This document shows positions 1-64,000 of a stretch of 64,000 nucleotides of DNA, piece by piece; positions within the stretch are counted from its first letter, which is position 1, and each line of letters opens with the position of its first letter. The DNA is taken from assembly GCA_021648485.1 (NCBI GenBank), contig JAKISS010000002.1, positions 14,443 through 78,442 on the forward strand, written 5' to 3'. Below the pieces are notes generated by a model. It did no database searches and was not told the DNA's origin. It worked only from the letters and a program-made list of their open reading frames with translations. A program made the position numbers and the translations under genes. The stretch is from Gammaproteobacteria bacterium. GTDB taxonomy: Bacteria; Pseudomonadota; Gammaproteobacteria; SZUA-152.

Positions 1-3000
1 ATTCACCTGACAATACATTCAGATGTTTTTCAATTTTATATTGTTCCCCTTCAATGACAATTATTTGGTCTGGAAGCGATGAGAAACCTTCGCTTAGCAT
101 TTTATCGAAAATGGAGATACCTCTCTCACTTTCCAGCGCCTTCATTCCAAACACATCCCACAAATGTTCTTCTTCCTCCTTGATCACCCCGATTCCACCG
201 TTTTTCCATAACGGCCAGTTTATTGCAATGGTTTTTCCTGTTCGCTCGTCCTTCTCCAGCAAGTGATTCCTATGCGATGAAAACTCATCCAGGAAACTGT
301 TTGCTACGGCATAATCACACTGCCCCTGATTGGGCATAATGGAAGCAATTGATGAAAATAAAACGAAAAAGTCCAGCTGATCCTGACTGGTTGCCTTGTC
401 CAGGTTAACTGTGCCTATTATTTTTGGTGAAACAACGTTGTCAAATGATTCCCCGGTTTTATGGATGATGTAAGAATCCTCAATCAAACCGGCACAATTA
501 AGCACACCATTTAGCTGAACATCTTCTGTTCGGATTTCCTGACAAACATTAATCAACGCGGCTTCATTGTTGATATCGACAGAATAATATTTCCCATCGC
601 CACCGAGATGGCGAAGCTGAGCAAGCTTTGTTTCAATATTATCGTTTATTTTTGAGCGTCCCATCAGGATCAATCGCGCGCCATAGTTCCTGGCAAGATG
701 CTGGGCAAAAAGATACCCTAATCCTCCTGCACCGCCTGCAATCAAATACGTTCCATTTTGTTTAATCAAGGATTTATCCAGCGTTGCAGAAAAAATCTCA
801 TGGCGCACCATCAAACGGACTTTCCGCTGCCCATTAACGTAGCGCACTTCGGTGAGAGGTGTATTTCGATAAAAACCCAGTTCCTGAGACACCACGCCAG
901 CGATTTTTTCCGGACTATGCTCATCCAGCCCCACAGAGGTAATATTGATGTTCGGGTTTTCAAATGTCAGTGTTCTTGAAAAGCCACCCACTGATGCATG
1001 CAGACATGTTTCTACAGAGTCCCGGACAGGATATAGATATAATATACGCACACGATGCGATAACTTGGCCAGCATCAGAGATTGCGTTAATGTCAACAAT
1101 AATTTTACGCCTAAATCAATATTTTGTGCTATTGGCGAAGCGTTTTTATAATTAACTTTATAATTCCATTTATATATTATTGCTTCCGCTTCTATTCCCT
1201 GTTTTTTAACGGCATCCCATAATAATTTAAACGAATCACTCTTTTTATGATTAATCGTATAAGTGTTTTTTCCAGTTTGCTTAAATTTATTTCCCGTCTT
1301 TACCAGAATTATATGTTTATATCTTCCTGTTTTTCGCAAAAATGTCGATAACGATGGATTAGTATCAAAAATAATAATGGATGAGGTGTTTTCATTGTGC
1401 ATTCCTGACTTTCTCGGAATCCACTGCGGCGTGTAATGAAATATATTATTTTCCATAATGTTCTTTTCATTATTTGTAGACATTTTATGTGCAGGTGCAT
1501 CACCTGATACCACCAATGGCGAATATTCACGTTTAACAAATTCCAAAAATTCAACAATGATATTTCCTTGTTGGTCACACAAATACATATTAAAGGATGC
1601 TTGATCATCATCTATTGATTTACTGTTTATGGCTGAATATACATAACATTGCTTCGGAATATTTCCGTGTATTTTGATTGTTTTCAGATGGAAAGGAACT
1701 TTTTGCTCCTGCTTTTTTTCTGTATTCAATATCTGTAGAGCAACAACGGACTGAAAAACCCCATCGAGCATGGATGGTTCCAGCAGGTTATCAGCCGAAA
1801 CAGTGATGTCCGGAGATTGCTTTAATTCACATAATATTTCCGTTTTATTGTAGTAACAAGACTTTATGCTTTGAAAGGTATCACCATAGGTCAATCCATT
1901 TTGTATAAACTGCTGATACAATGCCTGATGTTCCAACGTTAACTGGCATCGCATCCTTATTTTTCCAATATCAAGTCGGCGCAGTGGTTTTTCCTGATGA
2001 CCGGTAATGATAGCTCCCGTACAATAAACTTCATCACCTTTTACCAGTGAGAGGTTATGGCTTTTATCAGAATCTCCTCGGGTATATTTCACATTAAGGT
2101 GAACATCCTGCTCCACCTTAATGGCTTTCGCCCAATAAATATCCTTTAATATCCGGACAGGTTTCCGGCTTATTTTTTCTCCTGCCACTTGAAAAATATC
2201 CAGACACTTGACTCCGGGAACAATACTCACCCCTTTGACAATATGATCACGTATAAAATAATCGGATTTTGAAAATGTCTGGGAGATAAGAGAATGTCCC
2301 TCTTTTCCATTTAATATCCGTTCTTTGTTTTCTTCCAGACGGGGAAACCAGCAATGTCGCTTTTGGAACGGATATACCGGTAACTGAATCCTGTTTCCTT
2401 TCTGACATTGAACAATATCTTTCCAGTCAACAGCACCGCCCTTCGCCCAATATTCAACCGTCTCATCAATGTTATGGCTGTCAAAAACCGGTGAAGGGAA
2501 TGGAGATTTTTTGTCTTCGCCTGCATCACCAACAAATACCTGGTTATTTCGATTATTTTCGGTGAAATCCTGCAACCCCCTCAGTAATTTCTGATAATCA
2601 TCGACTAAAAATGCAACCCGTTTTTCCAATGCTTCACGGCCATTTTGCAGGGTAAAACATATATCAGAAATAGAACAACGTCCGTCTTTCCTGTTCAGAT
2701 ATTTGTAAAGTGATACAACATATTCATTTAACTGCTCACTTGTTTTCGCAGAAACCGGGACGATATATTTTTTATCGGTTTTTGACCGTTTTCCTGCGGG
2801 TAGTGATTTATTGTTTCTGTCAAAGAGAGGTGGTTCCTCTACTATCACATGTGCATTGACGCCTCCCATTCCAAAAGAGCTAATACCTGCTCGTAACGGG
2901 TACTCAACACCATCCAGTCTGATGTTATTCCATTCCTGATGCTCATCGACAATATAAAATGGGCTGCCATCCAGTTTGATGTAAGGGTTTAGTGCTTCAA

Positions 3001-4153
3001 AATGCAGTAATGCCGGTATCTTTTTATATTTAAAACCCAGCAACACCTTAATAAGTCCCGCGACACCCGCTGCACTTTCAAGATGACCGACATTCGTCTT
3101 GGTTGAAGTCAAACCACAAAACGGGGATTCATCACCCTTCAAATACGGCTGATAAGCCTGTTTCAGTGCATTAATTTCAACAGGGTCTCCGAGCGGAGTA
3201 CCCGTGCCATGTGTTTCAATATAACCAATGGTTTTTGGATTAACATCAGCAGCAGTAATCGCAGCACTGATGGTGGAAGCCTGCGCAGACACTTTGGGGG
3301 CCGTTAAAAAATTGGATCGCCCACCGTGCTTTACTGCGGAACCCTTGATGACTCCCAGGACATTATCTTTATCGGATATTGCCTGGGCCAGAGATTTTAT
3401 GAAGACGACGCCAACACCCTCGCCTCTTACGTATCCATTGGCTTTGGCATCAAATGACCTGCACTGACCATCCTCTGACAACATGCCGGACTTGCTGTGC
3501 GAGATATACATCGTTGGACTGAGAATCGTATTGACTCCGCCAACAACAGCCGCTTCACAAAACCCGTTGTTAATATCATTAACAGCATTATCCAAAGCCA
3601 CCAAAAAGCTGGAGCATGCCGTATCAACCACTTCACTTTTTCCTTGGAAATCCAGTAACCAGGATACACGATTGGCCAAAATTGAATGCACTGTGCCTGT
3701 TGATAAAAAAGAAATAATCGGTACTTTCTGTTCTCTCATCAGTTCTGCATAATCATTTTTCGATACGCCGGCATATACCCCAATATCCCTTCCTGCCAGA
3801 CCTGCCGGGTTATACCCTGCATCTTCAATGGCATGCCATGTGGACTCCAGAAAAAGTCTGTGCTGTGGGTCCATATAACCGGCTTCACGGGGGGATATTT
3901 TGAAAAAAAGCGGATCAAATTTATCGACATCTTCAATAAACCCACCATATTTTATGTTTGTCTTGCTATCTTCACTGGCAGGGTCTCCATAATAATCTTC
4001 CCAGAGCCATCGATCTTTCGGTATTTCACCCACACAATTTTTTCCGGCAATTAAATTGTCCCAGTATTCTTCATAATTTCTCGCGCCCGGAAATCGGCAA
4101 GCCATTCCAATAATGGCAATATCATCATTTTTCCTGCTATTTTTTACTTTCAT
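1..4153 (-). CDS. Modular type I polyketide synthase, AT-less (trans-AT-type) module KS-DH-KR; N-terminal ~1384 codons only, continues past window start
   Basis: Absent from the ORF track because no stop codon lies inside the window. An ORF ending at any in-frame stop would have been listed, so the frame is open from ATG 4153-4151 to base 1. My translation starts MKVKNSRKNDDIAIIGMACRFPGA. KS motifs: DTACSS (Cys codon 3614-3616), ETHGTGTPLGDP (His codon 3209-3211), NVGHLESAAG. A ~190-aa post-KS linker ends LPVYPFQKRHCWF and has no GHSxG acyltransferase motif. DH motif HIVKGVSIVPG (His codon 2243-2245). KR Rossmann GGAGGLG (716-736) and YAVAN. Confidence 0.9.
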   Translation of the reverse strand, partial: MKVKNSRKNDDIAIIGMACRFPGARNYEEYWDNLIAGKNCVGEIPKDRWLWEDYYGDPASEDSKTNIKYGGFIEDVDKFDPLFFKISPREAGYMDPQHRLFLESTWHAIEDAGYNPAGLAGRDIGVYAGVSKNDYAELMREQKVPIISFLSTGTVHSILANRVSWLLDFQGKSEVVDTACSSFLVALDNAVNDINNGFCEAAVVGGVNTILSPTMYISHSKSGMLSEDGQCRSFDAKANGYVRGEGVGVVFIKSLAQAISDKDNVLGVIKGSAVKHGGRSNFLTAPKVSAQASTISAAITAADVNPKTIGYIETHGTGTPLGDPVEINALKQAYQPYLKGDESPFCGLTSTKTNVGHLESAAGVAGLIKVLLGFKYKKIPALLHFEALNPYIKLDGSPFYIVDEHQEWNNIRLDGVEYPLRAGISSFGMGGVNAHVIVEEPPLFDRNNKSLPAGKRSKTDKKYIVPVSAKTSEQLNEYVVSLYKYLNRKDGRCSISDICFTLQNGREALEKRVAFLVDDYQKLLRGLQDFTENNRNNQVFVGDAGEDKKSPFPSPVFDSHNIDETVEYWAKGGAVDWKDIVQCQKGNRIQLPVYPFQKRHCWFPRLEENKERILNGKEGHSLISQTFSKSDYFIRDHIVKGVSIVPGVKCLDIFQVAGEKISRKPVRILKDIYWAKAIKVEQDVHLNVKYTRGDSDKSHNLSLVKGDEVYCTGAIITGHQEKPLRRLDIGKIRMRCQLTLEHQALYQQFIQNGLTYGDTFQSIKSCYYNKTEILCELKQSPDITVSADNLLEPSMLDGVFQSVVALQILNTEKKQEQKVPFHLKTIKIHGNIPKQCYVYSAINSKSIDDDQASFNMYLCDQQGNIIVEFLEFVKREYSPLVVSGDAPAHKMSTNNEKNIMENNIFHYTPQWIPRKSGMHNENTSSIIIFDTNPSLSTFLRKTGRYKHIILVKTGNKFKQTGKNTYTINHKKSDSFKLLWDAVKKQGIEAEAIIYKWNYKVNYKNASPIAQNIDLGVKLLLTLTQSLMLAKLSHRVRILYLYPVRDSVETCLHASVGGFSRTLTFENPNINITSVGLDEHSPEKIAGVVSQELGFYRNTPLTEVRYVNGQRKVRLMVRHEIFSATLDKSLIKQNGTYLIAGGAGGLGYLFAQHLARNYGARLILMGRSKINDNIETKLAQLRHLGGDGKYYSVDINNEAALINVCQEIRTEDVQLNGVLNCAGLIEDSYIIHKTGESFDNVVSPKIIGTVNLDKATSQDQLDFFVLFSSIASIMPNQGQCDYAVANSFLDEFSSHRNHLLEKDERTGKTIAINWPLWKNGGIGVIKEEEEHLWDVFGMKALESERGISIFDKMLSEGFSSLPDQIIVIEGEQYKIEKHLNVLSGE

Positions 4154-4162
4154 AATTAATTT

Positions 4163-5536
4163 TCAATTTGTGATTTTTTCATTGACAAGCTGCTCCGGGG
4201 GAATATTCTCAGGTGAGTAATCCGCAAACCCGTCATCTTTGAGTCTGCCGACAACATACACTTCACCTTTTTTTATGAACCCCAGGTCACCCGTGCTTAG
4301 GTACGGTCCATCACCAGAGTCTTCAAGATAAATATTGAACGATTTTTCTGTTTCTTCAGGTTTATTCCAATAACCCATTGCATTACACTGACTACTGACC
4401 AGAATTTCCCCTGTCTCCATATCATTACTTCTTATTCGAGTCCCTGGAACAACAATCACCACCTGTGCATCAATCACTGCTAACCCAGAACTGATCGTCT
4501 TGAGTTTTTCATCGCTACTCTGGTTTTTTACTGACGCTACATAAGGAGACTCTGCCAGTCCATAAACAGGTTTCAAAGCTGTTTTTTTCAGACCGCAGTG
4601 CCTAAATTTTTCAAAAAAACCATTCATCGTTTCTTTTTTTATAGGCTCGCCACTGTTATATGCCGTATTCCATTTGGATAAATTCAGATTCTGTCGGGAA
4701 TCCAGTGACTGATCAATACACATACCATAGGCAAAGTTGGGCGCCCCACTGAATGTAATATCGTATCGGGTAATTGCATTCAGCCAGCCATGCGGATTTT
4801 TATAAAAATCAAACAGAGAAAACATATACCCTTTGTAACCACAATAAAGTGGCTGAAGAATACCGAAAACCAGGCCTAGATAATGATAATGAGGAAGCCA
4901 GTTCATTGACCGGCTTGACACTGTCAGCTTGTACTGTCGTTCAATACACTTATGTACATTCCTAATATTGTCATGACTGATCATGACAATATTAGGAATC
5001 CCTTTTTTAGCTGATGTCCGTTGTAGATAAGCAATATTGTGACTTTTTATCAATGGCATGGACCAATGCGCTATTAAATCACTTGCTATGTCTTCAACAG
5101 ATAAAAAAACTTTTTTGGATAATGTTTTTGAATTGAAAAAATACTGCACGACGTCATCAAAAATTGATGCACTCGTAAGAACAATATTGATATTCGCTTT
5201 TTCAATTATATTTCTGATATGGGATAGCTGATCCCCACTGTGCCGAGTGTCACCAAGTGGCGGTGCTGTTGTTACTGGAATCGCACCACTGTACATCGCT
5301 CCCATAAAGGCATAAATAAACTCCACTCCCTGAGGAAAAAGCAATAAAACTCTATCTGATGGAGAGATTATTTGTTGCAGCCTTCCTGCAACTGCTGCTG
5401 CCCGGATATGCAACTGTTGATTGGATAACTGAGACACAACATTGCATTGATCATCCAAATAAGAGAACGCAATATTCTCTGGAGCGTATTCCGCCCTCAT
5501 GATCAGCGTTTCAACCAGATTAGTTGCTTCCTGCAT
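4163..5536 (-). CDS. Fatty acyl-AMP ligase (FAAL)-like adenylation N-domain, lacking the C-terminal subdomain
   Basis: 457-aa ORF with FAAL-type motifs WLPHYHYLGL, SGAPNFAY, YGLAESP, TGDLGF, GRLKD. The protein ends 23 aa after the GRLKD hinge. The P-loop position reads RTSAKKGIPN instead of the usual YTSGSTGxPK. Confidence 0.8.
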   Translation of the reverse strand: MQEATNLVETLIMRAEYAPENIAFSYLDDQCNVVSQLSNQQLHIRAAAVAGRLQQIISPSDRVLLLFPQGVEFIYAFMGAMYSGAIPVTTAPPLGDTRHSGDQLSHIRNIIEKANINIVLTSASIFDDVVQYFFNSKTLSKKVFLSVEDIASDLIAHWSMPLIKSHNIAYLQRTSAKKGIPNIVMISHDNIRNVHKCIERQYKLTVSSRSMNWLPHYHYLGLVFGILQPLYCGYKGYMFSLFDFYKNPHGWLNAITRYDITFSGAPNFAYGMCIDQSLDSRQNLNLSKWNTAYNSGEPIKKETMNGFFEKFRHCGLKKTALKPVYGLAESPYVASVKNQSSDEKLKTISSGLAVIDAQVVIVVPGTRIRSNDMETGEILVSSQCNAMGYWNKPEETEKSFNIYLEDSGDGPYLSTGDLGFIKKGEVYVVGRLKDDGFADYSPENIPPEQLVNEKITN

Positions 5537-6724
5537 TATGTTTTCTCACTCAACCTTATCAGCAGAAAACAGTATTTTAAATATCATATTTTTCTCCATA
5601 AAAATATCCGGTATCTATCAAAGATGCTATAAAATATGACCCATACATAATCCAATGATATGAAATAAAAACATTAGAAAAACATAATACCGAGATAAAT
5701 TATGAATCGATATAGTTCTTGTTAACGCGAAACAATATAAAGACGTTCCACTTCAATAATAAAATATTGTAAGTATTACTATATTGATAGTGGACACCAT
5801 TAAAAAATATCTGTTACCTAATATCGGTTTTTTCTACGTATACACAAAGAGATGTCGGCGAAGAATTATCCAGGATTAATCGCATTTTTTAACGGTATTC
5901 AGAGATCACTTTGAATAATTGATCCCTCTACTGCGTTATTGACTTTTTCTATCAATGACACTTGATCCGCAATTTCACCACTTTCACTGAAGCAATCATT
6001 ACGTTAAGGAATGGAAATTAAATAAGTTATATAATTAGCATCTCTAATCTATTATTTTTCGGGGGAACAGACATCGCTGTTTCAGTACTTTTCCTTATAC
6101 TTAAATATTAACATTTATTAATATGTGATATATAACGCTTTCAATCTAACGATATTTAGCTTTACTTTTCAACGAAAACCTAAAACCCATACCACGAAAG
6201 GTGCAACAAACCATTAATCGGTTATGTGCCTCTTTTACTCCCCCCACTTGTTGCATACTATCTATAATTCAAAAATACGCAATCCATGTCATTTGTCCAT
6301 TCTTGCTCTTTTTGTTTAAAAACCATCATACGACATACAACATTAATATCTGGTAATACATCACTCAAGCCATCGATGACGGGTGTATTTCTTCAATAAT
6401 CATAAAGTTCCCTCAATGATGCCTCTCGATATCTTCGAAAAATGTTAATCTCAAATACCTTCAGACACATAACAACTTACAAAGGAACAACTTTCGCTGC
6501 TTCTTATTCTTCCTCGAAAAGTATTTTTATCGTTGGTTTTTCCGGATTTGTTGAAATGGGACACAACAATGCTGAGGTGTCTGAAAATTCAACCCCTTTG
6601 CTGGTTTATACTGACATCTGGTTACTCTGGTTTTGTTTTCCTGCGAGATTCCAAACAGCGGAAATCCAATGAGTTGGAGATTTGTTGACGTGTTAACGAA
6701 TAACCACTGTCGGCGAATAGATTC

Positions 6725-7318
6725 CTACACACTTTTTCGATTGAGAAAAACGAGTTGAAAACAATCTGATTCGTAGCGAACTCTGCTCAGGCCTGCATTA
6801 ACCACCTGAATACGGTAAACCGCCATTGCTGGAATATCCAAAACATGTGCCATAATGGCCCGGATCACTCCAGCATGCGCCACCACCAGCACATGCTGAC
6901 CGGAAAAATCAGCCACAATGGTTTTAAGCGCACTGGATACGCGCGCAAAAAATACATCTAACGGCTCTGCTCCTGGCGGGCGATTACTCACCGGGTCGCG
7001 ATAAAAAGCTTGATAGTCAGATAACTCACGGGCTTGTATCTCGTCATGGGTCAGACCCTCCCAGCTCCCAAAGCCGACCTCTTTTAACCGGTCATCTATC
7101 CGTACCGGAACATGGTGCTGTTGATTCAGCTCATCTGCAAAAGCATGACAGCGAACAAGTGGCGACGACACAATCTGTGTCCACGGGCAACCACTTTCCA
7201 CCACCCGGCGCATTTGCGTCCACCCCTTTTCACTCAGTACATCGTCAATGGAATGCCCGCGAAAACGACGGCCACCTTCTGGTTCTCCATGGCGAATAAA
7301 ATCAATGACTGTTTCCAT
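6725..7318 (-). CDS. Histidine phosphatase family protein (phosphoglycerate mutase / CobC-like)
   Basis: N-terminal FIRHGEP (RHG catalytic motif) and a later VVAHAGVIRA (second His); 197 aa. Confidence 0.8.
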   Translation of the reverse strand: METVIDFIRHGEPEGGRRFRGHSIDDVLSEKGWTQMRRVVESGCPWTQIVSSPLVRCHAFADELNQQHHVPVRIDDRLKEVGFGSWEGLTHDEIQARELSDYQAFYRDPVSNRPPGAEPLDVFFARVSSALKTIVADFSGQHVLVVAHAGVIRAIMAHVLDIPAMAVYRIQVVNAGLSRVRYESDCFQLVFLNRKSV

Positions 7319-7581
7319 GCTGTCATTCTGTCAAGACAATAACAGTAATACAATAAAAACGATTGCCATTTTCCGGCAGTCAGCTTCACATATACCTGAC
7401 TTTTATATGTTATTTTTCTCCACCTAAGAACGCCCGTTTTTGGTGCAAAGCATATCCCAACGTCAATAATAATAAGCCCCGGCATAAAGAGGTGATCTAC
7501 CCTCACAGGTACCAGCTGATATAATATGCGCAACTACTATCGGACTGCCGCGTCCCGCGCAGTAACTTTCAGGAGTAAAAT

Positions 7582-8406
7582 ATGAATCAAAAAACTCACG
7601 ACGATATTCGCCAGCATGTGCGTGACAGCTATGCAGAGGTGGCCGAAGCCAGCAACAACAGCAACGGCTGCGGCGTGGAAAGCAGTTGCTGCGGCGTGTC
7701 GGATGACGAGGCCATTAATACCATCATCTCCACTCGCCTGGGCTATTCAACTGATGAACGCGGCAGTGTGCCCGAAGGTGCTGACATGGGTCTGGGTTGC
7801 GGCAACCCGCGTGCCATTGCCAGCCTCAAACCCGGTGAAGTGGTGGTGGATCTCGGCAGTGGCGGCGGCTTTGATGCTTTTCTCGCCGCACAGGAAGTCG
7901 GTGAAAATGGCCGCGTCATCGGCATTGACATGACACCCACCATGCTCAGCAAGGCACGCACCAATGCTGAAAAAGGCAAATACACACAGGTAGAGTTCCG
8001 GCTGGGTGAAATAGAACATCTGCCCGTAGCTGACAACTCCATTGACGTGATTATGTCCAACTGTGTTATCAACCTTTCTCCCAATAAATTACAGGTCTTT
8101 CGTGATGCCCTGCGCATCCTCAAACCCGGTGGTCGTCTGGCCATTTCCGATATCGTCGCCAGCGCCGAGATGCCGGAAGACATGAAAAATGACCCTATAC
8201 TGCATGCAGGTTGCATGGCGGGTGCCGAACTGGTCGATGATTTAAAAGCGATGATGAGCGAAGCAGGTTTTGAGAATATCCGCATCGCACCAAAAGACGA
8301 GTCCAAAGATTTTATTAAAGACTGGGCACCGGGACGCGGCGTCGAGGACTATGTGCTATCTGCCACCATTGAAGCCGTTAAACCGGGCGGAGGGTGTTGC
8401 TGCTGA
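7582..8406 (+). CDS. arsM: Arsenite S-adenosylmethionine methyltransferase
   Basis: SAM fold VVDLGSGGGFD. Conserved Cys positions: N-terminal SSCCGV, LGCGNP, SNCVINL, HAGCMAGA. Cys-rich C-terminus GGGCCC. RBS AGGAG lies upstream of the ATG. Confidence 0.85.
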   Translation: MNQKTHDDIRQHVRDSYAEVAEASNNSNGCGVESSCCGVSDDEAINTIISTRLGYSTDERGSVPEGADMGLGCGNPRAIASLKPGEVVVDLGSGGGFDAFLAAQEVGENGRVIGIDMTPTMLSKARTNAEKGKYTQVEFRLGEIEHLPVADNSIDVIMSNCVINLSPNKLQVFRDALRILKPGGRLAISDIVASAEMPEDMKNDPILHAGCMAGAELVDDLKAMMSEAGFENIRIAPKDESKDFIKDWAPGRGVEDYVLSATIEAVKPGGGCCC

Positions 8407-8435
8407 CACCATAATCAATTTAATGCCGGACAATA

Positions 8436-8480
8436 AACGGGGTCTCGTCACGGATAAACGACGAGACCCCGTTCTTTTTT
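8436..8480 (+). terminator. Rho-independent terminator of arsM
   Basis: 13-bp stem aacggggtctcgt / acgagaccccgtt followed by a T run (8475-8480). Confidence 0.8.
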
Positions 8481-8509
8481 CAGTCCTTCAAATCACCCGT
8501 ACATTTCAA

Positions 8510-8684
8510 CCTAAATTAATCAGTTAAACCATAGCGAGAGCGACTAAGATGCGGAAGATAAAGCGTTTTTCAAGTTATTTTGGACGAAAGCGTATCACCC
8601 ATACGGTGAGTTCAACATGTTCTGAAAAACACTTTAGATTCTGTGTCTTAGGCGTTCGCAGTAGATTTAACTGATTAATTTAGG
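8510..8684. mobile_element. MITE family 1, full copy A (175 bp)
   Basis: Terminal inverted repeats cctaaattaatcagttaaac... / ...tttaactgattaatttagg. Flanked by the 5-bp direct repeat ttcaa (8505-8509 and 8685-8689). Near-identical to the copy at 56883..57057. Confidence 0.85.
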
Positions 8685-8870
8685 TTCAATCTTCCTGTCA
8701 TAAAACATGCGCCAATCCACCCTCTGAATATCTGAATCTAAAAAGTGAACAATTTGTGATTGATTCGTGATGTTTGGATCAGTTGCGCGATAGACACTAA
8801 CCGAGTTCGCACCCGCTCACACGGACAAGTGCGTAATAACAAAAACTCTCAATCAGCTCGGAGATTTAAA

Positions 8871-9629
8871 ATGACCGGAAACACAGATTCTACAGCCCGC
8901 AATGGCTTTCGCAAACATTCACTCGCACTGGCGCTAGCGGCCAGTCTCACCAGCGCTTTTGCTGCCAGCGCCACCCAGGCCGCAACCTGGGATGTCACCA
9001 TCACCAATCTCACCAATGGCAATCATTTCACGCCACTGCTGGTCACAGCCCACGACCATGGCACACACTTGTTCCAGGTAGGTATGCCCGCTACATTACC
9101 CATCGAGCACATGGCGGAATGTGGTCACCTCGACCCGTTGCTGGCAACACCTGAGGTCGGTGCTATTGATGCAGATACTATCGCCAACCCAGCCACCGGT
9201 CTGCTGGCTCCCGGTGCCAGCACCACAGCAATGCTGGTCACCACAGAAACCCATCTCAGTGTTGTCGCCATGGTATTACCCACCAACGACGCCTTCCTGG
9301 GACTGGAATCCCAGCACATTCCCAGCGAAGCCGGTACCTACACCTACTACGTCAATGCCTACGATGCCGGAACTGAAGCCAACGATGAAGTGTTAATGAC
9401 TGCGGGCGCTTGCTCATATACAGATATCGGCATGATGCCGGGTGCGCCCGGAATGGATGCGGGCACGAATGGAAGCGGTGTAGCAACAGCAGACAGTAAT
9501 ACCATGATTCATGTACATCGCGGCGTGTTGGGTGACCAGGATGCCATAGGTGGCAACAGTGATCTGGACAGCACCATCCACCGTTGGCAAAACCCGGTGG
9601 CTAAAATCACTGTCACCGTCACACCGTAA
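8871..9629 (+). CDS. Secreted spondin_N-like domain protein (paralog 1)
   Basis: The track ORF (8760) starts at TTG. I prefer ATG 8871, which is preceded by GGAGA. Signal peptide ALALAASLTSAFAASATQA. Motif WDVTITNLTNGNHFTPLLVTAHD is typical of bacterial spondin-domain proteins. Confidence 0.65.
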   Translation: MTGNTDSTARNGFRKHSLALALAASLTSAFAASATQAATWDVTITNLTNGNHFTPLLVTAHDHGTHLFQVGMPATLPIEHMAECGHLDPLLATPEVGAIDADTIANPATGLLAPGASTTAMLVTTETHLSVVAMVLPTNDAFLGLESQHIPSEAGTYTYYVNAYDAGTEANDEVLMTAGACSYTDIGMMPGAPGMDAGTNGSGVATADSNTMIHVHRGVLGDQDAIGGNSDLDSTIHRWQNPVAKITVTVTP

Positions 9630-9641
9630 AGGAGGGATGTT

Positions 9642-10382
9642 ATGCGACTCTTTCAACAAAAACGACATTCATGCTTGTCATCTTATCTGGCTGTCACTGT
9701 TACCTCCGCAACTCTGCTGATGCTCAGTGCCTGTGGAGATAGTAACAATGATGATAATGTCAGTAATAACAATGCCACTTACGACATTACGGTATACAAC
9801 CTTACCAATGGCCAACCCTTTACGCCTTTAGGCGTTATAGTACACGACTCCGCCTACGTGCCGTGGCAACTGGGTGAAACGGTTAGCACGGGTCTGGAAA
9901 CACTTGCTGAATCAGGTGATCCGTCAACCTTTCTCAGCGAAGCAAATGCCAATAATGCAGTAATAATGAGCACCAGCTCCAGCAACGGACCGTTCGGGCC
10001 AGGCAGCTCGGAAACGGTATCTATCACGGTTGATCACTCCGCAAGTTTGCAACTCACGGTGGCCAGCATGTTAGCCAATACCAATGATGCTTTTACCGGC
10101 ATACGTAATTGGAATATTGGTGAACTGGCCGTGGATGACAGCGTTTCAAGCGTGGCGCGTGTATACGATGCAGGCACTGAAGCCAATAGCGAAACCGCAG
10201 ACAGTATGCCGGGACCGGCAGCTATGGGCGAAGGTTTTAATGCTGCCCGGAATGACCTGGATCGACTGACTGTTCACAGCGGGGTAGTAACAGCCGACGA
10301 TGGCTTGCTGACATCAGCGCTCAATGAATCACATCGCTGGCTGGGTCAGGCAGCAAAGGTGGTGGTTACGCGGACACAGTAA
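9642..10382 (+). CDS. Spondin_N-like domain lipoprotein (paralog 2)
   Basis: Lipobox LLMLSAC. Motif YDITVYNLTNGQPFTPLGVIVHD parallels the upstream gene. Shared YDAGTEAN motif. Confidence 0.65.
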   Translation: MRLFQQKRHSCLSSYLAVTVTSATLLMLSACGDSNNDDNVSNNNATYDITVYNLTNGQPFTPLGVIVHDSAYVPWQLGETVSTGLETLAESGDPSTFLSEANANNAVIMSTSSSNGPFGPGSSETVSITVDHSASLQLTVASMLANTNDAFTGIRNWNIGELAVDDSVSSVARVYDAGTEANSETADSMPGPAAMGEGFNAARNDLDRLTVHSGVVTADDGLLTSALNESHRWLGQAAKVVVTRTQ

Positions 10383-10409
10383 CGGGTTATTATCACTGCA
10401 CTGAGTGTT

Positions 10410-10454
10410 AGGTTCGGCCTCTTTATTCCTTTCCAAGAGGCCGAACCTGTTTTT
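10410..10454 (+). terminator. Rho-independent terminator after the spondin pair
   Basis: 14-bp stem aggttcggcctctt / aagaggccgaacct followed by gttttt. Confidence 0.75.
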
Positions 10455-10457
10455 AAA

Positions 10458-12551
10458 TTACGGTTTAACGGATGTATTCGGATCATTCGACACCACCACC
10501 GCAGGCAAACTGATCACAAAGGTCGAACCCTTGCCTTCCTCACTACTAACATTGATATCGCCGCCCATAGCGCGGCATAAAGTTCGACTGATCGTTAATC
10601 CCAGACCGGTACCTTCATTTTCTACCAATGTATTGTTATGTACCTGTTGAAAAGCCTGGAACAAAACGGATGTTTGTGTCTCATTCATACCAATGCCGGA
10701 ATCACTAACACTAAAAAATAAAGAGGCCTCATCCGAGGCGTTCGTACGCCGCACATTGAGTTCAATATCACCATTGTGGGTAAACTTAGCCGCATTACTT
10801 AACAAATTGAGAATCAATTGCCGCACCCACACACTGTCCGCCACCATTTCCCCAAGATCACCCTCACAATTTACCCGTAGCGTATTATTATTTTTTTTCA
10901 TCAACATACCAACAGTGGATGACACATCACCCACTAACAAAGCCACATTAAATGACTCCAGCTTCATTTCCATTTTTCCGGCTTCAATTTTCGATAAATC
11001 CAATACGTTGTTAATCAACCGCAAAAGATGATGACCGGACAAATAAATCTTATTAAGATCGACAGCCAGCTCACTGGCACCCAGCACTTTAGCATCATCT
11101 CGCAACAGTTCACTGTAACCAATAATGGCATTCAGGGGCGTGCGTAACTCATGGCTCATATTGGCAAGAAACATGCTCTTCGCGCGGTTTGCCTGTTCGG
11201 CCTGTTCACGCATGATTTGTAAATCAGCCGTACGCACACGGACTAACTCTTCCAAATGGTGGCGATGTGCATGCAGCTCTGCATCAGCCTCTTTTTTTGC
11301 CGTGATATCACGAAAGAAAATAGACAAGCCATCAGGGTGTGGATAGACCTGTGTTTCCACCCACAGATTCAATGGTGAATAATACACCTCAAATGCCGCA
11401 TTCGATCCTTCATCAATCGCCAGCTGAAAGGGCTCGTAAAACACCGTAGAAAATTCTGGTAACTCATCCCATAAAACCTGCCCCAGCACATCCCTTCGCA
11501 ACACCTGAAACAACTGTTCCGCCTGCCGGTTACAATAAGTAATGACATAATCCTCATCCAATGCCAAATAGGCATCATTGGTAGACTCCAGCAAATGAAC
11601 AACTCTCTGATTGGCTTTTTGCAAAGCAACTACTGCCATCTTTCGCTCAGTCACATCACGCAAAAATACTTTTATCATCGGCACACCATCAGGCATAATC
11701 AGATTGGCATGCACATCAATAAACAATGTTTCACCACCGGGCTTTTGAACAGTTTCCTCAAAAAATGTTGCGCCGGTGTTTTTTATATCCCGCAAGGCCT
11801 GTAAATGACAAACATCGCCGGAAAAATACTGCGCCAGATAATTATTTAATAATTTTCCTGCATCTACATCAAATAATTTTTCTGCGGCTACATTTGCCTC
11901 ACACACCAATAGATTTTCATCCAGCACCACAATGGGGCTACCGGTCATTTCATTTAATATGCGAAAGCGTTCCTGCCGCTGCAATTCACCATCCATATCC
12001 ATTACGGCTTTGGATTTATTTTTTGCTACTGCATTTATACCGTCAGTCACACCATCGACCCGCACTTCAGCCAGAAGCTGGCCCAGCATTTTCGTTACCT
12101 GATCTGCCGCTGAAATTTCATCTTCGGAAAACATCTTACCCGACCTGTCACGGCCAATCACTACCGCGCCAAGTATCTCCCCCTGCCGGTAAACAGGCAC
12201 CACCAACATATGATGCATACCAAATAATTCTGTAAAAACAGCTTCATCTTCACGAGTATTCGCTAACAATGTAAACACTGAAACATCACCAGACTCAAGC
12301 ACCAGAGAAACAATGGAAGCATTAGACAGGCTTACAAGCTGTTGGCTGTTTTTTATTGTGCTGGTTGCTGAATGCGCCACCACAAAAAGGCGATTGGTTG
12401 ATTTATCACAAATCAACACCAGCTGAGCGCCTAGTGGTAATTGTTGTTTTAAACCGGGAAAATTATCGCGCACACACCGTTCGATTGACTCCACCGATTG
12501 AGGTGCATTGGGGAAAAACGGCGTTACATCTGATCGTCTTACACTGGACAT
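10458..12551 (-). CDS. Cytoplasmic sensor histidine kinase (GAF - PAS - PAS - HisKA - HATPase)
   Basis: H-box MSHELRTPLNAIIGY. N/G boxes LLSNAAKFT, DSGIGM, GTGLGLTISR. No obvious TM segment and no receiver domain. Confidence 0.85.
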   Translation of the reverse strand: MSSVRRSDVTPFFPNAPQSVESIERCVRDNFPGLKQQLPLGAQLVLICDKSTNRLFVVAHSATSTIKNSQQLVSLSNASIVSLVLESGDVSVFTLLANTREDEAVFTELFGMHHMLVVPVYRQGEILGAVVIGRDRSGKMFSEDEISAADQVTKMLGQLLAEVRVDGVTDGINAVAKNKSKAVMDMDGELQRQERFRILNEMTGSPIVVLDENLLVCEANVAAEKLFDVDAGKLLNNYLAQYFSGDVCHLQALRDIKNTGATFFEETVQKPGGETLFIDVHANLIMPDGVPMIKVFLRDVTERKMAVVALQKANQRVVHLLESTNDAYLALDEDYVITYCNRQAEQLFQVLRRDVLGQVLWDELPEFSTVFYEPFQLAIDEGSNAAFEVYYSPLNLWVETQVYPHPDGLSIFFRDITAKKEADAELHAHRHHLEELVRVRTADLQIMREQAEQANRAKSMFLANMSHELRTPLNAIIGYSELLRDDAKVLGASELAVDLNKIYLSGHHLLRLINNVLDLSKIEAGKMEMKLESFNVALLVGDVSSTVGMLMKKNNNTLRVNCEGDLGEMVADSVWVRQLILNLLSNAAKFTHNGDIELNVRRTNASDEASLFFSVSDSGIGMNETQTSVLFQAFQQVHNNTLVENEGTGLGLTISRTLCRAMGGDINVSSEEGKGSTFVISLPAVVVSNDPNTSVKP

Positions 12552-12758
12552 AGTACAAGTGGATATTTACTGCATACTGCCGCAAATATTTCGACCTCTG
12601 TTCACTGAAAATCAAAAAAAACAATCGGCAAAAATCTACTCTGTGCCAACACCTTTCTGATGTTGATAATCCCATTCCTTGCTATGGGAAAGGCTTTTTC
12701 ATTTATCAGACATCAGGCACTATCGGCCAGTAATATTGAAGCTTGAACATTGTCTTTA

Positions 12759-13487
12759 TCAGACTTTATCTTCCGTTTTCTGTGATAACAATGCTGTCAC
12801 TTCAATCTGATTGCCACGAACAATCCATTTCACATCAATATCATAAAGGCGCATACCAAATAATTGTTTATCTTCGCGATCAATGCGGTATGCAGGACGC
12901 GGATCCGCTTGCAGAACCTGCTCAATCAACTGGCGAAAATCCGGATATTGTGTTCGCTCCCACATTGCGCACTGTGCTGAAGCTAATTCATTAAATACCA
13001 CCACCATCCCACTTTCTGGAGATTGTGCCGCAAAACCACCCTGTGCATCAGGCAAGGCGTCGGCATAAGGTAAATAAGGTTTAATATCCAACACGGGAGT
13101 GCCATCCAGAAAGTCACCGCCACGCAATTTCAATTGACAATGGCCATTGTGACACTGAATGTCTTCCAGCATGACTGCCGACAGACCAATAGGATTAGGA
13201 CGGAACGGAGAACGCGAGGCAAATACACCCACACGTTGATTTCCGCCCAGACGTGGCGGGCGCACAGTGGGCTTCCATCCATCACGCAATGCTTGATGAA
13301 AAACAAAAACCACCCAGACATGAGAAAACCCCTGTAATTCCACCAGTGCTTCCGGGCAATCATAGGGAGCATATAACGCCAGCGTAGCCGACGCTGCTGT
13401 CACCAGGCCTGACTGCCGCGGAATCCCGAATTTTTCGCTATAACAGGAATGAATAATGCCAATGGGCTGAAAATCGAAGCTACGCAT
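12759..13487 (-). CDS. trmO: tRNA (t6A37-N6)-methyltransferase TrmO (YaeB family)
   Basis: IGIIHSCYSEKFGIPRQ, SRSPFRPNPIGLS, GTPVLDIKPY. Confidence 0.8.
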   Translation of the reverse strand: MRSFDFQPIGIIHSCYSEKFGIPRQSGLVTAASATLALYAPYDCPEALVELQGFSHVWVVFVFHQALRDGWKPTVRPPRLGGNQRVGVFASRSPFRPNPIGLSAVMLEDIQCHNGHCQLKLRGGDFLDGTPVLDIKPYLPYADALPDAQGGFAAQSPESGMVVVFNELASAQCAMWERTQYPDFRQLIEQVLQADPRPAYRIDREDKQLFGMRLYDIDVKWIVRGNQIEVTALLSQKTEDKV

Positions 13488-13549
13488 AATATTTGATGTT
13501 AATTGCCGCTAACCTTATGATAGCCACCAACTCTCTGGGATACTCTTGT

Positions 13550-14020
13550 ATGAAACCATTCAGTTTAAAAAACTTATTCACCAGCAGAGCCAAAACCGTT
13601 AAAGAACGTCGGCACAACCCACGACCTGCCGACGGCTATGATTTTACAATCCTCATTGTGGACGACTCACGCACGGCAGTTGCCACATTCACCAAAATGC
13701 TCACACAAGCTGGTTTTAAAACCCTCTCGGCCTCTGACGGACAGGAAGGTGTCGCCGCCGCCAAGGAACATTTGCCTGACCTTGTTTTAATGGATGTTGT
13801 GATGCCCGGCCTGAATGGTTTTCAAGCCACGCGCCAAATACGCAAAAATGAAACCACTGCACACATTCCCATTATTATTGTCAGCGGCGAACAACAGGCC
13901 ACTGAACAATTCTGGGGAAAGCGCGTTGGTGCCAGCGCCTTTCTGACAAAACCCGTTGATCGTGGACAGCTTTTCGGGGGAATTTTTGACATAATGGATA
14001 AAAAAAACGAGGATCAATAA
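13550..14020 (+). CDS. Single-domain CheY-like response regulator
   Basis: ILIVDDS ... DLVLMDVVMPGLNG ... IPIIIVS ... FLTKP. The track ORF starts at TTG 13493; ATG 13550 is my preferred start. Confidence 0.75.
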   Translation: MKPFSLKNLFTSRAKTVKERRHNPRPADGYDFTILIVDDSRTAVATFTKMLTQAGFKTLSASDGQEGVAAAKEHLPDLVLMDVVMPGLNGFQATRQIRKNETTAHIPIIIVSGEQQATEQFWGKRVGASAFLTKPVDRGQLFGGIFDIMDKKNEDQ

Positions 14021-14049
14021 CTCGCTTTTAACAATCTTCCCGGCACTCC

Positions 14050-14682
14050 TCAATATTGATAAGTCAGTGTCAAGAAATGGAAATTGATACCCTTGTTTGG
14101 CACACGGACAGAGCCGTTGGAATAATGCTGGAATTTATAAGCGAACCCCCATTGGTTTCGTTTGCCAATATTCGCACCGACACTAAACTGGTCTGAAAAC
14201 TGAAAATTTGAACCAAACTCATGTTCTTGAAAACGACTGACGGTAAACAGGTTAACCCCCACGCCCACATCCAGATACGGCTGAACATAGCCTTTTTTTC
14301 CCGTAAAACGAAACATTGGCGTAAGCCCAACCGTCATATTAACGCCCGTCTGACTGGCATCTAGCGTGCTCTGCCATCTGGAAAAATCCAGCTGCCAATA
14401 AGAGCTCACATTCCAACCAAACACCTCCAAAAGATCATCATTCCAGTCCCACTGGGCTCCTGCACGCACCACAGAAACATGATCACCACCACCGATTTCT
14501 GTTGTCATACCCCTGGCTTTCAGTGGATTGGTTGTAGCAATCAGCGCGGCAGTTGTGGCCACCGACATTTTCCACATAAGGGATTCCAGCGGTTGACCGG
14601 CATGCACCTGTGTTGAACAAAAGGAAAAAAGAAAAAGTGTCATCAATGAAGCTTTCAATGATGAAAAAGAAAAAATACGCAT
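14050..14682 (-). CDS. Outer-membrane acyloxyacyl hydrolase / lipid A deacylase (PagL-like)
   Basis: Signal peptide, beta-barrel-like alternating sequence, HYSNG motif near the C-terminus, ends in Y. Confidence 0.6.
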   Translation of the reverse strand: MRIFSFSSLKASLMTLFLFSFCSTQVHAGQPLESLMWKMSVATTAALIATTNPLKARGMTTEIGGGDHVSVVRAGAQWDWNDDLLEVFGWNVSSYWQLDFSRWQSTLDASQTGVNMTVGLTPMFRFTGKKGYVQPYLDVGVGVNLFTVSRFQEHEFGSNFQFSDQFSVGANIGKRNQWGFAYKFQHYSNGSVRVPNKGINFHFLTLTYQY

Positions 14683-14798
14683 GTACTTGCATTACCGTAT
14701 AAGTTTATAGACGCTGCGCAGTATATCGGAGGGTATTTATCCGGTCCAGAAACCTACGCTATCTAATAAATAACACCTGGTAACAAGCGAAAAAACAT

Positions 14799-16133
14799 AT
14801 GCAAATTATCACAAACTTCTTAAATCTCAGCAGCGGCATCATCTGGGGCCCCATTATGCTGGTGTTATTGTTGGGCACCGGTGTATATCTCACCCTTGGC
14901 CTCAGAGCCATGCCCTGGCGACAACTGATTTCCAGCTTTCGACTCTTGTGGCGCAGCCGCCACTCCAACGACAACGGTGACATCACCCCCTTTCAGGCAC
15001 TAATGACCGCGCTGGCCGCCACCATTGGCACCGGCAACATCGCTGGCGTCGCCACCGCCATTTTTCTCGGCGGCCCCGGCGCAGTGTTCTGGATGTGGAT
15101 TACCGCACTCGTCGGCATGGCCACCAAATACAGTGAAGCAGTGCTGGCAGTAAAGTATCGTGAGGTGGACGAACGCGGGCGCTACGTGGGTGGCCCCATG
15201 TATTACATCAAAAATGGGCTGGGAAATAACTGGAAATGGCTGGGTATTGCCTTCGCCCTGTTTGGCATGATCGCCGCCTTTGGCATCGGCAACATGGTAC
15301 AGGCCAACTCCGTCGCCCATGCCATGCACACGGCCTTCGCCGTCCCGTACTGGGTTTCGGGTGGCGTAATGATGATTTTAACCGCTATCGTTGTCCTCGG
15401 CGGCATCAAACGCATCGCCGTGGTAGCCGCCAAACTGGTGCCCTTTATGGCGCTGGCCTACATCGCGGGTGCATTGTGGATCATCCTTGCACATCTCGCT
15501 GATGTGCCAACGGCACTGGCCAGTATCGTCAGTGATGCTTTCACCGGCACAGCAGCCACTGGCGGTTTTGCTGGTGCCGCCGTATGGGCAGCCATTCGCT
15601 TCGGTGTAGCGCGGGGTATTTTTTCCAATGAGGCCGGTCTTGGCAGCGCGCCGATTGCCCATGCCGCAGCACGCACCAACAACCCGGTACAACAAGGCAT
15701 GATTGGTATGCTGGGCACCTTCATCGACACCATTATTATCTGCACCATGACCGCACTGGTAATTATTCTTACCGGTGTCTGGACCAGCGGCGAAACCGGC
15801 GCTGCGCTTTCCATGCAAGCCTTTGCCACAGGTCTGCCCGGTTTTGGCAGCATTATCATCAGTATCGGGCTGGCCATTTTTGCCTTCACCACGATACTGG
15901 GCTGGAGTTATTACGGCGAACGTTGCGCCGAATTCCTTTTCGGCATTCGCGTCATCCTGCCTTATCGACTGCTGTGGCTGGTGGCCATTCTGATGGGTGC
16001 ACTGGGTAAACTGGAAATCATCTGGTTGCTGGCCGATGTATTTAACGGCCTCATGGCCATCCCCAACCTGATCGCCCTGCTGGCATTGAGCCCTGTGGTA
16101 TTTCGACTGACCCAGGCCTATTTCAAAAAATGA
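14799..16133 (+). CDS. Alanine/glycine:cation symporter (AGCS family)
   Basis: 444-aa polytopic protein with ITPFQALMTALAATIGTGNIAGVATAI and SNEAGLGSAPIAHAAA. Confidence 0.85.
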   Translation: MQIITNFLNLSSGIIWGPIMLVLLLGTGVYLTLGLRAMPWRQLISSFRLLWRSRHSNDNGDITPFQALMTALAATIGTGNIAGVATAIFLGGPGAVFWMWITALVGMATKYSEAVLAVKYREVDERGRYVGGPMYYIKNGLGNNWKWLGIAFALFGMIAAFGIGNMVQANSVAHAMHTAFAVPYWVSGGVMMILTAIVVLGGIKRIAVVAAKLVPFMALAYIAGALWIILAHLADVPTALASIVSDAFTGTAATGGFAGAAVWAAIRFGVARGIFSNEAGLGSAPIAHAAARTNNPVQQGMIGMLGTFIDTIIICTMTALVIILTGVWTSGETGAALSMQAFATGLPGFGSIIISIGLAIFAFTTILGWSYYGERCAEFLFGIRVILPYRLLWLVAILMGALGKLEIIWLLADVFNGLMAIPNLIALLALSPVVFRLTQAYFKK

Positions 16134-16148
16134 CGGGGTGTTTTCCTG

Positions 16149-16673
16149 CTATCGGGCGTAAAAGACCTTAATCAGCGTCTGTGCACCTGGCAACAACTGA
16201 CGCAACAATTTTTTATCGCCATCCCGATAATAATTTTCCATTTTATGGATGCCCACATGCGGCTCTTCGGGTTTAAAAAAATTGAGGTTGCCGTATTGTG
16301 CAAAATAATGGGCCGACATCAGTTCAGCATCACCCCAGACAGGTAGCTGCTTTTTGTAAAATGCGATAACCGTTTCGTAATCATCCGTAGTCATCAATTC
16401 AATAATCGGCAGACCTTCATATTTTGGCGGTCGCTCTTTCACCGCAAAAGTACGAAGAATAACAGCACCGGGGTAAGCAGGAATACCCACCCGTGCCGCT
16501 TCAGGGATGACCGAATCACGGGCACTTTGTGCCTGATAATTGTTCGCTATATCAGCAGGAAGCTGAGGTCGTGGGGCAAAGGGTTCTGCGGCCACATTCA
16601 TCGACATACTGCCTAAAAAAAGAAAAAGGCCACCGACGCTCGCGGCAGCCTTGCTGACAACATTCAATTTCAT
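16149..16673 (-). CDS. Secreted hypothetical protein
   Basis: Preferred start MKLNVVSKAAASVGGLFLFLGSMSMNVAA (signal peptide). I do not recognise a family. Confidence 0.5.
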   Translation of the reverse strand: MKLNVVSKAAASVGGLFLFLGSMSMNVAAEPFAPRPQLPADIANNYQAQSARDSVIPEAARVGIPAYPGAVILRTFAVKERPPKYEGLPIIELMTTDDYETVIAFYKKQLPVWGDAELMSAHYFAQYGNLNFFKPEEPHVGIHKMENYYRDGDKKLLRQLLPGAQTLIKVFYAR

Positions 16674-16735
16674 AATCTTCTCTGTCTGAAATTTGTATTT
16701 AATGCTTGTCTTCAAAAAATGGCTTACATGACAGG

Positions 16736-17062
16736 CTATTGCGGCAGCCATAAACCGACATATTCATTGACATCGGCTTCCACCAATCGTCCACCCACAT
16801 ACAGTTTTTCCACCTCATCACGATCAATGGTTTTTTTCACACCATCCGGATATTCGTAACGCCATTCCTTATTGATCACCAATTCAAACATGGTCACCAT
16901 AATGTCATCAAAACGTATCGTATGCTCATCAGCCAGGCGTTTAAACTCGGCAATACGCAAGCCTCGCCCCAGCTTTTCGACCTCTTCCTTTGCCAACGCA
17001 GCCAGAGCGATATCCCATTTTGGCACTTCTTCGTCAAACCCTTTTAATGCATCAATCACCAT
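16736..17062 (-). CDS. Acidic hypothetical protein (108 aa)
   Basis: ORF with coding-like composition, directly upstream of 16149..16673. I do not recognise a family. Confidence 0.45.
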   Translation of the reverse strand: MVIDALKGFDEEVPKWDIALAALAKEEVEKLGRGLRIAEFKRLADEHTIRFDDIMVTMFELVINKEWRYEYPDGVKKTIDRDEVEKLYVGGRLVEADVNEYVGLWLPQ

Positions 17063-17196
17063 GTTTGCCTCTCCGTATCATTTTAGGGGTCATGTGACTT
17101 CCCTGCCCCTCACCCATTTGCTGATAAAAAGTGTAACCACAAGCAAGCCTGCCTTCAAGCAGAAACTGTTTTTTGCATAACACCAAAGTCACCTGT

Positions 17197-17763
17197 TTAC
17201 GCCGAAAAGCTCACTCCGGTACCGCCTATACCACAATAACCATCAGGGTTTTTCGCCAAATACTGCTGATGATAATCTTCAGCGAAATAAAACGGTGGTG
17301 CAGTGATGATTTCAGTGGTGATCAGTGGATAACCAGCCACCGTTAATTGGCTTTGATAACGTGCCTGTGTTTCTTCTGCCAGCTGCCGCTGTATTTCATC
17401 GTACACATAAATACCCGAACGATACTGTGTACCACGATCATTCCCCTGGCACATGCCCTGCGTAGGATCATGCCCCTCCCAAAACAGTTTCAATAATGTG
17501 GCAAAAGACAGTATTTCCGGGTCAAACACCACGCGCACAACTTCATTGTGGCCCGTCTGACCACGACACACCTCTTCATAAGTAGGGTTGAGTGTGACAC
17601 CCGCAGCATAGCCTGCTGCCGTGGAATACACACCGGGCAACTGCCAGAACATTTTTTCCACACCCCAAAAACAGCCCATGCCAAACATGGCCAATTGCAA
17701 GCCGTGTGGAAACGGACCCTGTAACGGGTTATTGATGACAAAATGCATACCCGTCATAGACAT
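17197..17763 (-). CDS. msrA: Peptide methionine-S-sulfoxide reductase
   Basis: GMGCFWG active-site motif and YHQQYL. Confidence 0.9.
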
Positions 17764-17812
17764 GGGAAGATCATCCTTGGAAAAATTTTATTTGCAGCAT
17801 GATAATCGCCTT

Positions 17813-20020
17813 TTATCGATCCAGCAATTGACGCACACCATTGCGCAAATGACTCAACACTTCAGCTTTGCCGGCCAAACCAAACCGATGGGCTACGCTT
17901 GCCCACGATTGTTTTTGCAACACCTTGATAAACAATACTTGATGTTCAACATCCGCAAATGCATTTGTGGATTTCTTTCCTGGCGTTATCAACAAACGCC
18001 AAATGGGTGCCAGCGCATCTTCGTAAGTACGCTCTCCCCTGGAAAAAGCGAACAACATATCCACGTCATGCTGATCAGGTAAGGCTATTTCAATACCATC
18101 AGTATTGCGCTGCAATAAAATAGCCGATACTGCCACATCCAGCATCTGTAACGGATCAGCCAACCACTGTGGCAAATCACGCTTAAAACGGGCACGGGCC
18201 GCAGCATAAACCTTTTCACCCGCAGCAGAAAGCGCCGCCAGAACCATCACTGAATATTCGCCACTGGCATGGCCACGCCGAAACCCTATACGTACCGGCA
18301 ATATGTTTTCATGTGCCCAAAAATGCAGCAATGATTCCGTGGCACCAAAACTGGCTCCGAATAAATCAGTACCCTGTTTTTTTACATCATTTTTGATGTG
18401 TTTTAATAATTGTCGGCCCAGGCCTTTCTGTTGCAATACCGGATGCACAGCAATACGCATTACCCGCGTACAATGCAAACCCGCAGCATCCTTCAAGCCC
18501 GCATGCACCATTAACGATTGAGGCATCAAATGGCCGCGCGGTCGACGCTGACCTGCAAAAATAGCCTCGGCAATCTGTGCATCAAAATCACCCTCAGTAG
18601 CCACCAGCGCCGTCGCCACCACCTGCCCTTGATAGCGACTGATATACACGGACAAACCCGGGCCATCCAGCAAGTTGCGCAGATCATTGGGGCGGGTGCG
18701 ATAATGCGCCACCACCAGCAGACCAAACACCTGCGCTAACAGAAATTCATTATTCACTAGCGCATCCCGGCTTATTTTTTCCATCACCACATTGTCCACT
18801 GTCGCTGTGCCAACCTGTTCATCATTGGCACTTGTGGCGTCCAGCAATAACATCTTGAATACCAGCTTTTCCAGCGGGTCATTTTCAGCCCACCGAACAG
18901 GTGTCTGTAATGTTATTTGATGCCAGCCCGGCGTCTGCTCATCGAGCGTTTGCCTGAAGCGCACGGCAAAACCCCGACCGGTCCCCTCATAACCATGAGT
19001 AGTGGTTGAAAAAACAAGTCGTGAATAACGGGTTAACAATTGTTGCAGGAGCGTGACCGGAATGGCCGCCGCCTCATCCACCAACACCAGGTCAGCTGGC
19101 ACGGCTGACAGACACAGCACATCCGGTGCAATAAACTGAATACTGGCATCACCCCATTGCACACAACCTTCACGCACACTGGCCTCAGGCAGGATTTTTT
19201 GCGCCTGTTGAAACAATGGCTGCACAGCAGAAAGTCGCGGTGCGGTAACCACAATGTGTATCGTTTGTGTTTGCAACAGCTGCGCCGCCGCAATGCCCAG
19301 CGCTACCGTTTTACCCCGCCCCCGGTCTGCCACCAACACCAATGGTCGCCGCCGGTGGCCATGCAACACATGTTCAATAGCGGTAACCGCAGCACGTTGA
19401 TCGTCTGTACGAAAAATATCATCCGGCATATCTACAGAATCTTGTGCTTTGGCAAACGCATGCACGACAGGCAACGCAGCACCCTGCTCAATCACCGTCA
19501 CAGCCTCAGGCGAGGCATTAATCACACGGACAATACGCCGTAAAAACCGACCACTGATATCTTCTGTGTTATACGGCCAGATGGCGATACGTTCTGCCGC
19601 AGGGTCATTCATATTTTCCCATTGTGCCAACGGTGGACATAACAATACCAATAAGCCACCACCACAAATCACGCCACTCACCGCACCAAAAGCATCAGGA
19701 TCAAAACCTGAATGGGCATCAAACACAATCGCATCGCGCTCCTCCCCAAGAAGTTTTTTTGCTGCGCTGATCGACACCACATCAGCACATTCCTGCTGCT
19801 CCGATGATACCCAGGTCACACGCGGCAACCCCGACAAAGCCATCAGTCGCATCCCCGCATCCCGACACCAGGCCGCATTCCCTGCCAGTACAATCATATG
19901 TCGATGCCGCACCTGCTGTGCCCGGGAAAGCAGTTTATCCATCAAAGCCAATAGCTCGGAATCATAAAAAGAAGGAGTTTCAATCAATGTCATGCCAGAA
20001 TCATAACACTCTGTCGGCAT
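17813..20020 (-). CDS. tmcA: tRNA(Met) cytidine acetyltransferase
   Basis: ~735 aa. Walker A DRGRGKT, DEAAAIP, C-terminal GNAT region (RIAVHPVLQQKGLGRQLL). Confidence 0.8.
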   Translation of the reverse strand: MPTECYDSGMTLIETPSFYDSELLALMDKLLSRAQQVRHRHMIVLAGNAAWCRDAGMRLMALSGLPRVTWVSSEQQECADVVSISAAKKLLGEERDAIVFDAHSGFDPDAFGAVSGVICGGGLLVLLCPPLAQWENMNDPAAERIAIWPYNTEDISGRFLRRIVRVINASPEAVTVIEQGAALPVVHAFAKAQDSVDMPDDIFRTDDQRAAVTAIEHVLHGHRRRPLVLVADRGRGKTVALGIAAAQLLQTQTIHIVVTAPRLSAVQPLFQQAQKILPEASVREGCVQWGDASIQFIAPDVLCLSAVPADLVLVDEAAAIPVTLLQQLLTRYSRLVFSTTTHGYEGTGRGFAVRFRQTLDEQTPGWHQITLQTPVRWAENDPLEKLVFKMLLLDATSANDEQVGTATVDNVVMEKISRDALVNNEFLLAQVFGLLVVAHYRTRPNDLRNLLDGPGLSVYISRYQGQVVATALVATEGDFDAQIAEAIFAGQRRPRGHLMPQSLMVHAGLKDAAGLHCTRVMRIAVHPVLQQKGLGRQLLKHIKNDVKKQGTDLFGASFGATESLLHFWAHENILPVRIGFRRGHASGEYSVMVLAALSAAGEKVYAAARARFKRDLPQWLADPLQMLDVAVSAILLQRNTDGIEIALPDQHDVDMLFAFSRGERTYEDALAPIWRLLITPGKKSTNAFADVEHQVLFIKVLQKQSWASVAHRFGLAGKAEVLSHLRNGVRQLLDR

Positions 20021-20067
20021 GAGAATAAAAATGACAATAAAGAAAAATACCGCACCGGTTAATACAT

Positions 20068-20412
20068 TTATCGCGCTGGTGGTGGATCAATATCACCGAT
20101 GCGTCTTGGAATAAGATGGAAATGCACATGTTCGATTTTCTGGCCCGCAGCCTCTCCTGAGTTTGCGCCAAAGTTGAACCCTTTCACCGAATCATCTTCT
20201 TTTATAATTTTTTCCCGGCATATCATTGCCAACTTGAAAATACTCACCAGCTCCTCCGCCGGAAGTACAAAAATATGCTTGTAATGTTTTTTGCTTAAAA
20301 TCAGCGTATGCAATTTCGTTACCGGATATTTGTCCCGAATAGCATAACTAAGCGCATTCTCCCCAATCAAATCAAATTTTTTTCTCTCACAAAATAAACA
20401 CTGTGGTTTCAT
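20068..20412 (-). CDS. HIT family hydrolase
   Basis: Histidine triad HVHFHLIPR. The gene is visibly AT-richer than its neighbours. Confidence 0.8.
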   Translation of the reverse strand: MKPQCLFCERKKFDLIGENALSYAIRDKYPVTKLHTLILSKKHYKHIFVLPAEELVSIFKLAMICREKIIKEDDSVKGFNFGANSGEAAGQKIEHVHFHLIPRRIGDIDPPPAR

Positions 20413-20542
20413 GTCCTTTTTACCTGTATAGCCAAGTTGCTATCGTGCTGTACCAGTGGTATCTCTGTGATGCACATAAACGTACAGAATCCTTAATTTT
20501 CCGGTTTCAGGCAATCGAGTTTGCAGGGCATAGCAAGGTCAT

Positions 20543-20672
20543 GGTGGAACCGCTACGCTTGTTCCACCCTACCTGGGTAGGGTGTAGAGTTGGAGCGCGC
20601 ATAGGTTTTTTGTGTCGCTCTATTCAGCACAGAGTAAAAACTGTAGGGTGGAACAAGCGTAGCGGTTCCACC
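20543..20672. repeat. REP-like hairpin pair in inverted orientation
   Basis: ggtggaaccgctacgcttgttccaccctac (20543-20572) is the exact reverse complement of 20643-20672. Each unit is itself a hairpin (ggtggaac/gttccacc). Confidence 0.85.
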
Positions 20673-20682
20673 AGGTTGCTCC

Positions 20683-22221
20683 CTAACGGTCGGGATCAAA
20701 ACCACCATACGCCACTCCCGTCAATGCGGCCATATCCCGATTCCAGGTCGTTAAATCTGCGTGATTAAATTTCTGCAAATGATCGTGGCCACAGGCACGG
20801 GCCATAACCTGCATCAGTTCAGTAGAGGCTTCAAGAAAACGGGCCAGCTGGTTGGCGGACTTTTCCACATTCAGTCTGGCGCGTAATTCGGATTTTTGCG
20901 TAGCAATACCTGCCGGACAATTATTAGTATTACACATGCGCGCAGCGACACAGCCGATGGATTGCATGGCCGAGTTGGAAAGAGCAACACCGTCAGCCCC
21001 CAGACACAACGCCTTGATAAAATCTGCGGGTGTGCGCAGGCCACCAGTGATGATTAATGTAATATCCTTTTGTTTTTGTTTGCCCAGTTTTTTATCAAGA
21101 TAATGTCTTGCCCGGGCCAGGGCGGGAATGGTGGGTACTGAAATATGATCACGGAAAATCAGCGGCGCAGCACCGGTACCACCACCACGACCGTCGAGGA
21201 TGATATAATCAACACCCGCTTCGATAGCGAATGCGATGTCTTTTTCAATGTGATTGGCGGACAACTTCATGCCAATGGGTACACCACCACTCCGTTCACG
21301 CACACGATCAGAAAAATGCTTGAAGTCTGCCGGAGTATTCAATTCGGCAAAAGTGGGGGGTGAAATAGCATCCTGACCTTTTTCCAAACCGCGTACCTGG
21401 GCAATTTTCTCCGTAACCTTCTTACCCGGCAGGTGACCACCGGTGCCGGTTTTGGCCCCCTGCCCCCCCTTGAAATGAAAGGCCTGTATGTTCGCCAGCA
21501 ATGATTCATCATAACCAAACTGTGCCGAAGCCAGTTCATAAAAATAACGGGAATTAGCCTCCTGTTCTTCCGGCAGCATGCCACCTTCACCGGAACAAAT
21601 ACCCGTTCCTGCCAGCTCAGCACCACGCGCCAGAGCCACCTTGGCCTCTTCGGAAAGCGCACCGAAACTCATATCGGAAACAAACAATGGAATTTTCAAT
21701 ATCAGTGGTTTTTTGGCCTTCGGGCCAATCACCAGTTCGCTACCCACTGCAACGTCTTCCATCAACGGCTTGCGTGCAAACTGCGCCGCGAGGATTTGAA
21801 TATCATCCCACTGTGGCAGCATATGACGAGGCACACCCATAGAGGCCATTTCGCCATGGTGGCCGGTTTTTGTAAGACCGTCACGCGCCAATGCATGAAT
21901 ACTTTCCAGAGTGGACTCTTCAGGGGTGTTTTTTGCTGACAGGGTATCAGTAGCGGCGGCGTAGTTGACCTTTTCATCTTCATCAAGCCGCGCATGGGCA
22001 CCATCACAAAACGGCGGCGTGCTGGTGCGTTTGCACTGACACAAATAAGCCTCTTGTGCCTCACCAACACTAAAGGTCATGGGCGTAAATTCAGTACCAC
22101 GGTGGGAACCGTCACAAAAGGGTTGATTACGGGACTGGCCGCAGGAACACCAATAATATTCTTCTCCCGCTTCCAGGTTTACAGCAATGGGTTTGGTGTC
22201 AGCAATGTTTGCTTTGCTCAT
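20683..22221 (-). CDS. FMN-dependent glutamate synthase-related protein with two N-terminal CDGSH iron-sulfur motifs
   Basis: Start ATG 22221 with AAGGAG 7 nt upstream. CSCGQSRNQPFCDGSH and CQCKRTSTPPFCDGAH. GltS FMN-domain motifs GEGGMLPEE, FKGGQGAKTGTGGHLPG, DGRGGGTGAAP, CNTNNCPAGIATQ. Confidence 0.8.
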   Translation of the reverse strand: MSKANIADTKPIAVNLEAGEEYYWCSCGQSRNQPFCDGSHRGTEFTPMTFSVGEAQEAYLCQCKRTSTPPFCDGAHARLDEDEKVNYAAATDTLSAKNTPEESTLESIHALARDGLTKTGHHGEMASMGVPRHMLPQWDDIQILAAQFARKPLMEDVAVGSELVIGPKAKKPLILKIPLFVSDMSFGALSEEAKVALARGAELAGTGICSGEGGMLPEEQEANSRYFYELASAQFGYDESLLANIQAFHFKGGQGAKTGTGGHLPGKKVTEKIAQVRGLEKGQDAISPPTFAELNTPADFKHFSDRVRERSGGVPIGMKLSANHIEKDIAFAIEAGVDYIILDGRGGGTGAAPLIFRDHISVPTIPALARARHYLDKKLGKQKQKDITLIITGGLRTPADFIKALCLGADGVALSNSAMQSIGCVAARMCNTNNCPAGIATQKSELRARLNVEKSANQLARFLEASTELMQVMARACGHDHLQKFNHADLTTWNRDMAALTGVAYGGFDPDR

Positions 22222-22330
22222 CAAGAACTCCTTTGTATTTTTATCATTCTTCTGTTTCTGGGCGGTATGACAAAACAACGTGAAAATATTGCTTGTCTAT
22301 CGCCCCATCCAGCTTGTTTTGTCATATCTC

Positions 22331-23254
22331 TTAAGAACGCCCATGTGCCAATAAAAAATCGATCTCCGGCCCTTTAGGCACGATACTACTGGGATTAAGC
22401 ATTTTATGACTGGCATAATAATGATATTTGACATGATCCATATTCACCGTTTTTGCAACACCAGCTACCTGATACAATTCCCGCGTGTAAGCCCACAAAT
22501 TCGGATAATCCACCAGGCGCTTTTTATTGCATTTGAAATGACCGACATACACCGCATCAAAACGCACCAAAGTAACAAATAATCGCCAATCCGCTTCAGT
22601 GATGTTTTCACCCACAAGATAGCGCTGAGTGGCCAATCGTATCTCCAGCTCGTCCAGCGTTGTGAACAACTGATCAAACCCCTGCTCATAAGCCTTTTGC
22701 GTGCGGGCAAAACCGGCGCGATATACACCATTATTCACTGTGTGATACACCACTTCGTTAATGGTATCAATCTCTTCACGCAAAGACTGTGGATAAAAAT
22801 CCATTTCGGCACATACGCCAGCACAATCATTAAATGCAGAATTCAACATACGAATAATTTCTGAGGATTCGTTATTCACAATAGTATTGCGCTGTTTATC
22901 CCATAACACTGGCACAGTCACCAGGTCATTAAAACCCGCATCTGCTATTTGATAAATTTCAGCCAATGTTTTGGCATTATTGACCTGATCCGGTGTCGCC
23001 CCCGGGTATTCCCCAAACACCCAGCTTTGCGCAGGCATCAACGGGTGTACCACAGACACCGAAATAGCATTTTCCAATCCCTTGAGCACCCGAAAAATCA
23101 ACGTACGATGCGCCCACGGACAGGCATAAGAAACGTAAAGATGATAACGTCCCGGCTCGGCGGAAAACCCCCCTTCGCCTGTGAGGCCGGGACTGCCATC
23201 CGGCGTTATCCAATTTCTGAAACCCGATGTTACCCGGACAAATTCACCTTTCAT
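22331..23254 (-). CDS. yqjG: Glutathionyl-hydroquinone reductase (Xi-class GST, YqjG/ECM4-like)
   Basis: GRYHLYVSYACPWAHRTLI motif; 307 aa. Confidence 0.8.
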   Translation of the reverse strand: MKGEFVRVTSGFRNWITPDGSPGLTGEGGFSAEPGRYHLYVSYACPWAHRTLIFRVLKGLENAISVSVVHPLMPAQSWVFGEYPGATPDQVNNAKTLAEIYQIADAGFNDLVTVPVLWDKQRNTIVNNESSEIIRMLNSAFNDCAGVCAEMDFYPQSLREEIDTINEVVYHTVNNGVYRAGFARTQKAYEQGFDQLFTTLDELEIRLATQRYLVGENITEADWRLFVTLVRFDAVYVGHFKCNKKRLVDYPNLWAYTRELYQVAGVAKTVNMDHVKYHYYASHKMLNPSSIVPKGPEIDFLLAHGRS

Positions 23255-23490
23255 GTTTTGCTCCTCCGTTGTTTAGAGCCAGTATAAATAGATAGGAAAA
23301 AGATCAAAGCGCAAAAAATCGACCGGCTTGATCGAATTATTTGAAGGGAAAGAAAATCAATCAGGCTCCAAGGTTTACCCATGAACAACGCGCTTATTTT
23401 TGGTGGTTTGCAGTATGTGAAATTTAGGTGCTGCCCATTACCGACACAAACGATAGTCACTGCAAAGGACGCGAAGGAGCGAAAAATTAT

Positions 23491-24510
23491 CTATTTTTTA
23501 TTACGCATGACCGCATATGCAGCCAATTTATTACTGTATGCTTTAATAAAATGGTCTGTAGCGCCTGCCTTGCCCCATGTCAATATCAGTCGATTAAAAA
23601 GCCGTATCGCCCGATCTATGATAGTCGGGTTTTGCAAAAGTCGCAGATCACTATAGTCGGTATTTTTACTAGCGGTGAGAAACCTCATGTCACCATGATG
23701 ACAATAACCCACTGTTTTCTCCAGCACCTTAACAATAATCCTGCTCACAAAGGGTATATGCGCAACCTCAAATATACTGATCAATAAGTGCTGTATATAG
23801 GCCGGGGGTACGCGAGGAACAAGATCCGCAGCATTCACAATACGATAAATAGGTGTTTTAATATCGCTACCAAAATCTGACGATGCAACTCTCGGACTAC
23901 CAAAAGTGTAACAGGCTCCCAGACTATCGGACGCCAAAAACTTAGTGGCACACAACGCCAATGCTCCCCCCAATGAATGCCCAGTTATATAAAGTGGGTA
24001 TCCATTATTCTGTAACAGCTCCAGCTCGGCCTCAATATCGGCTTTAACCTTACTAAAAGCCTGATAAAACCCACTGTGTATCTGGTACCCATCAATCTCT
24101 GTTGTCGTAGCTTTAAGATCGGTCTTAATATCTCGTATGTCTGCCTCGGTTCCCCTGAATGACAAAACATTCATCTTATATTTTTCGCTTGTGGCAAGAA
24201 AAGCCTGTGTACCATCAACATTGAATACAGATGACAATACAAAATCGCTAATAGTCAGATAACTTTTCAACTCAGCTTCAGCATTACCACTTAACTGCTG
24301 CTTATCACTTAACAACCTTTCCAGTACTTTTTTTATAGACTTCGGGTCAGATTCTTTAGTCAACGTCGCTGCAACATCATCAATATCGATACTGCCTTCA
24401 AATTTGAAATAAGCGAGCCGTGCCATTTCAGCCATCAACCAAGCAGTTCTGTCACTATAGGCTGCGCGACTCACTGGCGGCTTCAACAAGCTTTTATTAT
24501 CGAAATACAT
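23491..24510 (-). CDS. Class 3 lipase family protein
   Basis: Nucleophile elbow ITGHSLGGALA. AT-rich gene with long AT-rich flanks. Confidence 0.7.
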   Translation of the reverse strand: MYFDNKSLLKPPVSRAAYSDRTAWLMAEMARLAYFKFEGSIDIDDVAATLTKESDPKSIKKVLERLLSDKQQLSGNAEAELKSYLTISDFVLSSVFNVDGTQAFLATSEKYKMNVLSFRGTEADIRDIKTDLKATTTEIDGYQIHSGFYQAFSKVKADIEAELELLQNNGYPLYITGHSLGGALALCATKFLASDSLGACYTFGSPRVASSDFGSDIKTPIYRIVNAADLVPRVPPAYIQHLLISIFEVAHIPFVSRIIVKVLEKTVGYCHHGDMRFLTASKNTDYSDLRLLQNPTIIDRAIRLFNRLILTWGKAGATDHFIKAYSNKLAAYAVMRNKK

Positions 24511-25160
24511 ATTTGTGTTACCTGTATTAAAAGGAATTATTTTTTGATATTACACAGCTTTATTGCTTTTCGTTGCGATCATGGCAATCGAACCGTCTCC
24601 ATTAATAATTTTCCTCTCCTGACCATTTTTGCACGCACGGGATCAAGAATCAATATAACAGAAAATCTCTAAAAAACAGTGCTCTCTAATCCACAATAAT
24701 ACTTTTCTACCCCCCTGCAACACATACCCCACCAGACCATGAGGATGACTAAATCTCTGCGTATAAACCTGATTGATTCTGCGCATTTCTGCGGGCAGTC
24801 AGGCGTACATCTAATCATAGTTATATCTTATATACACTTATCACTCACCTGACTTAATTGATCATTTTTAAAATGAATATAAAAACTTAACAACCTATAA
24901 ATTAACAGCCTATAAATTAAAGAGGATAGCGTTCCTTTTTAGCACAGGGAATCCCTTAGTAGCTTCTCCAGGACCAGCTCTTATTAATGACCAGTCTCTC
25001 TCTTTATACATCCACATTTAAACCATAAAAAAATAACACAGGATTACCATTTGACAACTTACCGGTAATGTCCAGGTAATTTATGCCTCATATAATCACT
25101 TTAAATAAACAGAGTTATTCATCCGTAAAACCAAAGAAATAAAACAGGAAAACGCGAGCT

Positions 25161-25784
25161 ATGTCACATCACAAAAAAACAATTACGGGTGCGAAAAAAA
25201 CAATGAAAAAATCCGGAAAAATTTTTCTGCTGGGCACCCTGGTTATCGGATTATCATATATTTGGCAGGTGCAATTTAACTACCGCTTCGGTGTCATTAC
25301 AGAAAACAAGGTCTACAAATCCGGAAAAATACCACCCGAAAAAATCGCAGACTATCTCATTAAAAACAAAATTAAAACGGTGATTGACCTTAGACATCCT
25401 GCACTGCACGACACTTTAAATCCTGGAAAAAAGGATGGTATCGACTTGGAGCGGAAAGCCGTAGAAAAACTGCTCGGCGTTCGGTATATCAACATCCCCT
25501 CCGATCAAGTCCCCACAAAAGAAAACCTTGTGAAATTTTTTGAAGTAATGGATGACAGTGCATCGTATCCTGTGCTGATTCACTGTTATCATGGCACGGG
25601 ACGCGCCATTATCTACTCAGCAATCTACAGAATCGAATACGAAGGCATATCAGCGGAAGAAGCCAGACAACTTACGCGATTTAAACTCAATGGCAGTAGC
25701 TTTGACCGGGGACGTCGAAAAGGAGATTTCCTTATCAATTACAAAGCCAGAAAAGAAGGAAAAAAGGGGCTGTTCCACTCATGA
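25161..25784 (+). CDS. Membrane-anchored Cys-based (CX5R) protein/lipid phosphatase
   Basis: N-terminal TM segment IFLLGTLVIGLSYIW. Active-site loop HCYHGTGRA. Confidence 0.7.
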   Translation: MSHHKKTITGAKKTMKKSGKIFLLGTLVIGLSYIWQVQFNYRFGVITENKVYKSGKIPPEKIADYLIKNKIKTVIDLRHPALHDTLNPGKKDGIDLERKAVEKLLGVRYINIPSDQVPTKENLVKFFEVMDDSASYPVLIHCYHGTGRAIIYSAIYRIEYEGISAEEARQLTRFKLNGSSFDRGRRKGDFLINYKARKEGKKGLFHS

Positions 25785-26201
25785 TTCCGACCGCGTAAAC
25801 CGGTGTATCTGTCGCCGCGAACGTTTGGTCGGCCGCCCTTCCCCATGTGGTCGCTGCACCGCAGCGAGCTTGCGCAGTTCTTTTTCTTTTTCACGTTTCT
25901 GAATACTGTCTTCCGTCTCCCGGTAAAGCTGTTGCGCTACAACGGCTGGACCACGCTTGCCAGAAAGTGCCTGCACAATAATAGTTTTTTCGTCAAAACC
26001 CTGCCGAAGAACAAGCGTGTCACCCAGCCCCACTTCCCGGCTGGGTTTGGCTCGATGGCTGTTAACGCTAACTTTACCGCCTTTAATCGCTTCACTGGCA
26101 AGTGACCGGGTTTTGTAGAAACGTGCGGCCCACAGCCATTTGTCGATACGAGTCTTTTTTTCGCTGCGGGTTTTGGAATCAAGTGTGGATTTATGTGCCA
26201 T
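25779..26201 (-). CDS. hslR: Ribosome-associated heat shock protein Hsp15 (S4 RNA-binding domain)
   Basis: RIDKWLWAARFYKTRSLASEAIKGGKVSVN. Confidence 0.85.
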   Translation of the reverse strand: MAHKSTLDSKTRSEKKTRIDKWLWAARFYKTRSLASEAIKGGKVSVNSHRAKPSREVGLGDTLVLRQGFDEKTIIVQALSGKRGPAVVAQQLYRETEDSIQKREKEKELRKLAAVQRPHGEGRPTKRSRRQIHRFTRSES

Positions 26202-26212
26202 GTTACTAATCG

Positions 26213-27829
26213 TCAGGAAGGCGTTTCAATCAGGCATTGATTACGCCCGGCTTCTTTGGCGCGATACATGGCCTCGTCAGCACGCTGAAACAAACTTTCG
26301 GGGTTGTCGTTTTTACGCAGTTGAGCAATCCCGGCAGAAAAGGTGATGCTGACTTGTGTATTTTGATAATGAAATTGGCACTTCTCAACGGCAGCACGTA
26401 ATTTTTCGGCAGCAGCCACAGCGGACTCAATATCAGTTTCCGGCATCAGCACAACAAACTCTTCGCCGCCGAAGCGGGCAAGAAAATCACTTTCACGTAA
26501 ATGGTTGCGTAACTGGTCGGCAATTAATACCAATGCTTTGTCACCGGCTTTATGGCCGTAGGTGTCATTGACATGTTTAAAATGATCAACATCGATCATC
26601 ATCAGTACCATGGACTGCCCGTAACGTTTCCAGCGGGCAAATTCCTGCATGACTCTTTCGTCATAAGCGAGACGATTATAAAGACCGGTGAGCGGATCAC
26701 GCACGGCTTGTTCGTGTTTTTCCTGTAAGCGCTGACGTAATTTTTCACCCTCATTTTCCATACCGTGTACGCGACTGTTGAGGTGCGCCAGCTGAATCTC
26801 TAATTGCTGTTGGCGTGTTTCTTCTGTTTCACGATATTGCTCAAGGTGTTTACGAATGGCGTCAAGCCGACCCTGAATCTGTTGTTTGAGCTGGCTGGAT
26901 TCCGGTGCAGCTTCTACCTTGCTTTGAATATCCTGTACATGAGCATGTACTACGGCATCAAATTCACGACCGCTGTCCATGGATGCTTTGTGCGAGCTTT
27001 GTGCCCCGGAAAGATTTTGATCTATCTCTTTGAGGTTGTCGCCAAGCTGGTGCAAAAAAGTCTGTAGCTCTTTGTTTTCCTCTTCCATTTGTCGGCGCAT
27101 GGCAGAAATGAGGTTGGCAATAGCGGTCAGTGCGGGCGCAACCGAGTGGTCGGAAAGGCCTTCGCCGAATCGGTCCTTGAGGCTTTCCACCTGATCGGTG
27201 AGTTCTGCGGGCAGGCTTAGTGTATCCAGTAATTGAATACAGAATTCGTTGATTTGAGGTACGGCAGGCTTGTCCGTTGCGCTGCAGGTGTCACTGCCGA
27301 ACAAGCGGCTGAAAAAACCACCGCCCTGTTGTTCTTTATTGTTTTGCGTAACATGTTGCGAAACCGCATTCTCATGTTGCAGCGCTTCGTTAACCAATTC
27401 CGACAGTTCGCGCAGAGGTACTTCCATGTCGGCGAGGTTGTGCATGACACCAATCTTTTGACGCAGGACTTTGATGCGTGCATTGAGCGGAGCAGGAAAC
27501 GACAAACTGTCCAGCCAATGGGTCAGCAACTCCTGCGGACTGTGAGCCGTATTTTTGTCGCCCCGGTGCTCGTCCAGCCTTTTAACAGACTGAGTCAGGT
27601 CGCTAACCACCTTTTCAAGCTGTTGCAAATCGATGTCTTTGCGCAAGGTTTTACGCAGCAACGCGAGGTCGTCATCCAGAGAAGCATTCAGCCCTTGTGC
27701 AGCCAGCGCAACACGGGTGAGTCCCTGCTTGAGCAAGGCTTCGGTGGCCTGCCATTTATCTTCCTGTTTTTCGAGATTATCCAGACTCGCAAGATATTTT
27801 TGTTTCCAGTTTTCTTCGTCCATAGGCAC
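26213..27829 (-). CDS. Diguanylate cyclase with long coiled-coil N-terminal region
   Basis: C-terminal GGDEF domain with RFGGEEF and DPLTGLYNR. Confidence 0.85.
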   Translation of the reverse strand: MPMDEENWKQKYLASLDNLEKQEDKWQATEALLKQGLTRVALAAQGLNASLDDDLALLRKTLRKDIDLQQLEKVVSDLTQSVKRLDEHRGDKNTAHSPQELLTHWLDSLSFPAPLNARIKVLRQKIGVMHNLADMEVPLRELSELVNEALQHENAVSQHVTQNNKEQQGGGFFSRLFGSDTCSATDKPAVPQINEFCIQLLDTLSLPAELTDQVESLKDRFGEGLSDHSVAPALTAIANLISAMRRQMEEENKELQTFLHQLGDNLKEIDQNLSGAQSSHKASMDSGREFDAVVHAHVQDIQSKVEAAPESSQLKQQIQGRLDAIRKHLEQYRETEETRQQQLEIQLAHLNSRVHGMENEGEKLRQRLQEKHEQAVRDPLTGLYNRLAYDERVMQEFARWKRYGQSMVLMMIDVDHFKHVNDTYGHKAGDKALVLIADQLRNHLRESDFLARFGGEEFVVLMPETDIESAVAAAEKLRAAVEKCQFHYQNTQVSITFSAGIAQLRKNDNPESLFQRADEAMYRAKEAGRNQCLIETPS

Positions 27830-27846
27830 GTTATCTTTGGTTTGGC

Positions 27847-28650
27847 TCAGGCGGCTATGTGGAATTCATCTGGCAAAGTGATTTCCATGGCGATGGGCAG
27901 ATGGTCAGAAAGCAGGTGCTGCATAACATGCACGTCATGCACTTGCAGGCTTGAGGAGGTAAGAATATGGTCAAGGGTGCGTGCAGGCCGCCAGCTGGGA
28001 AAGGTTTTCAGGCCGTGGCAAGGTTCACATAAATCTGTGGCGGAAATCAGGAACTGCATTTCGTTACTGTCCGGCTGACAGTTGAGATCACCCATCACAA
28101 CGACATGTTGGTATTGATTGACGATACGTGTGACGTACTCAAACTGCCGTTGCCGCGCACGTTTACCCAGAGCCATGTGCATAATGAGTAACACCAGCGG
28201 GTTGTCCTGATGACCGTAACGCACCACCATCACGCCTCGACCGGGCAGTAGACCTGGAAGCTTGTGCTCGCGTATCTGCGTGGGCCGGTAACGGCTCAAC
28301 AAGCCATTGCTGTGGGCGGCGATTTTGCCGAAATTACGGTTGGTTTGATGATGCCAAAAGGGAAAGTCGGCTCGGTTGGCGAGATATTCAGTCTGATTGA
28401 TAAAGCTGGACCGCAGACTGCCAGCATCCACTTCCTGCAAAGCTACGATGTCAAAATCACTGATGGCGTGCGCGATACGGCCCAGATTGTCGTAAATTTG
28501 TGCATGAGGCAACACATGTTTCCAACTGTCGGTCACGTAATCCCGATAACGTTTGGCCGCAATGCCCACTTGAATATTGTAACTCAGCAGCTTCAACCGG
28601 GTACCTGGGCTGGTAGTTTCAAAAGGATCAGGAATAGGTACAGTATGCAT
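27847..28650 (-). CDS. Endonuclease/exonuclease/phosphatase (EEP) family protein
   Basis: LLSYNIQVG, ALQEVD, MGDLNC, SDHLPI. Confidence 0.8.
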   Translation of the reverse strand: MHTVPIPDPFETTSPGTRLKLLSYNIQVGIAAKRYRDYVTDSWKHVLPHAQIYDNLGRIAHAISDFDIVALQEVDAGSLRSSFINQTEYLANRADFPFWHHQTNRNFGKIAAHSNGLLSRYRPTQIREHKLPGLLPGRGVMVVRYGHQDNPLVLLIMHMALGKRARQRQFEYVTRIVNQYQHVVVMGDLNCQPDSNEMQFLISATDLCEPCHGLKTFPSWRPARTLDHILTSSSLQVHDVHVMQHLLSDHLPIAMEITLPDEFHIAA

Positions 28651-28735
28651 ACATTGTGTGTCGTCAGTTGAGGCTGTTATCTTGATTATGGCGGTTAGAT
28701 TTAATTATTGGGTATTTTGGATATTAATGGTTAAT

Positions 28736-30367
28736 TCACAGATGAATAATCATCTCACCCAGAGTTTCGGTAAGACGCAGGTTTTCGCGATAATCCACCG
28801 GGCAGTCGATAATACTGACGGCATCGTCTGCTAATGCCTGCTTCAGCGTTGGCAGTAATTGTTCGGCCGCCTCAATGCGGTAACCCCTGGCACCAAAAGA
28901 TTCGGCCAATTGCACAAAATCCGGGTTACCAAATTTTATATTGGATGTCCGTTCAAACTGGTTCATTTGCTTCCATTCGATAAGACCGTAACCCGAGTCG
29001 TTCCAGATTAACACTACCATGGCTATTTTTAAGCGGACGGCCGTCTCGATTTCTTGAACATTCATCAAAAAACCACCGTCACCGGTCACGGCCACCACTT
29101 TGCGCTGTGGTTGAGCCAGACGTGCGGCCAACGCACCGGGCACAGCAATGCCCATGCTGGCAAAGCCGTTGGAAATCAGGCAGGTATTGGGGTGTTCACA
29201 GCGAAACATGCGCGCCATCCACATTTTGTGTGCGCCCACGTCGCAAATCACCGTATCTTCCAGATCCAGGGCGGTGCGCAAGTCCCAGATGATTTTTTGC
29301 GGTTTGAGCGGGAAAGCATCATCGTCGCGATGTTGATTCATTTCCTTGATCAACGCCTCGCGCAACGGCCGCAGTTTGTGCCCTTCATGGGGCGTGGCCT
29401 GCCCGGCGATACGATCCAGTGAATGTTTGATATCTCCTACCACGCCAACACAAACCGGATAATGCGCATCCACTTCTGCCGGTGAACTATCGATGTGTAC
29501 AATAGTGCGATCACGGGTGGGGTGCCACAGGCGCGGGTGGTATTCCACCAGATCGTAACCCACGCAGATGATGGCGTCGGCTTGCTCAAAACCAAAGTTG
29601 ACGTAATCCTGTGATTGCAGACCCGCACTGCCCAATGCCATGGCATGCCGGAACGGCAACACGCCTTTGGCCATAAAGGTGTTGGTCACCGGGATATTCA
29701 TTCGTTGCGCAAAATCCGCCAATTGCTGCCAGGCTCCAGCACGTACCACACCATTACCGGCAAGAATAATAGGCTCACGGGCATTGGAAATCACTTCTGC
29801 GGCATAAGCCACACGATTCGCCGGAGGCTCGGGCATACTGGCATGCTTGACGCGCAACGGCGTGTCGTCGATATGCATCGACGCAATATTTTCGGGAAAT
29901 TCGATAAAACAGGCACCGGTTTTTTCCGTTTGCGCCACCTTGAAAGCCTTGCGCGTCACTTCGGTGATGATATCCGGCGCAAGAATGCGCGAACTGTATT
30001 TGGTGAAACTGCGAAACAGCTGTTCCAGATCCAGTACCTGATGGGATTCTTTATGCAGGCGGTGAGTATCGGCCTGACCGGCAATGGCCACCAGTGGTGC
30101 ATGATCCATATTGGCATCGGCAACACCGGTAATCAGATTCGTCGCACCCGGCCCCAGAGTGGCCATGCATACCCCTGCACGCCCGGTGAGGCGACCATAA
30201 ACGTCAGCCATGAAGGCCGCACCCTGTTCGTGACGTGTGGTGATGAACTGGATATTGGAATCCAGCAGGGCGTCCATCACGTCAAGGTTTTCCTCGCCAG
30301 GAATACCAAAGATGTATTCAACACCTTCGTTTTCCAGGCAACGAACGAAGAGTTCGGCGGCCTTCAT
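28736..30367 (-). CDS. Thiamine-diphosphate-dependent acetolactate synthase-like enzyme
   Basis: GIPGEENLD, GPGATNL, TPP motif TGDGGFLMN. The track ORF begins at TTG 30388; ATG 30367 (MKAAELF) is preferred. Confidence 0.75.
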   Translation of the reverse strand: MKAAELFVRCLENEGVEYIFGIPGEENLDVMDALLDSNIQFITTRHEQGAAFMADVYGRLTGRAGVCMATLGPGATNLITGVADANMDHAPLVAIAGQADTHRLHKESHQVLDLEQLFRSFTKYSSRILAPDIITEVTRKAFKVAQTEKTGACFIEFPENIASMHIDDTPLRVKHASMPEPPANRVAYAAEVISNAREPIILAGNGVVRAGAWQQLADFAQRMNIPVTNTFMAKGVLPFRHAMALGSAGLQSQDYVNFGFEQADAIICVGYDLVEYHPRLWHPTRDRTIVHIDSSPAEVDAHYPVCVGVVGDIKHSLDRIAGQATPHEGHKLRPLREALIKEMNQHRDDDAFPLKPQKIIWDLRTALDLEDTVICDVGAHKMWMARMFRCEHPNTCLISNGFASMGIAVPGALAARLAQPQRKVVAVTGDGGFLMNVQEIETAVRLKIAMVVLIWNDSGYGLIEWKQMNQFERTSNIKFGNPDFVQLAESFGARGYRIEAAEQLLPTLKQALADDAVSIIDCPVDYRENLRLTETLGEMIIHL

Positions 30368-30434
30368 AGCGCAAGATGCGCCAGACAAGGCGGCACAGTC
30401 GCCACAATGCGACCGCGCTCAGGCCAGTGCCGGA

Positions 30435-31058
30435 TCATTTGCTTTCCATTTTGACCAGTTCGTTCACTACCTTGAATACTTTGGCATTACCACCGGATTG
30501 CGTTGCACCAGTACGATATTTCCCATTAACAATGAGGGCCGGTACGCCGCGGACACCATAACGCTGCCCCATATCTTTGGCGCGACGCAATTTGGTTTCC
30601 ACCGCAAAGGAACGGAATACCCGTTTAAAATCCTTCTCGCTGACACCATTTTCCTTGAACAGGGCCATGATGGAGGCCTCATTGCTCAGGCTGCGTTTCT
30701 GTTCATGAATGGCTTCAAACATGGGCTTATGCACCTTATCCACCACACCGAGGACTTCCGCCGTGTAATAGGCACGACCGTGAATCTCCCAGCTGGGACG
30801 GAACATGCCAGGCATGCGCACAAATTTGACGTTTTCAGGTTTACGTTTCAGCCAACGCTCCACATAAGGTTCTAACGTAAAACAATGGGGGCAGCCATAC
30901 CAGAACAATTCCACCACCTCGATTTTATCTTTACTGGTGGTCGGCTGAGGCGGATTGATCATTTCATATTCTTTGGCTGCCATCACATTGCCGGCACTGG
31001 TGAAACCCAGTGCAACAACCATGGCAAAGACTGCAAACAGGGGCGTGCGTTTTTTCAT
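30435..31058 (-). CDS. dsbA: Periplasmic thiol:disulfide oxidoreductase
   Basis: Signal peptide plus FWYGCPHCF active site. Start ATG 31058 with GAGG upstream. Confidence 0.9.
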   Translation of the reverse strand: MKKRTPLFAVFAMVVALGFTSAGNVMAAKEYEMINPPQPTTSKDKIEVVELFWYGCPHCFTLEPYVERWLKRKPENVKFVRMPGMFRPSWEIHGRAYYTAEVLGVVDKVHKPMFEAIHEQKRSLSNEASIMALFKENGVSEKDFKRVFRSFAVETKLRRAKDMGQRYGVRGVPALIVNGKYRTGATQSGGNAKVFKVVNELVKMESK

Positions 31059-31283
31059 GGAGATTAACCTCGTCATTTATTATTGGGTATTGCCTGCGAA
31101 CCGCAATGTGGCTGTGCGTGAGCCTATCCAAATCGCTGAATGAACGCAATAAAACAGATCAGCTCTTCACTGGCGCAGATTATCGTTTAGGGTTTATGCT
31201 ATGGCCTTGTTTTATGAGTCTGAACAAACTGGCTCAATTTTGATCACTCAACACAACCGACCTCAAGCAAGGAGTATGACCCC

Positions 31284-31769
31284 ATGGTCTCCGAAAAGAT
31301 CGATCTAACGCAATTTTTAAATCAACAGTACCTGTGTGAATCACTGACGATCAAGGAAGTCACCACACTGATTGATTACACGGAGCTGGTCACCTTTAAC
31401 AAAGGTGATGTCATCGCCGAAATCGGCGACGTGGGTGAGGCATTGTATTTCGTTATCGCGGGTGAAACAGCACTGTATGCGGGAGACAAGGCCGAAAGTC
31501 AGGTGGGACATATCAAATCCGGTGAATTAATGGGCGAAATGTCCTTTTTTGACCGTAATCCACGCTCGGTACGGGCAAAGGCGCTGATTAACGGTACCCG
31601 CCTGCTGAAACTGAGTCGAGCCATGTACAAACGGCTGCGTGTGGAACACCCGTACATCGCCGTGAATCTACTGGAGCACGCCATTGTCAGCCTCGATCAC
31701 CTGTTCCGTCAGGTGAGTCAGGATGTGTCTACCTTTAACAGCTATTTTTATGCGCCGGGCCGAAAATAA
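31284..31769 (+). CDS. Stand-alone cyclic-nucleotide-binding domain protein
   Basis: 161 aa; FVIAGE ... GELMGEMSFFDRNPRSVRAKA (phosphate-binding-cassette-like). Confidence 0.7.
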   Translation: MVSEKIDLTQFLNQQYLCESLTIKEVTTLIDYTELVTFNKGDVIAEIGDVGEALYFVIAGETALYAGDKAESQVGHIKSGELMGEMSFFDRNPRSVRAKALINGTRLLKLSRAMYKRLRVEHPYIAVNLLEHAIVSLDHLFRQVSQDVSTFNSYFYAPGRK

Positions 31770-31787
31770 CGGGTGTGAATATAAAGT

Positions 31788-31868
31788 CTACTTGTCGGCA
31801 CTGGGTACCTCAGCACCCATGCCGACGAGAAATTGCGCCACCGCTTCTGTTTCTTTTTCCGTCATTTT
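31788..31868 (-). pseudogene. 3' fragment of cytochrome c4 (duplicate of 32677..~32757)
   Basis: Translates to KMTEKETEAVAQFLVGMGAEVPSADK*, compared with the real C-terminus KMTEKEMEAVAQFLAGMGAETPDIGE*. Confidence 0.8.
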
Positions 31869-31956
31869 GGACGACAGCACATCACTCATACGGTGAAAAA
31901 ACGCTTCAGGTTCTGCACCTTAAGCGTTCGCAGCAGGTTTAACTGATCAGTTTAGG
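31864..31956. mobile_element. MITE family 1, internally deleted right-half remnant
   Basis: attttggacga...catacggtga...cgttcgcagcaggtttaactgatcagtttagg aligns to the right half of the 175-bp element. Confidence 0.7.
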
Positions 31957-32346
31957 GCGCGTCGTCAATTAACTCAACAAAGGCATTAATTTTTTTGTCA
32001 TTCCAGCATGTTTTTAGCCGGAATCCAGAGATCGCCCCAAGAGCGCCTGCTTTTGATTGAATCTCTGCGTCTCTGCGACACCCGCGTTAATTACCGTAAC
32101 AATAGCTGGCACCACCTCGAAGTTTATACAACGATAGCGTGCGCCTTTTTTCCCCTACCGATCAGTTAATCAATTCTCCATGGACGTCATACTCACCGAC
32201 AGCAACCAGCACCGATTCCGTTTCACCCTCACCCGTCCCCCACATGGCGTTAAACCGGTCCCCCTGCCTTCAACCTTCGCACATCAGGCCCTAACGCAAT
32301 AAGGGGTCCAATAAGGGGTCAGAGCCCTTTAATTCTCTTTATTATC

Positions 32347-32660
32347 GAGGGTGAAAAACGGCATTGTATGCAGATGATAAGGCCGAGAGTCAGGTCGGGC
32401 ACATCAAGTCTGAAAAGCTCATGGGCGAGATGTCCTTTTTTGATCGTAATCCGCGCTCGGTGCGGGCAAAGGCGCTGATTAATGGTACCCGCCTGCTGAA
32501 ACTGAGTCGAGCCATGTACAAACGTCTGCGCGTGGAACACTCGTACATCGCCGTGAATCTACTGGAGCACGCCATTATCAGCCTCAATCACCTGTTCCGT
32601 CAGGTGAGTCAGGACGTATCCACGTTTAACAGTTATCTTTACGCTCCAGGTCGAAAATAA
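32347..32660 (+). pseudogene. 3' fragment of the cNMP-binding gene (duplicate of 31448..31769)
   Basis: Track ORF 32364..32660 (98 aa) differs at 7 of 97 aligned residues from the C-terminus of 31284..31769. It lacks the N-terminal 60%. Confidence 0.8.
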
Positions 32661-32676
32661 CCCGCGTAAATAAAAC

Positions 32677-33321
32677 CTACTCGCCGATATCGGGTGTCTC
32701 GGCACCCATACCGGCGAGAAACTGCGCCACAGCTTCCATTTCTTTCTCTGTCATTTTTGCGGCGATGTCCTGCATGATCTCATTGCGGTCGTTGCTGCGC
32801 GTACCGGTTTTAAAATCCCGCAGGGTCTTGATCACATAGCCCGGCTTTTGACCGGCAAGGCCCGGAATCCCCCCCGGCCCATTACCTGCGCCATTGGGCC
32901 CGTGGCAACCAGCACAGGCTGGCAGATGCGTATAACGATTGCCACCCATGTAAAGCTTTCTGCCTGCCACAGAATTCGATGCGGAATCGGCCTTCACCTT
33001 TTGTGTCGCAAAATAGGCTGCAATATCCATGATGTCCTGCTCAACCAGCCCTGTCACCATGCTCTGCATGGAGGGATCCTGGCGGGCACCAGACTGAAAG
33101 TCACGAATCTGTCTGGACAGATAATTGGCATTCTGACTGGCAAGATTCGGCCAGTCCGGACTGAAACTGTTGCCATCCAGGCCGTGGCACCCTTGGCAGG
33201 CAGCTGATTTAAGCTGTCCCTCACTGATACTCCCTCCAAGCTGCTCGTGCGGGCGCTCTGAAGAATAAGTACATACAGGTATACTGATCAACAGACAAAA
33301 AACAACGCGTAACGACATCAT
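32677..33321 (-). CDS. cc4: Diheme cytochrome c4
   Basis: Signal peptide; two heme sites CQGCHG and CAGCHG. Confidence 0.85.
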   Translation of the reverse strand: MMSLRVVFCLLISIPVCTYSSERPHEQLGGSISEGQLKSAACQGCHGLDGNSFSPDWPNLASQNANYLSRQIRDFQSGARQDPSMQSMVTGLVEQDIMDIAAYFATQKVKADSASNSVAGRKLYMGGNRYTHLPACAGCHGPNGAGNGPGGIPGLAGQKPGYVIKTLRDFKTGTRSNDRNEIMQDIAAKMTEKEMEAVAQFLAGMGAETPDIGE

Positions 33322-33414
33322 GTCGCAAATCTCCGAAGTTAAGAGGGCTTCCCCAAAAAGCCTAAGTGTAGACGGTTATACACGACACACCAGTGGCAAA
33401 ATCCGGCCAGCGGA

Positions 33415-33807
33415 TTACTCGATGCTACTAAAAAAAGCGGCAAGATCTGCGATATCCTGATCACTAAGCTCGGCGGCCATGCCATTCATAATAGGATCTT
33501 TACGAGCACCTGTCCGAAAAGCCTGTAATTGCTTGCGAAGATAAGCCGCATGCTGACCGGCCAGAATAGGATAGGCTTCTTTGGTGCTTTTTCCGCCCTT
33601 GCCATGACAGATCTGACAAGCCCGCGCTTTGGCATTACCCTCCTTAACGCTGCCTGCCGCATATGCGTTGCCTATTCCCATCGGCGCGATAACAATACTC
33701 ATGGCCAGACTGGTCATCAGTGTAAACACATGCCTTTTAGTGGTCGTATATTTCACTTGCGTGATTAAAGTTGTATTGGTTGTACTTGTGGCCATCAGCG
33801 TTCCCAT
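33415..33807 (-). CDS. Monoheme class I c-type cytochrome (c5-like)
   Basis: CQICHG heme site. The real start is probably internal (GTG at 33756 or ATG at 33717), giving signal peptide ...SIVIAPMGIGNAYA. Confidence 0.75.
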   Translation of the reverse strand: MGTLMATSTTNTTLITQVKYTTTKRHVFTLMTSLAMSIVIAPMGIGNAYAAGSVKEGNAKARACQICHGKGGKSTKEAYPILAGQHAAYLRKQLQAFRTGARKDPIMNGMAAELSDQDIADLAAFFSSIE

Positions 33808-33931
33808 ACGAGTTTGCGTTTGATAAAGTCCCGTTCCAGCGTTCCGTGCCTGACATACCAGCAGCCTAGACTATTGCAGCTGGCACAAAAATGCCAATAG
33901 GTTTTAGATACTTGGCGATACATTCTCTAAA

Positions 33932-34591
33932 TTGGACAAACACACCGTGACCTCTCCTGACTTTCAAAAAACGAATCCAGCAATCCGTTATCGCACCGCC
34001 AGCTTCCTCATCAGCGCTGCCCGGCTCAACCAATTGCCGCAGGACTGTGGCCCTGAGGTCGCTTTCGCAGGCCGTTCAAATGCAGGAAAATCAAGTGCAA
34101 TCAATCGGTTATGCGAACAAAAATCGCTAGCCCGAACCAGTAAAACCCCCGGACGCACCCAGCTGATCAATCTTTTTCAACTGGATGGACAACGCCATCT
34201 GGTGGATTTGCCCGGTTACGGTTACGCCAAAGTGGCCGAAGAAATTAAACGCCGCTGGCAACAAACCATGGAAGCCTATCTTTCCGAACGCCAATCGTTG
34301 CGCGGACTGATTTTGCTCATGGATGTGCGCCACCCACTCAAAGAGGTGGATCAACAGTTGCTGGACTGGTGCTGGCGGGTAAACATGCCGGTACATGTGT
34401 TGCTGACCAAAGCGGACAAACTTAAACGCGGCGCGGCGCAAAATACCCTGATGCAGGTGCAGCAGGAACTCAAGGCCCATGCGCCTGATGGCCTGTGCAG
34501 TACACAATTATTTTCCGCACTCAAAGGCACGGGGTTGACCGAAACCTACGCTGTACTGGATCGCTGGCTGGACTTTGGTGATAAAAAATGA
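33932..34591 (+). CDS. engB: Ribosome biogenesis GTPase YihA/EngB
   Basis: [15 protein letters not shown] (G1), DLPGYGYA (G3), TKADK (G4). The track start is TTG; the exact start is uncertain. Confidence 0.9.
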
Positions 34592-34595
34592 GGAT

Positions 34596-34718
34596 AAAAA
34601 ATCCCCGGTGGCACCCGATCATCGGGACAGCCTCCGGGGCTAAAAGCACCCGACGTTGGGGACGCCGGGCTTGAACCCGCTAGGGAGGGAAGCGGGGAGC
34701 AGGCATCGCGCCTGCTCA
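34596..34718 (-). ncRNA. Candidate ~123-nt structured sRNA in the polA-engB intergenic position (Spot42/ErsA position)
   Basis: Four consecutive hairpins on the minus strand: gagcaggc/gcctgctc; cccgc/gcggg with loop uucccucccua; cccggcg/cgucggg with loop uccccaa; and terminator ccccgg...ccgggg followed by AUUUUUU. Same orientation as polA and convergent with engB. Confidence 0.45.
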
Positions 34719-34723
34719 TACAC

Positions 34724-34750
34724 TAAGACGGGCAGGATCATAAAAAGTTG
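34724..34750 (-). promoter_or_regulatory. Possible sigmaE/AlgU-type promoter for the sRNA candidate
   Basis: Minus strand reads gCAACTT - 16 nt - TCTTA, compared with the consensus GGAACTT-N16-TCTGA. Confidence 0.3.
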
Positions 34751-35013
34751 CAGCCTTCACAAAAATATTTTGTTTGACACAAAATCTGCTTTAAAAAAGC
34801 GCCGAGTATTTAACACGTCACTTGCCAACGTCACTACAACATACCCCCCCACCGTACCGGAACACTTACCCGACGGAGGGATTAACCGATTAATTTAGGT
34901 TAAACCTCCGGGTTCCGGCTAAAGACATGCGTAACAATACTGTTTTCAGTAAAAAATACTAACAGAGAATTTTTAATCCTTAATTCATATTGCAGGGAAG
35001 ATGTTAACCCTTT

Positions 35014-37755
35014 CTAATGCGCTTCATCCCAATTGCTACCTGTACCTATATCCACCACTAACGGCACCTTAAGTTCAGACACCCCGATCATTAACCGGTT
35101 GATTTCAATCTTTGCGGCCTCAATGTGTTCATCCCGAATTTCAAACACCAATTCATCATGTACCTGCATGATCAACTTGATATCCAATTCGGCAGATTCA
35201 ATCCAGCGATCCATCACAATCATCGCGCGTTTAATAATGTCCGCAGCTGTGCCCTGCATGGGTGCATTAATGGCAGTGCGTTCGGCATACTGACGACGCT
35301 GGCCGTTACGGTGATTGATATCCGGCAGATACAAACGACGACCAAACACCGTCTCCACATAGCCCTGCTCATGAGCCTGTTCTCGAGTATCGTCCATAAA
35401 TTTTTTCACGCCGGGATAACGTTCAAAATAAAGATCAACATATTTTTGGGCATCACCGCGCGTAATACCCAGTTGTCGCGCCAACCCGAAGGCTGACATG
35501 CCATAAATCAACCCGAAGTTAATGGCCTTGGCACTACGTCGCTGGTCGTTATCCACTTCATTCAACGGCACAGCAAACACCTCGGCAGCAGTGGCACGAT
35601 GAATATCTTCTCCCGCTGCAAAGGCCTTAAGTAAACCTTCATCACCAGAAAGATGCGCCATGATGCGCAACTCTATCTGCGAATAATCAGCCGCCAGCAC
35701 GCTGAAACCGGCTGGTGCGATAAAAGCCTGACGAATGCGTCGGCCTTCGGCACTGCGTACCGGAATATTTTGCAGATTAGGCTCGGATGATGACAACCGT
35801 CCGGTGCTCGCCACGGCCTGATGATACGAGGTATGTACCCGCTTTGTGCCAGGATCGATACGCTGCGGCAGTTTGTCGGTATAGGTGGACTTCAGTTTGC
35901 TCATGCCCCGGTATTCAAGAATCAGTTTGGGCAATGGAAAATCATGAGCCAGTTCCGCTAACACTTCTTCAGCAGTGGATGGCGCACCTTTTGGCGTTTT
36001 TTTCCGGACTGGCAAACCCTGTTTCTCAAAAAGAATTTTTTGAACCTGTTTGGGTGAGGCAAGATTAAATTCTTCACCCGCCACCTCATAAGACTCGTTT
36101 TGAATCTCCAGCATGCGCTGCGCAAGCTCTTCACTCTGTTTCGCCAACATATTGGCATCAATCAACACGCCGTTACGTTCAATGTGTGAGAGCACGGTCA
36201 ACAAAGGCAATTCAATATCCCGAAACAATTCGGCGAGCCGGGGCTCCTTTTCCAGCTGAGGCCACAATGTCTGGTGCAATTGCAGGGTCACATCCGCATC
36301 TTCTGCGGCATATGGACCAGCAACACTGATAAGCACCTGATCGAAAGTGATTTGTTTGGCACCCTTGCCCGCTACGTCTTCAAAGTGAATGGTGTTGCGG
36401 TTGAGATATTTAAGCGCCAGTGAATCCATATCATGGCGCGTGGCCGTGCTGTCCAGCACGTAGGATTCCAGCATGGTATCGAACGCCACACCACGCAGGG
36501 TAATACCATGATTGGCCAGCACGCTCATGTCATACTTGAGATTTTGCCCAACCTTGGCCTTGTCCGCATCTTCCAGCAACGGACGTAATTTCTCCAACAC
36601 AAAATCACGATCCAGCTGTGTACTGGCATCGGCATCCTCCAGGGTAATCTGGTGAGCCACTGGTACGTAGGCCGCCTCCCCCGCTTTTACCGCAAACGAC
36701 ACACCGACGATTTTTGCCTGCATGTAATCAAGACTCGTGGTCTCCGTATCGAAGGCAAACAATTCAGCCTGTTGGAGCTTTTTCAGCCAGGCTTCAAAAG
36801 CTGACTCGTCCAACACAATGTCGTAACTCACATCGGCTGCTGGCGCACGTTCTTCCCCCGTTGTCTGTGCAGAATGATCATCCACATTTTGTGCGTATTT
36901 GCCCGGCAACAGCTCAGACAACCAGGTTTTAAATTCCATTTCAGCAAATAATTGTGTCAGGCGCTCCGTATCTGCCGCCTGTACTTTGAGTTCAGTCGGT
37001 CCGGCATCCAGCGGTACGTCACATTTAATGGTGGCCAACTGGTGGGATAGTGGTAACTGCTCCAGTACATCACGCAGGTTCTCCCCCACCTTGCCAGTAA
37101 TTTCACCTGCCCTGGTGATGATTTCATCCAAGGTACCGTACTGGGTCAGCCACTTCACCGCAGTCTTGGGACCAACCTTGGGCACGCCGGGAATATTGTC
37201 CACGCTGTCACCCATCAAGGTAAGGTAATCAACAATACGTTCCGGCGGAATCCCAAACTTATCCACCACCCCTTGCGGATCCAATGTGGAGTTATCCATG
37301 GTGTTCATCAGCGTGACATGCTGGTTAACCAGCTGCGCCATATCCTTGTCGCCTGTGGACACCAGACAATCCATCCCCATCTCTGTGGCTTGTCTGGCAA
37401 GCGTGCCGATCACATCGTCCGCCTCCACCCCGTCCACAATCAACATCGGCAGCCCCATCGCCTCAACAATAGCGTGCAACGGAGCAATTTGCTCACGCAA
37501 CTCATCCGGCATGGGGGGACGATTAGCCTTATACTCGGCGTAAAGATCATCACGGAAAGTCTTACCCTTGGCATCAAATACCATCGCCATGTATTCCGGC
37601 TGAAAATCTTTCAGCAGGCGGCGCAGCATATTGACAACACCATACACCGCACCTGTGGGTTGACCCTGGGAATTACTCAACGAGGGCATGGCGTGAAAGG
37701 CGCGATACAAATACGACGAGCCATCGACGAGAATCAGTTGTTTGTTTGCTTTCAT
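35014..37755 (-). CDS. polA: DNA polymerase I
   Basis: 913 aa with 5'-nuclease, 3'-5' exonuclease and polymerase motifs (DYSQIELR, QVHDELV). Confidence 0.97.
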   Translation of the reverse strand: MKANKQLILVDGSSYLYRAFHAMPSLSNSQGQPTGAVYGVVNMLRRLLKDFQPEYMAMVFDAKGKTFRDDLYAEYKANRPPMPDELREQIAPLHAIVEAMGLPMLIVDGVEADDVIGTLARQATEMGMDCLVSTGDKDMAQLVNQHVTLMNTMDNSTLDPQGVVDKFGIPPERIVDYLTLMGDSVDNIPGVPKVGPKTAVKWLTQYGTLDEIITRAGEITGKVGENLRDVLEQLPLSHQLATIKCDVPLDAGPTELKVQAADTERLTQLFAEMEFKTWLSELLPGKYAQNVDDHSAQTTGEERAPAADVSYDIVLDESAFEAWLKKLQQAELFAFDTETTSLDYMQAKIVGVSFAVKAGEAAYVPVAHQITLEDADASTQLDRDFVLEKLRPLLEDADKAKVGQNLKYDMSVLANHGITLRGVAFDTMLESYVLDSTATRHDMDSLALKYLNRNTIHFEDVAGKGAKQITFDQVLISVAGPYAAEDADVTLQLHQTLWPQLEKEPRLAELFRDIELPLLTVLSHIERNGVLIDANMLAKQSEELAQRMLEIQNESYEVAGEEFNLASPKQVQKILFEKQGLPVRKKTPKGAPSTAEEVLAELAHDFPLPKLILEYRGMSKLKSTYTDKLPQRIDPGTKRVHTSYHQAVASTGRLSSSEPNLQNIPVRSAEGRRIRQAFIAPAGFSVLAADYSQIELRIMAHLSGDEGLLKAFAAGEDIHRATAAEVFAVPLNEVDNDQRRSAKAINFGLIYGMSAFGLARQLGITRGDAQKYVDLYFERYPGVKKFMDDTREQAHEQGYVETVFGRRLYLPDINHRNGQRRQYAERTAINAPMQGTAADIIKRAMIVMDRWIESAELDIKLIMQVHDELVFEIRDEHIEAAKIEINRLMIGVSELKVPLVVDIGTGSNWDEAH

Positions 37756-37916
37756 AGTGCGAGCGTGTCTTGATTAGAATAGAATGGTGATAAAGCTGTG
37801 GGCGATTATCGGTTGTTTTGTCTCACGGTACCATTGATGTTTTTAACCACCTTCTTGAATCAGGATTTTTGACGCGGGCAATGTAAGCCTGCCCTCGTCG
37901 CAAAGAGACAAGCCTT

Positions 37917-38222
37917 ATGTATTTTTCAAAGCTGATTTTTCCTTTTGCCACCCACCTGGTCGTAGTGCTTCTATTGTTTTTTACCAGTATTGCACTGGCG
38001 GAAGAACCGGAATCTTCCGGTGAAGTCACTATTCAGGATGCCAAAACCGACATCGTTGAAGAGTTACGGGTCAATGGCCAACTTTATGCGATTCGTGTCT
38101 CTCCCAAACACGGCGCGCCTTATTATCTGGTAGACAGCGACGGTGACGGCAACCTGGAGACCCGCAAAAATGACACCGACCCAGCCCTGTTAATCCCGGC
38201 CTGGGTCATCAAAAAATGGTAG
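37917..38222 (+). CDS. Small secreted protein (DUF2782-like, tentative)
   Basis: Signal peptide; YAIRVSPKHGAPYYLVDSDGDG. Sits next to polA as in Pseudomonas-type genomes. Confidence 0.55.
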   Translation: MYFSKLIFPFATHLVVVLLLFFTSIALAEEPESSGEVTIQDAKTDIVEELRVNGQLYAIRVSPKHGAPYYLVDSDGDGNLETRKNDTDPALLIPAWVIKKW

Positions 38223-38565
38223 GGGTTCCCTGGAAACAATTCACGAAACACACGCATTTCCACTCCAGAATCTGCCAATCACAGGCTTCCTGAACCTACG
38301 CTGAACTTGACAGCAGACCGTGCCAGTGGCATAAAAACCGCCCAAGGTTACAGCAGCGTCCAAAAATAGCGGCTGCATACCTGAAATGAGGAAGACTGCG
38401 GCTGGCGACAACATGTGCCTCGCACATTGCTCTGGAAAAAAGAGAGAAAGGGGGAGCGAAATCTTGTCATCACGCTAAACTTAGCGCTTGAGAGGAGTCT
38501 CGTTTGCAAATTCTTTCGTGAGTTTTATTTAAATATTGGATACAAAAATCAAGAGGAAGTCCTAA

Positions 38566-38892
38566 ATGAAAGCAAAATGGTTGATAGTTCCTGCAGCTGC
38601 TGCTGCCCTGTTAATTTCCGGTCAAGCAACGGCTGATCTGGCCCTGGCCAAAAAAAGCGGCTGCCTGGCTTGCCACGGTGTTGATAAGAAAATCGTTGGC
38701 CCATCCTGGAAAGACGTGGCGGCCAAATACAAAGGTGACGCTGGCGCTAAAGATCGTATGATCGCCAAAGTGAAAAAAGGGGGCAAAGGCAACTGGACGA
38801 AAATCACAGGCGGTGCTCCCATGCCGCCTTACTCACCGCGTGTCTCTGACGAAAACATCGAAAAACTGGTCGATTTCATCATGACCCTCTAA
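38566..38892 (+). CDS. Small soluble class I cytochrome c (c551/c552-like)
   Basis: Signal peptide; CLACHG heme site; distal PMPP. Confidence 0.8.
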   Translation: MKAKWLIVPAAAAALLISGQATADLALAKKSGCLACHGVDKKIVGPSWKDVAAKYKGDAGAKDRMIAKVKKGGKGNWTKITGGAPMPPYSPRVSDENIEKLVDFIMTL

Positions 38893-38915
38893 GTTTCGGC
38901 GTTTATCAGCAACAC

Positions 38916-38946
38916 AAAAAAGCCAGCACACCGTGCTGGCTTTTTT
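38916..38946 (+). terminator. Rho-independent terminator
   Basis: gccagcac acc gtgctggc followed by tttttt. Confidence 0.8.
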
Positions 38947-39018
38947 GTGTCCATTTTCAGGCACCTCGACACTCGCAGCACCGGCAAAATCACCTTGACG
39001 ATGTGCCAGCGTGGAACG

Positions 39019-39230
39019 TTATACACAATATGTTTCACATTGTTCACATATTGACCGACTTTGACCGTTTTTTGACGAACAGACCAACATAAAACTATAA
39101 CACATTGTTTTTAATAACTAAAATAGTCCGCCTATTTTTTGACCAATTTAATAAATCTGTAACAAAACCGAGGTCAACAGACCGCTTCCCTCAGCTTATA
39201 CACAAAGTTATCCACAGGATTTGTGGATAA
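39019..39230. promoter_or_regulatory. DnaA-box cluster
   Basis: Perfect TTATNCACA matches at 39019-39027 (ttatacaca), 39196-39204 (ttatacaca), 39208-39216 (ttatccaca) and 39222-39230 (tgtggataa, inverted). One 1-mismatch box at 39040-39048 (ttgttcaca). An AT-rich stretch lies in between. Confidence 0.6.
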
Positions 39231-39446
39231 ATGAACATCCTTCATTTGTGGCAAGCGCTTAGCACAAAAAAACTAGAAACTACCTTAAGTTAGCTCACCA
39301 ACCATAACATCAGACTATGCTAATATTCCAAACATCTGTTTGTTTTTTGAACACCTCTCAAAAACAAGGAGAAAACAAACGCCAACCAGACAATACCGTT
39401 TATCATTCCAGCAAATATGCGCAACAAGAATACCCAAGGAAAAATC

Positions 39447-40337
39447 ATGCCCGACTGGCAATCCATTTCACGGCAAGTACACATTGCAGCGGGAACGGTT
39501 CTGGCCACTGACACCGTACGCCCTGTGGGCGGTGGCTGCATCAACGCAGCCTATGCGCTCACCGGTCACCAAAACGGACACCCGCAACCCTTTTTCATCA
39601 AAACCAATACCGCTGACAGCCTGTCCATGTTCGAGGCCGAAGCAGAAGGATTGCACGCCTTGATCAACAGCCACAGCCTGCGGGTACCCACCCCCATTTG
39701 TAGTGGCATTGCAGGAGAAGATGCCTATCTCGTCATGGAACACATCACACTGCAAAGCACGGGGGACGATGCACAACTGGGAAGCAGACTGGCGGCAATG
39801 CACCAGACCCGCTGCCCACAATTTGGCTGGCATCGACACAACAGCATCGGCAGCACGCCACAGCTCAATCACGAAACTGATAACTGGGTGACGTTTTGGG
39901 TCAAACAACGGCTGGGGACACAACTGACACTGGCCAGCCAAAACGGGGCAAAACGCTCACTGCTAAGCCAGGGTGAAAAACTGCAAACGACACTGGCTGC
40001 TTTTTTCACCGATTACCAACCCGTGCCATCTCTGTTGCACGGTGATTTATGGTCTGGCAATGCGGCCTTTGATACACAGGGCCAACCGGTGATTTTTGAT
40101 CCTGCCGTATATTACGGTGACCGTGAAACTGACCTGGCCATGACCGAACTGTTTGGGGGGTTTTCACCCGCCTTTTATGCCGCTTACAACGCCGCCTGGC
40201 CCCTGGATGCAGGCTATGCCACGCGCAAAATGCTCTACAATCTGTACCACATTCTCAACCATTTCAATCTGTTTGGCGGCGGCTATGAATCACAAGCTCT
40301 GGGCATGATCGACCGCCTGCTCAGTGAATGTGCTTAA
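39447..40337 (+). CDS. Fructosamine/ketosamine-3-kinase family protein
   Basis: LLHGDLWSGN motif. Start ATG 39447 preceded by AAGGAAA. Confidence 0.8.
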   Translation: MPDWQSISRQVHIAAGTVLATDTVRPVGGGCINAAYALTGHQNGHPQPFFIKTNTADSLSMFEAEAEGLHALINSHSLRVPTPICSGIAGEDAYLVMEHITLQSTGDDAQLGSRLAAMHQTRCPQFGWHRHNSIGSTPQLNHETDNWVTFWVKQRLGTQLTLASQNGAKRSLLSQGEKLQTTLAAFFTDYQPVPSLLHGDLWSGNAAFDTQGQPVIFDPAVYYGDRETDLAMTELFGGFSPAFYAAYNAAWPLDAGYATRKMLYNLYHILNHFNLFGGGYESQALGMIDRLLSECA

Positions 40338-40414
40338 CGCCCCTGCATGGAGTAGGCTTGCCAACGCACTACGGTTACACTATCTGCCACTAAACTCACT
40401 ACCTGTTAACGCCC

Positions 40415-41245
40415 ATGCCTACAACCATTATTCATAGCAATACCCTCACCGCACAACAAACCCGGCACATCACCCAGGCACTAGGTGCCGAGCCAAGCGC
40501 TTACGCTCGGCACTTTCGCGTGCAACACGAAACACGGGCTCCGGAAACGCTGGATACACTGCGTGAAGCCTGTCAACTTGATATCAATACCCTGCCCGAA
40601 AATTTCGATGCAGCCGCTGTGGGCCTGCTCATCACCGACATGGACTCCACTCTCATCAACATCGAGTGCGTAGATGAAATCGCCGACTTTATTGACGTAA
40701 AACCCCAGGTCAGCGCCATCACCGAAGCCGCCATGCGCGGTGAGCTGGACTTTACCGCCTCATTGAAACAGCGCGTCGCCCTGCTGACGGGGCTGAATAC
40801 CTCCGCCCTGCAACATGTGTATGACGAACGACTACAATTAAACCCCGGAGCCGAAATATTAATCACTGGACTCAAGCAACGTCAGATCAAAACAGCGCTG
40901 GTTTCCGGTGGTTTTACCTTTTTCACCGGGCGTCTCAAGCAACGCCTGGGTCTGGACTTCACTCTGGCTAACGTGCTTACTCAGGAAAATGGGAAACTCA
41001 ACGGCACGGTAGACGGAGCCATTGTCGGTGCCGAAGCCAAGGCAGAATATCTGCAACAACTGTGCAAACAACTCGGCATAACCTGCCAACAGGTGATCGC
41101 CATGGGTGATGGTGCCAATGATTTGCACATGCTGGGCATTGCCGGACTGGGTGTGGCCTATCATGCGAAACCGGCCGTTCGCGCACGAGCCGATGTATCG
41201 ATACAATTTGGCGGGCTAGATACGGTATTGGATTTTTTGGAGTAG
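40415..41245 (+). CDS. serB: Phosphoserine phosphatase
   Basis: HAD motifs DMDSTLI and GDGANDL, with an N-terminal ACT-like extension. Confidence 0.8.
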   Translation: MPTTIIHSNTLTAQQTRHITQALGAEPSAYARHFRVQHETRAPETLDTLREACQLDINTLPENFDAAAVGLLITDMDSTLINIECVDEIADFIDVKPQVSAITEAAMRGELDFTASLKQRVALLTGLNTSALQHVYDERLQLNPGAEILITGLKQRQIKTALVSGGFTFFTGRLKQRLGLDFTLANVLTQENGKLNGTVDGAIVGAEAKAEYLQQLCKQLGITCQQVIAMGDGANDLHMLGIAGLGVAYHAKPAVRARADVSIQFGGLDTVLDFLE

Positions 41246-41249
41246 TGCT

Positions 41250-42413
41250 ATGCAAAAAATGATTGTGAAAATATTTACCCGTAAAAATAACAGAAAACGG
41301 CGTCCTGGCTGGCCATTTGCATTGTTCTTGACACTCTATGCACAAACGGCCATTGCCGTGCCTTTTGGTGTGTTTGATGCCCGCACCATGGCCATGGGCG
41401 GTGTGGGGGTAGCCTCAGGACCACAATTTGCCGTATTTAATAATCCAGCCCTGCTGGCCACGGCTGATGAAATTCATGAATGGTTTTTGTTGGCACCAAC
41501 GCTCAGCCGCCAACTGAGTGATCCTGACAACGTTGAAGACAACCTCAGCGCATTTCAACAAGCCGCTAATACACTGGACGGCAACAATAATGCCGCCAAC
41601 CGGGCTGCGGTGCAGCAACAGCTCAATGCGCTGGATGGCAGCCTGTACAGCAGCAGCCGCAACTCGGCCTTCGTGCTGGCAATACCCAGCCGCATTCTCA
41701 GTGGTGCGGCATTCTTTAATGTCTATGAGGCATCCACTCTCCGACCCAGGATAGGCGGTGATAATCTCAGTGCCCCAAGCTATGCTTCCACATTGGCACA
41801 ACGCGGACTGCGCATTGTTGAAAACGGTGTTGCTGCCGCCACGGCATTGAATGGAAGTGGCTGGATGCAAAACCTGACCGTGGGTTTTAGCGCAAAATTT
41901 TTATTGGTCTCGGGTTATGGTTACGCTGATCCACTGCGTACTGCGGATGTTGATATCAACCGCAGCGACAGCAAAAATGGGGGGCAATTCAGCTTCGATA
42001 TCGGTGTATTGAAAGAGTTTGGTGTGTGGAAAATGGGACTGGTGGCAAAGAATGTCGTACCCGGCAATTACAAATATGGCGATAGTGGTGACATTTTCAA
42101 ACTTGAACCACAGTTACGTGCCGGTTTTGCCTACCAAAGTCGCTATTCCGTGGTGGAACTGGATATCGACCTGCTGGAAAATGACCCTGTCGGTTTTGCG
42201 TCGGCCTCACAAATTGCCGCCCTGGGCTGGGAATGGAAGGCATGGCAATGGCTGACATTGCGTGCCGGTTACAATCAAAACCTGACCGGCAATGAGGCCG
42301 CTTATGGCTCCGCCGGTATTGGACTGTTAATCAGTACACTGCAAATAGATGTCGCCGCATACAGCGGCGACGACAGTGAAGGCATCTCAGCCCAGTTGGG
42401 CCTGCAATTTTAA
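41250..42413 (+). CDS. Outer-membrane beta-barrel protein (TraF_2/FadL-like, tentative)
   Basis: Signal peptide; FDARTMAMGGVGVASG ... NPALLA; C-terminal QLGLQF. Confidence 0.5.
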   Translation: MQKMIVKIFTRKNNRKRRPGWPFALFLTLYAQTAIAVPFGVFDARTMAMGGVGVASGPQFAVFNNPALLATADEIHEWFLLAPTLSRQLSDPDNVEDNLSAFQQAANTLDGNNNAANRAAVQQQLNALDGSLYSSSRNSAFVLAIPSRILSGAAFFNVYEASTLRPRIGGDNLSAPSYASTLAQRGLRIVENGVAAATALNGSGWMQNLTVGFSAKFLLVSGYGYADPLRTADVDINRSDSKNGGQFSFDIGVLKEFGVWKMGLVAKNVVPGNYKYGDSGDIFKLEPQLRAGFAYQSRYSVVELDIDLLENDPVGFASASQIAALGWEWKAWQWLTLRAGYNQNLTGNEAAYGSAGIGLLISTLQIDVAAYSGDDSEGISAQLGLQF

Positions 42414-42434
42414 TTTTGCGTTAAATACTCAATA

Positions 42435-43784
42435 TTAAAAACTGATTTCCAGCCCCAGATTTAACATCGCGCCACGCGGCACACTGCTGCCATCAATTGT
42501 GACCTTGTCCGAACTCCAGGCCAGATCCACATTCACCACCGCCAATGTCGCACCCAATGTGTAATAGTTGATTTCCGAACCTGCCAGGTTTTTACGAAGA
42601 CCCGCACGTATGCCCGGCAACCACCAGGTATCAGTGGCATAAGCCGCACTCACCGTGGCCCACCGGTATTCATCACCAAACACATCTTCCACAGCATTGG
42701 CATCCAGTCCACCGGAAATCACCCAATTCCGGCTGGCTGTATACAAAGCCGCTTCCAGCTGGAGTTGTTTTTCCATCGTATACGTATTGCTCGCTGCCAG
42801 CTTTTGGTACACGGGGCCACCTGGGTCACTGTAACCACTAAGATCAATAGGGCTGAATTTGAATTCGGGTTCGTTGATGTTCATCAAAGTGGCACCTGCA
42901 CGATAATGCTCGCTGACCCACAGCACACCAACATCCATCCCCAGCCCGGTATCAGAATCCAGATTGGAATCCAGTGCATCCTCAAAGACCTGCTCGGTAC
43001 CATCAGCAAGCCCACTGAAACGAATGCCCGTACGGCTGGTATCAACTTTGTAATAACGCCCCCTTAAACCCCCATATAACGTCGCCTCACGGGTCTTCAA
43101 AAGAGGGCGGCTGTAGCCCAGTGCAATCTCTATAGTACGAGCGGCTTTTACCAATACGGTGCTATCATTATCAATCGTAAACCCGTCAGGAACAGCCCCG
43201 GCAAACGTGAGCGTCAAATCATCAGTGGGGTCATCAACCCCTATGCTGGCGGCCGCAGAATTGAAATCGACAGGATCATTCAACGCGGTTGCCCGCGCAG
43301 CTATCGAGCCATTGACATCCAGCACCAGACTGCCCCCCAGAGTTTTATGCGCAACAACCAGCGGCATTACTGGCAGATGACCGCCGAAAAAAACCTTGGC
43401 ATAACCATTAGCCTCAATATCCACCAGTAAGGCATTGAGGCTGGCCAGACGGGCATCAATATCGGCAACCGATGTTACCGTCTGGAGGTTTTGAAATGCC
43501 TGAGCCTCTGCATCAATTCGGGAATACAGATTATCCACCTCGCCAAACTCATAACCCACACCAACCGAACTTAAAATCCCAAACCGATACTGATTGCCAT
43601 TCTGTTGCAACACCGCCGCACCGGCAGCCGGATTGGTGATATCCGACATAATGGACTGGCCATTGCTCACCGCACCGTAAGTCAGATTGGATCCCGGCGG
43701 GTGATACAAAGGTGTGGCCTGGGTTAATAAAGGAACCAGTGCAGCGGCAACAGTCAGCGCGGTGGCAGTCATCAATCGTTTCAT
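42435..43784 (-). CDS. Outer-membrane beta-barrel protein (distant paralog type of 41250..42413, tentative)
   Basis: Start ATG 43784 with GGAGA upstream. Signal peptide MKRLMTATALTVAAALVPLLTQA. C-terminal NLGLEISF. Confidence 0.5.
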   Translation of the reverse strand: MKRLMTATALTVAAALVPLLTQATPLYHPPGSNLTYGAVSNGQSIMSDITNPAAGAAVLQQNGNQYRFGILSSVGVGYEFGEVDNLYSRIDAEAQAFQNLQTVTSVADIDARLASLNALLVDIEANGYAKVFFGGHLPVMPLVVAHKTLGGSLVLDVNGSIAARATALNDPVDFNSAAASIGVDDPTDDLTLTFAGAVPDGFTIDNDSTVLVKAARTIEIALGYSRPLLKTREATLYGGLRGRYYKVDTSRTGIRFSGLADGTEQVFEDALDSNLDSDTGLGMDVGVLWVSEHYRAGATLMNINEPEFKFSPIDLSGYSDPGGPVYQKLAASNTYTMEKQLQLEAALYTASRNWVISGGLDANAVEDVFGDEYRWATVSAAYATDTWWLPGIRAGLRKNLAGSEINYYTLGATLAVVNVDLAWSSDKVTIDGSSVPRGAMLNLGLEISF

Positions 43785-44008
43785 TACGGTCTCCATAGTG
43801 TGTGCGCGGTTTTGGTATGGCCGATCCGGTATCACCGATCTGCGCATAGTCGATGTGTCCATCGGCGAGGAAACAACGTTTCTTTAGAGCCGCAATTAGA
43901 GCATTTTCACTGCCCCGGGTAAAAAGGATGGTTGGTTTACGCGCGCCAGACCATTAGAATCACGCCTGCCATTGAATCGCTAACATTTTAAATACCCGGA
44001 AACATATT

Positions 44009-44569
44009 TTGCCACTGTTTAATCGTCTTATTTCCCGCATCGAAGTTATTTCTGAATGGAGTGGCCGCGCCACTGCGTGGCTGGTGCTGGGCATGGTGTT
44101 GATTATCGGTTTTGATGTGACCATGCGCTACCTGTTCCAGGCAGGCTCCGTGGGTCTGCAAGAACTGGAATGGCATCTGTTCGCGCTGATTTTCCTGTTC
44201 GGTGCGGGCTATACCTTCAAACATAATGGCCATGTGCGAGTGGATATTTTCTATCACAGCCGCCACATGGACAGCCGCCGCCGCGCCTGGGTGGATTTGC
44301 TCGGCGGACTGTTTTTTCTGTTGCCCTTTTGCCTGTTGATCATCATCAGCTCCCTGCCTTTTGTAGCCAGCTCCTTTGCTATCGGCGAAGGCTCGCCGGA
44401 TCCGGGTGGGCTGCCATACCGGTTTCTGCTCAAAGCCGCCATTCCCGTGGGATTTGCACTGCTGTTATTACAAGGACTGGCACATATGCTGCGCAGCACA
44501 CAAATTTTGTTGGGCAACAACGAAAACAATCAATCCCCACAGACTCATCACAAAGGAACACAGCATTAA
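44009..44569 (+). CDS. dctQ: TRAP transporter small permease
   Basis: 186 aa with 4 TM segments, directly coupled (TAATG overlap) to the large permease. Confidence 0.8.
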   Translation: MPLFNRLISRIEVISEWSGRATAWLVLGMVLIIGFDVTMRYLFQAGSVGLQELEWHLFALIFLFGAGYTFKHNGHVRVDIFYHSRHMDSRRRAWVDLLGGLFFLLPFCLLIIISSLPFVASSFAIGEGSPDPGGLPYRFLLKAAIPVGFALLLLQGLAHMLRSTQILLGNNENNQSPQTHHKGTQH

Positions 44570-45885
44570 TGGAAATCTGGGCACTGGTCATGCTGGCGGC
44601 CGCAATCGCCCTGCTGCTCATCGGTTACCCGGTGGCATTTACCTTAGGTGCAGTAGCCCTGCTGTTTGGCGGCATTGCTCTGGGACTGGAATTTTTCGCC
44701 CTGCTGCCTCTGCGTATCTGGGGGGTAATGACCAGCTTTACGCTCATTGCCGTGCCGTTGTTTGTATTTATGGGTATCGTGCTGGAAAAATCCGGCATTG
44801 CCGAAGAGCTGCTGGAAACCATGGCACGTCTGTTTGGTCGCCTGCGTGGCGGCATGGGTGTGTCCATTGTACTGGTGGGCGCGTTACTGGCCGCCACCAC
44901 CGGCGTAGTAGGTGCCACAGTGGTCACCATGGCGGTGATCGCCCTGCCAGTGATGCTTCGCCACGGCTATAAGCCCGAACTGGCCACCGGCACCATTGCC
45001 GCCTCAGGCACTCTGGGGCAAATCATCCCGCCCAGTATTATTCTGGTACTGCTGGGTGATGTCATCGGCGTGCCCATAGGCCGACTGTTCATGGCGGCAA
45101 TCACACCCGGGCTGATACTTATTGCTCTGTTTATTATTTATGTGCTGGTTCGCGCCAAATTCAGACCACACGAAGCACCGGCTCTGCCCGTGGATGATAA
45201 TGCTGGCCCACTGTGGCCGCAGGTGTTCAAAAGTCTGATTCCACCGCTGTTTCTGGTATTCGCCGTACTGGGTTCGATATTCTTTGGCGTGGCATCACCC
45301 ACCGAATCTGCCGCCGTAGGCGCACTGGGTGCATTATTTCTGGCCGCCATTCGCAAACGCCTCAACCTTGGCAATCTGCGCGAAGCCATGCGCTCCACCA
45401 CTCGCATGACATCCATGGTATTCATGATTTTGATCGGTGCCACTGCCTTTGGTCTGGTATTTCGCGGCATGGGCGGTGATGATCTGGTGAAAGAATTGAT
45501 GACTGGCCTACCCGGTGGCCCATGGGGTTTCCTGCTGGTGAGTATGCTGGTGATTTTCATACTCGGCTTCTTCCTCGACTTCATCGAGATTACCTTTATT
45601 GTCGTGCCCATTCTCGCCCCCATCGCCGCGTTTATGGGTATCGACATGTTGTGGTTCGCGGTGTTGATTGCTCTCAACCTGCAAACCTCTTTTTTAACAC
45701 CACCCTTCGGCTTTTCGCTGTTTTATCTCAAAGCCGCCGCCCCACCGGAAATACGCATGCCACAGATCTATCGTGGCATCCTGCCCTTCGTGGGCATTCA
45801 GCTGCTGGCGTTATTGATGGTTATGCTGTTCCCACAGATCACACTGTGGCTGCCGGATATCATGGATTCTGTACAGGGGTTTTAA
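44569..45885 (+). CDS. dctM: TRAP transporter large permease
   Basis: Start MEIWALVMLAAAIALLLIGYPVAF at the TAATG overlap. The track ORF from 44329 is an over-extension overlapping dctQ. Confidence 0.85.
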   Translation: MEIWALVMLAAAIALLLIGYPVAFTLGAVALLFGGIALGLEFFALLPLRIWGVMTSFTLIAVPLFVFMGIVLEKSGIAEELLETMARLFGRLRGGMGVSIVLVGALLAATTGVVGATVVTMAVIALPVMLRHGYKPELATGTIAASGTLGQIIPPSIILVLLGDVIGVPIGRLFMAAITPGLILIALFIIYVLVRAKFRPHEAPALPVDDNAGPLWPQVFKSLIPPLFLVFAVLGSIFFGVASPTESAAVGALGALFLAAIRKRLNLGNLREAMRSTTRMTSMVFMILIGATAFGLVFRGMGGDDLVKELMTGLPGGPWGFLLVSMLVIFILGFFLDFIEITFIVVPILAPIAAFMGIDMLWFAVLIALNLQTSFLTPPFGFSLFYLKAAAPPEIRMPQIYRGILPFVGIQLLALLMVMLFPQITLWLPDIMDSVQGF

Positions 45886-45965
45886 GGAACGTGCATATTC
45901 CTTGCTCGATATGTAAAAAACCACTCTCATTCCAGAGTATTTAACACAAAGAAAAAAGAGAAGGC

Positions 45966-46037
45966 AGGGTGGGCACGTCGTTTGTGCTCACGCAGTAATT
46001 CCGCATCCGCGTGGGCAAAAAAACATGCCCACCCTAC
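45966..46037. repeat. REP-like hairpins of the GTGGGCA...TGCCCACCCTAC type
   Basis: agggtgggcacgtcgtttgtgctcac and gtgggcaaaaaaacatgcccaccctac. Related to 20543-20672 and to 56841-56856 (gtgggcattgcccacc). Confidence 0.7.
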
Positions 46038-46090
46038 AGCCTGAGGTTTGTATAACGTCAGTTAATAAATGACAAAGACCATTTTGTACC

Positions 46091-46151
46091 TCGGTTACCC
46101 GATAAGCAGTTTTTTAAACCGGTGTTATTAACGCAGAGACGCAGCGTTTTT
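46091..46151 (+). repeat. ~61-bp direct repeat, copy 1 (immediately 3' of slyD)
   Basis: tcggttacccgataagcagttttttaaaccggtgttattaacgcagagacgcagcgttttt recurs at 46662..46726 with about 85% identity by eye. Confidence 0.8.
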
Positions 46152-46155
46152 GCGC

Positions 46156-46638
46156 TCAATGCTGATGCCCACCCGGCCCATGCACATGCCCATGTTCCAC
46201 TTCCTCGGCCGAGGCATCACGAACATCAATCACTTTCACATCAAAATTGAGCTGCACACCCGCCAGCGGATGGTTGCCATCAATTTTCACGGTATCACCG
46301 TCCACTCCAGCCACGGTGACCGTCATCATTTCGCCTTCCGGGCCTTCAGCATGAAATTGCATCCCTGCTTCAATCTCAGCATCTGCCGGAAACATCTCTC
46401 GTGACACACTTTCCAGACGCGCATCATCACGTTCACCGTAACCCTCTTCGGGGGGTACGGTCACTTTCAATTCATCACCTGATGTCTTGCCTGTCAGCGC
46501 ATTTTCCAAACCCGGAATAATATTGCTGGCACCGTGCAGGTATAAAAAACTGCCGTCGTCAGATTGGTCGATAACCGTGCCTTCATCATCGGTAAGTGTG
46601 TAGTGCAGGGTAACGACTTTATTTTCTGCGATAGTCAT
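46156..46638 (-). CDS. slyD: FKBP-type peptidyl-prolyl isomerase / metallochaperone
   Basis: VVTLHYTL..., HPLAG, His-rich tail EEVEHGHVHGPGGHQH. Confidence 0.9.
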   Translation of the reverse strand: MTIAENKVVTLHYTLTDDEGTVIDQSDDGSFLYLHGASNIIPGLENALTGKTSGDELKVTVPPEEGYGERDDARLESVSREMFPADAEIEAGMQFHAEGPEGEMMTVTVAGVDGDTVKIDGNHPLAGVQLNFDVKVIDVRDASAEEVEHGHVHGPGGHQH

Positions 46639-46661
46639 GGGATTCCTTTGGTTTATATATT

Positions 46662-46726
46662 TCGGTTACTCGATAAACAATATTTTAAAAACCGGTGTTA
46701 TTAACACAGAGATTACAGCGTTTTTT
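46662..46726 (+). repeat. ~65-bp direct repeat, copy 2 (23 bp 5' of the slyD start)
   Basis: tcggttactcgataaacaatattttaaaaaccggtgttattaacacagagattacagcgtttttt. Confidence 0.8.
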
Positions 46727-46790
46727 ATTTGCTTTTCTCCGTGTCTCTGTGACTTTTGCATTTATTACTCGATATGCAAAAAAATCACTC

Positions 46791-47888
46791 TCACGGTTTG
46801 CGCGCTTTGGCATAGGCAGCCTCGGAGAGTTCGCTCCAACTGTCATTGTTATCTGCGAAGGTTTTGTACGCTTGATAAATGCGTTTGAAATCGGCATCTT
46901 TGCCAGCTTCTTCCTCCAGCACTACCGTAGACAGTCTGCGCAATTCGGCAATGACTTCATCCGGAAATGCGAGCACCTGCACGTTGTACTCGTTTTTCAA
47001 CTTTCCAAGAGCTTCAAGATTCTTCGCTTCAAACTGCGCCAGCATCCACAAGTTGGATGCGGAAGCGGCAATTTCAATCGTCTTTTGCAGATCCGGCGAG
47101 AGGCTGCTCCAGGCTTCGGAATGAACATTCAACTCCAACACCGGACCGGGTTCATGCCAGCCTGGGTAATAATAATATTTGGCCGCACGATACAGGCCAA
47201 GACGCTCGTCATGAAACGGCCCGACCCATTCGGTAGCATCGATAGTGCCACGATCCAGCGCAGTGTAGATTTCACCACCGGCCATTAATACCGGCGTGCC
47301 GCCCGCCTTGGCAAACACTTTGCCGCCAAGGCCGGGGATACGCATTTTCAAGCCTTTCAGATCAGCAATGGAATCGATTTTTTTATTGAACCAGCCCCCC
47401 ATTTGCACACCGGTATTACCCATGGGAAAAGGCACCAGGTTGTGTGGCTTGTACAGCTCACGCCACAGTTCCAGTCCACCACCTGCGTACAGCCACGAGT
47501 TCATACCCTGCGCATTCATGCCAAAAGGCACCGCAGTGAAAAACTGCCCGGCGGGGATTTTTCCTGCCCAGTAATAGGCCGCACCATGGCTCATTTCCAC
47601 CGTGCCCTGGGAAACGGCATCAAAGGCCTGCAAAGGCGGCACCAGTTCGCCCCCCGCATAAACGGTAATATTAAGTCGGCCATTGCTCAGGGCTTTTACA
47701 TCTTTGGCAAAACGCTCGACACCTTCCTGAAAAATGGGAAAGTTTGGTGGCCAGGTGGTGACCAGTTTCCATTTGTAGGTTTTGTTTTCCGCTGCAACAG
47801 CCGTCGTCGGTGTATTAGACCCACCACAGGCACTTAAAACCAATACGGCAAACAGCGTGAAAAAAACCAGCAACTTACTTCGAAACAT
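46791..47888 (-). CDS. dctP: TRAP transporter substrate-binding protein (DctP family)
   Basis: Lipoprotein-type signal (LVLSAC); 365 aa. Typical DctP-family length and composition. Confidence 0.8.
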   Translation of the reverse strand: MFRSKLLVFFTLFAVLVLSACGGSNTPTTAVAAENKTYKWKLVTTWPPNFPIFQEGVERFAKDVKALSNGRLNITVYAGGELVPPLQAFDAVSQGTVEMSHGAAYYWAGKIPAGQFFTAVPFGMNAQGMNSWLYAGGGLELWRELYKPHNLVPFPMGNTGVQMGGWFNKKIDSIADLKGLKMRIPGLGGKVFAKAGGTPVLMAGGEIYTALDRGTIDATEWVGPFHDERLGLYRAAKYYYYPGWHEPGPVLELNVHSEAWSSLSPDLQKTIEIAASASNLWMLAQFEAKNLEALGKLKNEYNVQVLAFPDEVIAELRRLSTVVLEEEAGKDADFKRIYQAYKTFADNNDSWSELSEAAYAKARKP

Positions 47889-47907
47889 GATGTTGTCCTT
47901 ATTTATG

Positions 47908-48036
47908 TATCTAAATTTAAATGTAAATTAAGCGCTAAAACACTTTTATCCAAAAAAACACTGCGTATTTAACGCGACGTTTTTAGTGTTTTTCTCTGCA
48001 CCCTTTGCGTCTCTGCAACCTCTGCGCTATCACTCG
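47908..48036. repeat. Repeat family 2, left-half copy
   Basis: tttaaatgtaaattaagcgctaaaaca matches the TIRs of the 55078..55379 element. Followed by ctctgcaccctttgcgtctctgcaacctctgcgc core motifs. Confidence 0.65.
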
Positions 48037-48163
48037 CCACTTGTCAGTATCATGACAACACAACCCCCAATACACAGGAACAATTGTTCGAGGGTTTAAA
48101 CCTCTGAAAGAAAGAATTGATGAAGACAATAGGAGAAGAAAAATTCCGTTGATTGATTCAGGA

Positions 48164-50353
48164 CTATACCGGCTGCAAATTCGCGTATTCCATCATCAAC
48201 CACTTGCTGCCAATGCCGTCAAAGTTCACCTGCACCCGCGCCTGCGCGCCCTGACCTTCCACATTAAGCACCACGCCATCGCCAAACTTGACATGCAGCA
48301 CACGCTGGCCAAGCCGCATGCCACCAACGGATGGCTCCCGCACGGGAGAGGAAAACCCCGCCGAACGACTGGCTGCAAAACTGACACTGCCGCCAAGCCT
48401 CACTTCCTCCATTAACTCAGCCGGAATTTCACTGATAAAACGCGAACGATGAGGATAAGTTTCGTTGCCGTACAAGCGACGGCTTTCCGCATGTGTCAGA
48501 TACAAACGCTGACGGGCACGGGTAATGCCCACATAACAAAGGCGACGCTCCTCGGCGAGGCGACCGGGTTCGTCCAGCGACATTTGATGCGGAAACAGCC
48601 CCTCCTCCACCCCGGCTAAAAACACCAGCGGAAATTCCAGACCCTTGGCGGAATGCAAGGTCATCAGTTGCACACCATCCTGCGAGCCATCAGTTTGCTT
48701 GTCGCCCGCTTCCAGTGCTGCATGGGATAAAAATGCCGACAGCTCGTCCATTTTCTCTTCGTCTTCCGGCGTTTCCTCCTGCTCATCCCCTTGTTCAAAA
48801 AAACGTGCAGCGTTAACCAGTTCCTCCAGGTTTTCCACCCGCGCCTGTCCCTTTTCACCACGGTCTTTTTTATAGTGTTCAAGCAAAGTGCTGTGATGCA
48901 GGGTATGCTCTAACTGCTCGTAGAGGTCCATGCCGCCAGTATCACTGGCCAACCGGGGGATCAGTTCAAGAAACGCACCCAGAGCGGAGGTGGCTCGTGC
49001 GGGCAATAGCTTTTGCTCAACCACGGCCTGTGCAGCCTGCCATAAGGCGACATTATGCTCGCGAGCGTAATCACGCGCAGCACCGACAGTCTTGTCACCA
49101 ATACCCCGCGTGGGTGTATTCACCACCCGCTCAAAAGCAGCATCGTCATGCCGGTTGGCAATGAGTCGCAAATAAGCCAGCGCATCCTTGATTTCTGCAC
49201 GCTCAAAAAAGCGCATACCACCGTAAACGCGATAGGGAATACCGGCCTGGATCAGTGCCTCTTCAATCACCCGCGACTGTGCATTGGAGCGATAAAGAAT
49301 GGCGTTATCCCGGTAGGGGTTACCGTTATCCACCCAGTTTTGAATTTGCTCGACAATAAAACGCGCCTCGTCACGCTCGTTGAACGCGGAATAAAGCTGG
49401 ATGGCTTCACCGTCTTCGTCAGCAGTCCACAAATTTTTGCCGAGGCGGTCATCATTGTTGGCGATCAACGCATTGGCAGCGTTGAGAATATTGGCCGTAG
49501 AACGGTAATTCTGTTCCAGTTTTATGGTATGAGTACCGGGGAAATCACGGGTATATTGCTGGATATTTTCGATCTTCGCACCGCGCCAGCCATAAATCGA
49601 CTGATCGTCATCACCCACCGCAAACACCCGGGATGTTTTGCCCGCGAGAACACGTATCCAGGCATACTGAATGCTGTTGGTATCCTGAAATTCGTCCACC
49701 AGAATGTGTCGAAAGCGGCTCTGATAATGCGCCAGCAGATGTGGGTTTTTCAGCCACAACTCGTGCGCACGCAATAGCAGCTCGGCAAAATCCACCAGCC
49801 CCGAGCGCTGGCACATTTCCTCGTACGTCTGGTAAATGCGAATCATCTGTTTTTGATAAGGGTCGTCGAAATGCTCGATGTGTTCAGGGCGCTGGCCTTC
49901 ATCCTTGCGTGCATTAATAAACCACTGGGCCTGTTTGGGCGGCCACTGCGTATCATCCAGCTCAAGACTGCGAATCACCCGCTTGATAGCACGTTGCTGG
50001 TCTTCGCTGTCAAGAATCTGAAACGTCTGCGGCAGACCCGCATCTTTCCAGTGCGTGCGCAGCAAGCGATGCGCCAGAGAATGAAAAGTACCCACCCACA
50101 TACCGCCCACTGGCTGTTTGAGCAATTCTTCGATACGGCCACGCATCTCCGCAGCGGCCTTGTTGGTAAAGGTGACGGCAAGAATACCGTAAGGTGACAG
50201 ACCTTCTGTGGCTACCAGCCAAGCGATACGATGCACCAGCACCCGGGTTTTACCACTGCCCGCGCCCGCCAGCACCAGCACGTTTTCAGGCGGGGCACAC
50301 ACCGCCGCGCGCTGGGCTTCGTTGAGTTCATCTATTATAAGGGAAACATCCAT
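48164..50353 (-). CDS. uvrD: DNA helicase II
   Basis: AGAGSGKT, VDEFQDTN, and a characteristic C-terminal region; 729 aa. Confidence 0.95.
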   Translation of the reverse strand: MDVSLIIDELNEAQRAAVCAPPENVLVLAGAGSGKTRVLVHRIAWLVATEGLSPYGILAVTFTNKAAAEMRGRIEELLKQPVGGMWVGTFHSLAHRLLRTHWKDAGLPQTFQILDSEDQQRAIKRVIRSLELDDTQWPPKQAQWFINARKDEGQRPEHIEHFDDPYQKQMIRIYQTYEEMCQRSGLVDFAELLLRAHELWLKNPHLLAHYQSRFRHILVDEFQDTNSIQYAWIRVLAGKTSRVFAVGDDDQSIYGWRGAKIENIQQYTRDFPGTHTIKLEQNYRSTANILNAANALIANNDDRLGKNLWTADEDGEAIQLYSAFNERDEARFIVEQIQNWVDNGNPYRDNAILYRSNAQSRVIEEALIQAGIPYRVYGGMRFFERAEIKDALAYLRLIANRHDDAAFERVVNTPTRGIGDKTVGAARDYAREHNVALWQAAQAVVEQKLLPARATSALGAFLELIPRLASDTGGMDLYEQLEHTLHHSTLLEHYKKDRGEKGQARVENLEELVNAARFFEQGDEQEETPEDEEKMDELSAFLSHAALEAGDKQTDGSQDGVQLMTLHSAKGLEFPLVFLAGVEEGLFPHQMSLDEPGRLAEERRLCYVGITRARQRLYLTHAESRRLYGNETYPHRSRFISEIPAELMEEVRLGGSVSFAASRSAGFSSPVREPSVGGMRLGQRVLHVKFGDGVVLNVEGQGAQARVQVNFDGIGSKWLMMEYANLQPV

Positions 50354-50696
50354 CGGATCATTCTACCAGAACTACTCTGTTGTCATTCTGGCGAAAAGCA
50401 AAATCCGGTGGTTTTTTTGCAAAGTACCGAATCCTGGCCTGCGCCGGAGTACATACATCACAAAATATACCCGGCAGATATCTTCAAATTATTCCGCCCG
50501 GTAGTTAGGAATAAACAACCCCGCAGCAAGCTATCTCGCTACGCGAAGCGGGGTATTACGCGAATGACGTCAACATGTACTGACAATGTATTGGGAACGT
50601 TCGTAATGTCGGGAGTACGACAACAATAACTCCTCGAATCATGCAATATTTTCTTGGTAGCCCAATGTGCGAGTGATTTGGCTCTTCATTCACATT

Positions 50697-51539
50697 TCAG
50701 ATAAAACGCATCGACAAATCCACTGCGCGTATATCCTTGGTAATACTGCCCACCGAAATAAAATCCACGCCTGTGTCTGCAATGGCACTCACACGCTCAA
50801 GATTGACGCCACCGGAAGCTTCCAGCCTGGCGTGGCCATTATTTTTCTCACGATTGAGCATCACAGCCTCACGTAAAGTCGCTAACGCCATGTTATCCAG
50901 TAGCAGTTGATCAGCCCCGGCATCCAGTGCCTGTCGCACTTCATCCAGGTTTTCCACTTCTACTTCCACTTTCAATTCTGCATGTTGTTGTCGGGCACTG
51001 GCTACAGCTTCGGCAATGGAACCAGCAGCAAGAATATGATTCTCCTTGATAAGAAAGGCGTCGAATAACCCCATACGATGGTTGCTGCCACCGCCACAGG
51101 TCACCGCATATTTTTGTGCTGTGCGCAGACCGGGTAAGGTTTTTCGCGTATCGAGGATCACCGCGCCGGTGCCACTGACTGCATCCACAAATTTACGCGT
51201 CTGCGTGGCCGTGGCAGAGAGCGTCTGCAAAAGATTCAGCGCGCTGCGCTCACCACTGAGCAAACTGCGCGAGTTACCCGTCAAACTGCACAGGGTTTGG
51301 TTGGTGCAAATAACGTCCCCGTCCCTGACCTGCCAATCAACAACAATGTGTGAATCCAGTTGCCGAAACACTTCATTAAACCAGGCTGTGCCACATACCA
51401 CGGCATCTTCACGACTGATCACCTGTGCGGTGGATTGCGCATCGGCAGGAATCAGTGCGGCACTGATATCACCGTTACCGATATCTTCAACCAGCGCGGC
51501 GGCAACCACAACAGCGAAATCTCCTGGCAACTCAGGCAT
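50697..51539 (-). CDS. nadC: Nicotinate-nucleotide pyrophosphorylase (quinolinate phosphoribosyltransferase)
   Basis: Preferred start MPELPGDF at 51539, an 8-nt overlap with the upstream gene stop. DTRKT, IKENH, LLDNM motifs. Confidence 0.9.
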   Translation of the reverse strand: MPELPGDFAVVVAAALVEDIGNGDISAALIPADAQSTAQVISREDAVVCGTAWFNEVFRQLDSHIVVDWQVRDGDVICTNQTLCSLTGNSRSLLSGERSALNLLQTLSATATQTRKFVDAVSGTGAVILDTRKTLPGLRTAQKYAVTCGGGSNHRMGLFDAFLIKENHILAAGSIAEAVASARQQHAELKVEVEVENLDEVRQALDAGADQLLLDNMALATLREAVMLNREKNNGHARLEASGGVNLERVSAIADTGVDFISVGSITKDIRAVDLSMRFI

Positions 51540-52413
51540 CACGTCGCAACACCAGCAGGCGATAGGTTTTATAACGCTCAAACACGGCCTGAGTACGATG
51601 ACCGGTAAAATATTTGTATTTTTGTTTTTTGATTTTTTTACCAAAGAACATTTTGAACACTGCCTTGATCAGTCCCCAGATACGCGGGTGGTTTTCACGC
51701 AAATAGCGATCAAGTGTCTGCCCGGCGGGCACCAGCCGTAACATCAGTGTTTCATCCAGCAGCTTGATGTTAGGGCTGACCTGTCGGGTGATATCAATGT
51801 CTTCCAGTAAACTGAAAGGATGCTTGCCCAGTTCGGTATAAAATTCGTGCATTTTGTGACCGCCGCCAAAGCTTTTATCGCCGGGCTGACCATCACCTGC
51901 GTGTTCCGTTTTGAAAAAATCACAAATCACCACCCGCCCGCCGGGTTTGACGATTTGCGCCAGAATGGGAAACGAAGCCGACATGGGAATGTACTGATAA
52001 CTCTCACTGAACAGTGCTGCATCGTAATAAGCACGACGCTCGTCAATGGGAAATTGTTCGAAGGTGCTTTCAAACAAGCGTGTCGATTTGTCGCTGTGCG
52101 CCACAAGACGCTGGCGCACCTGCTCGGCGAGTTTGGGGGCAGGCACCAGACCATCTGCTGCAAAACCACGTTCCAGCAACTGGGCAAGAATATGGCCTGT
52201 GCCGCAACCGATATCGATAACGCTGGTTTGCTGGCCGGTTTTTTTATCCTTTACCGCAGGCAGCGCATTAATGATCTGGTTGGTGTAGCGCTGCTGCGCC
52301 TCAGCCAGATTGGCAAAACCCAGCGGCAGATCATCCATCCACAATCCGTAGTGCAGATCATCCACACCGAGGAGCTGCTGGCCCAGCACCAGCCCCAGTT
52401 CCTTGCTGTTCAT
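51532..52413 (-). CDS. Class I SAM-dependent methyltransferase
   Basis: VIDIGCGTGH motif. Preferred start MNSKELG at 52413. Confidence 0.7.
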   Translation of the reverse strand: MNSKELGLVLGQQLLGVDDLHYGLWMDDLPLGFANLAEAQQRYTNQIINALPAVKDKKTGQQTSVIDIGCGTGHILAQLLERGFAADGLVPAPKLAEQVRQRLVAHSDKSTRLFESTFEQFPIDERRAYYDAALFSESYQYIPMSASFPILAQIVKPGGRVVICDFFKTEHAGDGQPGDKSFGGGHKMHEFYTELGKHPFSLLEDIDITRQVSPNIKLLDETLMLRLVPAGQTLDRYLRENHPRIWGLIKAVFKMFFGKKIKKQKYKYFTGHRTQAVFERYKTYRLLVLRRDA

Positions 52414-52620
52414 TTTTTTGCTTGACTGGCTCACATTCGGGGTCTCACTACAGTGGCTGAATAGATACAAAAGCGGCACCATACAGGGTGCCGGGCAATG
52501 AATATTAAAGGCTTCGTGATGACCACACAAGCTGTGCATAATTTTTGTACTTCGTCCAAGTCTATCCGTAAAACCTCCGTCTGTGTTAGAGTGGCTGCCG
52601 AATTCAAGAGGGCATATTCA

Positions 52621-53031
52621 ATGAAACAACTTTATATTCTGGCGCTGGGCACTGCCTTACTGAGTCTGCTGGCCTGCTCCGATTCTGACGACGACAAGTC
52701 GCCACAGCCAGCCGCCACGGCTCCAGTAGAGCAAACCCAGCAACCGGGCACAAAGCTCAACCCGGCACAACAGAAAGCCATCGATGATGCCAAGGGCATG
52801 CCCAAACAGGGCGTCGTAAAAACAATGCTGCACTCTTCGGGCTATACGTACATGGACGTGGACACTGGCAATGATAAATCCGTGTGGATCGCTGCCGCCA
52901 TAATGCGTATAAAAATCGGAGACACCGTGAAGTGGACTGATGCCGCCGTCATGCGCGATTTCAAAAGCTCCAGCCTGCACCGGACCTTTGATGAAATCCT
53001 GTTTGTCTCCAACGCTTCTGTGGTGCAATAA
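52621..53031 (+). CDS. Lipoprotein of unknown function
   Basis: MKQLYILALGTALLSLLAC lipobox; RBS AAGAGGG; 136 aa. Confidence 0.65.
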   Translation: MKQLYILALGTALLSLLACSDSDDDKSPQPAATAPVEQTQQPGTKLNPAQQKAIDDAKGMPKQGVVKTMLHSSGYTYMDVDTGNDKSVWIAAAIMRIKIGDTVKWTDAAVMRDFKSSSLHRTFDEILFVSNASVVQ

Positions 53032-53052
53032 ACAGGCAACGACAAAAAACCA

Positions 53053-53081
53053 GGGGAGTCATTTTCGACTCCCCTTTTTTT
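53053..53081. terminator. Bidirectional rho-independent terminator
   Basis: ggggagtc attttc gactcccc, flanked by an A run upstream and a T run downstream. Confidence 0.75.
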
Positions 53082-53324
53082 ACCCCAAATTTATACCTCA
53101 GATAAAACGTGGATTTAAGCGCTACATCGTCATATTTAGGGACACGTACCTGATTCTCATTTAACCACCAAAGAATGCAAAGCCAGGGGTTTGTCCTTTC
53201 TGGTATCTCCTTTTCCGAAGACACTTTACCTTTACTGATTAATTTAGGATGATCTTTGAGAATTTGACTTTTAGTCGAACGCATCATATTCATTTCATGG
53301 CGGCATGATACTCCGGGTAAATCA

Positions 53325-53534
53325 ATGCAAGCTGCTACACTTCACAATACCGGAAAATTAGGATTTTGGGGAATAGGCAGCTATTACCTTGGTCAGCATA
53401 TGCATATCGTTGCACAGGTTTTTGAGTCCCTTGCGCCTTTTACCTGGGTGGCAACAGGGCTTCTGATCCTTGTTTTGTGTATTTATCTGATCCGAAGACA
53501 TAACCACCAAAAAGCCTCGCCCGAAAAACACTAG
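53325..53534 (+). CDS. Small hydrophobic hypothetical protein (69 aa)
   Basis: ORF only. One TM-like segment WVATGLLILVLCIYLI. No recognised family. Confidence 0.3.
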   Translation: MQAATLHNTGKLGFWGIGSYYLGQHMHIVAQVFESLAPFTWVATGLLILVLCIYLIRRHNHQKASPEKH

Positions 53535-53740
53535 TGTAGTGTCCTATATAAAACGTGTATTTAGAAAGCCCGTCAAGGCGTGAGTGCAAGGCGCAGGTTG
53601 CAGGGAATGGCCACTCCCTTTCCAAAGCCTGCAACGCAGCAATCGCGCCTTGACGGGCTTCCCGGAGGGCGAGACAAGGCTTTTGGATACTACTTCAAGT
53701 TTGCCGAGTCTAAATATGCGTTTTATATAGGACACTACAC
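53534..53740. mobile_element. MITE family 3 (207 bp, TA target duplication, IS630/Tc1-mariner style)
   Basis: Perfect TIR gtgtagtgtcctatataaaacg at both ends, flanked by TA (53532-53533 and 53741-53742). The interior forms a long hairpin (cccgtcaaggcg ... cgccttgacggg). Confidence 0.8.
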
Positions 53741-55059
53741 TAGGTGCCTGTCTCTGCCGAGGCAGGTCGGCATTCGCAGCCCTTTTCATACAGTTCATCA
53801 CGCCGCAAACCGACCTTTAAGGGTTCCCGGTCATGCCCTGCCAGCACCTGGTAAACATTGATACTGCCTTCATCAAAATAATAGGCGGAACCTGCCATAT
53901 ACAGTCGCCATACCCGATAGGTTGCTTCGCCGACAATATCCACTGCTTGTGCCTTGTTCGCTTCCAGCGAGGCCACCCAGTGACGCAGCGTCATGGCGTA
54001 ATGACGACGCAGCCCTTCTACATCGACAATCTCAAAACCGGCATCCTCCATCGCATCGATAACATGACCAATACGCGCCAGTTCGCCATCCGGGAATACA
54101 TAACTGTTGATAAAGCGGGTAATCGGCGTGTCCCGCCAGCCGGTGTCGTTGGTGATACCATGGTTGAGAAATAACCCGCCCGGAGCCAGTACTCGTTTAA
54201 TCGTGCTGAAATACAGCGGAAAATTACTTACTCCGATATGCTCGAACATGCCGACACTTACGACACGGTCATAGCGAGCCGTCTCAGGCAGGTCGCGGTA
54301 ATCCCGTAATTCAACCGTCACCAGGTCTTCCAGTCCTTCCTTGCGTATGCGTTCCCCGGCATAAGCCGCCTGCTGTTCACTCAGGGTAATACCATAGGCC
54401 TTTACGCCATACTGCCGCGCCGCCCAACAGACCAGGGCACCCCAGCCACAGCCAATATCCAGCAGAGTTTCACCGGGGGTCAGACGCAATTTGCGGCAGA
54501 TATAATCCAGTTTATCCCGCTGGGCATTATCCAACAGCTGCTCAGTATCGGAAAAATAGGCACAGGAATAGACCATTTCCTGATCCAGCCATAAACGATA
54601 AAAATCATTACCCACATCATAATGATGGGAAATGCTCTGTTTTGTATTTTGCCGTTTGTCGTGTCCGGCACGTATCGCCTGTGTGTCTTTTTCACGATGA
54701 TGTCGTGGTAACCTGAATGCCAGACGCATCACACGCAACCGGGTTGACCAGGGAATAACCAAATCCCGCATATAGGTGACCAGGTCAAACAGCTGCTCTG
54801 CATCACCCTCAATATTGCTCTCTTCCGCCAGATAGGCTTCGGCCAGACGTACCACATTTCGGTGCAGAACCAGTTGGCGCAGTACCGAGGGCTGCTTGAA
54901 AATTACCGTGCAGAGTGCATCCACCTGCCCTGTCACCCGTTCCCCGTTCCATATTTGCACAGCGACCGTGCCACGATAGTCGGCCAGGATCTGTTCCAGA
55001 ATCTGTCGTCCTGCCGTTGCAACAGCATGTTGATTGTCATTGTGATTATCGTCAAACAT
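53740..55059 (-). CDS. cfa: Cyclopropane-fatty-acyl-phospholipid synthase
   Basis: HYDVGNDFY, LLDIGCGWG. Start ATG 55059 with GGAGG 8 nt upstream. The track start at 55086 lies inside a repeat TIR. Confidence 0.85.
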   Translation of the reverse strand: MFDDNHNDNQHAVATAGRQILEQILADYRGTVAVQIWNGERVTGQVDALCTVIFKQPSVLRQLVLHRNVVRLAEAYLAEESNIEGDAEQLFDLVTYMRDLVIPWSTRLRVMRLAFRLPRHHREKDTQAIRAGHDKRQNTKQSISHHYDVGNDFYRLWLDQEMVYSCAYFSDTEQLLDNAQRDKLDYICRKLRLTPGETLLDIGCGWGALVCWAARQYGVKAYGITLSEQQAAYAGERIRKEGLEDLVTVELRDYRDLPETARYDRVVSVGMFEHIGVSNFPLYFSTIKRVLAPGGLFLNHGITNDTGWRDTPITRFINSYVFPDGELARIGHVIDAMEDAGFEIVDVEGLRRHYAMTLRHWVASLEANKAQAVDIVGEATYRVWRLYMAGSAYYFDEGSINVYQVLAGHDREPLKVGLRRDELYEKGCECRPASAETGT

Positions 55060-55077
55060 AAGCGCAGCCTCCGTTAA

Positions 55078-55379
55078 CTTAAACATGAATTAAGGGCTAA
55101 ATCACCCTGTTTTCAGGTATATGCTGGCTAAGCCTGAATCATGAAAATCCAACGCAAAGGCGCGAAGACGCAGAGAGCGCAAAGGGTTATGAGGATAACG
55201 AGCAAAAAGAGATAAAAAAATCTCAAATACTGTGGATCTCTGCGTTCTTTGCATCTTCGCGCCTTTGCGTTAGATTTTATGACTCTGTGATTCGTGATCG
55301 AGGAACAACCTGTCCCACCGAATGTAAACCAATAATTTTATTTAGTTGAACATTTTTAACGCTTAATTCACATTTAAAG
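55078..55379. mobile_element. Repeat family 2, full element (~302 bp) with TIRs and central inverted repeat
   Basis: The left end cttaaacatgaattaagggctaaat is compared with the reverse complement of the right end, ctttaaatgtgaattaagcgttaaaa. Central arms aacgcaaaggcgcgaagacgcagaga (55151-55176) and 55237-55271. Confidence 0.65.
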
Positions 55380-55388
55380 AGTAAAGCA

Positions 55389-56744
55389 CTACAACTTCAA
55401 GATACTTCGATAACCAGCAACCTCAACGTTGTACTTTGTAATGCGCCTCAGGTGATCACGCATCGCCTCCAGTGCCGCTGGCTCACCATGCACTAATTGG
55501 ATGTTCGTGTATTTGGTCAGTTGCGATTGTTCCAGCCAGTGCTGGATATCCACGTAATCACCGTGTCCGGACAAACCATGCATGACTTCCACACGCGCCT
55601 TCACGGGTATCCATTCACCATGAATTTTTACCTCTTCGGCACCATCAATCATTTTTTCTCCACGGGTGCCACCGGCCTGATAACCGGTAAACAACACCGT
55701 GGTGCGATGATTGCGTAACAGGCGTTTGAAATGATGAAGAATACGGCCACCGGTAGCCATGCCGCTGCCAGCAATAATAATGTGCGGGTATTGCACGCCA
55801 GACAGTGCCATGGAATCTTCCACACTGCGTGTATACGTAGTCATCTCGCACAATCGGTCACACTGTTCGTGATTCAGGCGATGATGCTGTGAGTAACGAC
55901 AGTAGATATCCGAAACACTGATGGCCATAGGGCTGTCCAGAAACACCGGCACATTGGGAATACGCTCTTCATGTTTCAACATAACCAGTAAATGTTGTAA
56001 TGCCTGAGCACGACCCACAGCAAAACTGGGAATCAGCAGTACACCACCCGCCTCCGCCGTTTCATTGACGATGGTCGCAAGCTGATCCAGCGGGTCTGAA
56101 TCTTCATGCCGACGATTGCCATAAGTAGACTCCAGCAACAACAGGTCCAATTCGGGCAGCGGCACGGGCGGCTTCATCAACACGTCATCGGGTTTGCCCA
56201 CATCGCCGGAAAACCCCACACGCTTGCCTTCGGCTTCCACAATGAGACTGCCCGCGCCGAGAATATGCCCGGCACTTTGCAGATGCATGGTAAACGCGCC
56301 CACCGTAAATGTTTCACCAAACGCCACGGCCTCAAACAGGCTCATGCTTTGCTCGGCGGTGGCACGGTCGTAAAGAGGTTCCGGGTGCTCATGTTTGCTC
56401 AGTTTGTGACGTTCGTAATATCGGGCATCTTCTTCCTGAATGTGGCCACTGTCCGGTAACAGGATGCCACACAGGGCCACACTGGCATGGTGGGTAAAAA
56501 CCGGTTTACGAAAACCCTGATGGTACAGTGCAGGAATATAACCGGAATGATCCAGATGTGCGTGAGTAAGCACCACGGCATCCAGCGTTTTAATATCCAG
56601 CGGCAGAGGTTGCCAGTTGCGTTTGCGCAGCCACTTATAGCCCTGAAACAAACCGCAATCCACCAGTATCCGGGTATTGCCACTTTCCACAAGATACTTG
56701 GAACCGGTAACGGTTTCCGTGCCACCAAGGAAGGTGATTTTCAT
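55389..56744 (-). CDS. MBL-fold beta-CASP family hydrolase (RNA-metabolising type)
   Basis: HAHLDHSG metal motif near the N-terminus; 451 aa; C-terminal GLSGHGD. Confidence 0.75.
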   Translation of the reverse strand: MKITFLGGTETVTGSKYLVESGNTRILVDCGLFQGYKWLRKRNWQPLPLDIKTLDAVVLTHAHLDHSGYIPALYHQGFRKPVFTHHASVALCGILLPDSGHIQEEDARYYERHKLSKHEHPEPLYDRATAEQSMSLFEAVAFGETFTVGAFTMHLQSAGHILGAGSLIVEAEGKRVGFSGDVGKPDDVLMKPPVPLPELDLLLLESTYGNRRHEDSDPLDQLATIVNETAEAGGVLLIPSFAVGRAQALQHLLVMLKHEERIPNVPVFLDSPMAISVSDIYCRYSQHHRLNHEQCDRLCEMTTYTRSVEDSMALSGVQYPHIIIAGSGMATGGRILHHFKRLLRNHRTTVLFTGYQAGGTRGEKMIDGAEEVKIHGEWIPVKARVEVMHGLSGHGDYVDIQHWLEQSQLTKYTNIQLVHGEPAALEAMRDHLRRITKYNVEVAGYRSILKL

Positions 56745-56882
56745 ATCGGCATTCTCCTGTTTTTACCTCTACCTCTACTTCTATTTATAGTTACTCTTGA
56801 TATCTCAAGCCCATAAATAAAATTCCGCGCCTGATGCAAAGTGGGCATTGCCCACCTTTCTGCAAAAACGAAACCACATTAT

Positions 56883-57057
56883 CCTAAATTAATCAGTTAA
56901 ACCGTAGCGAGAGCGACTAAGGTGCGGAAGATAAAGCGTTTTTCAGGTTATTTTGGACGAAAGCGTATCACCCATACGGTGAGTTCAACATGTTCTGAAA
57001 AACATTTTAGATTCTGTGCATTAGGTGTTCGCAGTAGGTTTAACTGATTAATTTAGG
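56883..57057. mobile_element. MITE family 1, full copy B (175 bp)
   Basis: Same TIRs as copy A. The 5-bp direct repeat attat flanks it (56878-56882 and 57058-57062). Confidence 0.85.
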
Positions 57058-57058
57058 A

Positions 57059-58354
57059 TTATCTTTTGTCAATCGATACATAATCCCGCTTCTCTGCCCC
57101 CACATACAATTGTCGTGGCCGACCAATGCGCTGATTTTCCTCGCCGATCATTTCCATCCACTGGGCTACCCAGCCGACGGTGCGGGCAATGGCAAACATT
57201 ACCGTAAACATGTTGCCGGGAATGCCCAGTGCCCGATAAATAAGTCCCGAGTAAAAATCCACATTGGGGTAAAGCTTGCGCACAACAAAATAATCATCAT
57301 TCAGGGCAATTTCTTCAAGCCGCAGCGCCAGTTTAAACATAGGATCATTGTTGTCTCCCAGCTTATCCAGCACTTCGTGGCACATATCGCGAATGATGCG
57401 TGCGCGAGGGTCATAATTTTTGTAGACCCGATGACCGAAGCCCATTAAACGAAAAGGATCATTTTTGTCTTTGGCTCGCGCCAAAAACTCGGGAATATTT
57501 TTCACATCACCGATCTCGGCCAACATATTAAGCACCGCCTCATTGGCTCCGCCATGAGCCGGCCCCCACAGGGCAGCGATACCGGAGGCGATACAGGCGA
57601 AAGGATTGGCCTGGGAACTGCCCGCCAGGCGCACTGTGGAGGTACTGGCATTTTGCTCGTGGTCAATGTGCAGAATAAAAATCAGATCCAGCGCACGTTC
57701 AGCCACGGGATCCACCACATATTCCTCGCAAGGCACGGAAAACATCATCTTCAAGAGGTTGCCGGTGTAACTCAGACTGTTGTCCGGGTAGACCTGGGGC
57801 TCACCGATGGTGTGTTTAAAGCTGGCTGCGGCAATGCTGGGCATTTTGGCGATCATGCGATGGGCAGCAATCTCCCGGTGATGTGGATCAGTAATATCAG
57901 TGGAGTCATTATAAAATGCCGACAACGAACCGACTACGCCCACCATGATCGCCATGGGATGGGCATCGTGATAAAAGCCGCGAAAAAAACTTTTCAGGCT
58001 TTCATTGAGCATACTGTGATGATTGATAATACCGCTGAATTCATCAAGCTGTGCGGTGTTGGGTAATTCACCATTGAGCATCATGTAAGTGACTTCAAGA
58101 AAACTGCTTTGTGCGGCCAGTTGCTCGATGGGATAACCGCGATATTGCAATATACCCTGCTCACCATCGATGTAGGTAATGGCACTCTGACAACTGGCCG
58201 TCGCCAGAAACCCCGGGTCATAAGTGAAGTATCCCAGTTCACGGTAAAAACTGCCGATATCGACCACGGATGGTCCCTGTGTAGGGTGTTTGATGGGCAA
58301 TTCGATCTGGCGGCCACTGACACTATCGACTACGGTTACGGTATCCTTTTTCAT
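57059..58354 (-). CDS. gltA: Type II citrate synthase
   Basis: 431 aa; [14 protein letters not shown] and other typical citrate synthase motifs. Confidence 0.95.
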
Positions 58355-58829
58355 TTCATTGACTCCTCTTGAAAACCGTCATGGCCAATTAACATCCGCA
58401 TTGTGGCCACACTGGTTTCATATCAATATACCCATGTGGGCTCCTCCATACATAAACTCCATCACCTTTATGGAGATTATAGCCAACCGTATAACCTAAT
58501 ATACGCGCTTTTCCCCGACACCATCCTGTTTTAATACTCACAATATTTATCCGCATCCAGCACGGAGCATCCTCTGTTCTTTCTGCAATGACAAATTCAT
58601 AATCCAGAAAAATCAGCCGCTTGTGTATACAAGCCTAGAACATATGCCTGACTATCAAGTCAAGAATGCAAAAATAGATGAGGTCTATCCGTCATGTGCA
58701 TTCTTGAATATTGTTATGCATTGAATTGATATAGGGATTGAACTTGCTGGGCCGCTAACGTTTCCTTCACAGATTAAGCACCAATGGAGATTGCTTTTAA
58801 CTTACTTAATTGGTTAGACTGCGCTGGAT

Positions 58830-59270
58830 ATGAGTTCTTTTCGCCAGATAGACAGACGGACATTGCTATTGTGGGCATTATTGCTCTCATTGGCGTTGCT
58901 GTGCGCGCAGGGCACTAAGCTGCACGTTCATAATTTGGATCACGGACACAATAATCACCTCATCAATGATCACACCCATGATGCTATTGATAAAGCGGCC
59001 AATCACAGCTATTTGAGCAAAGCACATTTCACTCACGACACATCCCACGACCACCATGGCAGTGTAGTATCCGAGGTCGATATCAGTCCTGATGGGGTAT
59101 TGAAAAACACCAATAACAGCGTTTTTTCGATAGCGCTATTCGCTCTCTTTTTTACCTTGATAACATTTATTTCCTCAAGACAGCTCGTCCAGCGCTGCCG
59201 GGAAAGTAAACTCACCCTTCATAGCGACTATCTTCTTTCTCCGCCTTTACGGGCACCACCACAGCACTAA
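58830..59270 (+). CDS. His-rich membrane/periplasmic protein upstream of czcCBA
   Basis: N-terminal hydrophobic segment. A His-dense region with 17 His in about 50 aa (HVHNLDHGHNNHLINDHTHD...HFTHDTSHDHHG). A second hydrophobic segment. C-terminal SPPLRAPPQH. Confidence 0.55.
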   Translation: MSSFRQIDRRTLLLWALLLSLALLCAQGTKLHVHNLDHGHNNHLINDHTHDAIDKAANHSYLSKAHFTHDTSHDHHGSVVSEVDISPDGVLKNTNNSVFSIALFALFFTLITFISSRQLVQRCRESKLTLHSDYLLSPPLRAPPQH

Positions 59271-59518
59271 ACCTTTCTGAGAACGCCTGTCGCACCTTAG
59301 CGTCGAGATTTCTATGTAGATTGGTTTGCTATGCCACTTTTAGCTGACCGTCATCCATCGAATTATCTGTCTCAGAAGAGTTCCCTCTATACATTTTTTT
59401 GATTTCGCCCCTTTGCAGGACGATGTGCGGCATCATTTGTGTAGAGCCGAAATCCAGCACCATTTAAAAAACAAGTCGTCACAACTGCTTTTTGGCAGGT
59501 GTACGAAAGGAGTTTGTA

Positions 59519-60826
59519 ATGCGGGTACCTTTTTTTATGCCGAGACAAACGGCTACGCGATTGGCTCTGTTTGGCTTGGCATTACTGAGTGCAATCGCGG
59601 CTATGAACAGTGCTATTGCCTCTGTTTTAAAAGCTGACACGCGTACGATCAGTTTGCATGAAGCCGTTATCAAAACTATTGAGCACAACCCTGAGCTACG
59701 GGCTTTTAATTATCAATTGAAGGCCCAACAAGGGCGAATACAACAGGCGGGGTTGGCCCCCAGCCCTGAATTGGGTTTCCAGCTGGAAGATGTTTTCGGC
59801 GCGGGTAATAACAGAGGTATGAATAGCGCACAGGCAACGCTTAGCATTGGCTGGGTCATTGAACGTGGTATCCGTCAGCGTTATGTTGATGCAGCGCGCG
59901 CCGGATCATCTTTAATTGAAGCAGAGGCAAACCAGCGACAGCTGGACGCAGCGGCTGAAACAGCACGCCGTTATCTTACCAGCCTGGCATACCAGGCGCG
60001 TAAGGTAACCGCGAACAAAACAGTTCAACTGGCCGTCGATACGATTAAATCGGTATCCAAACGTGTCAAAGCAGGTAAAACACCTGAGGCAGAACTCTCC
60101 AGGGCACAAGCAGAGCTGGCACGCAGAAAACTGGAGCGCGAGGAGATTGATCATGAACTGCTATCGGCGAATCGCCGACTGGCCGCCCAATGGGGCGAGA
60201 CCACACCAACATTTTCACACGTTGAAGGCGACATTACCCGCCTTCCCCAAGTGGCCTCCTTTGAAACACTCAAATCTCAACTGCCAAAAAACCCTGAGTT
60301 CACTCGGCTATTGTCAAATCAGCTTTTAAAAAAGGCGGAATTAAAGCTTGCACTGGCACAAGAGAAACCTGCCTGGCGTGTCAACGCAGGGGTTCGTCAC
60401 TTTAACAGCAGCAATGACCAAGCCCTGGTTGCAGGCTTTCGTCTTCCTTTTGGTGAACGTACCCGCAATCCGGGGCGTATAGCGACAGCGCGTGCCAATC
60501 TGGCACAAACAAATGGTGATGAACAGGCTGCCCGCATTCGTATCGAGACAGCGCTTTACGTCATGCATGAAAAGCTACAACACAGTCTGCATGTTATCGA
60601 GACGGTACGTAGCGAGATTGTCCCGCCGCTTGAGCAGGCACTCATAGAAACCCGCCGGGCCTATAACCTTGGTCGCTACAGCTATCTGGAACTGCGTAGC
60701 GTCCAGGCGGAACTGCTGGACGCACACAATGCGTTGGTTGAAGCCAGCGCGGATGCTCACCGCAACATCATTGAAATTGAACGATTGACCGGCGTGCGCA
60801 TCGCGCAACCGAAGACAAACTCATGA
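59519..60826 (+). CDS. czcC: Heavy-metal efflux outer-membrane factor
   Basis: Start ATG 59519 with AAAGGAG upstream. Signal peptide. TolC-like coiled-coil repeats. ATGA overlap with the next gene. Confidence 0.8.
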   Translation: MRVPFFMPRQTATRLALFGLALLSAIAAMNSAIASVLKADTRTISLHEAVIKTIEHNPELRAFNYQLKAQQGRIQQAGLAPSPELGFQLEDVFGAGNNRGMNSAQATLSIGWVIERGIRQRYVDAARAGSSLIEAEANQRQLDAAAETARRYLTSLAYQARKVTANKTVQLAVDTIKSVSKRVKAGKTPEAELSRAQAELARRKLEREEIDHELLSANRRLAAQWGETTPTFSHVEGDITRLPQVASFETLKSQLPKNPEFTRLLSNQLLKKAELKLALAQEKPAWRVNAGVRHFNSSNDQALVAGFRLPFGERTRNPGRIATARANLAQTNGDEQAARIRIETALYVMHEKLQHSLHVIETVRSEIVPPLEQALIETRRAYNLGRYSYLELRSVQAELLDAHNALVEASADAHRNIIEIERLTGVRIAQPKTNS

Positions 60827-62163
60827 GGCCTCAAATGAAAAATATAATGGAATACGCTTTCGCACATCCCTGTGCCTCGCTGCATAAAGCCACCCGTGAC
60901 CCGAATCTCTCATATCGAATTTTGCTACCGTTGCTATTAACCACATTTCTGAGCGCTTGTGGTGGTACAAATTCAGAACAATCGATGTCGAGCAAAGATG
61001 GTTATGGTGAAACGGCTTTGTCGGAACAAGAATCAGAACCAGAAAAAGGCCCGCATCGAGGACGATTATTAAAAGATGGCGATTTCACCCTTGAACTGGC
61101 TATTTTTGAAACGGGTGTACCGCCAGAATTTCGCGCCTGGGCGACAAAAAGCGGGCAACCTCTCAGTCCTGATGAAGTGAATCTCAATATCAAGTTAAGC
61201 CGTCTGGGCGGCAAGGTGGATGACATTAACTTTGCACCACAAGGTGATGCGTTACGTGGTGATACGGTTATCTACGAACCGCACTCATTTGTCGTCACCA
61301 TTAATGCCACACATAACGGTGTGGTCCATACCTGGGAATACGATAATTTTGAAGGGCGCACAAAAATAGACACCGCAGTTGCCGAAGCCCTGGAAATTGG
61401 CACCTCGGTTGCCGGTGCTGTTGTCATGCAAAAAACCATCAGCGTGTATGGTCAGGTTACAGCAAACAGCGAACGTGTGCGCAATATCACTGCCCGTTTT
61501 GATGGCACGATTAAAACTGTTTCCGCCTCACAAGGTGATAAAATCCGCAAAGGCCAGACACTGGCCACCGTTGAAAGCAATGAAAGTTTGCAGCTATTTA
61601 CCATCACATCACCGATCAGTGGTGTGATCACCCAACGTAATGCCAATGTAGGTGAGCAAACAGCCGGCCGTCAACTCTTCACGATCCTGGACAATCGTAC
61701 AGTGTGGGCAGAGCTGTCCGTTTTCCCCATCGATCTGGCCCACGTAAAAACAGGTGCGCCGGTCACCATTATCGACACCACCAGCGGCTATCAAACCAAG
61801 GGTAACGTCTCTCGAATTAATCCGCTGGCAGAGGCTGATCAATCCGTCAAAGTCCGTGTGGTACTGGATAACAAAAAGGGCCAGTTGCGCCCCGGCCGTC
61901 ACATCAGCGCCAATATAACCGTGGGGGAACATACAGCAACGCTAGCCGTAAAACGATCCGGCTTGCAAGCCTTTAGGGATTTCACGGTGGTATACGCACA
62001 AATCGGTGAAGAGTACGAAGTGCGGATGCTTGATCTAGGTCTGCAAGCCGGTGAATGGGCCGAAGTGCTGGGTGGGCTGGAACCCGGTAGCCGTTATGTG
62101 AGTGAAAACAGCTACGTCATCAAAGCCGACATTGAAAAGTCCGGCGCATCTCACGACCATTAA
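60823..62163 (+). CDS. czcB: Heavy-metal efflux membrane fusion (periplasmic adaptor) protein
   Basis: Lipobox FLSAC. RND-MFP barrel-sandwich region (TSPISGVITQRNANVGE). Confidence 0.8.
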   Translation: MRPQMKNIMEYAFAHPCASLHKATRDPNLSYRILLPLLLTTFLSACGGTNSEQSMSSKDGYGETALSEQESEPEKGPHRGRLLKDGDFTLELAIFETGVPPEFRAWATKSGQPLSPDEVNLNIKLSRLGGKVDDINFAPQGDALRGDTVIYEPHSFVVTINATHNGVVHTWEYDNFEGRTKIDTAVAEALEIGTSVAGAVVMQKTISVYGQVTANSERVRNITARFDGTIKTVSASQGDKIRKGQTLATVESNESLQLFTITSPISGVITQRNANVGEQTAGRQLFTILDNRTVWAELSVFPIDLAHVKTGAPVTIIDTTSGYQTKGNVSRINPLAEADQSVKVRVVLDNKKGQLRPGRHISANITVGEHTATLAVKRSGLQAFRDFTVVYAQIGEEYEVRMLDLGLQAGEWAEVLGGLEPGSRYVSENSYVIKADIEKSGASHDH

Positions 62164-62175
62164 AGGCGACTTATC

Positions 62176-64000
62176 ATGTTAGAAGCAATTATCAAGTTTG
62201 CACTCGCCCGGCGAGGCTTAATCATGGCGCTCGTCCTGATGGTGATGGGGCTGGGCGTATGGAAATTCACCCAGCTCCCCATTGATGCGGTACCCGATAT
62301 TACTAATGTACAAGTGGTCATCAATACGGAAGCTCCGGGTTACACCCCGCTGGAAACAGAACAACGGGTGAGTTTCCCGGTCGAAACCGCCATGACGGGG
62401 CTGCCTGAACTCTCGTACACTCGTTCCATCTCACGTTATGGTTTGTCGCAAGTGACGGTGGTGTTTGAAGAGGGCACGGATATCTACTTTGCCCGACAGT
62501 TAGTCAGTGAACGCCTGACCACGGCAAAGGGTGATCTCCCTCCTTTGTTAGAACCCACCCTCGGCCCGATTGCTACCGGACTGGGTGAGATTTTTATGTT
62601 CACCGTTGATGCGCAGCCAGGTGCAAAAAACAACGATGGCAGCCTGATCACACCAATGGATCTTCGCTCAGCCCACGACTGGATTATTCGCCCGCAGTTA
62701 ATGCGCGTTGCCGGTGTAGCAGAAATCAATCCTATTGGTGGTTTCAAGAAAGAGATATTGATCGCCCCTGAACCGGCCAGGTTACTGGCTTACCAAATGG
62801 GCTACGACGAAATTGTTAAGGCGATACAAGATAACAATAACAACCGGGGCGTGGGCTTCATCGAGCACAACGGCGCACAGTGGTTGATGCGTGTACCCGG
62901 TCAGGCCAGCACGTTAGCCGATCTGGGCAATATTGTGATTCGCCAACATCAAGGCATTCCTGTGCGAATTAAAGATGTTGCCAGCGTGAGCCTGGGTAAG
63001 GAGCTGCGCTCGGGGGCTGCAACCCAAAATGGCCGTGAAGTGGTGATGAGCACGGTCTTTATGTTGATAGGTGAAAACAGCCGTACCGTTGCCAATGATG
63101 TTGCCATTAAATTAGAAGAGATTAAAAGCAGCCTGCCGGATGGCATTACCGTTACTGCGGTATACAACCGAATGACGTTAGTCGATAAAACGTTAGAGAC
63201 GGTACAGAAAAACCTGTTGGAAGGTGCGTTGCTGGTGATCGTGGTTTTGTTTCTATTTTTAGGGAATATTCGCGCCGCCCTTTTAACGGCTGCGGTGATT
63301 CCGGTTGCCATGTTAATGACCATCACTGGCATGGTACAGACAAGAACCAGCGCTAATCTGATGAGTTTAGGTGCGCTGGATTTTGGCTTGATTATCGATG
63401 GTGCAGTGATCATTGTCGAAAACTGCATGCGTCGTTTGAGTCAAAACCATCGTAAAGACGGGCTGCCGCTTAATGAACGTTTAGCCATTGTTTTTGAGGC
63501 CACTCGTGAAGTGATTCGACCCGCACTGTTTGGGGTGTTTATTATTACCGCTGTCTATATTCCTATATTTGCACTGAGTGGTGTTGAAGGAAAGATGTTT
63601 CATCCGATGGCGATCACGGTCATCATCGCTTTGGTCAGCGCGATGATTCTCTCCATCACCTTTATTCCGGCCGGTGTTGCGCTGCTGTTTAAGAAACCGA
63701 TCAAAGAGAAAAAAAGCCGCGTCGTACAAACAACACTTTCAATCTACAGGCCCATCTTATCGCTCTCCCTGAGGTTTAGATGGACAGTGGTGACATTGGC
63801 GCTGGCGCTGGTTGTCGGTTCCACGTTATTGATTCCCAAACTCGGTTCAGAGTTCGTACCTAACCTGGATGAAGGTGACATTGCCATGCATGCTTTACGC
63901 ATTCCCGGCACTTCACTCACTGAAGCGATCCATCTACAAAAAATTCTGGAAGCAGAGATAAAAACACTGCCGGAAGTTGAGCGGATATTTTCCAAAATTG
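62176..64000 (+). CDS. czcA: Heavy-metal efflux RND pump CzcA family; N-terminal ~608 codons, continues past window end
   Basis: Absent from the ORF track because there is no stop in the window. My translation MLEAIIKFALARRGLIMALV...LPIDAVPDITNVQVVINTEAPGYTPLETEQRVSFP...SRYGLSQVTVVFEEGTDIYFARQLV...SLGALDFGLIIDGAVIIVEN closely follows CzcA as I remember it. Confidence 0.9.
   Translation, partial: MLEAIIKFALARRGLIMALVLMVMGLGVWKFTQLPIDAVPDITNVQVVINTEAPGYTPLETEQRVSFPVETAMTGLPELSYTRSISRYGLSQVTVVFEEGTDIYFARQLVSERLTTAKGDLPPLLEPTLGPIATGLGEIFMFTVDAQPGAKNNDGSLITPMDLRSAHDWIIRPQLMRVAGVAEINPIGGFKKEILIAPEPARLLAYQMGYDEIVKAIQDNNNNRGVGFIEHNGAQWLMRVPGQASTLADLGNIVIRQHQGIPVRIKDVASVSLGKELRSGAATQNGREVVMSTVFMLIGENSRTVANDVAIKLEEIKSSLPDGITVTAVYNRMTLVDKTLETVQKNLLEGALLVIVVLFLFLGNIRAALLTAAVIPVAMLMTITGMVQTRTSANLMSLGALDFGLIIDGAVIIVENCMRRLSQNHRKDGLPLNERLAIVFEATREVIRPALFGVFIITAVYIPIFALSGVEGKMFHPMAITVIIALVSAMILSITFIPAGVALLFKKPIKEKKSRVVQTTLSIYRPILSLSLRFRWTVVTLALALVVGSTLLIPKLGSEFVPNLDEGDIAMHALRIPGTSLTEAIHLQKILEAEIKTLPEVERIFSKI

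Follow-up and report, generated by a model that had tools for sequence, protein, structure and literature searches.

The left edge of the window analysed here, a 64,000-nt stretch of contig JAKISS010000002.1 from an uncultured gammaproteobacterium, cuts through a large polyketide synthase (PKS) gene, raising the questions of what assembly line this gene opens and how an enzyme that begins directly with a ketosynthase (KS) is primed. Many bioactive polyketides are products of trans-AT PKSs, and as a source of such compounds the uncultured marine Gammaproteobacteria have been little explored. The reading frame consists of 1384 stop-free codons on the reverse strand (2–4153, ATG at 4153–4151), and is absent from the ORF listing because it runs past the window edge. 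No other coding stretch in the window is as long, the next being PolA with 913 aa, as claimed in the original prediction of a hidden gene at this position. It very probably represents the start of PKS1 of an orphan chromosomal trans-AT cluster, with a pathway as proposed below.

The fragment covers the N-terminal 1384 residues, or ~43%, of PKS1, and all of its domains lie on the reverse strand. KS1 spans residues 10–440 (2834..4126), with Pfam matches at residues 10–386 (E 4e-88 and 2e-36) and a C-terminal extension carrying a RhiE-like/CurL-like KS-AT linker at residues 389–533. No domain precedes it. The catalytic triad of Cys180 (DTACSS, codon 3614–3616), His315 (HGTGT, codon 3209–3211), and His357 (NVGH) is complete, hence KS1 is predicted to be competent for elongation. 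The post-KS linker at residues 441–617 (2303..2833) matches PF22336, PF22621, and PF16197 but not PF00698, and retains a stub of the RhiE-like/CurL-like KS-AT linker at residues 468–533 (2555–2752), where PF22336 (RhiE-like, 58 bits) and PF22621 together cover residues 463–533. The dehydratase DH1 at residues 618–872 (1538..2302) is canonical, with His637 (2243–2245) in HxxxGxxxxP and Asp797/Gln801 in LDGVFQ (DxxxQ). The ketoreductase (KR) comprises the structural subdomain PF21394 at residues 925–1081 (911..1381) and a catalytic subdomain at residues 1134–1317 (203..754), with the Rossmann motif GGAGGLG (716–736) and the expected Lys (PKIIG), Ser (FSSIAS), and Tyr/Asn (YAVAN). The LDD position is occupied by 'LIED', which by established KR motif rules indicates a predicted B-type KR. 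The original prediction had described a KS-DH-KR module with intact catalytic residues, starting at residue ~10 without an N-terminal ACP or loading domain. Pfam and motif analysis bear this out, and the coordinates it gave for the Cys, His, DH His, and GGAGGLG motifs are all exact.

Several lines of evidence support the assignment of PKS1 to the trans-AT (AT-less) modular type I PKSs. No Acyl_transf_1 (PF00698) match with E ≤ 0.01 was found anywhere in the 1384-aa fragment, and the gap of ~177 residues between KS and DH is too short for an AT. An HMM scan for an AT in this short gap was the refuting test named in the original prediction, and its reading of a trans-AT enzyme with no embedded AT held up. 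Full-length PKS1, PKS2, and PKS3 of the orthologous clusters likewise contain no embedded AT. In a PDB sequence ranking, KS1 and its linker score 390–880 bits against solved trans-AT KSs, including 7ZMA, PksJ (4NA1), the 'AT-less PKS' structures 4QYR/4ZDN/4TKT, and PksL, versus at most 384 bits against the cis-AT KSs of CurL, PikA, and DEBS. The orthologues also display non-canonical modules, with tandem ACPs, a PKS2 that opens with a DH and closes with a KS, and an HCS cassette.

All cluster content beyond residue 1384 was read from orthologues rather than from the window genome. Syntenic orthologues with 72–89% aa identity occur in ~10 uncultured gammaproteobacterial MAGs and metagenome contigs, and the relatives of the window organism come from hydrothermal-vent metagenomes. 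In two of these (L005 and L002), 3200-aa ORFs match all 1384 residues of the fragment at 88–89% aa identity. The window shares 85–88% identity with L007/L010 over the KR, while L005 shares 97%/86% with L007/L010 over 2024 aa, and on these identities the orthology chain from the window through L007/L010 to L005 holds. The whole cluster spans ~31 kb in the orthologues and opens with a FAAL-like gene, followed by PKS1 (3200 aa), PKS2, a β-branching cassette, a FabD-type AT, and PKS3. Downstream of PKS3 are a second AT, a SULT-type sulfotransferase, and a secreted protein with no assigned function. The remainder of the cluster was originally placed to the left of the window, and the orthologues agree, with PKS1 extending to ~3200 aa and PKS2 and PKS3 beyond it.

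In the orthologues PKS1 consists of KS-DH-KR-ACP, DH(His-only)-ACP, and KS-DH(dead)-ACP-ACP, PKS2 of DH(His-only)-KS-(KR?)-ACP-KS, and PKS3 of KS-ACP-KS-ACP-hydrolase. Unusually, a DH-ACP unit follows directly on a complete module and no KS0 separates the two. All six modular KSs retain Cys-His-His, while DH1 is the only canonical dehydratase of the assembly line. PKS3 varies in length among relatives (1825 vs. 1148 aa), and different lineages may therefore make different products. The cassette is ordered ACP (81–89 aa), KS with a Cys to Ser substitution (GGASAS), HCS (PF01154/PF08540), ECH1, and ECH2. Its KS passes PRK07103 and its ECHs pass PRK07112 and PRK07110. A Trp at Ser+6 is found in the tandem ACPs only, where the acceptor ACPs read GLDSIVGVEW, and this Trp flag is a strong predictor of β-branching sites (PMC10006238). 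By these matches the cluster holds a canonical HCS β-branching cassette, all parts of which lie outside the window. AT1 (375 aa) passes the FabD model TIGR00128 (343 vs. a cutoff of 261 bits), whereas AT2 (324 aa) is divergent. Of the partners that the original prediction proposed to search for, discrete ATs and ACPs are present in the orthologues; no enoyl reductase was found in these clusters, and a generic α/β hydrolase forms the terminal domain of PKS3 in place of a classical TE. The comparisons turned up no near-identical characterised cluster, matching the earlier statement that none was recognised. Across the orthologues PKS1 has a dN/dS of 0.12–0.15 (dS up to 1.3) and is under purifying selection.

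From this content a pathway can be proposed. KS1 would join an acyl primer to a malonyl unit, which the discrete FabD-type AT would load in trans onto ACP1, just past the window edge. The predicted B-type KR would reduce the β-keto group, and DH1 would then dehydrate the product to an (E)-2-enoyl thioester. In total, six KSs are potentially elongating along the line. The tandem ACPs with the Trp flag would receive a β-branch from the ACP/KS(Cys to Ser)/HMG-synthase/ECH1/ECH2 cassette, the terminal α/β hydrolase would release the chain, and the SULT-type sulfotransferase would probably sulfate a hydroxyl. The line would be expected to yield a small, unsaturated, β-branched, and probably sulfated polyketide acid. 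The modules may not act in gene order, in which case another KS could act before KS1.

The question of priming leads to the gene directly ahead of PKS1, which went unmentioned in the original prediction and bears on how a KS-first enzyme is started. It encodes MCF6336411.1 (4163..5536, reverse strand), a 457-aa FAAL-like protein that by Pfam, PDB matches, and relatives consists of an ANL N-terminal domain only, and 9 nt separate its stop codon from the PKS1 ATG. PF00501 matches with 137 bits and the best PDB match is the Legionella FAAL 3KXW (E 4.5e-73), but all NCBIfam FAAL models score far under their cutoffs (254 vs. 775 and so on). The alignment with 3KXW stops at the hinge, and in the window, as in all six relatives, the protein runs for only ~23 residues past the GRLKD motif of that hinge. 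The C-terminal subdomain of FAALs, which carries the catalytic Lys (A10), also docks the ACP. This subdomain is absent from the window protein and all six relatives, and is not encoded elsewhere in the orthologous clusters or the window. An intact A3 P-loop ([ST]SG[ST]TGxPKG) is also missing: the window protein reads TSAKKGIPNIV vs. the consensus TSGSTxxPKGV, and its relatives read TSDKNRIPKFV, compared with TSGSTMHPKGV in 3KXW and TSGSTSAPKAA in P0030. Both the early stop and the degenerate P-loop are common to all six relatives. With respect to the FAAL-specific insertion, the relatives retain a ~24-aa segment behind YGLAES, at 3KXW residues 348–366, and the window copy lacks this segment.

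No ACP lies between the FAAL-like gene and KS1, and the sole free ACP in the orthologous clusters belongs to the HCS cassette. In P0030, a trans-AT PKS with the canonical FAAL-C-subdomain-ACP-KS arrangement, residues 7–457 align with the FAAL-like protein and KS1 aligns only from 697 onward, hence ~240 residues are missing between the two. Among the best 150 of 26,733 relatives no other protein is shorter than 562 aa, and by this comparison the truncated gene is confined to the clade of the window. The isolated N-domain of FadD23 has no ligase activity (PMC9989471). The FAAL-like protein is thus probably no longer an adenylating enzyme, and as such KS1 would most likely be primed directly from acyl-CoA or acyl-ACP, although the protein may still have some residual or altered activity. 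The gene has a dN/dS of 0.13–0.22 and is under purifying selection, which means that it does something. Our reading is of a 'decapitated' loading module, in which an ancestral FAAL-ACP would have lost its C-terminal subdomain and ACP, leaving the FAAL-like gene as a remnant. Docking or substrate presentation by the protein are guesses at its role. The bolder proposal, that the conserved pseudo-FAAL is a new non-adenylating initiation factor which presents or binds the acyl primer or docks on the KS-first PKS, replacing FAAL-ACP loading in a pathway to a new sulfated β-branched vent polyketide, is tentative and rather doubtful.

Two further elements lie within or ahead of this gene. A perfect 19+19-nt palindrome with a 4-nt loop (4958..4999) encodes the P-loop remnant, IPNIVMISHDNIRN, and is perfect in the window genome only. 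Upstream, an AT-rich, non-coding spacer (5537..6724) marks the left boundary of the cluster. Within it, a 74-nt core (6248..6321, reverse strand) is conserved at the nucleotide level among orthologous clusters. It is present in every one of them, including one in a different genomic flank, and is probably the promoter or operator of the cluster.

The damage to the loading region could also mean that the locus is a dead relic, in which the PKS, deprived of the FAAL C-subdomain and the loading ACP, is left unprimed and is drifting towards a pseudogene. The absence of both parts from the clusters and the degenerate P-loop are consistent with this, as is the window copy, with its additional deletion and a P-loop remnant overwritten by the DNA palindrome. 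However, ORFs of 3200, 2350, and 1100–1800 aa remain intact in several independent assemblies, module 1 keeps its full set of catalytic motifs, none of the six KS triads is broken, and the low dN/dS values of both PKS1 and the FAAL-like gene argue against drift, making this explanation very unlikely. Still less credible is the view that the gene encodes not a modular trans-AT PKS but a lipid-type synthase of the PUFA/PfaA or mycobacterial Pks kind, either cis-AT or iterative. Such an enzyme would account for the FAAL-like neighbour, which is typical of mycobacterial lipid PKSs, and for matches to several NCBIfam models, yet all of these are sub-threshold (PKS_plus_SDR 708 vs. 1740, Pks2 531 vs. 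2400, Pks13 472 vs. 2100, PfaA 347 vs. 1010). PUFA synthases have a KS-MAT-ACPn-KR architecture with CLF, FabA-type DH, and ER partners. A PfaA-like enzyme was rejected on the TIGR02813 score (347 vs. 1010 bits) and on its differing architecture and neighbours, with no CLF, FabA-type DH, or ER genes in the orthologous clusters. The lack of an AT domain, the higher KS1 scores against trans-AT KSs, and the discrete ATs, non-canonical modules, and HCS cassette of the orthologues all favour the modular trans-AT PKS.

A separate matter is how the cluster reached this genome. The PKS1 fragment has 40.8% GC (GC3 37.6%), the FAAL-like gene 40.2%, and the spacer 33.0%, compared with 49.4% for the rest of the window. 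The AT-rich island of the original prediction is therefore real but less pronounced than stated, with a contrast of ~9 points rather than 25 vs. 55. Horizontal acquisition, which it also proposed, is plausible, and a recent transfer into the window genome as a genomic island would explain why the cluster keeps 40–44% GC in every host while flanks vary from 43 to 49%. It would also fit the position of the cluster and 74-nt element in L004/L015, which differs in flank from the window, L002, L005, and L006. The junction at 3900–7500 is only 60–80% identical to L005/L002 with 85–95% on both sides, suggesting recombination. However, the divergent tract takes in a chromosomal phosphatase gene, so homologous recombination fits better than fresh insertion. 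The insertion site (TrmO-HK-spondins-ArsM-phosphatase / cluster) is common to relatives, with flank genes 82–95% identical, hence the cluster was present before these lineages split. No integrase, transposase, tRNA, or flanking direct repeat was found at the boundary. A recent arrival is thus unlikely; of the earlier claim, the distinct composition and two flanks stand, while mobility genes, a tRNA, and boundary repeats are lacking and the site is shared.

As a trans-AT PKS the cluster is an orphan of a known kind and an ordinary enzyme class; it is no new system type and leaves the general picture unchanged. It is compact, with six KSs, and recurs in ~10 environmental genomes. Public contigs allow its full reconstruction, which makes its synthesis and heterologous expression practical. 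Its odd feature is the conserved, truncated, and probably inactive FAAL-like gene directly ahead of PKS1. The decapitated loading module would provide a natural experiment on how a modular PKS copes with a lost loading ACP. It also bears on whether an ANL N-domain can persist in a non-catalytic role, a modest but testable question.

The bacillaene synthase (pksX/bae) of Bacillus is the textbook trans-AT PKS. As in that system, the KSs here have no cis AT but keep the KS-AT linker stub, and the ATs are discrete and FabD-like. The AcpK/PksF/PksG/PksH/PksI-type cassette has the same order (ACP, KS Cys to Ser, HCS, ECH1, ECH2), tandem ACPs are found at the branching module, and the KS structures of PksJ and PksL are among the best PDB matches. 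Unlike bacillaene synthase, this cluster has no NRPS modules or intact adenylation-type loading, a different module set and offloading, and a sulfotransferase, and KS identity is only ~40–46%. The best solved match is the Brevibacillus brevis trans-AT PKS bimodule core (7ZMA, 878 bits over two KSs), although this differs in organism and cluster, a domain-level likeness only with no bearing on the product.

A sulfotransferase gene beside a terminal hydrolase recalls curacin CurM and the olefin synthase (OLS); OLS also opens with a FAAL and curacin also has an HCS cassette. However, the sulfotransferase here is discrete and SULT-type, with retinol dehydratase and aryl sulfotransferases as best PDB matches and the CurM ST not among the matches, and the terminal hydrolase resembles generic esterases rather than the CurM TE. 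The last modules (PKS3) also have no KR to supply the β-hydroxyl that such an ST requires. CurM/OLS-type decarboxylative ST-TE offloading is therefore not supported.

Stand-alone and fused FAALs have been reviewed (PMC11837247). Unlike the FAAL-ACP-KS loading modules of trans-AT and cis-AT PKSs, of which P0030 is an example, the FAAL-like protein is a separate ORF with a degenerate P-loop and without the C-terminal subdomain (catalytic Lys motif) and ACP. The likeness is nonetheless clear, as the protein aligns over the whole N-domain, with 33% identity to P0030 and 42% to the best megasynthase-borne FAALs, and KS1 shares 46% identity with the P0030 KS that stands behind the loading ACP.

Read on the reverse strand, window positions 1-4153 translate as 1384 uninterrupted codons from an ATG at 4153, forming the first part of the megasynthase PKS1. 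This fragment was missing from the ORF listing because its frame runs past the window edge. Pfam places a KS at residues 10-386, a KS C-terminal extension with a RhiE-like/CurL-like KS-AT linker at 389-533, a DH at 618-872, the KR structural subdomain PF21394 at 925-1081, and the KR catalytic domain at 1134-1317. KS1, DH1, and KR1 all have complete catalytic motifs. The motif positions of the original prediction, which had described the catalytic residues as intact, are all exact (Cys180 at 3614-3616, His315 at 3209-3211, DH His637 at 2243-2245, and GGAGGLG at 716-736), and KS His357, DH Asp797/Gln801, and the KR Lys, Ser, Tyr, and Asn are also present. By the usual motif rules, 'LIED' in the LDD position indicates a putative B-type KR. 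No acyltransferase (AT) domain is detected by Pfam in the 1384-aa fragment even at E ≤ 0.01, including between the KS and DH, the location where an HMM scan had been proposed as a check, and the 177 residues separating these domains are too few for an AT.

The main reading of the original prediction, an AT-less PKS of the trans-AT type, is correct, given the lack of a cis AT by Pfam and the presence of discrete ATs in orthologous clusters. Among solved structures, trans-AT KSs (7ZMA, PksJ, 'AT-less PKS' entries, PksL) match the KS and linker at 390–880 bits, compared to no more than 384 bits for cis-AT KSs (CurL, PikA, DEBS), with clade membership resting on this ranking of PDB scores. Discrete ATs, odd module layouts, and a trans-acting cassette are hallmarks of the trans-AT class, and all are present in the orthologous clusters. 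NCBIfam matches to PfaA, Pks2, and Pks13 fall below threshold and reflect generic KS/KR similarity.

Everything to the left of window position 1 was reconstructed from orthologues. Six loci, each of them in a MAG, emerged from a scan of 185,579 species-representative genomes, with 72–89% amino acid identity over all 1384 residues. Three of these (L002, L005, and L006) have flank genes in common with the window at 80–95% identity as far as each locus reaches, namely a phosphatase, an ArsM-like methyltransferase, two spondin-domain proteins, a histidine kinase, and TrmO. PKS1 is complete in the same three loci, as an ORF of about 3200 aa with the layout KS-DH-KR-ACP, DH-ACP, KS-DH-ACP-ACP, meaning the window stops about 30 residues short of the first ACP. 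A second megasynthase, PKS2, directly follows, bearing out the expectation that the remainder of the cluster lies left of the window. Homologue searches with the 1384-aa and PKS3 fragments apparently listed proteins up to about 1.75 times the query length and missed the 3200-aa orthologues; the matches listed were distant multi-KS proteins of 30–50% identity.

The remaining genes were identified from one metagenome scan followed by walking outward from a discrete AT. In the orthologues, PKS2 (about 2350 aa, DH-KS-(weak KR)-ACP-KS) is accompanied by a free ACP of 81–89 aa, a free KS with a Cys to Ser change that passes a curated PksF-type model, an HMG-CoA-synthase homologue, and two enoyl-CoA hydratases passing PksH- and PksI-type models. 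The discrete AT1 (375 aa) passes the FabD model (343 vs 261 bits) and a divergent second AT, AT2, and a SULT-type sulfotransferase are also encoded. A third megasynthase, PKS3, has 1825 aa in L014 (KS-ACP-KS-ACP-alpha/beta hydrolase) and 1148 aa in L015 (ACP-KS-ACP-hydrolase), so the products of these two clusters probably differ by one extension unit. The last cluster gene (L014 19113-20087, L015 17052-18020) encodes a protein of about 323–324 aa with a signal-peptide-like N-terminus and without a match in Pfam, NCBIfam, or PDB. Its identity between the two clusters is 94%, compared to just about 72–74% for their PKS and AT genes. The right-hand cluster boundary is set by the housekeeping genes beyond it, which are not the same in the two lineages. 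Over 2024 residues, PKS1 of L005 shares 97% identity with L007 and 86% with L010, and for the window KR region the corresponding values are 88% and 85%. The orthology chain linking the full cluster to the window is solid.

The gene directly upstream of PKS1 encodes MCF6336411.1 ('AMP-binding protein'), a 457-aa protein at window 4163-5536 on the reverse strand, ending 9 nt ahead of the PKS ATG. The protein is clearly an ANL N-domain of the FAAL type, with the Legionella FAAL 3KXW as the top PDB match (E 4.5e-73), although this alignment halts at the hinge, at residue 460 of 590. The P-loop reads TSAKKGIPNIV compared to TSGSTxxPKGV in FAALs, and the early stop, like the degenerate P-loop, is common to all six relatives. 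Against P0030, a canonical FAAL-C-subdomain-ACP-KS trans-AT PKS, the FAAL-like protein covers residues 7-457 and KS1 matches from residue 697 on; thus about 240 residues, comprising the C-subdomain and ACP, are absent. A tblastn search for these parts supplied in trans, by the 324-aa protein or other ORFs, gave only ACP-like pieces within PKSs, and no C-subdomain-like sequence was found elsewhere in the clusters or window.

When 1.84 billion representative proteins were searched exhaustively, the FAAL-like protein had one close relative (66% identity, 480 aa), after which the score falls from 664 to 411 bits, and none of the remaining best 150 matches is shorter than 562 aa. Truncated or inactive forms go unmentioned in a 2025 review covering FAALs from natural-product pathways (PMC11837247), and the isolated N-domain of the FAAL FadD23 has no ligase activity (PMC9989471). 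The FAAL-like gene evolves under purifying selection, with a dN/dS of 0.13–0.22 compared to 0.12–0.15 for PKS1. These observations can be read as an ancestral FAAL-ACP loading module that lost its C-subdomain and ACP, with KS1 now being primed directly by acyl-CoA or acyl-ACP, and the FAAL N-domain would have been retained for some non-adenylating role.

The FAAL-like and PKS ORFs lie in one frame in the window, with TGA AAA TTA ATT ATG between them (4151-4165) and no obvious Shine-Dalgarno sequence. A read-through fusion of the two was considered and rejected, as the ORFs lie in different frames in the relatives, making the common frame in the window probably a coincidence. Translational coupling of the two genes is likely. 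The P-loop remnant IPNIVMISHDNIRN of the FAAL-like gene is encoded by a perfect palindrome at 4958-4999, with 19-nt arms on either side of a 4-nt loop. Its RNA form has a predicted fold of -27.5 kcal/mol (z -6.2), and no other perfect palindrome of at least 19 nt with a short loop occurs in the 64-kb window. Relatives pair at only 8–13 of the 19 arm positions at this site. The substitutions completing the palindrome in this genome come from both arms, including a Lys to Asn change of 'PK', pointing either to template-switch mutation of a quasipalindrome or to selection acting in favour of a hairpin or operator.

Further upstream, a 74-nt core of the AT-rich spacer (6248-6321, reverse strand) is almost invariant across all orthologous clusters, including one that sits in a different genomic flank. 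The core overlaps a 36-codon ORF, raising the possibility of a small peptide gene. This is unlikely, as synonymous change is almost nil compared to a PKS dS of 0.4–1.3, indicating that the constraint acts on nucleotides. As for a structured RNA or a tRNA, the Rfam and tRNA searches gave no match, the element is predicted to fold only weakly, and covariation is absent. Since a sigma-70 scan of the element was not above chance, we can only infer its function; it probably serves as promoter or operator of the cluster, whose first gene lies about 710 nt downstream.

The original prediction also placed the PKS in an AT-rich island, with a composition taken to fit horizontal acquisition. The AT-richness is real but smaller than its spot counts implied: GC content is 40.8% in the PKS fragment (GC3 37.6%), 40.2% in the FAAL-like gene, and 33.0% in the spacer, compared to 49.4% in the other 57 kb. 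Horizontal acquisition is plausible. Cluster GC is 40–44% in every host, with flanks of 43–49%, and in L004/L015 the cluster sits in a flank unlike the others. This fits a unit that moved at some time. Conversely, relatives with 82–95% identical flank genes have one insertion site in common and no integrase, tRNA, or direct repeat was found at the cluster boundary, although a recent acquisition is possible. Window ~3900-7500, containing the KS 5' end, FAAL-like gene, spacer, and phosphatase gene, has 60–80% nucleotide identity to L005/L002 compared to 85–95% on both sides. This pattern resembles the outcome of homologous recombination, involving a more distant allele, across the cluster/chromosome junction. 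Near-identical cluster pieces also occur on short contigs in MAGs labelled Chlorobiota and Cyclobacteriaceae (L001 and L006), the latter additionally bearing gammaproteobacterial flank genes. These labels most likely reflect mis-binning, not cross-phylum transfer.

Elsewhere, the window consists of ordinary chromosome (PolA, UvrD, TrmO, TmcA, acetolactate synthase, CFA synthase, diguanylate cyclase), without tRNA or Rfam matches, and close relatives of its housekeeping genes come from hydrothermal-vent metagenomes. At 7582-10382, two spondin-domain genes in tandem come after an arsenite-methyltransferase-family gene passing NF008823, an order kept in L002 and L005. The gap between the methyltransferase and first spondin-domain gene aligns poorly with both loci and holds a 24-nt inverted repeat (8505-8528/8666-8689) with arms 96% complementary and 137 nt apart.

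No characterised cluster with close similarity was found in representative genomes, metagenomes, or the literature (MIBiG was outside this coverage), in agreement with the original prediction, which had recognised none. Close relatives are all uncultured MAGs or metagenome contigs, and beyond these identity is at most about 46% at domain level. Nearly 8000 proteins match the 1384-aa fragment at E ≤ 1e-50. The cluster belongs, as an orphan, to a very common class, and what stands out in it is the conserved upstream remnant read as a decapitated loading module.

A tentative scheme for the assembly line can be drawn from its domains. AT1 would malonylate the ACPs in trans. Cys-His-His is kept in all six modular KSs. 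DH1 is the only canonical dehydratase, and module 1 would form an (E)-2-enoyl intermediate. DH2 and DH4 keep the His with Asp replaced by Thr/Ser, and DH3 lacks both; the His-only domains may move double bonds or have a structural role. A Trp six residues past the phosphopantetheine Ser occurs only in the tandem ACPs at the PKS1 end. This Trp flag is a strong predictor of beta-branching sites, where modules typically have tandem ACPs (PMC10006238). The cassette would introduce one beta-branch, at the module containing KS2. Chain release would fall to the terminal hydrolase, and a hydroxyl would be sulfated by the sulfotransferase (ST). As the ST adjoins the terminal hydrolase, CurM/OLS-like ST-TE offloading to a terminal alkene was considered and rejected, given that the last modules lack a KR, the ST matches only the SULT type, and the hydrolase matches generic esterases.

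Follow-up and report, generated by a model that had tools for sequence, protein, structure and literature searches.

The enterobacterial small RNAs MicA, RybB and MicL are driven by sigmaE and lower the synthesis of envelope proteins. Spot 42 is repressed by cAMP-CRP and is not known to depend on sigmaE. Its gene occupies the spacer between polA and engB, in a fixed orientation, in Enterobacterales and Vibrionales (PMC3771888; also observed here in a Vibrio locus). In Pseudomonas the same spacer encodes ErsA, a 132-nt sRNA that depends on sigma22, or AlgU (PMC8575079, PMC5819304), forms duplexes with mRNAs in vitro (PMC8575079, PMC5819304) and represses the porin OprD (PMC5819304), the seed being the U-rich, unstructured domain II located between SL1 and SL2 (PMC8575079). 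Repression by the Xanthomonas RNA sX13 is Hfq-independent and proceeds through C-rich loops and G-rich motifs at ribosome-binding sites; compensatory mutations failed to restore regulation, and an RNA, a protein or the ribosome was left possible as the partner (PMC3771888). Finally, anti-hemB (Burkholderia RNA 7) was defined computationally (PMC1950547) and corresponds to ncS04 of B. cenocepacia, a 105-nt transcript with a mapped transcription start site and a Northern-blot signal, which is reported to bind Hfq and whose level was constant across all conditions tested (PMC5688073). In Rfam, ErsA (Pseudomon-1, RF01719), anti-hemB (RF02837) and sX13 (RF02232) are not joined in a clan.

Here, a further RNA at this address was analyzed in a gammaproteobacterial window, that is, the whole stretch of 64,000 nucleotides under study. 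Between polA (35014-37755, minus strand), with its DNA_pol_A and exonuclease domains, and engB (33932-34591, plus strand), which encodes an MMR_HSR1 GTPase, lies a spacer of 422 bp, the minus strand of which encodes the sRNA unit. The predicted transcript of approximately 125 nt extends from 34720 to 34596; the U-run marks its 3' terminus, at a distance of 5 nt from the stop of engB, and its 5' end was placed through promoter geometry and alignment with the 132-nt ErsA. It thus lies downstream of polA and converges with engB. On sequence grounds, the sRNA gene is genuine; it had escaped annotation and represents a divergent branch of a known and widespread family. We consider it rather likely that this gene is transcribed independently from a sigmaE-type promoter, that it belongs to an old, widespread family convergent with engB, and that its RNA acts in trans, its C-rich loops pairing with G-rich ribosome-binding sites. 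A dispersed repeat hairpin is also found at 34856-34920, just upstream of the sRNA unit.

The RNA consists of three stem-loops, followed by a terminator and a U6 tail, all read on the minus strand. SL1 (34697-34717) has an 8-bp stem, GAGCAGGC/GCCUGCUC, and the loop GCGAU. SL2 (34676-34696) has a 6-bp stem that carries the 9-nt loop UCCCUCCCU at 34690-34682, containing the anti-Shine-Dalgarno sequence CCUCC. SL3 (34648-34670) has a 9-bp stem and the loop CCCCA at 34661-34657, which becomes UCCCCAA when the closing U-A pair opens. A U-rich single-stranded linker, GCUUUUAG (34640-34647), where contact with Hfq is possible, precedes the Rho-independent terminator GCCCCGG...CCGGGG plus AUUUUUU (34596-34639). 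The terminator hairpin itself spans 34639-34603, with a variable inner extension and, in the alignment of homologues, six outer pairs that are almost invariant. Its loop forms a third C-rich stretch in many distant members of the family and is not C-rich in the window copy. The hairpins, the C-rich loops and the terminator ending at 34596 are therefore all present where the preliminary description had located them. Folding of a 136-nt stretch gave a minimum free energy of -65.9 kcal/mol, compared with -48.4 +/- 4.0 kcal/mol for 200 dinucleotide shuffles (z = -4.42), none of which was equally stable.

The structure is conserved well beyond the window. By blastn, the element can be observed in 12 of the 13 further genomes available for its genus, as well as in three that represent a second genus of the same family, in both genera at a constant position between a promoter-like block and the engB stop codon. 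Within this close set, compensatory changes accumulate in the stems around unchanging loop cores (CCUCCCU and CCCCAA), the SL2 core being identical in 16/16 close homologues and nearly so across a set of 43. In the alignment of these 43 sequences, which is fitted to a covariance model and thereby favours structure, 95.5% of cells pair in standard fashion and 20 of 29 pairs show double-sided changes. All four helices covary, including 8/8 pairs in SL1, 4/6 in SL2 and 6/9 in SL3, and the UCCCUCCCU and CCCCA(A) loops are almost invariant. No shuffle out of 500 matched any of the covariation measures, and pairing dropped to only 26-49% when the 3' partners were slid by one to three columns. An independent MAFFT/RNAalifold run returned 10 compensatory pairs. 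Invariant loops on covarying stems are consistent with the earlier proposal of the C-rich loops as seed candidates; the SL2 loop is likely the main seed and the SL3 loop likely a second one.

The same substitutions bear on a coding reading of the stretch. The ORF list does contain a 57-aa frame on the minus strand (34546-34719), with a start ATG inside UAUGAGC. It passes through the terminator into the antisense of engB, and the substitutions are RNA-like, with compensatory pairs. Furthermore, relatives have CTG or ACG in place of the ATG, and the reading frame is not maintained even within the genus, owing to an indel of 2 nt that separates SL2 from SL3 by different distances. Loss of the start codon together with the frame-shifting indel removes this candidate, and that the 57-aa frame is the functional product can be regarded as next to impossible.

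Upstream of the RNA, the promoter CAACTT-N16-TCTTA was found at 34750-34724, as initially proposed. The -35 element, G-CAACTT, occupies 34745-34751 (CAACTT at 34750-34745, G at 34751) and is conserved in both the genus and the family; the -10 element, CG-TCTTA, follows after 16 nt at 34724-34730 (TCTTA at 34728-34724), both on the minus strand. The window hexamer is CAACTT, not GAACTT, and relatives carry TGAAACTT or TGAACTT. A motif of the form AAC(T/C)N-N15-18-TCNN(A/T), ending no more than 8 nt from the RNA start, is present in 51 of 55 members, compared with 0.47% of random 45-nt windows from those loci, which upholds the earlier assignment to the sigmaE/AlgU type. It should be noted that the promoter lies outside every RNA model and so provides independent evidence. 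Position-specific counts upstream of the members yielded tGAACTTt ... GTC(A/T)(T/G)A, which we take to be the RpoE/AlgU consensus. Immediately upstream of the -35 element, an A/T-rich dyad, CAAACAAAATATTTTTGTG (34758-34776, minus strand), is kept within the genus. It is a putative UP-element-like or regulator-binding site; A-tracts stand at the equivalent position in the ErsA promoters of Pseudomonas.

The source genome provides the corresponding regulatory context. Its proteins include RpoH, Hfq, MucB_RseB and an RseA-like protein, in addition to an RpoE equivalog that matches TIGR02939 at 327.6 bits. Upstream of rpoH there is GGAACTT-N16-TCTTA, the -10 element of which is identical to that of the sRNA, and GAACTA-N16-TCTAC was recognised by eye upstream of rpoE. 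A loose sigmaE expression gave 52 matches genome-wide, no more than expected by chance, among which only rpoH and rpoE were informative. Since such a loose motif is common throughout the genome, the promoter call rests on conservation and context. Judged in this manner, the promoter sequence belongs with those read by RpoE/AlgU, the sigmaE factors of envelope stress, suggesting that the RNA may depend on sigmaE and is probably made under envelope stress.

Together with the fold z-score and the covariation, the promoter in front of 51/55 members bears out the original claim that a discrete sRNA gene fills the polA-engB slot in the orientation of Spot 42 and ErsA. It also weighs on the view that the element has no gene of its own and represents either a structured 3' UTR of polA with a terminator or a repetitive palindromic element. 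The RNA does lie downstream of polA in the same orientation, and a true dispersed repeat is found nearby at 34856-34920. However, the promoter is placed directly in front of the RNA, several members have no polA upstream, and the spacer between polA and the sRNA varies between strains. The sRNA is moreover single-copy in the source genome and is hence not a repeat. Taken together, these observations make a 3' UTR or repeat origin very improbable.

A covariance model built from the 16 genus and family sequences (R1) was used to search further afield. Full-length matches were obtained in 152 of 401 genomes sampled across the class (approximately 38%), this taxonomic spread being expressed as genome counts and as named loci fetched through EngB. 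Most genomes carry one copy and a few carry tandem arrays of two to four. Two tandem copies are present in Ectothiorhodospira mobilis. A phylum-level sample added only two marginal matches outside the class.

Whole-window scanning against Rfam in gathering mode returned no family. At lower scores, anti-hemB (RF02837) aligned over model positions 1-81 with 37.6 bits and E 3.4e-7, the gathering score of 49.5 not being reached. Ten distant loci retrieved by R1, eight from a set of 40 and two from named records (Ectothiorhodospira mobilis and a Gammaproteobacteria MAG), scored 49.8-52.8 bits for the same model, above its cut-off. Because relatives found by R1 pass as anti-hemB, the window RNA is a divergent member by transitive homology. 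Rfam scanning of the 40 distant loci left 31 without any annotation. Of the families named for such a scan in the preliminary description, Spot_42 and ErsA, neither was found on the window at E<=10.

These matches also decide the suggestion, made in the preliminary description, that the RNA is a lineage-specific occupant of the slot. The idea that a new sRNA has merely filled the polA-engB spacer in this lineage agrees with the lack of any Rfam family at gathering score in the window and of similarity to Spot 42. It is contradicted by the full-length sub-threshold match to anti-hemB, by homologues in 152/401 class genomes, some of which are bona fide Rfam anti-hemB, and by matches to the ErsA and sX13 models in both directions. 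A recent, lineage-specific origin is accordingly extremely improbable, and the original suggestion has to be abandoned in favour of membership in a widespread family.

Comparison with anti-hemB reveals the likeness in detail. The first hairpin of the Rfam model is nearly identical to that of the window (UCCCCGCUU-CCCUCCCU-AGCGGG), and both RNAs have a hairpin whose loop reads CCUCCCU, then another hairpin, the terminator CCCCGG...CCGGGG and the U-tail. The family members that pass the anti-hemB cut-off converge with engB and possess the same promoter type as the window. Differences are also evident. The window RNA has an additional 5' hairpin, SL1, which is missing from the 81-position model; its SL3 loop is CCCCA, whereas that of the Burkholderia consensus is U-rich; and its upstream neighbour is polA, compared with hemB for the Burkholderia anti-hemB. 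The linkage with hemB looks like a peculiarity of Burkholderiales.

The relation to ErsA was examined with R1, with a broader model (R2) and with loci of named organisms fetched through EngB. All 16 Pseudomonas loci were matched by R1/R2, on the strand convergent with engB, at 18.5-38 bits, and the true sX13 loci at 24-31 bits, scores of which generic GC hairpins and the terminator make up a part. The Pseudomonas matches measure 131-136 nt, compared with 132 nt for published ErsA. Three of these loci were also scanned with Rfam, and there the matches coincide with Pseudomon-1/ErsA. All 36 matches in 285 kb fall at that one position. Scores climb from R1 to the more general R2, the behaviour that genuine remote homologues should show. 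In the reciprocal direction, a model built from Pseudomonas sequences only, with an independently predicted structure (R3), recovered 37 family members with matching coordinates and E-values as low as 1.5e-8 (the E-values of R1, R2 and R3 are rough), including orthologues of the window RNA from the same genus and the same family. On the window copy itself, R3 gave no match at E<=1 and RF01719 none at E<=10. In the preliminary description, ErsA had been cited as an RNA of the same spacer. The matches in both directions and the common promoter type go beyond this, and the relation seems, from these alignments, to be one of homology rather than of shared address.

ErsA resembles the window RNA in its place in the polA-engB spacer, its convergence with engB, its length (132 versus 125 nt), and its 5' hairpin and terminator. 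The ErsA promoter, TGAACT-N16-CTCAGA, fits the family pattern and stands at the same distance from the RNA. The principal difference concerns the seed. In the alignments, domain II of ErsA, the U-rich unstructured seed, sits where the window RNA has the stable, C-rich SL2, so that the target repertoire probably differs and the biology of ErsA is not simply transferable.

The Rfam model of sX13 cross-matches family members below threshold; its score on the window, 17.7 bits (E 0.56), is not significant and falls far short of the gathering score of 50, and it has no match at E<=0.001 in the source genome. The sX13 gene is also located downstream of polA, and the RNA has stable hairpins with CCCC-type loops and a terminator, its loop motifs UCUCCCU and CCCCAA aligning with SL2 and SL3 of the window. 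In sX13, three stem-loops carry apical C-rich loops, whereas the window RNA has two (SL2 and SL3), its terminator loop not being C-rich. Furthermore, engB is not adjacent in the two sX13 loci inspected, unlike in the window, and only a degenerate promoter motif, GAACCA-N16-TGTTA, precedes sX13. With its repression through C-rich loops and G-rich motifs at ribosome-binding sites, sX13 is the best functional model for the window RNA.

Other sRNAs can be set apart more readily. Spot 42 (RF00021) gave no match on the window at E<=10, and R1/R2 gave none on the Vibrio Spot 42 locus; the statement that Spot 42 shows no similarity therefore stands. Spot 42, moreover, lacks C-rich loops, unlike the window RNA. 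MicA, RybB and MicL were absent from the Rfam matches to this region at E<=10 and are unrelated to the window RNA in sequence, structure and locus, although the regulatory logic may be common to them, by analogy. Betaproteobacteria toxic small RNA (RF02278), a family of short hairpin RNAs with a CCUCCUCCC loop, likewise had no match on the window at E<=10 and resembles the window RNA only in its anti-SD-like loop motif.

Examination of the neighbourhood across the family demonstrates which part of the address is constant. The engB gene is convergent, right after the terminator, in 22 of 27 distant loci. Upstream, polA is present in many distant loci, not in all; a histidine kinase, aroQ or an ABC permease is found elsewhere, the latter two in loci that pass the Rfam anti-hemB cut-off. 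Even within the genus, the spacer between polA and the promoter is variable, in contrast to the conserved promoter and sRNA. As engB remains steady and the upstream gene changes, the constant address is "behind engB" rather than "behind polA" or "before hemB".

It is this invariant neighbour that makes a cis action on engB the main alternative. Convergent transcription and a two-way terminator would then set the 3' end, the stability or the read-through of engB, and the body of the RNA would be secondary, an engB version of the proposal that anti-hemB is antisense to hemB. The position behind engB is the sole invariant genomic feature, the upstream gene being variable, and a 2026 preprint favours a cis or antisense role of anti-hemB on hemB. 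On the other hand, the RNA has no overlap with the engB coding sequence, and when the terminator hairpin is read on the engB strand it is followed by CUAAAAGC, with no U-run. A cis role would leave unexplained both the invariant C-rich loops on covarying stems and the dedicated stress promoter. In addition, the targets of ErsA and sX13 are mRNAs from distant loci, regulated in trans, and tandem duplicates occur in the family. Action on engB in cis is hence unlikely to be the function of the RNA, and action in trans is the preferred reading.

In the proposed trans mechanism, envelope stress would free sigmaE, leading to transcription of the RNA of approximately 125 nt. The terminator, the U-tail and the U-rich linker would confer stability and could offer a handle for Hfq, the assistance of which is possible in view of the reports for ncS04 and for some ErsA targets. 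The two C-rich loops would then pair with G-rich or Shine-Dalgarno regions near the start codons of several mRNAs, and, by analogy with sX13, such pairing would lower the translation and the stability of these mRNAs. Envelope proteins would be the likeliest target class, a speculation drawn from the analogy with sigmaE-dependent sRNAs and with ErsA and OprD. A crude scan for complements of 7-8 nt of the loops in front of ORFs located UAGGGAGG(G) and GGGAGGGA near ribosome-binding sites. Several of the candidates have signal peptides or lipoprotein signals, one is Lon-like by its N-terminus, and another is the ribosome-binding site of rpoH itself. The scan is noisy and, having neither statistics nor a conservation test, was not used as evidence.

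The same loops could instead serve as a decoy, with CCUCC mimicking the anti-Shine-Dalgarno sequence of 16S rRNA or sequestering an RNA-binding protein. The SL2 loop indeed contains CCUCC, and two to three C-rich loops per molecule form a typical decoy layout; compensatory mutations in sX13 gave no rescue, its authors leaving the type of partner open (PMC3771888). Nevertheless, repression by sX13 needed its C-rich loops as well as G-rich motifs in the target mRNAs (PMC3771888), ErsA forms mRNA duplexes in vitro (PMC8575079, PMC5819304), and Hfq is the only protein partner reported. A decoy function is decidedly unlikely on this balance, and pairing of the loops with mRNAs remains the preferred mode of action.

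Beyond the window, we judge it slightly better than an even chance that ErsA, anti-hemB/ncS04, sX13 and the unannotated copies constitute one ancient sigmaE-dependent family at the engB/polA locus of Gammaproteobacteria (in the GTDB sense, including Burkholderiales). If so, it would rank among the most widely conserved envelope-stress sRNAs, present in approximately 38% of the sampled class genomes and in essentially none outside, and anti-hemB would be neither specific to Burkholderia nor an antisense RNA of hemB. The unrelated, CRP-controlled Spot 42 would have taken over the slot in Enterobacterales and Vibrionales. Three sRNAs that have been curated and studied separately, namely ErsA (virulence and antibiotic susceptibility in Pseudomonas), sX13 (virulence in Xanthomonas) and anti-hemB/ncS04 (Burkholderia), seem to have diverged from a single sigmaE-driven RNA with its place behind engB. 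A paper uniting the three was not found in the literature searched, and an earlier unification may exist. Should the unity of the family hold, results would be transferable between the ErsA, sX13 and anti-hemB systems, and anti-hemB could be tested as an envelope-stress regulator instead of as a hemB antisense RNA. A broader model could annotate most members, given the proportion of distant loci that currently carry no annotation. For the source genome, the analysis adds a confident sRNA gene annotation that is missed by the Rfam thresholds, together with its likely sigmaE input and seeds.

With regard to the environment of the organism, three small vent metatranscriptomes contained no match to the sequence at 85% likeness, and a search for RNA runs covering the Ectothiorhodospira mobilis locus yielded none. 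The sequence is present in hydrothermal-vent metagenomes as contigs of relatives that are 90-95% alike, and among named records a MAG deposited as Ectothiorhodospiraceae bacterium NORP100 comes closest.

Across the family of the sRNA, engB was found to be constant, while the upstream gene is variable and a sigmaE promoter is present. Anti-hemB, the relative from Burkholderia, was read in a 2026 preprint (bioRxiv 10.64898/2026.09.01.748597) as an antisense regulator of hemB, tied to low salinity. An antisense function specific to hemB does not fit the synteny observed. A cytochrome-c biogenesis neighbourhood is also described for the anti-hemB loci in the same preprint; in the window, two cytochrome c genes with Cytochrom_C/CBB3 domains (32677-33321 and 33415-33807, minus strand) are divergent from engB. 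On the other side, the spacer between polA and the sRNA varies among strains and species, in contrast to the conserved sRNA and promoter. Here, a long hairpin is located at 34856-34920 (minus strand, core 34882-34906), between polA and the sRNA promoter. Its 23-25-nt core, GTTTAACCTAAATTAATCGGTTAAT, recurs at 95-100% identity at at least 20 further genomic sites, and the hairpin is a dispersed REP/MITE-like element. Just upstream of the sRNA -35, an A/T-rich dyad, CAAACAAAATATTTTTGTG (34758-34776, minus strand), is conserved across the genus and could represent an UP element or a regulator site. A-tracts occupy the matching position in the ErsA promoters of Pseudomonas.

A sigmaE-like motif, GGAACTT-N16-TCTTA, is also located approximately 70 nt upstream of rpoH in the window's own genome (contig C47, minus strand). 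The ribosome-binding site of this gene, AGAGGAGGGAGAGCC-AUG, contains a 7-nt perfect complement to the loop of SL2, the second stem-loop of the sRNA. Taken together, the promoter motif and the complementarity raise a possible sigmaE-sRNA-rpoH circuit, although the match could equally reflect merely a strong Shine-Dalgarno sequence.

In some genomes, 2-4 tandem copies of the sRNA are observed, each preceded by its own sigmaE-like promoter. These copies are sibling sRNAs, as in Ectothiorhodospira mobilis DSM 4180 (locus L064, 2185-2306 and 2379-2494); a search of the sampled class genomes with R1, the covariance model from 16 close homologues, identified further examples in G075, G421, G235 and G354. 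In the Pseudomonas loci (L065-L116), the U-rich seed of ErsA (domain II, invariant GCUCCU...GUGUUGGCAGA) aligns where the wider family has its C-rich SL2 hairpin, and a C-rich sequence, CCCUCCCCA, is conserved in the terminator loop of ErsA. ErsA thus has the appearance of a derived variant whose SL2 would have melted into a single-stranded seed. Regarding sX13, its two loci (L130, L131) carry only a degenerate version of the sigmaE-like motif, GAACCA-N16-TGTTA, in the region approximately 10-45 nt before the point where the Rfam sX13 model begins. The R1 alignment on both loci begins approximately 13 nt ahead of the Rfam model start, implying that the equivalent of SL1 may straddle the annotated 5' end.

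Follow-up and report, generated by a model that had tools for sequence, protein, structure and literature searches.

The window, that is, the whole stretch of 64,000 bp that was analysed, belongs to an uncultured gammaproteobacterium and includes an intergenic spacer located between genes for a cytochrome c and a fructosamine-kinase family protein (Table 1). These neighbours had been named in the first-pass annotation of the stretch, and both identifications hold, the former by the CLACH motif in its translation and the latter by a match to the Pfam family Fructosamin_kin. The cytochrome c gene is syntenic in relatives, and the stem and T run of the terminator-like hairpin that follows it are kept in an alignment of eight genomes. 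The start of the fructosamine-kinase gene is preceded by an AAGGA ribosome-binding site, and the proteins of relatives align with its product from residue 1.

The Rfam search for a structured RNA or leader returned only sub-threshold Thr_leader matches, which reflect the terminator-like hairpin. No sigma-70-like promoter was predicted that overlaps or follows the three-box core (see below) in the window; the sole weak match is inside the AT-rich part of the spacer and has a score at the level of shuffled sequences. Public sequencing runs that contain the window sequence are mostly DNA metagenomes from hydrothermal vents, and none of them is labelled RNA.

Table 1. Features in and around the spacer between the cytochrome c and fructosamine-kinase genes. 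Coordinates are those of the window; offsets are counted from the start of box III.
Feature	Coordinates	Strand	Description
Cytochrome c gene, upstream neighbour	38566..38892	+	108 aa, small periplasmic class I protein with CLACH haem motif; from ORF list and translation
Intrinsic-terminator-like hairpin of the cytochrome c gene	38921..38947	+	AGCCAGCAC-ACC-GTGCTGGCT and then a T run; bounds the spacer on the left
Composite module, ~212 bp	39019..39230	.	Distal DnaA box, IHF-like site, Fis-like site and three-box DARS-type core
Distal DnaA box	39019..39027	+	TTATACACA; 177 bp upstream of box III, oriented as boxes II and III
DnaA box with one mismatch	39040..39048	+	TTGTTCACA; unconserved
IHF-consensus-like site	39098..39110	-	Offset −98; one mismatch to WATCAANNNNTTR
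Fis-consensus match	39130..39144	+	GCCTATTTTTTGACC (consensus GNNYANNNNNTRNNC); offset −66; holds the sole conserved 'ttgacc'
Core box III	39196..39204	+	TTATACACA
Core box II	39208..39216	+	TTATCCACA; 3 bp from box III, same orientation
Core box I	39222..39230	-	TTATCCACA; head-to-head with box II across 5 bp
Fructosamine-kinase family gene, downstream neighbour	39447..40337	+	Pfam PF03881, E = 4e-106

Four perfect matches to the DnaA-box consensus TTATNCACA are present within 212 bp of the spacer. Their positions and orientations are as first annotated, but the distal box and box III had been given as TTATCCACA, which is the sequence of boxes I and II only. The core trio reads TTATACACA-AAG-TTATCCACA-GGATT-TGTGGATAA on the plus strand and TTATCCACA-AATCC-TGTGGATAA-CTT-TGTGTATAA in the reverse complement, and the co-oriented pair, the opposed box and the 3-bp (AAG) and 5-bp (GGATT) spacers between them had all been read correctly. 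The box with one mismatch that was reported at 39040 is also present. Among eight genomes scanned, a box with no more than one mismatch was found at this offset only in the genome studied here, and the 39040 box is probably incidental or of low affinity.

The window contains eight perfect boxes, as compared with 3.05 ± 1.87 expected from shuffled sequences, and four of the eight are inside the 212-bp cluster. In the whole assembly (3.13 Mb), there are 167 perfect boxes, and a density of at least three per 300 bp is reached at only three places: the window site, positions 539-748 of contig C59 (C59:539-748), and the dnaA-dnaN spacer on contig C97. The first-pass annotation had named a genome rich in such clusters as a finding that would speak against its reading; just these three were detected, and two of them include cores of the type found in DnaA-reactivating sequences (DARS).

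The other pair of perfect boxes in the window, at 22788 and 22872, is within a coding gene and looks like a chance occurrence.

Second copy and conservation of the module

A genome scan with the 35-bp three-box pattern revealed two cores, the window site (site A) with no mismatches and C59:714-748 with one. The next best matches have six mismatches, which is the level of the reversed-pattern control. The second core belongs to the C59:539-748 cluster (site B), situated between nth and priA. This sister site has the same core, offsets and accessory sites as site A, and the window holds the non-priA copy. A recent duplication or a mobile repeat was considered as the source of the two sites and rejected, since the functional blocks of sites A and B are alike but their spacer sequences are not, only two copies are present, and each is syntenic in relatives.

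Relatives were scanned with the pattern TTATCCACA-N5-TGTGGATAA-N3-TGTG, allowing no more than two mismatches. The three-box pattern was found in 39 of 41 relatives, nearly always at two sites per genome, and the reversed control gave no matches. In all five same-genus genomes examined, site A is flanked by the cytochrome c and fructosamine-kinase genes and site B by nth and priA; the same holds for site A in two more members of the family and for site B in three. In the site A alignment of eight genomes, 31 of the 35 core columns are invariant, as compared with 55 of 482 for the remaining spacer columns; the corresponding values for site B (8–9 genomes) are 29/35 and 43/560. Outside the core, the spacer has diverged to ~56% identity in these alignments of 8–9 genomes. 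Two copies per genome are the rule in the family, and both have the full accessory layout.

When offsets are counted from the start of box III, the same four elements occur at the same offsets in sites A and B of 8–9 genomes. A perfect distal DnaA box is at −175 to −179 in both sites; in site A of eight genomes, eight of its nine columns are invariant, the exception being the N position. The IHF consensus is at −97/−98 in both sites, and site B has a perfect second one at −115. In site A of the window, the IHF-like sequence is TAACACATTGTTT on the plus strand and AAACAATGTGTTA on the minus strand, and its TAA....TTG core is invariant in all eight site A genomes. The Fis consensus is at −65/−66 in both sites (8–9 genomes). 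Around it, the block TTTTGACCA is kept in site A of eight genomes, and the match in site B is GGTTAAAAAGTGATC or GGTCAAAAATTGACC at −65. The 'ttgacc'-type repeats noted earlier in the AT-rich stretch are conserved in one copy, at 39140-39145, which lies inside the Fis-consensus element, whereas the other copies vary among relatives. From these matches, the −98 site would be bound by IHF and the −66 site by Fis. Both consensus sequences are degenerate, and the argument for either assignment is that of conserved position.

The conservation pattern also bears on the possibility that the boxes form a chance cluster, or a hairpin or palindrome unrelated to DnaA, for instance a terminator or an operator bound by some other dimeric regulator. 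On the minus strand, the inverted repeat of boxes I and II did score as a terminator-like hairpin; however, the hairpin has no T run in the direction of any gene end. Moreover, all four sites are exact matches to the DnaA consensus, the reversed-pattern control gave no matches in roughly 290 genomes, and the core is invariant within a spacer that has diverged. Hence a chance or DnaA-independent cause is considered extremely improbable.

Location outside the replication origin

A change of GC skew from negative to positive is the signature of a replication origin, and oriC, of which there is one per chromosome, usually adjoins dnaA, dnaN, rpmH or gidA. To the left and right of the site alike, the skew is close to −0.1, and it stays negative throughout the window and along most of the 92-kb contig. 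It flips from negative to positive at the box cluster of the dnaA-dnaN spacer, at ~15.8–16.0 kb of C97. This contig, separate from that of the window, carries the only dnaA gene of the assembly. The cluster (C97:15836-15978) consists of four boxes and is AT-rich. Since the skew does not change sign at the window site but does so at the dnaA-dnaN cluster, oriC is effectively excluded here, in agreement with the first-pass annotation, which had rated oriC as less likely than another kind of DnaA site. The module thus shows neither the skew switch nor the single-copy occurrence of oriC.

The two box groups flank an AT-rich stretch of ~130 bp, which gives the site a superficial likeness to a small oriC and could be taken to indicate a chromosomal, secondary or cryptic origin, with the boxes flanking an unwinding region. 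Against such a role, the negative skew on both sides and its switch exactly at the four-box cluster on C97 are joined by the occurrence of the element twice per genome. In addition, its distance from dnaA in closed genomes of the class ranges between 2% and 46% of the genome length, with no consistent value. The probability that the site serves as an origin is regarded as negligible. As a caution for annotation, a dense cluster of perfect DnaA boxes need not be oriC.

Comparison with DnaA-regulatory sites of E. coli

The layout of two co-oriented boxes and one opposed box, which the first-pass annotation had named as that of E. coli DARS sites, was verified in the E. coli genome (NC_000913). 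There, the DARS1 core is TTATCCACT-ATTCC-TGTGGATAA-CCA-TGTGTATTA and the DARS2 core is TTATTCACC-TTTTC-TGTGGATAG-AGT-TGTGAAGAA. The DARS2 core was placed at L003:1135-1169 by the PciI/IBS marker and the statement 'equidistant' in PMC11724364. Another trio, at L003:1452-1486, was ruled out as the DARS2 core by the PciI/IBS marker given in the same text.

The window trio has box orientations and 5-bp and 3-bp spacers identical to those of DARS1 and DARS2: boxes I and II are head-to-head across 5 bp, and box III is 3 bp beyond box II in the same orientation. In E. coli, ADP release requires that boxes I and II be head-to-head across 5 bp and proceeds via Gln208 of DnaA, and box III supports the box I/II pair (PMC6868365). 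As expected for a DARS, the window site is a non-coding chromosomal site outside oriC, being intergenic and without a skew switch.

The DnaA protein of the genome is 66% identical to E. coli DnaA in a pairwise alignment. The residues on which a DARS depends, Gln208 and Leu290 with the supporting Phe239, Lys243 and Arg334 (E. coli numbering), are all retained, as are Val211, Asp269 and Arg285, and the DNA-contact residues that were checked are also conserved. IHF alpha, IHF beta and Fis, the partners belonging to the DARS2 subtype, are encoded as well. The fis gene adjoins dusB on contig C35, and its product shares 48% identity with the E. coli protein. Contig C75 carries ihfA, and contigs C79 and C8 carry ihfB, each with a score above the NCBIfam cut-off. 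Hda, by the RIDA process, lets ADP-DnaA accumulate, which is the setting that a DARS needs. The hda gene was not found in this assembly, which is 86% complete. In the genus, hda (TIGR03420) is above the cut-off in 10 of 13 genomes, including all seven that are at least 95% complete, in one of which the gene is a fragment.

DARS2 (DnaA-reactivating sequence 2), the subtype activated by IHF and Fis, is located in the rppH/ygdT-mutH spacer (Kasho 2014, PMC4245941, PMC11724364). Its IHF site separates the core from a distal region of Fis sites and a DnaA box, with a spacing that matters. By the E. coli sequence and PMC11724364 together, the E. coli IHF region is on the box III side, ~70–100 bp from the core, as compared with −98 here, and a consensus DnaA box at about −185 in E. 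coli corresponds to the box at −177. Both elements further include a Fis consensus, are non-coding and are away from oriC. They differ in that every E. coli DARS2 core box has one mismatch, whereas the window core boxes are consensus-grade, and in that the distal boxes have opposite orientations. The Fis consensus of the window module (−66) has the IHF site on one side and the core on the other, whereas the essential FBS2-3 of E. coli is beyond the IHF site. Lastly, the module is located between cytochrome c and fructosamine-kinase genes and not at mutH.

DARS1, in the bioD-uvrB spacer, has the same core geometry and a very similar core sequence, but lacks IHF and Fis consensus sequences at the module offsets and has only a box with one mismatch at −197. 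E. coli DARS1 needs neither IHF nor Fis. Both copies of the module have all of the accessory sites, and hence neither resembles a DARS1-type site in its minimal form. The number of sites is the same, E. coli having DARS1 and DARS2 and the genome studied here likewise two. In E. coli, the two sites extend into the promoter regions of uvrB and mutH (PMC5835720), and for Vibrio cholerae, sequences resembling DARS are reported from the corresponding positions at these two genes (PMC6090056). Since the window site is at neither gene, it is not a positional orthologue of DARS1 or DARS2.

Taken by analogy with E. coli, the 39019–39230 segment is probably a DARS2-type DnaA-regulatory module that would release ADP from DnaA, and one of two in the genome. 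The core geometry of DARS1 and DARS2, together with the skew, also bears out the earlier preference for a DARS, a titrating site or a DnaA-controlled promoter over oriC. DnaA binding, ADP release and the direction of the effect on initiation are predicted from the same analogy. Several features count against the DARS2 assignment, namely the placement of the Fis site, the orientation of the distal box, the failure to find hda in the assembly, and a position other than uvrB or mutH.

In the proposed mechanism, ADP-DnaA would bind the three high-affinity boxes of the core. DnaA molecules on boxes I and II would meet head-to-head across the 5-bp spacer via the AAA+ alpha-6 surface (Gln208 in E. 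coli), and DnaA on box III would support this pair head-to-tail (Leu290). ADP would then be released, and apo-DnaA would leave and rebind ATP to give a larger pool of initiation-competent ATP-DnaA. An IHF-type bend at −98 and the Fis-type site at −66 may fold the DNA, and in the folded form DnaA on the distal box (−177), and perhaps Fis, would make contact with the core complex, stimulating or gating the reaction.

An effect of the opposite sign is conceivable if the site is of the datA type or serves for plain titration of DnaA, in which case the initiation potential would be lowered and not raised. The high-affinity boxes would take up DnaA and, given an IHF bend, could also promote hydrolysis of the ATP bound to it. 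By its description in PMC11724364, datA combines essential DnaA boxes (2, 3 and 7) with an IHF site and promotes hydrolysis of DnaA-bound ATP (DDAH). It is likewise a non-coding DnaA-box cluster that lies outside oriC and affects the nucleotide state of DnaA. The four consensus-grade boxes of the module, with a conserved IHF-like site between the box groups, recall this arrangement. Furthermore, the core boxes are perfect or near perfect, whereas E. coli DARS cores are weaker and have at most one perfect box each, and such strong boxes could favour stable occupancy, and thus titration, over a cycle of binding and release. However, datA by its description inactivates DnaA, and the invariant head-to-head pair across 5 bp, with box III 3 bp away, is the hallmark of DARS; titration alone needs no exact spacing. 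The DARS-specific residues of DnaA, Gln208 above all, are conserved too, although they are conserved in many DnaA proteins. On balance, a datA-type or titrating role is thought unlikely.

Distribution among proteobacteria

A scan for the exact pattern in one genome per species gave at least 120 loci. The carriers include Pseudomonas, Stutzerimonas, Legionella, Stenotrophomonas and other Lysobacterales, Woeseiaceae, Halomonas, Thiomicrorhabdus, Nitrosomonas, Sulfuritalea, Rhodocyclaceae and Burkholderiales. Enough flanking sequence for analysis was available for 113 of the loci listed. A DnaA box with no more than one mismatch was present between −200 and −150 in 82 of these 113, most commonly at −177 or −178, and an IHF-like match with no more than one mismatch between −130 and −70 in 59, ~53 of which have it at −97 to −100. 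An exact Fis-consensus match at exactly −66 was found in 31 of the 113. No uvrB or mutH homologue was found within 1.5 kb of the 120 matches listed with a perfect core. In an even sample of the phylum, with one mismatch allowed, the core was detected in 41 of 72 same-class and 37 of 178 other-class genomes, and the control gave no matches in any of them; the Enterobacteriaceae matches in this sample read as DARS1.

To our knowledge, E. coli is almost the only organism in which control of initiation via the DnaA ATP/ADP cycle is understood. A literature search for DARS outside the relatives of E. coli and Vibrio cholerae found none, nor was a published description of either copy of the module found outside these groups. 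As judged from the sequences, the novelty lies in the accessory arrangement around the DARS core, which differs from that of E. coli and is more widely conserved, and in the genomic positions at which the core is found. This suggests that a DARS-type control device exists far outside the relatives of E. coli, and the exact core geometry combined with the fixed accessory layout across hundreds of non-enteric genomes implies that reactivation of DnaA by DNA may be widespread.

More tentatively, and with rather less than even confidence, the ~215-bp module may represent an ancestral class-wide DARS, with fixed spacing in most Gamma- and Betaproteobacteria and some other proteobacterial classes, typically in two copies per genome, one of them tied to priA. 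DARS1 and DARS2 of E. coli would then be relocated degenerate derivatives. If so, DNA-catalysed recharging of DnaA would be a general proteobacterial mechanism and not an enterobacterial speciality. The module is a short, concrete fragment suitable for existing E. coli assays and for tractable carriers (Pseudomonas, Stenotrophomonas and Legionella).

The genes adjoining the core allow the module to be considered mainly as a DnaA-dependent operator of the downstream gene, fructosamine kinase in the window and priA at the sister site, with no role in nucleotide exchange. Both copies are 150–220 bp upstream of a gene start and read III-II-I and then the gene, and ~23 of the 120 matches listed across the class are just upstream of priA. 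However, neighbours differ widely among taxa: the matches listed include priA at ~23–26 loci, a HemN-like radical SAM gene at 18 and a citrate synthase gene at 11, and further an M48 peptidase gene, xseA, sbcB, exbB and an FKBP gene. As judged by crude ORF calls, among the loci listed the gene to the right is on the plus strand in 64 and on the minus strand in 37, and hence points towards the module in 37 of 101. No sigma-70-like promoter was predicted at or after the core in the window (see above), and a 212-bp module with fixed internal offsets throughout the class exceeds what an operator needs. Given the varying neighbours and the unfixed orientation, the module looks more like an autonomous cis-element than like an operator that serves a single gene, and a purely operator function is held to be quite unlikely.

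The two roles can nevertheless coexist, since E. coli DARS1 and DARS2 themselves overlap promoter regions (PMC5835720). The recurrent link with priA therefore leaves room for a second, transcriptional role of the DARS2-type module, and, if the class-wide interpretation is correct, this link could couple replication restart to the status of the initiator.

Candidate origin of replication

The AT-rich spacer between dnaA and dnaN on another contig of the same assembly (C97, outside the window) carries four perfect DnaA boxes, including a head-to-head pair, TTGTCCACA-TC-TGTGGATAA. The GC skew changes from negative to positive exactly at this box cluster. The spacer is likely to be oriC. Its position between dnaA and dnaN differs from that of the E. 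coli origin, which is located between gidA and mioC.

Features on the assembly of the window (G000) and in the genomes compared
Feature	Location	Strand	Remark
dnaA-dnaN spacer	G000:C97:15780-16060		likely oriC
Sister module	G000:C59:539-748		between nth and priA
Single DARS-type core	L052 (G035:C53:3200-9200)		region containing the core
Second E. coli trio	L003:1452-1486 (NC_000913 2969451-2969485)		rppH-mutH spacer
ihfB	G000:C79:25451-25729		score identical to C8 copy
ihfB	G000:C8:10053-10331		score identical to C79 copy
Perfect DnaA boxes	window 22788-22796, 22872-22880		84 bp apart
Gene holding both boxes	window 22331-23254	-	resembles glutathione transferase

Neighbours and copy number of DARS-type cores

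In the genome of the window, priA and the fructosamine-kinase gene each flank one copy of the module. G035, a distantly related genome of the class, has a single DARS-type core with priA and a fructosamine-kinase gene diverging on either side of it. These are the same two genes, which hints at an ancestral priA/module/fructosamine-kinase arrangement. Conservation in relatives suggests that priA next to the sister module would start near C59:900 (ATGTCCACAGCC..., N-terminus MSTANIFLRVAIPSPLRR), rather than at the ATG at 1007. The start codon itself is within a DnaA-box-like sequence, TGTCCACA.

The usual number of cores is one or two per genome, and it is exceeded in family f45, from another class of the phylum, in some small genomes of which a near-identical variant of the core (GTATCCACAGAAGTTGTGGATAAC...) occurs as many as six times. 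E. coli has a second trio with DARS geometry, TTATCCCAG-CTTTC-TGTGGATAA-CAT-GGTGTAAGA, ~280 bp from the DARS2 core, and this trio seems to fall within the right half, termed dispensable in papers on DARS2.

Protein partners and other DnaA boxes

The two ihfB copies represent either a real duplication or assembly redundancy. No homologues of hda, uvrB or mutH were detected in the whole assembly by tblastn using the E. coli proteins as queries. The absence of hda and uvrB is probably due to the 86% completeness of the assembly, since congeners have hda.

The two further perfect boxes in the window, both within a coding gene, look like chance matches.
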